A DNA stretch of 19,853 bases from positions 1 to 19,853 of the forward strand of contig CAZZDL010000006.1 of the NCBI GenBank assembly GCA_964652335.1. Reading direction: 5' to 3'. A program made the translations under genes and the position numbers. Below, piece after piece: positions 1 through 19,853 of this stretch (the stretch's first letter is position 1; the number at the start of each line of letters is the position of its first letter). Source of the DNA: Candidatus Micrarchaeota archaeon. GTDB taxonomy: Archaea > B1Sed10-29 > WALL01 > WAMD01. The notes below the pieces were generated by a model. The model did no database searches. It saw only the letters and a program-made list of their open reading frames with translations, and was not told the DNA's origin.

Positions 1-16
1 GGGGTTGTTTACGGGT

Positions 17-1318
17 TTAAAATCCTGGCACCTGTTCATAACTAGTCAAATCCAATAATCCATGACCTGAAAACCCTATCAAAATCACTTCTTCTCTCTT
101 CTCTCTCTTTGCGTCTAAAGCTGTGTCTATGGCTGCTCTCACTGCATGACATGTTTCTGGAGCTGGGACAATCCCTTCTGACCTAGCAAAAAGCCTCCCA
201 GCTTTAAACACATCTTCTTGAGGATATGCAATTGCATCAATGTAACCTAATTTCACAAGCAAGGAAAGACTTGGAGAATCGCCATGATATCTAAGTCCAC
301 CTGCATGGATTGGTGGTGGCACAAATTCTCGTCCAAGTGTGTACATCTTTAGTAACGGTGTCAATCCCGCTATATCTGCATAGTCGTATTCAAACTTCCC
401 CTTTGTAAGTGTTGGACATGCCTTTGGTTCAACCGCAATAAACCTTGTGTCTGATTTTCCTTTAATCTTTTCTCTCAAAAAAGGATACGCCAATCCTGCA
501 AAATTGCTTCCTCCACCTACGCAACCAATTATCGTTGTAGGGACTTCACCCACTGCGGATAATTGTTTCACTGTTTCTAGACCTATAATGCTCTGATGTG
601 TAAGAACTGAATTTAAGACACTGCCAAGCGCATAGGCTGTCTTATCGTCAGAAATTGCAAGCTCCAATGCCTCAGATATTGCAATTCCCAAGGAGCCAGG
701 ATGATCTGGATCTTCCTTAAGTAATTTTCTACCTATGCTTGTCTCTTTACTAGGAGATGGATATACCCTCGCACCAAATAGATTCATGAGTATTCTCCTT
801 AAAGGTTTTTGGTAATAACTAGCACTAACCATAAAGACATCACAATCCAATCCAAACATCTGGCAAGAATACGATAATGCAGATCCCCATTGACCCGCCC
901 CTGTCTCAGTAGTCAATCTATCAAATCCCTCACTGGCAGCATAATAAGCTTGAGCTATAGCTGTATTTGGTTTGTGTGAACCTGTCGGCGATAAATCTTC
1001 TCTTTTGTAGTATATCCTAATGCTTTCTGGTAAATTCAAATGCTTTTCTAACCCATATGCCCTAGTCAATGATCTTGGCCTACCTATTTCTATGTACATA
1101 TCTCTAAGATCCTTTGGGATCTTCACATACCTCTCCTGACTAGCCTCCAATCTTATCAATTCTTTTGGAAATATTGGTTCTAGATCCTTAGGCTTTATTG
1201 GCTCTCTAGTCGCTGGATGTAGTGGTGGTTCTAAAGGTTCTGGAAGATCAGGTAGGATATTATAATAATATCTTGGAAATTCGTTTTCATCTAGATATAT
1301 ATTCTTAGGAATATACAT
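17..1318 (-). CDS. trpB2: Tryptophan synthase beta chain, TrpB2 type (PLP-dependent)
   Basis: [11 protein letters not shown]-lysine motif, [27 protein letters not shown] and SGHGLLDL; long N-terminal extension typical of TrpB2; SD GGAGGTG at 1330-1324. No trpA in this window. Confidence 0.96.
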
Positions 1319-1511
1319 AAGGACACCTCCTTCCTCTTTTTCCTTTTGGTTTCTTTAACCTATGGGCCGGTCTGAACGGAATCCCTAACCTAGCCAAAAC
1401 TGGCTTTAAATGCCTATAAACAGTCATGTGGCTCTTTCCAACTAGAGCAGATATCTGCCTCAAAGAAAAACCATCCAAATACAATGCAAGAACTAAGTCA
1501 CCAAAGCCAAA
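1305..1511 (-). CDS. Helix-turn-helix DNA-binding reading frame, probably entered by +1 frameshift from the upstream leader ORF (the open frame extends up to 1592)
   Basis: [30 protein letters not shown] is a classic HTH pattern, followed by a basic tail. The in-frame starts (TTG 1592, ATG 1526) lack an evident SD. The stop (1307-1305) lies 14 nt inside trpB2. Confidence 0.7.
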
Positions 1512-1602
1512 GACCAGAATTAGCATTATTTCTAAACTGATAACTGGGGTAAGATCCTGTGTTGACTTTCCCAATAGAAAGTTCTCTAACAAACTTCTTC
1601 AT
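1498..1602 (-). CDS. Leader ORF, 34 aa: [34 protein letters not shown]
   Basis: Translated by hand. ATG at 1602 with SD GGTGG at 1612-1608, the same motif that precedes the starts at 3451 and 9990. TATA box TTTAAATA at 1643-1636. Ends CTT TGG CTT TGG TGA. Confidence 0.75.
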   Translation of the reverse strand: MKKFVRELSIGKVNTGSYPSYQFRNNANSGLWLW

Positions 1603-1635
1603 CTCAACCACCAGGAGGTTTTCTAAGAAAATAAA

Positions 1636-1670
1636 TATTTAAACATTTGTAACATTGTCAGTGCTAACAA
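1636..1670 (-). promoter_or_regulatory. Archaeal TATA box (1643-1636) plus an upstream imperfect inverted repeat TTGTCAG-TG-CTAACAA (1655-1670)
   Basis: TTTAAATA sits about 34 nt before the leader ATG; the upstream element has 12/16 dyad symmetry. Confidence 0.55.
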
Positions 1671-1701
1671 GTTAACTCATTTGCAGCAATTGAAAATTGT
1701 G

Positions 1702-2280
1702 TCAATGCCCAGAATCCAAACTTCCCTTCTCTTTTAGCCTTCCCTCGTATTTTTTCATAGCCTTATCCAAAGCTGCGAGCAAGTCAACTTTACAGTCATT
1801 AGCCAAAGCAATCAATGAGAAAAAAGTATCTCCTAGTTCTAGCTCTAAGTCTTCCCTAACTCTTGCTAATTCCATCTTGTCTCTACCATAAGAATCAGCC
1901 TTTAGAATTTCTTTTGCGATTTCGCCTACCTCTGAAACAAGGTCTAGAACCCTATGCCTAACTGTAAAGTCTTTTTCTAGGTCATGGACATTCATAAATT
2001 CCTTCACCTTCTGCTGGAAGACTGGTTTAAAACCTATAACTTGAAAACCGTATTTTTTGATGTTTTCCTCTGACCAGAATTTCCAGTTATTGCTTTTAGT
2101 TACATAAGTAACTCTGACCTCCAGCTTCCTACCAGTGTATCCCGATTCTGGATCATACTCTCTCAAAACCAGGACATCACCTGGGTTGCAATCCCAGTCC
2201 GCTAGCCTAACCTCAAATGTCTTTTTTCCATCGAGTATCTTCTGAAAATACTCTGGCCAGACTTTCTTTTCAATACGCAT
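1702..2280 (-). CDS. ASCH/DUF3850-domain protein fused to a C-terminal MazG-like NTP pyrophosphohydrolase
   Basis: N-terminal KVWPEYFQKILDGKKTFEVR..D...GDVLVLREY...YTGR (ASCH/PUA-like); C-terminal DLVSEVGEIAKEILK...LELELGDTFFSLIALAN (MazG ExxE..ExxD). Start moved to ATG 2280, which follows SD GGTGAT. Confidence 0.82.
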   Translation of the reverse strand: MRIEKKVWPEYFQKILDGKKTFEVRLADWDCNPGDVLVLREYDPESGYTGRKLEVRVTYVTKSNNWKFWSEENIKKYGFQVIGFKPVFQQKVKEFMNVHDLEKDFTVRHRVLDLVSEVGEIAKEILKADSYGRDKMELARVREDLELELGDTFFSLIALANDCKVDLLAALDKAMKKYEGRLKEKGSLDSGH

Positions 2281-2284
2281 AGGA

Positions 2285-3451
2285 TCACCACAACGGATGA
2301 ATGAAAAGGCCTGATAACAGCTTTGGATCAAACCATGTGGATTTTGGTGGCATGTCTAATCCTTCATCAGCTACCGCTTCTACTTCCTCAATGCTCGTTG
2401 GATACAAACTAAAGACTAATGCGTTTCCCTTTTCTGTTACATAATTCTCATAGTCTTTAGTGGTTAGCTCCCCACCTATGAAGAAAATGTTCGGATCTTT
2501 TCTTGGATCTGTTATCCCCAAGATAGGAGACAGTATATCATTCTGTAATATCGCTACATCTAGGCTTTCTACCGTGCCATCTGGAATTTGTTTAGGAACA
2601 AGCTTGTACCACTTCATTGTCTCCTTGGCGAACATGCATATCTCGTGCTTCCTAGGCTCAGATTCTCCTTCAATCACATCAAACTTCTCTCTGACGTTTT
2701 CCATGAATTCGTCAAAGGGCATTGGTAGCTCTCTAATCACTCTGTTGTAGGGTAATATCATTACTTCATCATCGTTTGCGACGTAAGCCAGAACATAATC
2801 CCAAGGTCCTTTCCCTTTCTCTGCATTCATTTTCTTCATGTACTCATACGCAGAGGCTATTCTATGGTGACCGTCTGCAATGTACAAATCATTCTCACCT
2901 ATGATAGACTGAATTTCTGGAATCATTTCCTCAGGAATTATCCATACTCTGTTTCTCCAACCGTATTTCTCAAAGTCAAAAATTGGCTGGCCTTCCTGGA
3001 CTTTATCAAACAATGCCTTTAATTTCTCATTCTTCCTAATCGTTAACCAAACTAGGCCAGTATGCGCCTTGGTGGCCTCAATATGTCTTATCCTGTCTTG
3101 AAGTGGTTTTTCCCTAGTCTTCTCATGCCTCTTTATCCTTCCTTCTCCATAGTCCTTCAAACTGAATCCGGCAACCAAACCTCTCTGTCTAAAGTCAGCT
3201 CTAGACTGCTCATACAAGAACATTGAGTTTCTTACTAACTTAAAGGAATTAGTAATGGCGTTTTCCAAAGCTTTCCTTGCATTTTCATATTTCTGTTCCC
3301 CTTCTCCCTCAGGAAGGGTCATGTGTATATAGCTATTTGGATTCTTCCTTAGCTCTGTTAACTCCTCATCAGGAATCACGTCGTAGGGGTTTGTTACAAC
3401 CTCTTCAGGGTTTTTAGGGAGATAAACATCTATTGGGATAACCTCCACCAT
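2285..3451 (-). CDS. DUF1015 family protein (ParB/Srx-like fold)
   Basis: PYDVI, IKRHEKT, YIADGHHR and MPPKSTWFDPKLLSGL motifs; SD GGTGG. Confidence 0.9.
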   Translation of the reverse strand: MVEVIPIDVYLPKNPEEVVTNPYDVIPDEELTELRKNPNSYIHMTLPEGEGEQKYENARKALENAITNSFKLVRNSMFLYEQSRADFRQRGLVAGFSLKDYGEGRIKRHEKTREKPLQDRIRHIEATKAHTGLVWLTIRKNEKLKALFDKVQEGQPIFDFEKYGWRNRVWIIPEEMIPEIQSIIGENDLYIADGHHRIASAYEYMKKMNAEKGKGPWDYVLAYVANDDEVMILPYNRVIRELPMPFDEFMENVREKFDVIEGESEPRKHEICMFAKETMKWYKLVPKQIPDGTVESLDVAILQNDILSPILGITDPRKDPNIFFIGGELTTKDYENYVTEKGNALVFSLYPTSIEEVEAVADEGLDMPPKSTWFDPKLLSGLFIHPLW

Positions 3452-3556
3452 ACGACCACCTTTTCATTGCCCTTCTTTTTTAGTAGAAGATATTTATTTA
3501 GTTAATCAAATTTGTCCATATAAATACTTATAAACATCTATAACTATAAATAGATC

Positions 3557-3772
3557 ATGGGTTATACAACAATAATGGTGGACAATGAAGTAAAAAAGTT
3601 ATTGGATATACTGAAGTTGCACCCTAGGGAATCTTACAGGGAAGAGCTAAAGAGAATTTTAGAGGAGTACATAAACGAGAAAGAGATGAAAGAGATTATA
3701 AGGTTATCCCAAATGAAAAAAATGAAAGAGTTGTGGGAAAATGAGAAGGATGAAATCTGGGAGACAGTTTAA
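3557..3772 (+). CDS. Putative antitoxin of a type II TA pair
   Basis: 71 aa; N-terminal TTIMVD..VK..L..LK...ESY DNA-binding-like motif; acidic LWENEKDEIW tail; overlaps the toxin gene. A TTATAAA box about 25 nt upstream suggests a leaderless transcript. Confidence 0.7.
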   Translation: MGYTTIMVDNEVKKLLDILKLHPRESYREELKRILEEYINEKEMKEIIRLSQMKKMKELWENEKDEIWETV

Positions 3773-4070
3773 GTTCGGAGATGTAATACTGACAGAAGTT
3801 TTCTTCACCGATCTTATACATAAAAAGAGAAGACCAGCACTTGTGTTATTTGAGAAATACTCAAACGTCATTGTCGCAGGGATAACCAGTAATCCAAGCA
3901 TGGATGGAGTATTATTGAGAAAGAGAAAGGGTCTTCCTGTGGATAGTGTGGTGAAATTAAACTACATATTCACCATTGATAAAAAATCTGTGGTAAAAAA
4001 ATTGTGTGAAATCACAGATAGAGAAAAGGAAGAAGTATGTTCCGCTCTCAACCTTTGCCTCCCTTGCTAA
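3750..4070 (+). CDS. PemK/MazF family endoribonuclease toxin
   Basis: GDVIL..FFTD....KRRPALVL, VAGITS and GLPVDSVVK motifs; start may be 3741 or 3750. Confidence 0.88.
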   Translation: MKSGRQFKFGDVILTEVFFTDLIHKKRRPALVLFEKYSNVIVAGITSNPSMDGVLLRKRKGLPVDSVVKLNYIFTIDKKSVVKKLCEITDREKEEVCSALNLCLPC

Positions 4071-4099
4071 CACAAAACATAGGCCCCTTTGTGGGATTA

Positions 4100-4720
4100 T
4101 TAAGAAGACAAATTTCGCAAAATTTCCTTCTTCCACTTGTTGTACTCCTGAAAATCCTTACTTAGATACTCTAGCCTATCAAACCCCCTAACTAGCCTAG
4201 CTAGGTCCTTCTCTATGCCAGGCCTTTTGTACTTTTTTGCCAACTTAAAGAAAAGACTCCACCTCATCTCAGTGTACATAACTAATGTGATTATGTCTAT
4301 CTCATCCTTTCCTCCTTTCACAGACCCTCCTCTTTCCCGCCACGCATCAAGTTTTAGAAGAAGCAAGGCCTCTGGTGGGATTGTTGGAATCCCTCTTATC
4401 ACTATCCTCTCCATTCTAAGAATGTCCTCTGGTGGAATCACTAATCTAGAAAAATAGGGAACATAGACATCTATATCAAACCCTTTCTCCCTTATCTCGT
4501 ACTTCCGTAAGTCGAGATTCTTTCTCAAATCATAATGCTCCCTCAAATAACTAAGAGTATCCAGATCAACCACAATATCAATATCCCTTGACTTGTGCAA
4601 GCCAGTGTACAAATAAACTGCCCATCCCCCAATTAATCTGAAATCAATCTCCCTAGCTAGATCAACTAGCCTCTCCCAGCTTTCCCTAGTAACATGCTCT
4701 GGCCAATACTCTTTTATCAC
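4100..4720 (-). CDS. Pol-beta-superfamily nucleotidyltransferase (AbiEii-like, type IV TA toxin-like)
   Basis: LIGGWAVYLY...SRDIDIVV, IDVY and LLLKL..W.ER...KG.KD..D motifs. Probable GTG start at 4720 overlaps the upstream TGA (GTGA). Confidence 0.75.
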   Translation of the reverse strand: MIKEYWPEHVTRESWERLVDLAREIDFRLIGGWAVYLYTGLHKSRDIDIVVDLDTLSYLREHYDLRKNLDLRKYEIREKGFDIDVYVPYFSRLVIPPEDILRMERIVIRGIPTIPPEALLLLKLDAWRERGGSVKGGKDEIDIITLVMYTEMRWSLFFKLAKKYKRPGIEKDLARLVRGFDRLEYLSKDFQEYNKWKKEILRNLSS

Positions 4721-5295
4721 AATATCCTCTCCCTTAGTCCTTTTATGTATTCTTTTGAGTACCAATGGGGAAGAGACCAAATGTCCGCAAACAATAATGG
4801 AATGGGGACACAGTTCCCTTGATGATAGGCCGCTAGTATCTTATCCCATCTTAACACAAAGATATTGGGGGGTCCTTTCGCTGGTGGAAATCTTTCCTTC
4901 ACTTCACCTGGATCCTGAGAGTAAACATATACCTCTCCATAATCAGCTAATGGTTCCCCAAAAAGTATCTTATATCCAGAGTAGGCGGTAAACAGAACAT
5001 TGAATGGCATACTAGCCTCTATCCTTTCAGGAGAACTAGAACAAAAAGTAGAATAAACAATATCCTTTTCCAATGTGCGGTATGAGGAAAAGAGTAAGAG
5101 AGTTTTCTCATAATCTTGAACAAAGAAACCCCTCAACACTCTTCTTACTGCCCCAATCCCCTCTAGGTTGTTCACAACAGAATTGACCGTGCTTATTGAG
5201 CATCCTGAAACCTCCGCAATTTCTTTTTGTGTGAGTTTTCTCCTATCCTTGGCCAATACAAGGATGGATAGCAGTACTCTTTCTTTGGGTTTCAT
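4717..5295 (-). CDS. Winged-HTH transcriptional regulator with AbiEi-like C-terminal domain (putative antitoxin)
   Basis: LTQKEIAEVSGCSISTVNSVVNNLE.IGAV HTH; C-terminal FTAYSGY..ADYGEVYVY...VPIPLLFADIW; coupled to the nucleotidyltransferase gene. Confidence 0.7.
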   Translation of the reverse strand: MKPKERVLLSILVLAKDRRKLTQKEIAEVSGCSISTVNSVVNNLEGIGAVRRVLRGFFVQDYEKTLLLFSSYRTLEKDIVYSTFCSSSPERIEASMPFNVLFTAYSGYKILFGEPLADYGEVYVYSQDPGEVKERFPPAKGPPNIFVLRWDKILAAYHQGNCVPIPLLFADIWSLPHWYSKEYIKGLRERIL

Positions 5296-5318
5296 GTTTC
5301 TTTTTATTTTTCTGAAAA

Positions 5319-5345
5319 TTTATAAATGTTTCGGTTTTTTCGAAA
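5319..5345 (-). promoter_or_regulatory. TATA box TTTATAAA (5319-5326) with adjacent inverted repeat TTTCG-N7-CGAAA (5329-5345)
   Basis: TATA box about 24 nt from ATG 5295 (leaderless spacing); the dyad overlaps the BRE position. Confidence 0.45.
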
Positions 5346-5403
5346 GTAGGATTTTTATTTTTAAATCATCAGTTCGTAAATCAAATAATTAAGGTGATCA
5401 ACT

Positions 5404-6594
5404 ATGATACAGGTAAATCATAGAGTGCTAGAGATAGAATACGCTATCAGAGACGTTGTACTTCCTGCAAGAGAACTGGAGAAGAAGGGCGCTAAAATAA
5501 TAAAGCTAAATATTGGGGATCCTGTTCCCTTTGGCTTAGATGCTCCTACTCATGCAAAGGAGGCATACTGCAAGGCAATAATGGAAGGTAAAAATTACTA
5601 CGCCGCAAGTGATGGAATTCCCGAGCTAAAGGAAGCAATAGCCAAAAGGGAAATGGAAAAGAATAAAATCAAACTAGAAACAGACGATATCTTGGTGACG
5701 GCTGCGGTTACTGAGGCACTACAATTCACATTCCTAGCCCTAGGAACGCCTGGTGCAGAGTTTCTAGTTCCTGACCCGAGCTACCCGCCATATATTTCCC
5801 TGGCAAAATTGTTAGGTGGAAACCCTATTGGATACAAAACATCCGAGGAACTAGACTGGCAACCAGACCTAGATGACATGAGAAAGAAGATAACCGAAAA
5901 AACGAAGGCTTTGGCCGTGATTAATCCAAACAATCCAACTGGAGCAGTGTACGATAAGAAAACAATAAAAGACATACTAGACCTGGCTGGAGAGTATAAT
6001 CTTCCTGTAGTAAGCGATGAGATATATGACCTAATGATATATGATAAAGATCATGTTAGTCCTGGCTCCCTAACTAAAGATGTCCCAGTAATCGTAATGA
6101 ATGGTGCATCTAAGGTTTACTTCGCTACTGGATGGAGAATAGGCTACATGTACAAGGTGGATCTAGAGAATAAGCTTGATGATTTCTGGGAAGGAGTAAA
6201 CAAGATGGCAAGGCTGAGGCTATGTCCAAATACACCAGGGGAATACGGATTCTTAGCAGCCATCTCCGGACCAATGGATTACTTAGACGATTACATGAAG
6301 GAACTTAGAGAAAGAAGAGATTTTGCATGGAAAAGGCTAAATGAAATCCCAGGCATCTCTGCTGTCAAGCCTGAGGGTGCATTCTACATATTCCCCAAGA
6401 TAGAGATGGATAGCAGGTGGAAATCTGACAAAGAGTTTGTTCTTGACTTCCTGCATAAGGAGCATGTCTTGCTGGTGCATGGCTCTGGATTTGGAAAATA
6501 TGGGAAAGACCATTTCAGGGCTGTGTTCCTACCACCAGTTAATGTTTTAGAGGAAGCGTTCAACAGGCTTGAGAGGTTCATGAAATCTGGTTAA
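5404..6594 (+). CDS. Class I/II PLP aminotransferase, alanine aminotransferase of the Pyrococcus AlaAT type
   Basis: EYAIRDVVLPARELEKKG, LNIGDP, INPNNPTG, SDEIYD and SKVYFATGWRIG (PLP lysine); SD AGGTGAT. Confidence 0.92.
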   Translation: MIQVNHRVLEIEYAIRDVVLPARELEKKGAKIIKLNIGDPVPFGLDAPTHAKEAYCKAIMEGKNYYAASDGIPELKEAIAKREMEKNKIKLETDDILVTAAVTEALQFTFLALGTPGAEFLVPDPSYPPYISLAKLLGGNPIGYKTSEELDWQPDLDDMRKKITEKTKALAVINPNNPTGAVYDKKTIKDILDLAGEYNLPVVSDEIYDLMIYDKDHVSPGSLTKDVPVIVMNGASKVYFATGWRIGYMYKVDLENKLDDFWEGVNKMARLRLCPNTPGEYGFLAAISGPMDYLDDYMKELRERRDFAWKRLNEIPGISAVKPEGAFYIFPKIEMDSRWKSDKEFVLDFLHKEHVLLVHGSGFGKYGKDHFRAVFLPPVNVLEEAFNRLERFMKSG

Positions 6595-6617
6595 ATCTTT
6601 AAACTCCTTCCAATCAA

Positions 6618-6779
6618 CTACAATCTCAAACTCCTTCTCTTTCCTCTGAACACTAGTCTAGGGCTTCTGTTCCTGGCTAGAAACCTTACTGGTCTGATTA
6701 GTTCTGTGTATACATCAAACAGATTCCTATGGGATTTCACCCAACGAAATGGTTTTGGCCTAGTCACTTTAATCTTCAA
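6618..6779 (-). CDS. Possible small basic ORF (53 aa) or decayed partner gene of the nucleotidyltransferase pseudogene
   Basis: TTG start 5 nt after GGTGA and directly after the upstream TAG; no recognisable motif. Confidence 0.25.
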   Translation of the reverse strand: MKIKVTRPKPFRWVKSHRNLFDVYTELIRPVRFLARNRSPRLVFRGKRRSLRL

Positions 6780-6780
6780 T

Positions 6781-7349
6781 CTACTCACCAATCACTAATT
6801 GTAAATCAACTCCCATTTCATTAGCTATGTCTAGCATAGTCTCCCTGTCTATAATCTGTTTCAGCCTTTCATATAGATAAACTGCATCCTTCAAATCCTT
6901 ATCCGAGCCAAGCCAAACTTTATATGGTATTTGAACCTCTGGTGGGGCCACTTTAAATGTATAACTGCCCTTCTTTATAACAACTGGGTTCTTCAAGGAC
7001 AACAATTCCCATTTACTCCTTGCCCTTTTGAAGTCAAAATACCATTGCTTGTCTGTGAATATATCTACCTTCTCATTCCTTTCTTTGAATAAAAAATAAA
7101 GTTCATCTAAATCACTAGGAATAGTTTCCCACCCCATTTCTTTCAAACTTTCAAAGAAATTATTGAAATCCTGCTTGACTTAAAACCCGACACTATCACG
7201 TCAACACCCTGCGTTGGCCTCTCCATCCCTAGAAGTATCGTAACATACCCTGAAACAATAACGTAATCTGTATAGCCTTTTAGCCTAGAGACAAATTTCC
7301 AAACGAGAGAATCCAGTTCTGTTATCTCTGACTCAACTTCAATCTCCAT
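6781..7349 (-). pseudogene. Frameshifted nucleotidyltransferase (archaeal minimal-NTase / DUF6036-like)
   Basis: 5' part has YVIVSGYVTILLG.ERPTQGVDVIV, where the DxD motif has degenerated to GVD. The 3' part continues in the -1 frame (KQDFNNFFESLKEMGW...PPEVQIPYKVWLGSDKDLKDA). The shift is near 7175. Confidence 0.75.
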
Positions 7350-7399
7350 GTGGTAGTATACGCAATCCTAGTTTAAATTCCTGGTAACTAGGAACTGGT

Positions 7400-7567
7400 C
7401 TAGTGTTTCCTGATTGCAACTCCCCAAATAACTAAAATTCCTAGTATTCCCAATAGGTCCAAGATCAGATCTACTGGATTCTGCCATGCCTTGGAAATAT
7501 CAAAGACAAAAATGAGAAAAACCAAGACGGCAGACAAATTGGCTATCCAATGCGATTTAGATTTCAT
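7400..7567 (-). CDS. Small two-helix membrane protein, 55 aa (absent from the ORF track)
   Basis: MKSKSHWIANLSAVLVFLIFVFDISKAWQNPVDLILDLLGILGILVIWGVAIRKH*: two hydrophobic segments with basic termini; fills an otherwise empty gap and is co-oriented with its neighbours. Confidence 0.6.
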   Translation of the reverse strand: MKSKSHWIANLSAVLVFLIFVFDISKAWQNPVDLILDLLGILGILVIWGVAIRKH

Positions 7568-7628
7568 CTCTCATCGCCTTCTAAATCTCCTCGCTTTCAC
7601 TGTTAAACCTTAGTAGTCTAAATACGAA

Positions 7629-8720
7629 TTAAGCTATTATAGCTTCTATTATCCTCTTGTATAATCCCTCTGCTTTTTTGATATCCCTGATAGGTATATT
7701 TTCATTTACAACGTGGCTCATTCTCTCATCTCCCGGTCCAAAGGCAACTGCTTTAATACCTAATTCCGTATAATACAACTCAGCTTCTGTATATCCACTC
7801 GTTCCAAACTCTTTTGCTCCTGTTATCTGCTTAATTACTCTAATTAATTTAACGTTTCTATCGAGGAACATTGGATTTCTACGTATAATGCAATCTACAT
7901 CACCCAAACCACTTGCTAAATTTTTCATTTCCATCTCAACGGATTTTATGTCCTCCTCCGGGATAATTCTCCTATCTACATCAAACTCGCAATAATCAGG
8001 TACTACATTTGCTTTTGTGCCTCCCAATATCCTACCAATATTAATTGTTGGAGCGCCAAGTATTGCACTCTTCCGTTTCTTTATCTCTTCTGCGTATTTG
8101 TTTAACCTATTCATAACTCTATTTGCCTTCAGTATCGCATTCGTGCCTAGCTGAGGCATAGATCCGTGAGCGGACTTACCAAAAAATTTGTACCTTAATT
8201 CTAATATCCCTTTTTGGGCAATCTGGATCTTGAAATTTGTAGGCTCTGCTATAAGACCATATTTCACTCCATTGAACAATGACCTGTTCTTTACTGCTGC
8301 TCTAGCGCCTAAGAAGTTCACTTCTTCATCAGAGGTAAGAAGTACTAAAACAGTTTTGTTTATTTCTTTGACTTTTGTAAATGCAGATAATAAAGCTGCT
8401 AATCCACCTTTCATATCAACTGCTCCCCTGCCATAAAGTCTTCCATTTTTTATCTCTCCCTGATTGTAACTCCAATCATCTCCAATAGGAACAGTATCCA
8501 TGTGACCATTAAGCATTATACCATCCCTATCACCTTTTAGCTTCAAAACAAGATTGTATCTATTACGCTGTATTCTCACAATTTTTGGACTAAACCCATT
8601 ATCCCTAAGATAATCTCTAATAAAATAAGAAATATCCTTTTCATTGCCTGGTGGATTCTCCGAATTAATTTCTACCAACTGTTTTGCAAGTTCTACAGCG
8701 TCCAAATGCCTCACTTCCAA
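7629..8720 (-). CDS. M20 family metallohydrolase (ArgE/DapE-like)
   Basis: NGHMDTVP, YGRGAVDMKGG, SDEEV, IAEPT, GKSAHGS and SHVVNE motifs; TTG start at 8720 or 8705. Confidence 0.92.
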   Translation of the reverse strand: MEVRHLDAVELAKQLVEINSENPPGNEKDISYFIRDYLRDNGFSPKIVRIQRNRYNLVLKLKGDRDGIMLNGHMDTVPIGDDWSYNQGEIKNGRLYGRGAVDMKGGLAALLSAFTKVKEINKTVLVLLTSDEEVNFLGARAAVKNRSLFNGVKYGLIAEPTNFKIQIAQKGILELRYKFFGKSAHGSMPQLGTNAILKANRVMNRLNKYAEEIKKRKSAILGAPTINIGRILGGTKANVVPDYCEFDVDRRIIPEEDIKSVEMEMKNLASGLGDVDCIIRRNPMFLDRNVKLIRVIKQITGAKEFGTSGYTEAELYYTELGIKAVAFGPGDERMSHVVNENIPIRDIKKAEGLYKRIIEAIIA

Positions 8721-8793
8721 TTAGACAGTCACCAATTTGGTGTATGTCCCAGTAGATAAATATTACTTTAAATCCCTTTCCCATTAATCTAGC

Positions 8794-9465
8794 ATGTGCA
8801 TGGAAAAGCTGGCCACCGAGTTGAGAAAAGCGCCTAGACCAATAGTCCTGGGAAGCTTTCTCCATGGAAGCGGGAGAAGCACACTGGCAGATCTGCTGGC
8901 TAGAGAACTAGAAAGACTAGGCCTAGATATAGAACGAATATCCAGTGGAGACGTATTCAGGGAACTAGCTAGGGAAAAGGGAAAAAGCATTGACGAGTTC
9001 ATAAAAGAAATAACTAGTGAGAATTCTCTGGAAGTGGATCTAGAGATAGACAAAAAAATAAAGAAGAGGATTGAACAAGCCCTAGAAAATGGGAAAATTC
9101 CGATAGTAGACTCAAACCTTGCTCCCTTCTATGCTGGTGGAATAAGAGTCCTAGTGAAACTAGACCCATCCATTGCAGGGAAAAGGGTTTACGAAAAGAA
9201 AAGGGGGACAGACAAGACTTACTCTAGCCCAGAGGAAGCTAGAGACGAGTTGGAGAAAAGGACTAGGGCTGACCTAGCTAGATATGAAAGGCTGGCTAGG
9301 GAAGATTGGGTTCCAGAGGATTGGAAAAGGATTTATCGCGAAGCTGTTGAAAACTGGGGAAATGAAAATTATTTTCATGTGATTGTAGATAATTCTGGCT
9401 CATTAGATGAAAGCTTTGGGAAGCTGGTAAAAGGATTATGCAGAGCCCTAGGACTGAGTGAATAA
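8794..9465 (+). CDS. Cytidylate-kinase-like P-loop NMP kinase (archaeal Cmk type) with atypical Walker A
   Basis: SSGDVFRELAREKGKSIDEF, EVDLEIDK, IVDSNLA and R..ADLARY motifs; Walker A reads HGSGRST; start may be ATG 8800. Confidence 0.7.
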   Translation: MCMEKLATELRKAPRPIVLGSFLHGSGRSTLADLLARELERLGLDIERISSGDVFRELAREKGKSIDEFIKEITSENSLEVDLEIDKKIKKRIEQALENGKIPIVDSNLAPFYAGGIRVLVKLDPSIAGKRVYEKKRGTDKTYSSPEEARDELEKRTRADLARYERLAREDWVPEDWKRIYREAVENWGNENYFHVIVDNSGSLDESFGKLVKGLCRALGLSE

Positions 9466-9990
9466 TTCCTTATTGAGGAATGGAACAAGTGCCATTATGG
9501 TCGCTGCTTCACAAAATGACTTTCTACTGATTACACCACGAGTTAGTTTTCCAACAGTGCCTTGATTATATTTTATGTCACTTTCACCTGTGATTTCTCC
9601 CATGACCACCCCCAGTTCCTCGCCATCCATTATTCTGGATGCAATAGCTTGTGGGAGTTCATGTGCAGGAGATACACCAAATGAAAACTCTCCATCTTTA
9701 TTCATAATGCATGCCACAGCAAAAGAAAGTACTTTGCCATAAACCTTGCCAGCTCCACCCTCTATTCCAACGAAGAAGTCAGCATTTATCTTGCCATCCT
9801 TGAAAGCCTGGTAGATTCTCTTTGCCCTATTTTCTGCCCCCTTAAAGGTGTCCTCCCCTAGAGGTTGATCATGAACTCCAGACTCCACTGGAAAGCTCTC
9901 AACCTCTACGTCAGAAAAATAATGTGAAAACGCATCTCTTACTGCGTTTATTTTTACTGGATTATTAGATCCTACCACTATCTTTACCAT
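9448..9990 (-). CDS. yjjX: Inosine/xanthosine triphosphatase (YjjX family)
   Basis: VGSNNPVKINAV, SGVHDQP, GAENRA, VGIEGG, GEELG and GTVGKLT motifs; ATG 9990 follows GGTGG. Confidence 0.92.
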   Translation of the reverse strand: MVKIVVGSNNPVKINAVRDAFSHYFSDVEVESFPVESGVHDQPLGEDTFKGAENRAKRIYQAFKDGKINADFFVGIEGGAGKVYGKVLSFAVACIMNKDGEFSFGVSPAHELPQAIASRIMDGEELGVVMGEITGESDIKYNQGTVGKLTRGVISRKSFCEAATIMALVPFLNKELFTQS

Positions 9991-10498
9991 TTGAACCACC
10001 CAGCTCCATAACCCAAGTGTCTATAAAACAATCAGCTATCTTTACTTTATCCTCTCCAGTTATCTTAAACCCATGTGACTTATAGAAAGCTATAGCCTTC
10101 TTATTGGTCTTCAGTGTCTTTAGCCGCAAATGATTGTAGTTGTTAATAAGCTCGTTTAGAAGGATGCTCCCATATCCCCTTCCTACATAATTCGGCTTTA
10201 CGTACAACCCTTTAATGAAAGCTGGACCTCCATTAGGATCTGGATCTGCTGAGATGTATGCAATTGGTTTCCCGTCTAGCTCTAGTATCAGGTAAATGGT
10301 TTTTGAGAAATCTCTTTTTGATGGATGAGACTTTCTAAATTCCAGAATTCTGTTGACTGTACTTTCTCCCAAGTATGCTGGATAAAACTCTCTCCAGCAA
10401 GAATCTCTAATTTCATTAATGATATTTGTATCCTCTGGCGTAGCTCTCCTTATTCCTATGTCCTCTTTTTCCTTCTTTCTTTCCCTCCTCTCTTCCAT
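9965..10498 (-). CDS. GNAT family N-acetyltransferase
   Basis: IRRATPED, LYVKPNYVGRGYGSILL (acetyl-CoA motif A) and NKKAIAFYKSHGF. Confidence 0.9.
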   Translation of the reverse strand: MEERRERKKEKEDIGIRRATPEDTNIINEIRDSCWREFYPAYLGESTVNRILEFRKSHPSKRDFSKTIYLILELDGKPIAYISADPDPNGGPAFIKGLYVKPNYVGRGYGSILLNELINNYNHLRLKTLKTNKKAIAFYKSHGFKITGEDKVKIADCFIDTWVMELGGSNGKDSGRI

Positions 10499-10670
10499 AA
10501 TTAGATTTTTGCTTTGCTGATTTTTAATGCTTGAATTTTAGATAACGTATCCTAATCAAAAGTGCAAAACATTTAAAACATTAAATGGTAAAGAAAGCAT
10601 AATGGGTATATACACTAAAGAGTAAGAAGAAAGATTAATACGTAAAAAGGTTTCGCTGCTGGGTGATGTT

Positions 10671-12413
10671 TTGAAAATAAAAACCATAAGTCTAACAAGG
10701 AGCAAGGGGATAAAGCAGATATTTGACATGTTTAAGAATCATCCCTCTAAATCACTTGAAGAGATTACTGCATCTAGGCGTATACTCATACCCATGGCTG
10801 CAGCCAGATCTAAAGACCATATAAGATGGGACGCTGACGCTCCCCTACAGATGAGAATGGTTCTACCCACAGTTGTATACCACAAGAAGGGGTTTAAACA
10901 AATTCCTTCATTAATTGAAGCAGACAAGCGGTATAGAATGCCAAAAGAACCACTGTTATTTATTTCTCCGGATTCCTTTTCCCATAGGCGTTTTGTTGTC
11001 ATTACGAGTAAACAACCAAGAAAACAGTTTCAACTCCGGTTGCCTTCAGTAGGACACCCTCCCTCTGACTTTGTTGGAGTGCTGCAAAGCACAATTATAT
11101 TCCCTTCACTACCTCTCTACTTTTTTGAAAGAGAGATCCCTAGATCTCTGGTAATCCAACACTTCCTTTCAGATAAGGTAGAAATGAAAACACGTCCTAG
11201 TGGACTTATTAGGATAGAGTTTGATAAAAAAGGTCCATTACTATACAAAGAAAGCTTACTCCCTGAAAATGAGGAAGCACTCCAGATAAAGAAGGGGGAT
11301 GTAGTTGATGTTTCTGTTCATGAGATTATAGAGCCACATGCACGATTAGGAGTATTACACGCTGAATTCTTCAAAACACTTGCTGCTAAACAACTTGCAA
11401 AGGAATTGGGAGTAAAGAAAGAAGAGATTGCTGAGTTTATCAAGAAAACAGAAAAAGGAGATCTCCTGATAAAAAAGAGGGAGAAAATGAAGGAGATCGT
11501 AGAGAATGTGTTTAGAAATGTTGGTTCTCTCTTCTGTAAGGTACACAACCCGGGTGAAGGAATACATATCATTCTAAACAGAAGCACCCATTCCGATGTA
11601 TTCAAGATACTAACTGGGAGAAAAACAAGAGAATCAAATATATATGCTGGCGAGGGGAACCCACACAACATAGAAATAGGGCTTGATGGGAGTGTCGGAA
11701 TCGCATCTGACTTTTCATATGCAATACCTGTTCGCACGGACGAAAGTGCACCAGAGTATATTGAACATCCGAAGATTCCACAAAAGGTAAAGGTATGGAA
11801 AGTATCAAAAGAGGAGTATGAACACGCTGCGGCCGCGGACCTAGCTACGTTCGTCTTATTTTGTATGGAAACTCCTTCTGTGGTTGAGATATTACATGAA
11901 GGGGGTATAATAAATAAAAGACAATTCAATTCCATTATGTCTCTCTTGGATGAACGAAAGAAACTCCTTGAAGATATAAGTAGAATACGCTCAGAAACCA
12001 AAGCAGATGAAGTGTACATTGAGCATAGAGAAAAGGTTAATAAATTCAAAAAGGCGCTCATTGAAGCAGGTATCAAAGATCTAGATGTGCATGACATTCG
12101 GGTATACCTAAATACAAATATACTAGTAAATAAGATGGAAAATACACAACTCTCACCAACACAAATAAAGAACATTGTAAATGCATACAAAGACGCGTTG
12201 GAATCATTTATCAAGTTGATGGATACAGGAAAGAAATTGAAGGACAATAAGGAGTATCTAAAAAAGATACAAAAAGTGAGGCAGCTGACAAATAAACTTG
12301 CAAGAAGTAAGGCCACCAAAAGGGTGTATGACCTTCTGATAGAAGGCTACTCTAAAGAATATGAGCAGAGGGTGGGGAAACAAAAACCCTGGTTTTTGGC
12401 CAGCCATTTTTAA
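10671..12413 (+). CDS. Hypothetical 580-aa protein with a divergent protein-kinase-like (Bud32/Kdo-kinase/APH-like) motif series
   Basis: Long ORF with SD GGGTGA. Ordered motifs LLYK, VGSLFCKVH, AGEGNPHNI, DFSYA, DLATF and LIEGY. The CDS is solid; the fold is inferred. Confidence 0.6.
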   Translation: MKIKTISLTRSKGIKQIFDMFKNHPSKSLEEITASRRILIPMAAARSKDHIRWDADAPLQMRMVLPTVVYHKKGFKQIPSLIEADKRYRMPKEPLLFISPDSFSHRRFVVITSKQPRKQFQLRLPSVGHPPSDFVGVLQSTIIFPSLPLYFFEREIPRSLVIQHFLSDKVEMKTRPSGLIRIEFDKKGPLLYKESLLPENEEALQIKKGDVVDVSVHEIIEPHARLGVLHAEFFKTLAAKQLAKELGVKKEEIAEFIKKTEKGDLLIKKREKMKEIVENVFRNVGSLFCKVHNPGEGIHIILNRSTHSDVFKILTGRKTRESNIYAGEGNPHNIEIGLDGSVGIASDFSYAIPVRTDESAPEYIEHPKIPQKVKVWKVSKEEYEHAAAADLATFVLFCMETPSVVEILHEGGIINKRQFNSIMSLLDERKKLLEDISRIRSETKADEVYIEHREKVNKFKKALIEAGIKDLDVHDIRVYLNTNILVNKMENTQLSPTQIKNIVNAYKDALESFIKLMDTGKKLKDNKEYLKKIQKVRQLTNKLARSKATKRVYDLLIEGYSKEYEQRVGKQKPWFLASHF

Positions 12414-12491
12414 ATAGATTTAGGATGTCTATTAGCTAAATCATTTAAATCTCTAAAGCGGAAAACTAATGGTCAAAGGAAGCTGGTAAAA

Positions 12492-13397
12492 ATGTCAGAA
12501 CTTGAAATAACAATGCTTGGAACAGGATCCGCAATTCCCCTACCGAACAGAGGGCATCCAGGTATTTACATAAAGTACAATGGGTACAGAATGCTATGGG
12601 ACTGCGGAGAAGCAACCCAGATGCAAATTAGAAAAGCTAAACTGTCTGCATTGAAGATAAGTCACATATTCATAACCCATTGGCATGGTGATCACTTTCT
12701 CGGGCTTCCTGGGTTAATACAAAGCATGAACCTAGAAGGAAGGACCAAGCCGTTAGTCATATTCGGTCCAAAGGGAATAGATGAATTCATGCCAAGAATT
12801 CTAGGTCTTGGCTATTATGATCTAGACTACAAGGTAGAGTGGTGGGAAGCAAAGCCAGGAGTGTTGTGGGAAACAGATACGTTTACAGTATCTGCCTTTC
12901 CTGTTAGGCATGGCACCCCATCAGTTGGATACGTATTCCAAGAAAAGGATAAAAGGAAGATGAAAGAAGAGAAACTAGAATCCATGGGAATACCGCGTGG
13001 GCCGCTCTGGGGAGAGCTTCAGAAAGGAAAGGAAATAATGTGGAAAGGGAAAATAATAAAGCCGGATGAAGTTACTATTAGAATTCCTGGAAAGAAAGTT
13101 GTCTACACAGGAGATACACGACCATGCGATTCAACCGTAGAGGCTGCCAAGGGGGCGGACCTTCTTATTCATGATTCTACATTTTCGCATGACACATCAG
13201 ATAGGGCAAGGGAAACATGGCACTCCACTGCAAAGGAGGCTGGAGAGGTAGCTAGAAAAGCCGGTGTGAAACAGCTCATGTTATTCGCATTCTCAAAAAG
13301 ATACAAGGATGAAGAATTAGTAAAACTGTGGGAAGAAGCAAAGAAAGAATTTGACAATGTGATGATTGCCAAAGACTTGGAAAAAATTAGTCTTTAG
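12492..13397 (+). CDS. rnz: Ribonuclease Z (short form)
   Basis: LGTGSAIP..NR, DCGE, THWHGDH, GP-motif exosite (GIPRGPLWGELQKG), GDTRP, HDSTF and HSTA; the motif V His is replaced by Ala. Confidence 0.93.
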   Translation: MSELEITMLGTGSAIPLPNRGHPGIYIKYNGYRMLWDCGEATQMQIRKAKLSALKISHIFITHWHGDHFLGLPGLIQSMNLEGRTKPLVIFGPKGIDEFMPRILGLGYYDLDYKVEWWEAKPGVLWETDTFTVSAFPVRHGTPSVGYVFQEKDKRKMKEEKLESMGIPRGPLWGELQKGKEIMWKGKIIKPDEVTIRIPGKKVVYTGDTRPCDSTVEAAKGADLLIHDSTFSHDTSDRARETWHSTAKEAGEVARKAGVKQLMLFAFSKRYKDEELVKLWEEAKKEFDNVMIAKDLEKISL

Positions 13398-13803
13398 GTA
13401 AATAGGTTCTCACTTGTGTAATCTGGTATCCATGAGTCTTTGCTATCTCTTCTACCTTTTCCGCAATCTCAGGATCTAGCTCATCTAGCGGAACGTTAAT
13501 TATTCTCCCATATTCCACTAGTGATCTTAATCTTTTCATGAATTTTTCTCGCACACTCGTAACATCAGATTCAAACAGATCTACTTCCCTTTCTATTCCA
13601 GTCTTTTCCTGAAACTCTTTCTTTTTCCTATTAATGAACTCTTTAAAGATCTCAATCTGAGTAATCGGTCTGCTATGGCACTTATAAAGATCATTTAGCA
13701 CTGAGAGCACTTCTTCTTCATTAATTTCAGAAGCATGACGACGGAATGCTCTCTTAATTTGATACTCTTTCTCTGAAAACTTTTTAGCCCCTCTTACTGC
13801 CAT
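13387..13803 (-). CDS. Hypothetical protein, paralog of the adjacent gene; possible winged-helix
   Basis: Shares LY..H.RPITQ.E, GI....LFE.D, L..L...G.I..V and E.A...GY.....R.Y.P with 13813-14229; ATG 13803 follows GGTG. Confidence 0.75.
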   Translation of the reverse strand: MAVRGAKKFSEKEYQIKRAFRRHASEINEEEVLSVLNDLYKCHSRPITQIEIFKEFINRKKKEFQEKTGIEREVDLFESDVTSVREKFMKRLRSLVEYGRIINVPLDELDPEIAEKVEEIAKTHGYQITQVRTYLPKD

Positions 13804-13812
13804 ATGCACCAC

Positions 13813-14229
13813 TTATCTTACGGGTTTGTAAAATCTTAGCCTGCTTGGATGGTACCCCAATTTCTCAGCAAGCTCAGGTATTATTTCTTTGTTCTTCCGC
13901 ATTCTTTCTGGATTAACCTTCGCAATCCAACCAGACCTAGCAAGGTAATTCAGAGCATCAGTGATCGTTCGTCTTATCAAGCCTTCGTCATACTCAAACA
14001 AGTATATCTCCTTGATGCCGAATTCTTTTTCAATTATTGGAAGAGCTTCCTCTAGCTTTCTCTCAATTATGTGATCAGCCACCTCTACTTGAGTAATCGG
14101 TCTTCTGTGCTTGGAGTACAATGTCTCCAACGCCTCAATCACCTCTCTTTTATCAATCCTAGAAACAAGCGCATACAGCCTGCGCCTTGCTTCGTATTCT
14201 GGATCCCGTTCCTCAGTCCTTGATGACAT
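13813..14229 (-). CDS. Hypothetical protein, paralog of the adjacent gene; possible winged-helix
   Basis: 138-aa ORF sharing motifs with its neighbour; AT-rich TATA-like box about 25 nt upstream. Confidence 0.78.
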   Translation of the reverse strand: MSSRTEERDPEYEARRRLYALVSRIDKREVIEALETLYSKHRRPITQVEVADHIIERKLEEALPIIEKEFGIKEIYLFEYDEGLIRRTITDALNYLARSGWIAKVNPERMRKNKEIIPELAEKLGYHPSRLRFYKPVR

Positions 14230-14350
14230 AACGATATAATTAGAAATTATGGATTTTTAATGCTTCTATAAGTGTATCCCTTGCCAGGTTGCCAGCTAGA
14301 GATCCATTCAAAAAGAAATCTATTTATTTCTCTAGTCAATAATCCTAGTT

Positions 14351-15145
14351 GTGTACATACCAAAGATATTTGACACAAAGGACGCATTGCGCGTGTCTTT
14401 ACTGGCGTCTAGCATATTCCTGATAATCAGCGTTATATACGCAGTTTATCTCCACGCTCAAATGTCAAACGAGGTTACAAAGGTTAGAATGGATCTCGTA
14501 GAAATAAGCAGATGGTATGAAGAAAAAGCAGGAGCAGCAAAAACAAATACAGATGTAAGGAAGTATAGGGAAATAGCAAAACAGGCAAAGGTATACGCGA
14601 ATAATCTAACTGGCCCAAGGATAAACCCGTATGCGTATACTTATCTAAACTACTGGATAGTCGCGGCTGGGTTTGTGGAACTAGACCTAAGCTGGGAAGA
14701 ACTAGGACTTCCGAATAACACAATATATATACTAAACGAGCTAGAAGAAAGGGGCTGGTTCGGAAACTCAAGCTTTATGACCTTTGATCTAACTGTTGGC
14801 GATTATGTGCAAAGGCTAGCAAGCAAGCCAAAGCTACACGCGAATGCTTGGACATTCTATGTAATCGCGTTCGCAGTAGTGGCTTTCTCCATATTTGTTG
14901 GAAAGAAAGAGGAGGATTACGAAGTAGATATCGTCCCAGAGGTCATATACGGGGCGATAGCATTAATCCCGTTTTGGATTGTATTTATAGCGTCTGCATT
15001 AATAGCCCTAAGTGGCATATTCCCATTTTTAAGGCCAAACCAAGTTGTAATCGATAGTTATTTAATAGTGATTGTCATAACTATAGTGCTATCTGCATTC
15101 AGTGGCATGATAGTTGGATGGATAAAATCTAGGGGAGGTAGTTAA
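14351..15145 (+). CDS. Hypothetical membrane protein (one N-terminal TM, soluble loop, three C-terminal TMs)
   Basis: Hydrophobic segments at about aa 14-34, 166-184, 199-226 and 237-257; its stop abuts the ferredoxin start. Confidence 0.7.
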   Translation: MYIPKIFDTKDALRVSLLASSIFLIISVIYAVYLHAQMSNEVTKVRMDLVEISRWYEEKAGAAKTNTDVRKYREIAKQAKVYANNLTGPRINPYAYTYLNYWIVAAGFVELDLSWEELGLPNNTIYILNELEERGWFGNSSFMTFDLTVGDYVQRLASKPKLHANAWTFYVIAFAVVAFSIFVGKKEEDYEVDIVPEVIYGAIALIPFWIVFIASALIALSGIFPFLRPNQVVIDSYLIVIVITIVLSAFSGMIVGWIKSRGGS

Positions 15146-15337
15146 ATGTACATAATAAAGCACGACAGAGATAAGTGTATAGGCTGTGGTGTTTGTGCAT
15201 CTGTCTGCCCAGATAACTGGGAGATGGGTGACGACGGAAAGGCAAATCCAAAGAAGACTGAGCTAGAAGAGCTAGGATGCAATGAAATGGCCGCAAATAG
15301 TTGCCCTGTAAAATGCATAACCATAGAAAACAAATAG
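15146..15337 (+). CDS. Single-cluster ferredoxin
   Basis: CIGCGVCASVCP...C...AANSCPVKCI; SD GGAGGT. Confidence 0.93.
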   Translation: MYIIKHDRDKCIGCGVCASVCPDNWEMGDDGKANPKKTELEELGCNEMAANSCPVKCITIENK

Positions 15338-15424
15338 GATATTTTGGATTTTTCCATTCTTAGTCTGGCTTAATTATACCTAGTTTATTTGATATACTAA
15401 CCAATTAGTGGAATTTTGGTTCGG

Positions 15425-15448
15425 ATTTCTAATAGAAATGTTTATATA
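15425..15448 (+). promoter_or_regulatory. nrdJ operon promoter: perfect 7-1-7 palindrome ATTTCTA-A-TAGAAAT (15425-15439) next to TATA box TTTATATA (15441-15448)
   Basis: Directly visible; the palindrome overlaps the BRE position. Confidence 0.55.
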
Positions 15449-15553
15449 TGTCTTTTCCATTAATTCAAAAGCCGACAATAAGTTAGAAAAAACAATGTAA
15501 ACAGGCTCATCCGGCTTGAAAAGCTTATTAAAAGCCATACAGGAGGGGAGACA

Positions 15554-18214
15554 GTGTCTGGATCTATAAAATACGTAAGGAAAAGGGATGGAAGAGTAGT
15601 TGAATTTGACAGAGAAAGGATTGTAAACGCCATATTCAAAGCTGCAAAATCTGTTGGTGGAAAGGACAAGAACATTGCTAAAAAACTAGCAGGAGAGGTT
15701 GAGAGTTATCTGGTAAAAGAATTTGGCGAGGATTATATCCCATCTGTGGAAGAGATACAGGACATTGTAGAAAAAGTCCTGATAGAAAATGGTCATGCAA
15801 AAACCGCTAAGGCATTCATATTGTACAGACAGAAAAAGGCAAAAGAAAGAGAAGAAAAAATGAAGATCCTAAACAAAAAATCCCTTGATGATGTGGATAA
15901 AAGGTTTAGCACAAACGCACTAAGAGTCTTAGCTTCTAGATATCTAATAAGGAATGAGAATGGGGATGTCGTTGAGTCGCCAAGCGAGCTATTCCAAAGG
16001 GTGGCTGTCACAATAGCTATTCCTGAGATTTTGTACGACCCTGATGTCTACGATAAAAAAGGTGGACACAAGGTCCCATTGAAGTTATCCCATTATAGGA
16101 AGAATCTAGACAGATGGCACAATGTTCTAACAATAGGCAAATACAAACTAACAAAATGGCACTTTGAGAGAATGCTTTCTGCATACGAAGAACTAGCAAA
16201 AGAAGGAAAAATGAAACTTAGTTTTGGAGAGATAATAAAGGCAATAATAGACGGTAAATTCAACAAGCACGAAAAGGTGATAGACGAGTACTATCAGCTG
16301 ATGACTAATCAAGACTTCATGCCAAACAGTCCTACGCTCATAAATGCTGGAAGAAAGCTAAGTATGCTCTCTGCATGTTTTACACTGGACGTAGATGACG
16401 ATATGGAATCAATAATGAAACTGGCTAGAGACGTGGCCTTAATCCAAAAAGCCGGCGGCGGTTGTGGAATGAACTTCTCAAAGATAAGACCCGCTGGTGA
16501 CATAGTAGGGTCCACAATGGGTGCCGCTTCTGGGCCATTGTCATTCATGCGAATTATAGATACTGTTTCTGACGTCATAAAGCAAGGTGGTGTCAGAAGA
16601 GCTGCCAACATGGGAATAATGGAGATATGGCATCCTGACATAGAAGGCTTCATCTCAATGAAGGCAAAGGATGGTGTGTTTGAGAATTTCAATATCTCCG
16701 TAGGCATATGGAAAGACTTCTGGGAAGCATTCAGACAAGGAAAGCCCTACCCTCTAGTGAATCCGAGAACAAATGAGGTCATGAAAACTGTTGATCCAAA
16801 AGATCTGTTCCACCAGATATCGTATTACGCTTGGCTAAGGGCAGATCCCGGGATAATATTGATGGACAACATAAATAAGAGGAACGTCCTTGAAAGGGCT
16901 AGGGGTGGACCAGTAAGAGTAACAAACCCATGCGGGGAAGAACCTTTGTACCCATACGAATCATGTAACCTAGCTAGCATAAACGTTGCAAACTTCGTTG
17001 TAGAAAAGGATGGAAAGAAAGCATTTGATTGGGAAAGGTTTAGATACGTAGCTAGAAAGGTTGCTAGAGCACTAGACAACATAATTACCATGAACAGATA
17101 TCCTATTCCTGAGATAGATAAGAAAACGAAGGAAACAAGAAGGATAGGACTTGGAATAATGGGGTTGGCAGATGCTTTATTTGACCTAGGACTAAGATAC
17201 AACTCAAAGGAAGGATATGAATTCATGAGCGAACTAGCAGAGAACCTGACCTACTACGCATACAAGGAATCAATAGAAATGGCAAAGGAAAGGGGAGTAT
17301 TCCCAATATATCCTGAAACAGAATACGTTAATGGGAAGATGCCCATAGAAGGATTCTATGACAAATCATTATGGACCCTAGACTGGGACGCTTTGATCAA
17401 AGAGATAAAGAAAACTGGTCTGAGAAATGCTATGGTAACCACGTGTCCACCCACTGGATCAGTATCAATGATAGCAGATACAAGTAATGGAATAGAACCA
17501 ATATTCGCATTGGTATATGAAAAGAGGGTTACTGTTGGATCCTTCTTCTATGTGGATAGGGTACTTGAAAGAAAATTAAAGGAACTGGGATTATACAACG
17601 ATGAGATACTGTCTAAGATAGCTAGAAACTATGGTAGTGTCCAAGGGCTTGATGAGATACCAGAGGAGATAAAAAGAGTATTTGTCACATCCATGGACAT
17701 ACACTGGGTGGACCACATTATTGCTCAGGCCGTATTGCAAAGATGGATAACTGACTCCATATCAAAGACAATAAACATGCCCAGTGACGTTAGTGTAGAG
17801 GACATAAAACAAGCATATCTGATAGCTCATGAGACTGGGTGTAAAGGAGTAACTGTTTATAGAGATGGTTCAAAGGCTAGACAGGTGCTAAATATAACCT
17901 CTGAGGAAAGGGAGAAGAGGTTTAAGGTAAAGCCGTCAGAGTATGCAATGGAGGTCTTGCAAAGGATAGTTAATGAGAATCCCTGGCTAGCAGAGTTTAT
18001 AACCGTAGTAAAACCCAAATCAATTACAGAGAAGCTAGTTATAAAAGTCCCAGAGGTAAAGAAGCTTGCTCCAGCCGGAGGTTCTGGTGGGGAGTACGTT
18101 GTTCCAGCAGAAGTTCATGAAACCTGTCCTGTATGTGGGAGTGATGCAGTAGTTTATGAAGCAGGGTGCGTTGTCTGTAAAGACTGTGGATGGTCTGAGT
18201 GCATAATCTCTTAG
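15554..18214 (+). CDS. nrdJ: Adenosylcobalamin-dependent (class II) ribonucleotide reductase with N-terminal ATP cone and C-terminal Zn ribbon
   Basis: VRKRDGRVVEFD ATP cone; PNSPTLINAG, SACF, TNPCGEEPL, SCNLAS, PTGSVS, SISKTIN and KGVTVYRDGS; CPVCG..EAGC..CKDCGWSEC tail; SD GGAGGGG; no intein seen. Confidence 0.96.
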   Translation: MSGSIKYVRKRDGRVVEFDRERIVNAIFKAAKSVGGKDKNIAKKLAGEVESYLVKEFGEDYIPSVEEIQDIVEKVLIENGHAKTAKAFILYRQKKAKEREEKMKILNKKSLDDVDKRFSTNALRVLASRYLIRNENGDVVESPSELFQRVAVTIAIPEILYDPDVYDKKGGHKVPLKLSHYRKNLDRWHNVLTIGKYKLTKWHFERMLSAYEELAKEGKMKLSFGEIIKAIIDGKFNKHEKVIDEYYQLMTNQDFMPNSPTLINAGRKLSMLSACFTLDVDDDMESIMKLARDVALIQKAGGGCGMNFSKIRPAGDIVGSTMGAASGPLSFMRIIDTVSDVIKQGGVRRAANMGIMEIWHPDIEGFISMKAKDGVFENFNISVGIWKDFWEAFRQGKPYPLVNPRTNEVMKTVDPKDLFHQISYYAWLRADPGIILMDNINKRNVLERARGGPVRVTNPCGEEPLYPYESCNLASINVANFVVEKDGKKAFDWERFRYVARKVARALDNIITMNRYPIPEIDKKTKETRRIGLGIMGLADALFDLGLRYNSKEGYEFMSELAENLTYYAYKESIEMAKERGVFPIYPETEYVNGKMPIEGFYDKSLWTLDWDALIKEIKKTGLRNAMVTTCPPTGSVSMIADTSNGIEPIFALVYEKRVTVGSFFYVDRVLERKLKELGLYNDEILSKIARNYGSVQGLDEIPEEIKRVFVTSMDIHWVDHIIAQAVLQRWITDSISKTINMPSDVSVEDIKQAYLIAHETGCKGVTVYRDGSKARQVLNITSEEREKRFKVKPSEYAMEVLQRIVNENPWLAEFITVVKPKSITEKLVIKVPEVKKLAPAGGSGGEYVVPAEVHETCPVCGSDAVVYEAGCVVCKDCGWSECIIS

Positions 18215-18222
18215 GTGGGTGA

Positions 18223-18720
18223 ATGATAATTCTATTCACTGGAAATGGAAAGGGTAAAACATCTGCTGCCGTAGGAGTAGCTGTTAGAGCCGCTGGAAGG
18301 GGAAAAAGGGTTGTATTCATCCAGTTTATGAAAGCTAGAGAAACAGGTGAGATCACGTCATTGAAAAAGCTAGGTGTAGAAGTATACAGGTTCGGTAGAG
18401 GAGAGCTCGTGGATCTAGATAACCCTAGCCCAGAGGATAAGGCCATGGCAATAGAAGGTATGAAAAAAGCAAGGGAAAAGCTAAAAGAGAAGCCGTTTCT
18501 ACTGGTGCTGGACGAGATAAATGTTGCCACTGCAATTGGCCTAATCCCTGTTGATGACGTCTTAAAGCTAATAGACGAAGCTGGAGATACTCACATATTG
18601 CTGACTGGCAGATATGCTGTGGATAAGCTGATAAACGCAGCGGATTTGGTTAGTGAAATGAAAGAGGTAAAGCATCCGTTCCAAAAAGGGATCCCAGCTG
18701 TGGAAGGCATTGACTTTTGA
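18223..18720 (+). CDS. cobO: Cob(I)alamin/cob(I)yrinate adenosyltransferase (CobA/CobO/BtuR family)
   Basis: FTGNGKGKTSAA, IQFMK, VLDEI, LTGR, ADLVSEMKEVKHPF and GIDF. Confidence 0.95.
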   Translation: MIILFTGNGKGKTSAAVGVAVRAAGRGKRVVFIQFMKARETGEITSLKKLGVEVYRFGRGELVDLDNPSPEDKAMAIEGMKKAREKLKEKPFLLVLDEINVATAIGLIPVDDVLKLIDEAGDTHILLTGRYAVDKLINAADLVSEMKEVKHPFQKGIPAVEGIDF

Positions 18721-18729
18721 GGTGAGCAG

Positions 18730-19491
18730 ATGGAAAGCAAAACTCTCTTACAGCAAGAGCAGCAGGGGCAAGGAGAAATATCAATAGCAATATCATCCAC
18801 CAAGCTACAGGAGAAATGGAAGGTTATTGGGAAACTTATTCTATTCACTGGGCTTGGCGTCGCTGGGAGAGTGGCATTGCAGTACCTGCCAAGTGTTGAA
18901 CCAATTACTGCATTGGCCATTGCATTTGCATATTTCTTTGGGATCACTTATGGAATAATCCCAGGTGCATTGGGGTTTTGGATAAGCAATTTCCTAGTCT
19001 GGGGTGGTCAAGGGCCTTGGACTATCTTCCAGATAGCTGGAGTTAGTCTAGCAGCAGTTATAGCTGGGGTAATAGGCAAGGCAACCCAATCAAGGAAGGG
19101 CTTATTAATCGCCACAGGATTAGGGGTCGCAGCGTATGAGTTTACAGTTGACCTAAGCTGGGTGTTTACCTTCGGTGATCTAAACCCTATCACAGTATTC
19201 ATACTCCCGTTGCCATTTTCAATAACCCACCTCCTTACTTCTTTAGGATTTTCTTTGACATTGTATGAAGCTAGAGAGAAGCTGCTGGATTACTTAAAGG
19301 GTGAAATGAATGAAATTAAGGTACTTGTTTCTAGGTATTCTCCTAGTATTGCTAGGAATCTTGGTATCCCTTCAGCTAGGGTCAATGCAAAGCTCACAAT
19401 CAGGAAGCACTACAACGATAAACAGATCTCATTCACTAAGTGGATGGAACCTGAGGGTAAATTTTTCAAACGGGACAGCAAAGACCATTAG
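18730..19491 (+). CDS. ECF transporter S-component, probably cobalamin-specific (CbrT-like)
   Basis: GRVALQYLPSVEPIT, FWISNF..GQGPWTIFQ and LPFSITH motifs; multiple TM segments; B12 gene context. The last ~60 codons overlap the next gene. Confidence 0.82.
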   Translation: MESKTLLQQEQQGQGEISIAISSTKLQEKWKVIGKLILFTGLGVAGRVALQYLPSVEPITALAIAFAYFFGITYGIIPGALGFWISNFLVWGGQGPWTIFQIAGVSLAAVIAGVIGKATQSRKGLLIATGLGVAAYEFTVDLSWVFTFGDLNPITVFILPLPFSITHLLTSLGFSLTLYEAREKLLDYLKGEMNEIKVLVSRYSPSIARNLGIPSARVNAKLTIRKHYNDKQISFTKWMEPEGKFFKRDSKDH

Positions 19492-19756
19492 AATAAATGA
19501 AACTGGAGATAGCTTATTCTTCTACATGAATGAAAGCTTGAGTGTAAAATACAAAGAATATCCTGGTCTAGGAGCTTTCATCCTATGTATATATGACGTC
19601 TGCCAAAACTCCAGCCATTACTGGTTCCTGTTTGTAAATGGAAATTTTTCCAAAGTCGGTGCGTCCAGCTATTACCCAAAGGCTGGAGACAATGTAACCT
19701 GGATGTTTCTCAGATTAGACGAGTCTGCCAACTACACCAAAAATATTTTTAAGTAA
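19310..19756 (+). CDS. Membrane-anchored DUF4430 (transcobalamin-like) putative B12-binding protein
   Basis: N-terminal signal/TM segment, Ser/Thr linker, then Y..LGAFI..I......YWFLFVNG.FSKVGASSY....GDNVTW; SD GGGTGA. Confidence 0.82.
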   Translation: MKLRYLFLGILLVLLGILVSLQLGSMQSSQSGSTTTINRSHSLSGWNLRVNFSNGTAKTIRINETGDSLFFYMNESLSVKYKEYPGLGAFILCIYDVCQNSSHYWFLFVNGNFSKVGASSYYPKAGDNVTWMFLRLDESANYTKNIFK

Positions 19757-19778
19757 GGCAGACAAAAATTAAGCCAGC

Positions 19779-19852
19779 GGGCCGGTAGCTTAGCCAGGTG
19801 GAGCGCTCGGCTGATAACCGGGAGGTCGAGGGTTCGAATCCCTCCCGGCCCA
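19779..19852 (+). tRNA. tRNA-Ile(GAT), intronless, CCA not encoded
   Basis: Acceptor stem GGGCCGG/CCGGCCC, anticodon arm CTCGG-CTGATAA-CCGGG, T arm GAGGG-TTCGAAT-CCCTC, discriminator A. Confidence 0.97.
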
Positions 19853-19853
19853 T

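Follow-up and report, generated by a model that had tools for sequence, protein, structure and literature searches.

Bacterial release factor 2 is subject to an autoregulatory +1 frameshift in its gene, prfB, at the heptamer CUU UGA C, and regulatory +1 frameshifts that respond to release factor 2 and to polyamines are known. Leader peptides sense charged tRNA via transcription attenuation. In trpL, a short SD-led leader directly 5′ of the trp genes contains Trp codons that report charged tRNA-Trp. To our knowledge, no sense-codon frameshift has been described by which an amino acid is sensed and the gene for its own biosynthesis switched on, and we know of no attenuation-like control of amino-acid genes that has been established in archaea.

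A 2016 review by Atkins and co-authors describes a +1 frameshift of the Ty1 retrotransposon at CUU AGG C, with a hungry Arg codon. On trans-frame proteins that are specific to starvation and arise from hungry-codon shifts, it states: ‘no examples are known’ (PMC5009743). FseA (msi172-msi171 of ICEMlSymR7A) is an HTH factor made only via a +1 frameshift that joins a short ORF to a DNA-binding ORF (PMC4755241). TrpY and Tar (TK0271) are archaeal transcription factors that control aromatic/Trp biosynthesis genes (PMC6737238); they differ from the arrangement described below in that they are encoded by ordinary genes and sense the amino acid by ligand binding. A full-text literature search, which included the time after the 2016 review, found no published description of a Trp-codon frameshift switch before trpB2.

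The locus presented here is on the minus strand of a 19,853-nt stretch of DNA, the whole of which is termed the window. Its host is a tiny vent archaeon. The reading favoured here, and considered fairly probable from comparative sequence analysis, is that the locus serves for programmed +1 ribosomal frameshifting at CUU UGG C, as a cassette gauging charged tRNA-Trp and coupled to trpB2. A TATA-like box, TTTAAATA (1643-1636), which aligns to TTTATATA in the related genome G005, has a TGTTAC box 5 nt to its 5′ side (1649..1654) that is a candidate operator. The SD sequence GGTGG (1608..1612), whose GGTG is kept in G005, is situated 5 nt before the ATG (1602-1600) of a leader ORF of 34 codons plus TGA (1498..1602). 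The leader ends with CTT TGG CTT TGG TGA (1512-1498) and has no other Trp codons. There are thus two tandem shift heptamers (1500..1512), CTT TGG C (1512-1506) and CTT TGG T (1506-1500), followed by the 0-frame stop TGA (1500-1498). The sequence-only reading had described this leader with its TATA box, SD, ATG 1602 and terminal Trp codons; on re-reading, these and all its other statements about the sequence are correct to the base.

The shift site resembles that of prfB. CUU in the P site is followed by U (CTT T at 1512-1509 and 1506-1503), so that tRNA-Leu could re-pair on UUU, and C follows the A-site codon. As in prfB, an A-site codon awaiting a scarce decoder would trigger the slip, the 0 frame ends at once, and the shifted product would relieve the shortage, which is a feedback logic. 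The differences are that the A-site codon in prfB is a stop awaiting release factor 2, whereas in the window it is the sense codon UGG awaiting Trp-tRNA, with the TGA 2 or 0 codons later; that prfB is bacterial and the window archaeal; and that the output of the window is a separate HTH ORF and a coupled enzyme gene, whereas the output of prfB is the body of the same protein. In addition, the window does not have the SD-like stimulator 3 nt upstream (it has TCT GGT). Upstream of CTT the window reads AAT TCT GGT and G005 reads TAT TCT TGT, neither containing GGAGG or GGTG, and no SD-like stimulator is present ~3 nt 5′ of CUU in either genome.

The heptamer CUU-NGG-C with the +1 codon GGC is present as CTT TGG C at 1512-1506. 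The window heptamer can be looked at as that of Ty1, CUU AGG C, with UGG for AGG, or as that of prfB, CUU UGA C, with UGG for UGA, and it shares with Ty1 a slow A-site sense codon, a +1 codon GGC (Gly) and no need of a further stimulator (PMC5009743). It should be pointed out that Ty1 is eukaryotic, that a constitutively rare tRNA sets its efficiency, and that it involves neither amino-acid sensing nor a tie to biosynthetic genes. The genome has genes for tRNA-Leu(GAG), tRNA-Leu(UAG), tRNA-Gly(GCC) and one tRNA-Trp(CCA), the last with an intron, and TGG is used at 11.3 per 1000 codons. Quadruplet decoding of UGGC was also considered; it is argued against by the fact that no tRNA of the genome was flagged with an odd anticodon loop.

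With trpL the window shares the short SD-led leader with Trp codons, placed upstream of trp genes. It differs in having no terminator-like hairpin, significant RNA structure or Rfam match. No stimulatory RNA structure was found at the cassette, where the predicted fold is no better than that of shuffled sequences (z +0.56), there are no terminator-like sites in 1200-1800 and no alternative terminator/antiterminator hairpins, and the cassette matches no Rfam family. The proposed read-out would also differ, i.e. frame change and translational coupling rather than transcription termination.

The arrangement in the window exceeds chance. The genome has 886 short ORFs led by an SD, and [CT]TT TGG within the last 12 codons appears in 15 entries. 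Four others of these were inspected: three have a long open +1 frame and sit within longer genes, while the remaining one is a pair of short ORFs. Among the four look-alikes inspected no further cassette was found in this genome. Of the 535 TATA-like sites of the genome, a single one has the arrangement TGTTAC-N5-TATA.

The +1 frame has no stop between 1598 and its TAA at 1307-1305. It encodes a three-helix HTH domain (1386..1508) that begins at the GGC directly after the first TGG, followed by a basic, disordered C-terminal tail (1305..1385, including the stop). This agrees with the original claim of an HTH right after the site in a frame open to 1305, as both Pfam (HTH_23/HTH_38) and AF2 detect it. 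AlphaFold modelling of the 67 residues that follow the first TGG predicts helices at 2-11, 16-23 and 27-41, the third in the position of a recognition helix, with pLDDT of 87-92 across residues 1-40 and of <50 at residues 60-67, in the tail; in the model helix 1 starts at residue 2 and the HTH fold begins at the slip site. The HTH of G005 has an RGRP-containing tail. In the 95-aa ORF, HTH_23 (25.2 bits, cut-off 24.6) and HTH_38 match residues 34-63; compared with GerE (14.5 vs 23.5 bits) and Sigma70_r4_2 (19.2 vs 25.7 bits), which fall below their Pfam cut-offs, only HTH_23 passes. The nearest PDB structures found by Foldseek are domains of DegU, RcsB, LiaR, DosR and GerE (TMq 0.55-0.61), with rmsd of 1.2-1.5 A to these LuxR/GerE-type domains and weak E values of 0.075 or worse. 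A word-indexed protein search with the 95-aa ORF returned only the ORF itself.

Like the present family, that of FseA has fused as well as split members (PMC4755241). FseA, however, slips at UUU C, has a DUF2285-type HTH and belongs to a proteobacterial conjugative element; its frameshifting, at 4-13%, damps noise and is not known to sense an amino acid (PMC4755241). The window HTH has no Pfam match to DUF2285 and is not placed in that family.

Downstream lies trpB2 (17..1318), which encodes a PALP-family protein (Pfam) of 433 aa with one Trp. TrpB2 makes Trp from indole and serine; the genome has no TrpA above cut-off and no TrpE. The SD GGAGGTG (1330-1324) and ATG (1318-1316) of trpB2 (together 1316..1330) are within the end of the HTH ORF, whose stop falls 11 nt downstream of the ATG. 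The sequence-only reading did not mention this overlap. With this overlap, translation of trpB2 is probably gated by the slip as well. On the other hand, trpB2 has a strong SD of its own and therefore may not need coupling.

Put together, these elements suggest the following mechanism. Transcription would start at the promoter with the specific TGTTAC box, and the 34-codon leader, with its SD and ATG, would offer the only ribosome entry. At CUU UGG C, peptidyl-tRNA-Leu would sit on CUU with UGG in the A site. A Trp-replete cell would decode UGG, and the ribosome would stop at UGA a few codons on, with no further product. If Trp-tRNA were slow to arrive, tRNA-Leu would re-pair from CUU to UUU and GGC (Gly) would be read next; the second CUU UGG would give a second chance to slip. 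The shifted ribosome would make a Trp-free LuxR/GerE-like HTH protein, and the same ribosomes may deliver or enhance translation of the Trp-poor TrpB2, because the end of the HTH ORF reaches 11 nt into trpB2 and covers the SD and ATG of that gene. Simulating the slip at the first CTT TGG yields 98 codons, with no Trp in the post-slip part; the length of the fusion, its lack of Trp after the slip and the single Trp of TrpB2, all noted originally, were recomputed with the same result. The HTH ORF and trpB2 would thus be translationally coupled, and the HTH protein, we infer, acts at the TGTTAC box.

The two-frame anatomy is conserved. The layout in question, an SD and ATG leader that ends soon after TGG, followed by a startless HTH in the +1 frame, is found before trpB2 in G005, the only other Iainarchaeota genome with trpB2 (31 of the class searched). 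G005 belongs to a different family, and its HTH is 57% identical to that of the window. Its cassette reads TCT TGT CTT TGG CAG TGC TGA, and its HTH has no start codon; there is no ATG, GTG or TTG in the +1 frame before helix 1. Common to both are the promoter, the SD, an ATGA leader start, TCT KGT CTT TGG and the TGA. In a sample of the class and relatives, the HTH (E 2e-10 or better) and trpB2 co-occur in G000 and G005 only, and the HTH is found in 2 of 13 genomes of the order.

Wider scans also recovered unrelated sequences: 4 of 7 loci from genome contigs are unrelated bacterial proteins, and 16 of 31 from metagenomes are resolvase-type or larger unrelated proteins, which were excluded from all counts. 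At 38 family loci, almost all of which have a leader, the TGTTAC box recurs with unchanged spacing; the 96 other loci lack it. An ATG leader with the HTH in the +1 frame is found in 37 of the 38 box loci, all 37 leaders being preceded by an SD-like motif. TGG lies within the last 12 leader codons in 33, whereas the control frame has five ORFs, one with TGG. CTT precedes the TGG in 15 of these 33 and C follows it in 25; the codon 5′ of TGG is non-slippery in the other 18 (ACC, CGG, CGC, GGC and others), a point against the favoured reading. The W is kept, but the leader otherwise differs between clades, as does the spacing of W and stop (0-11 codons), and one clade keeps CLW-TFRYVH. In some subfamilies a GRP motif of the +1 frame has a conserved Gly that TGG overlaps.

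Coding constraint switches from frame 0 to frame +1 across the cassette. In L029, L037 and L049 the substitution bias of the 5′ leader is in frame 0. The HTH region has third-position/synonymous bias in frame +1, with 9-15 synonymous vs 5 non-synonymous changes. In L029, L037, L049, L035, L055 and L107 a +1-frame stop, formed from leader V-I or L-I codons, is situated 3-4 codons before TGG, which confines the frame change to 4-8 codons including TGG. In eight Micrarchaeota loci the 0 frame is open and conserved for 9-11 codons past TGG (nt ACCTTTAGGTACGTCCA), which would also fit a slip at the stop. A distant subfamily ends in ‘...GW[CYFLS]EIQ*’; here W is replaced by C in four loci, and one locus, L153, confines the frame change to GAA ATC CAG TAA.

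The cassettes are tied to trp genes and their start codons. HTH cassettes are found directly 5′ of trp genes in nine cases (eight trpB2 and one trpE). All nine have a Trp codon in the leader and none after the shift-site TGG, and five have an ATGA overlap. The sequence-only reading had put forward a check of archaeal trpB2 upstream regions for a short ORF ending (CTT/TTT)-TGG...stop and continued in the +1 frame, and this check was positive: besides G005, a Trp-codon leader is present at 21 of the 49 Micrarchaeota trpB2 genes judged, six with the HTH and 15 without, and in G036, from another phylum. An SD-led Trp leader is upstream of 15 of 43 HTH-less Micrarchaeota trpB2 genes, compared with 1 of 43 on the opposite strand. 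Among these 15, the frame entered by a +1 shift at TGG coincides with that of trpB2 in six (two of these six ‘direct’ cases have GTG, a possible ordinary start), ends with ATGA on the trpB2 ATG in five, and ends 1 nt before the ATG in two. Thus in many relatives a mere linker, or trpB2 itself, replaces the HTH. In G286, G419 and G124 the +1 frame is linker only, with no protein to conserve, and GTGGTTTGCCTTTGGCGTTAR is identical. In G036, GAT TGY TTT TGG is repeated three times, the stop of the third cassette is 7 codons past TGG, and three successive TTT TGG slips would be needed to end on the ATGA of trpB2. An hmmsearch of 47 further trpB2 upstream regions found no HTH, and no leader cassette was seen by eye upstream of trpB2 in G032 and G037. 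The interpretation given in the sequence-only reading, a Trp-dependent +1 shift from leader to HTH, is therefore supported by the comparison of genomes.

That the two frames stem from an error in assembly or sequencing, or that the locus is a pseudogene in decay, is hardly credible. The genome is a 51-contig metagenome bin, yet the junction is letter-identical in two other metagenome assemblies (L014, L015) and, with no indels, in contigs of three sequencing runs at k-mer depths of 75, 32 and 4; contigs rather than reads were compared, two of the runs may be the source, and the third covers 1325-1537. There is no homopolymer at the junction, and the same frame relation, with purifying selection on the +1 ORF, is present in dozens of genomes. 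No RNA runs matching the stretch are listed. A single continuous in-frame gene, named at the outset as what would overturn the proposal, appears neither in these assemblies and contigs, which have the same two-frame DNA, nor in the homologues. It is improbable that leader and HTH are two separate translation units without a frameshift, the leader being a regulatory uORF or small peptide and the HTH being self-started, in the window at ATG 1526 (1526-1524), possibly with modulation by ribosomes stalled at the Trp codons 5-8 codons downstream. This ATG is the sole one in the +1 frame 5′ of the HTH, and a start there would give M-L-I-L-V-F, which resembles the N-termini of unsplit family members (M-V-I-K-V-V / M-V-I-L-V). 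‘LILVFG’ is identical in the +1 frame of G005, the two differences just 5′ of CTT TGG being synonymous in that frame (n=2, could be chance, ~1 in 9), and 23 of the 38 box loci have some ATG, GTG or TTG in the +1 frame. But ATG 1526 has no SD-like motif 4-14 nt upstream, as the sequence-only reading held for the HTH in general, and it is not conserved, since G005 has CCG at the aligned position and no start before helix 1. The HTH has no start of its own in much of the family: 15 of the 38 box loci have no ATG, GTG or TTG for it, 25 have no ATG, and an SD-supported start is found at one locus only. In L029, L037, L049, L035 and L055 the +1 frame is interrupted by the stop 3-4 codons 5′ of TGG, and no start comes between this stop and helix 1. 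Moreover, relatives without the HTH have retained the leader together with a +1 ORF whose end falls exactly on the ATG of trpB2, which internal initiation leaves unexplained.

Two further alternatives accept the frame change and place its cause elsewhere. The shift might occur at the leader stop, through slow termination as in prfB or antizyme, or via the nascent peptide and free Trp as in TnaC, the Trp codon not being hungry; this is unlikely, although several observations are in its favour. In the window, as at 12 of 33 box loci, the 0-frame stop is 0-2 codons past TGG, and a slip at TGG and one at the stop are therefore indistinguishable there. TFRYVH after W is conserved to near the stop in the eight Micrarchaeota loci, and in the EIQ subfamily L153 and the four W to C replacements point the same way. 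Against it, the P-site codon for a stop-site slip in the window would be UGG, and GGU allows no re-pairing of tRNA-Trp; slips from CUU to UUU and from UUU to UUU, by contrast, are classic. The last sense codon ahead of the stop is free to vary (TGG, TGC, CGT, CAA, TCC, TTC and others), TGG and the following C are kept while the distance to the stop ranges from 0 to 11 codons, and the repeats of G036 are maintained even with the third stop 7 codons away. Quite improbable, too, is a constitutive low-level +1 shift that fixes a low ratio of HTH to leader, with TGG kept because UGG is slow or because the +1 frame needs xxT GGN. FseA, a split HTH activator, provides a precedent in that it uses +1 frameshifting simply to damp expression (PMC4755241); 29 of the 38 box loci do not adjoin a trp gene, their neighbours including His_Phos_1, HAD and many without a Pfam match; and the overlap of TGG with the Gly of the GRP motif gives it another role in some subfamilies. 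Set against this are the strong enrichment before trpB2 (15/43 vs 1/43), the co-occurrence of HTH and trpB2 in the class sample, the Trp-free products and Trp-poor enzyme, and the retention of cassette nucleotides where the +1 frame is only linker, as with the GTGGTTTGCCTTTGGCGTTAR identity in three genomes. Given that recoding is real, the slip codon is very likely UGG rather than the stop, and if it is UGG, there is a high likelihood that slipping depends on Trp supply.

The favoured reading, Trp-gauging frameshifting at CUU UGG C, lends itself to a broader proposal that could equally prove right or wrong. Archaea may have a modular amino-acid gauge in which a YUU-UGG-C slip site connects a leader ORF to a +1 ORF closing on the start codon of the target gene, where the +1 ORF is a bare linker, the enzyme itself or, in the window, a Trp-free HTH regulator. 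One starvation-induced slip in the window would then switch on both a Trp-salvage enzyme in cis, by translational coupling, and a transcription factor acting at the TGTTAC box of its own promoter and of others. This would be the first natural case of hungry-codon frameshifting for starvation-specific proteins, and perhaps a stand-in for bacterial attenuation in archaea. If true, it represents a simple translational counterpart of attenuation and would account for HTH and trpB2 genes of DPANN bins, dozens of them, that look ‘broken’ or lack a start and that gene callers truncate or miss. It would also provide a compact 7-nt sensor for synthetic biology, and the old question of whether cells ever use hungry-codon shifting would become directly testable.

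Codon-swapped cassettes were searched for with the strict pattern GTGRTTNNNCTTNNNCGTTRR in 401 Micrarchaeota genomes. There were five matches, compared with two for a control pattern; four are TGG cassettes, and the fifth (TCG) was ruled out as a cassette, being inside a long ORF. Genes downstream of the CTT TTC, CTT TGC and CTT TAT subgroups have no Pfam match except for one Fer2, and there is therefore no support for Phe, Cys or Tyr sensors. The box-bearing, HTH-less trpB2 leaders (G286, G331 and G429) occur in genomes whose family members (E 1e-5 or better) are only of the ‘ordinary’ or EIQ type.

The cassette lies on the minus strand of the window. On re-reading of that strand, every feature described in the sequence-only reading, which proposed a tryptophan-sensing +1 frameshift ahead of trpB2, was found to be present. 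A TGTTAC hexamer (1654-1649) is followed after 5 bases by the TATA box TTTAAATA (1643-1636), then by a Shine-Dalgarno (SD) sequence, GGTGG (1612-1608), and by the leader ATG (1602-1600), which opens a 34-codon ORF ending in CTT TGG CTT TGG TGA (1512-1498). The +1 frame encodes a small helix-turn-helix (HTH) regulator; its upstream limit is a TGA sharing bases with the leader ATG (aTGA), and it remains open until the TAA at 1307-1305. Position 1318, within the end of the HTH ORF, is the start of trpB2 (PALP family, 433 aa), which is preceded by GGAGGTG. The +1 ORF matches Pfam HTH_23 at 25.2 bits (cut-off 24.6), as well as HTH_38. AlphaFold models the 67 residues past the first TGG with helices spanning 2-11, 16-23 and 27-41 (pLDDT 87-92), and the nearest PDB structures to this model are LuxR/GerE-type DNA-binding domains (TMq 0.55-0.61, with weak E-values). 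There are two Trp codons in the leader, none in the post-slip HTH and one in TrpB2. Upstream of the cassette, a minus-strand gene (1702-2331) encodes a DUF3850/ASCH domain fused to a MazG-type pyrophosphohydrolase domain, and the end of a DUF1015 protein gene (2285-3451, minus strand) overlaps it by 47 nt.

The two-frame junction is not an error. The 560 surrounding bases are letter-identical in two other metagenome assemblies, and the junction is found with no difference and no indel in contigs of three sequencing runs, each from a different study; two of these runs may be the source of the window DNA, and the third covers 1325-1537. No homopolymer is present at the junction. The window genome uses the standard code. 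Its tRNAs include tRNA-Trp(CCA), tRNA-Leu(GAG and UAG) and tRNA-Gly(GCC), and none in the whole set was flagged for an odd anticodon loop.

Among 41 relatives searched (the window genome and 40 others, 30 of these in its class), the HTH was detected at an E-value of 2e-10 or better only in the window genome and in G005, a MAG labelled Candidatus Iainarchaeum archaeon; among the class genomes searched, trpB2 too was detected only in these two. The G005 promoter is TGTTAC-N5-TTTATATA, and GGTG precedes the ATGA start of a 20-codon leader that ends in TCT TGT CTT TGG CAG TGC TGA. The HTH is again in the +1 frame, with a stop that overlaps the trpB2 start as ATGA, and this frame has no ATG, GTG or TTG from its closing TGA to helix 1, with CCG as the codon aligned to the window ATG 1526. 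In the 27-base stretch that runs up to the leader stop, the window and G005 share 22 positions, while identity of the HTH proteins is only 57%.

Small-HTH ORFs were sought in genome contigs, metagenome contigs and 401 Micrarchaeota genomes, 89 of which had a match; 134 such ORFs were retained once 20 loci encoding resolvases or other, larger proteins without relation to the family had been removed. TGTTAC is found 4-6 bases upstream of a TATA box at 38 of the 134 (box loci); the exact 5-nt spacing of the window occurs once among the 535 TATA-like sites of its genome. Nearly all box loci have a +1 leader. An ATG-led ORF in the frame that places the HTH at +1 is present at 37/38, and it has TGG among its last 12 codons at 33/38; an ORF in the other, control frame is present at 5/38, one of them with TGG. 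SD-like motifs accompany 37/37 leaders, and only 1/38 box loci has a +1 start with such a motif. Ahead of helix 1, the +1 frame is without ATG, GTG or TTG at 15/38 box loci and without ATG at 25/38. CTT precedes TGG in 15/33, and the base that follows is C in 25, A in 7, G in 1 and T in none. At six loci (L029, L037, L049, L035, L055 and L107), V-I or L-I codons (GTR ATT or CTG ATT) in the leader create a +1 stop 3-4 codons before TGG, and thus the frame change must occur within 4-8 codons that include TGG. Substitutions between close pairs fall at +1-frame third positions in the HTH (9-15 synonymous vs 5 non-synonymous codons), and at frame-0 third positions in the 5′ leader of L029, L037 and L049. 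The TGTTAC box and the leader are both absent from 'ordinary', unsplit family members (N-terminus M-V-I-K-V-V).

The box is a candidate operator. It is also found in 3/47 upstream regions of trpB2 genes that have no HTH (at locus L192 it precedes TTTAAATG), and it persists before these HTH-less leaders in genomes that yielded only other members of the family. The same TGTTAC-TATA element is seen at L002, L008, L029, L086 and others.

Nine HTH cassettes are directly upstream of trp genes on the same strand: before trpB2 in the window and in genomes G005, G124, G129, G338, G214, G325 and G406, and before trpE in G396. In each of the nine leaders a Trp codon is located 0-11 codons ahead of the stop, no Trp follows the shift-site TGG in any of the nine, and in 5/9 the HTH stop overlaps the trp start as ATGA. 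The HTH accompanies six of the 53 trpB2 orthologues detected in Micrarchaeota at E below 1e-120 and is absent from the other 47, with 43 of these 47 upstream regions long enough to judge. A short ORF that has an SD and carries TGG among its last 12 codons is present on the trpB2 strand in 15/43 and on the opposite strand in 1/43. In six of the 15, the +1 frame entered at TGG coincides with that of trpB2; three of these direct cases have no canonical start ahead of the conserved N-terminal core, in a fourth the only candidate is an internal TTG, and two have a GTG possibly usable as a start. The +1 frame ends in a TGA overlapping the trpB2 ATG (ATGA) in five (L173, L189, L192, L188, L208) and 1 nt before the ATG in two (L170, L202); two are uncoupled (L177, L209). 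G286, G419 and G124 all have an identical cassette, GTGGTTTGCCTTTGGCGTTAR, and only in G124 is the HTH still behind it. In G036 (L218), which belongs to another phylum, three successive GAT TGY TTT TGG cassettes lie ~200 nt upstream of trpB2, each with a following 0-frame stop, and a fourth TTT TGG is out of register; the leader ATG leads to the TGA overlapping the trpB2 ATG only via three +1 slips.

At L164, L171, L178 and L183 (also L168 and L169), the trpB2 frame opens at a TGA overlapping an SD-led leader ATG and is reached only by a +1 shift from a 9-18-codon CTT TGG leader. A close relative, L165, has instead an in-frame ATG and then TGG.

Both CUU-U and UUU-U are classic sites of +1 re-pairing, and the prfB frameshift heptamer, CUU UGA C, differs from the CUU UGG C of the cassette solely in the A-site codon. 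The Ty1 heptamer is CUU AGG C with GGC as the +1 codon (PMC5009743); here too only the A-site codon differs, and GGC is common to both. In the simplest reading, a vacant UGG A site would allow tRNA-Leu to slip, the second heptamer would offer a second chance, and the immediate UGA would dispose of unshifted ribosomes. A shifted ribosome would make the HTH and terminate over the trpB2 start, and TrpB2 synthesis would therefore be coupled to the slip. Since the window genome lacks TrpE, as well as any TrpA above cut-off, TrpB2 probably salvages indole.

Several observations stand against this frameshift reading or are not explained by it. The window has an ATG at 1526 in the +1 frame, from which M-LILVF resembles ordinary family N-termini. 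Ahead of CTT TGG, the window differs from G005 at two positions, both synonymous in +1; the codon before TGG is not slippery in 18/33 box loci, and 29/38 box loci have no trp neighbour. At eight Micrarchaeota loci (L008, L009, L018, L021, L023, L024, L027, L028), ACCTTTAGGTACGTCCA presents 17 invariant bases 3-9 nt after the leader TGG, and the 0 frame is open 9-11 codons further past TGG, a pattern that would fit a slip at the stop as well. ACCTTTAGGTACGTCCA can be read in both frames, as TFRYVH in frame 0 and PLGTS in +1; its conservation may represent dual coding or an RNA-level signal. In the distant subfamily '...GW[CYFLS]EIQ*', GAAATCCAG is conserved, C takes the place of W in four loci, and at L153 the frame change is confined to GAA ATC CAG TAA; thus not all +1 leaders of the family can work through UGG. 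An RNA stimulator, a terminator and an Rfam family were looked for and none was found.

A real, conserved recoding event at the cassette is very probable. If it is real, a slip at the Trp codon is likely, and with such a slip a response to Trp would be about equally likely; the whole statement, conserved +1 recoding that slips at a Trp codon and responds to Trp, is somewhat favoured. A full-text literature search found no description of such a Trp-codon frameshift cassette, and a 2016 review states that there is no known example of starvation-specific trans-frame proteins arising from hungry-codon frameshifting (PMC5009743). Among known split HTH proteins produced through +1 frameshifting, the closest is FseA, a proteobacterial activator, which, unlike the proposed cassette, is not known to be a sensor (PMC4755241).

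A second HTH subfamily, with the recognition helix SRMTVWRAVQ (L101, L114, L117, L122-L124, L127, L131, L136, L137, L139, L145, L148, L153, L155, L159, L162), has leaders of 9-36 codons ending in ...G-W/C-x-E-I-Q-stop, with the HTH in +1 and the GGGTGGTNTGAAATCCAG bases nearly invariant. Ahead of AAA TCC, the +1 codon is usually one of GTG, ATG and TTG, and is TGG, CAG or TAG in five loci; the HTH may here be reached through an internal start or a frameshift. In a third subgroup (L118, L161, L104, L142, L156, L129), leaders of the type ...GRD[LV]L[FC]... contain CTT TTC AGG, CTT TGC or CTT TAT, i.e. the same CTT-T slip motif with a Phe, Cys or Tyr codon in the A-site position; the genes downstream gave no informative Pfam match. 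Other Trp-leader HTH cassettes (L081, L092, L103, L110, L121 and also L111) have the 0-frame stop within a +1-frame GRP (AT-hook-like) motif. Histidine-phosphatase-superfamily genes are found downstream of the first five, and a radical-SAM/histidine-methyltransferase-like gene downstream of L111.
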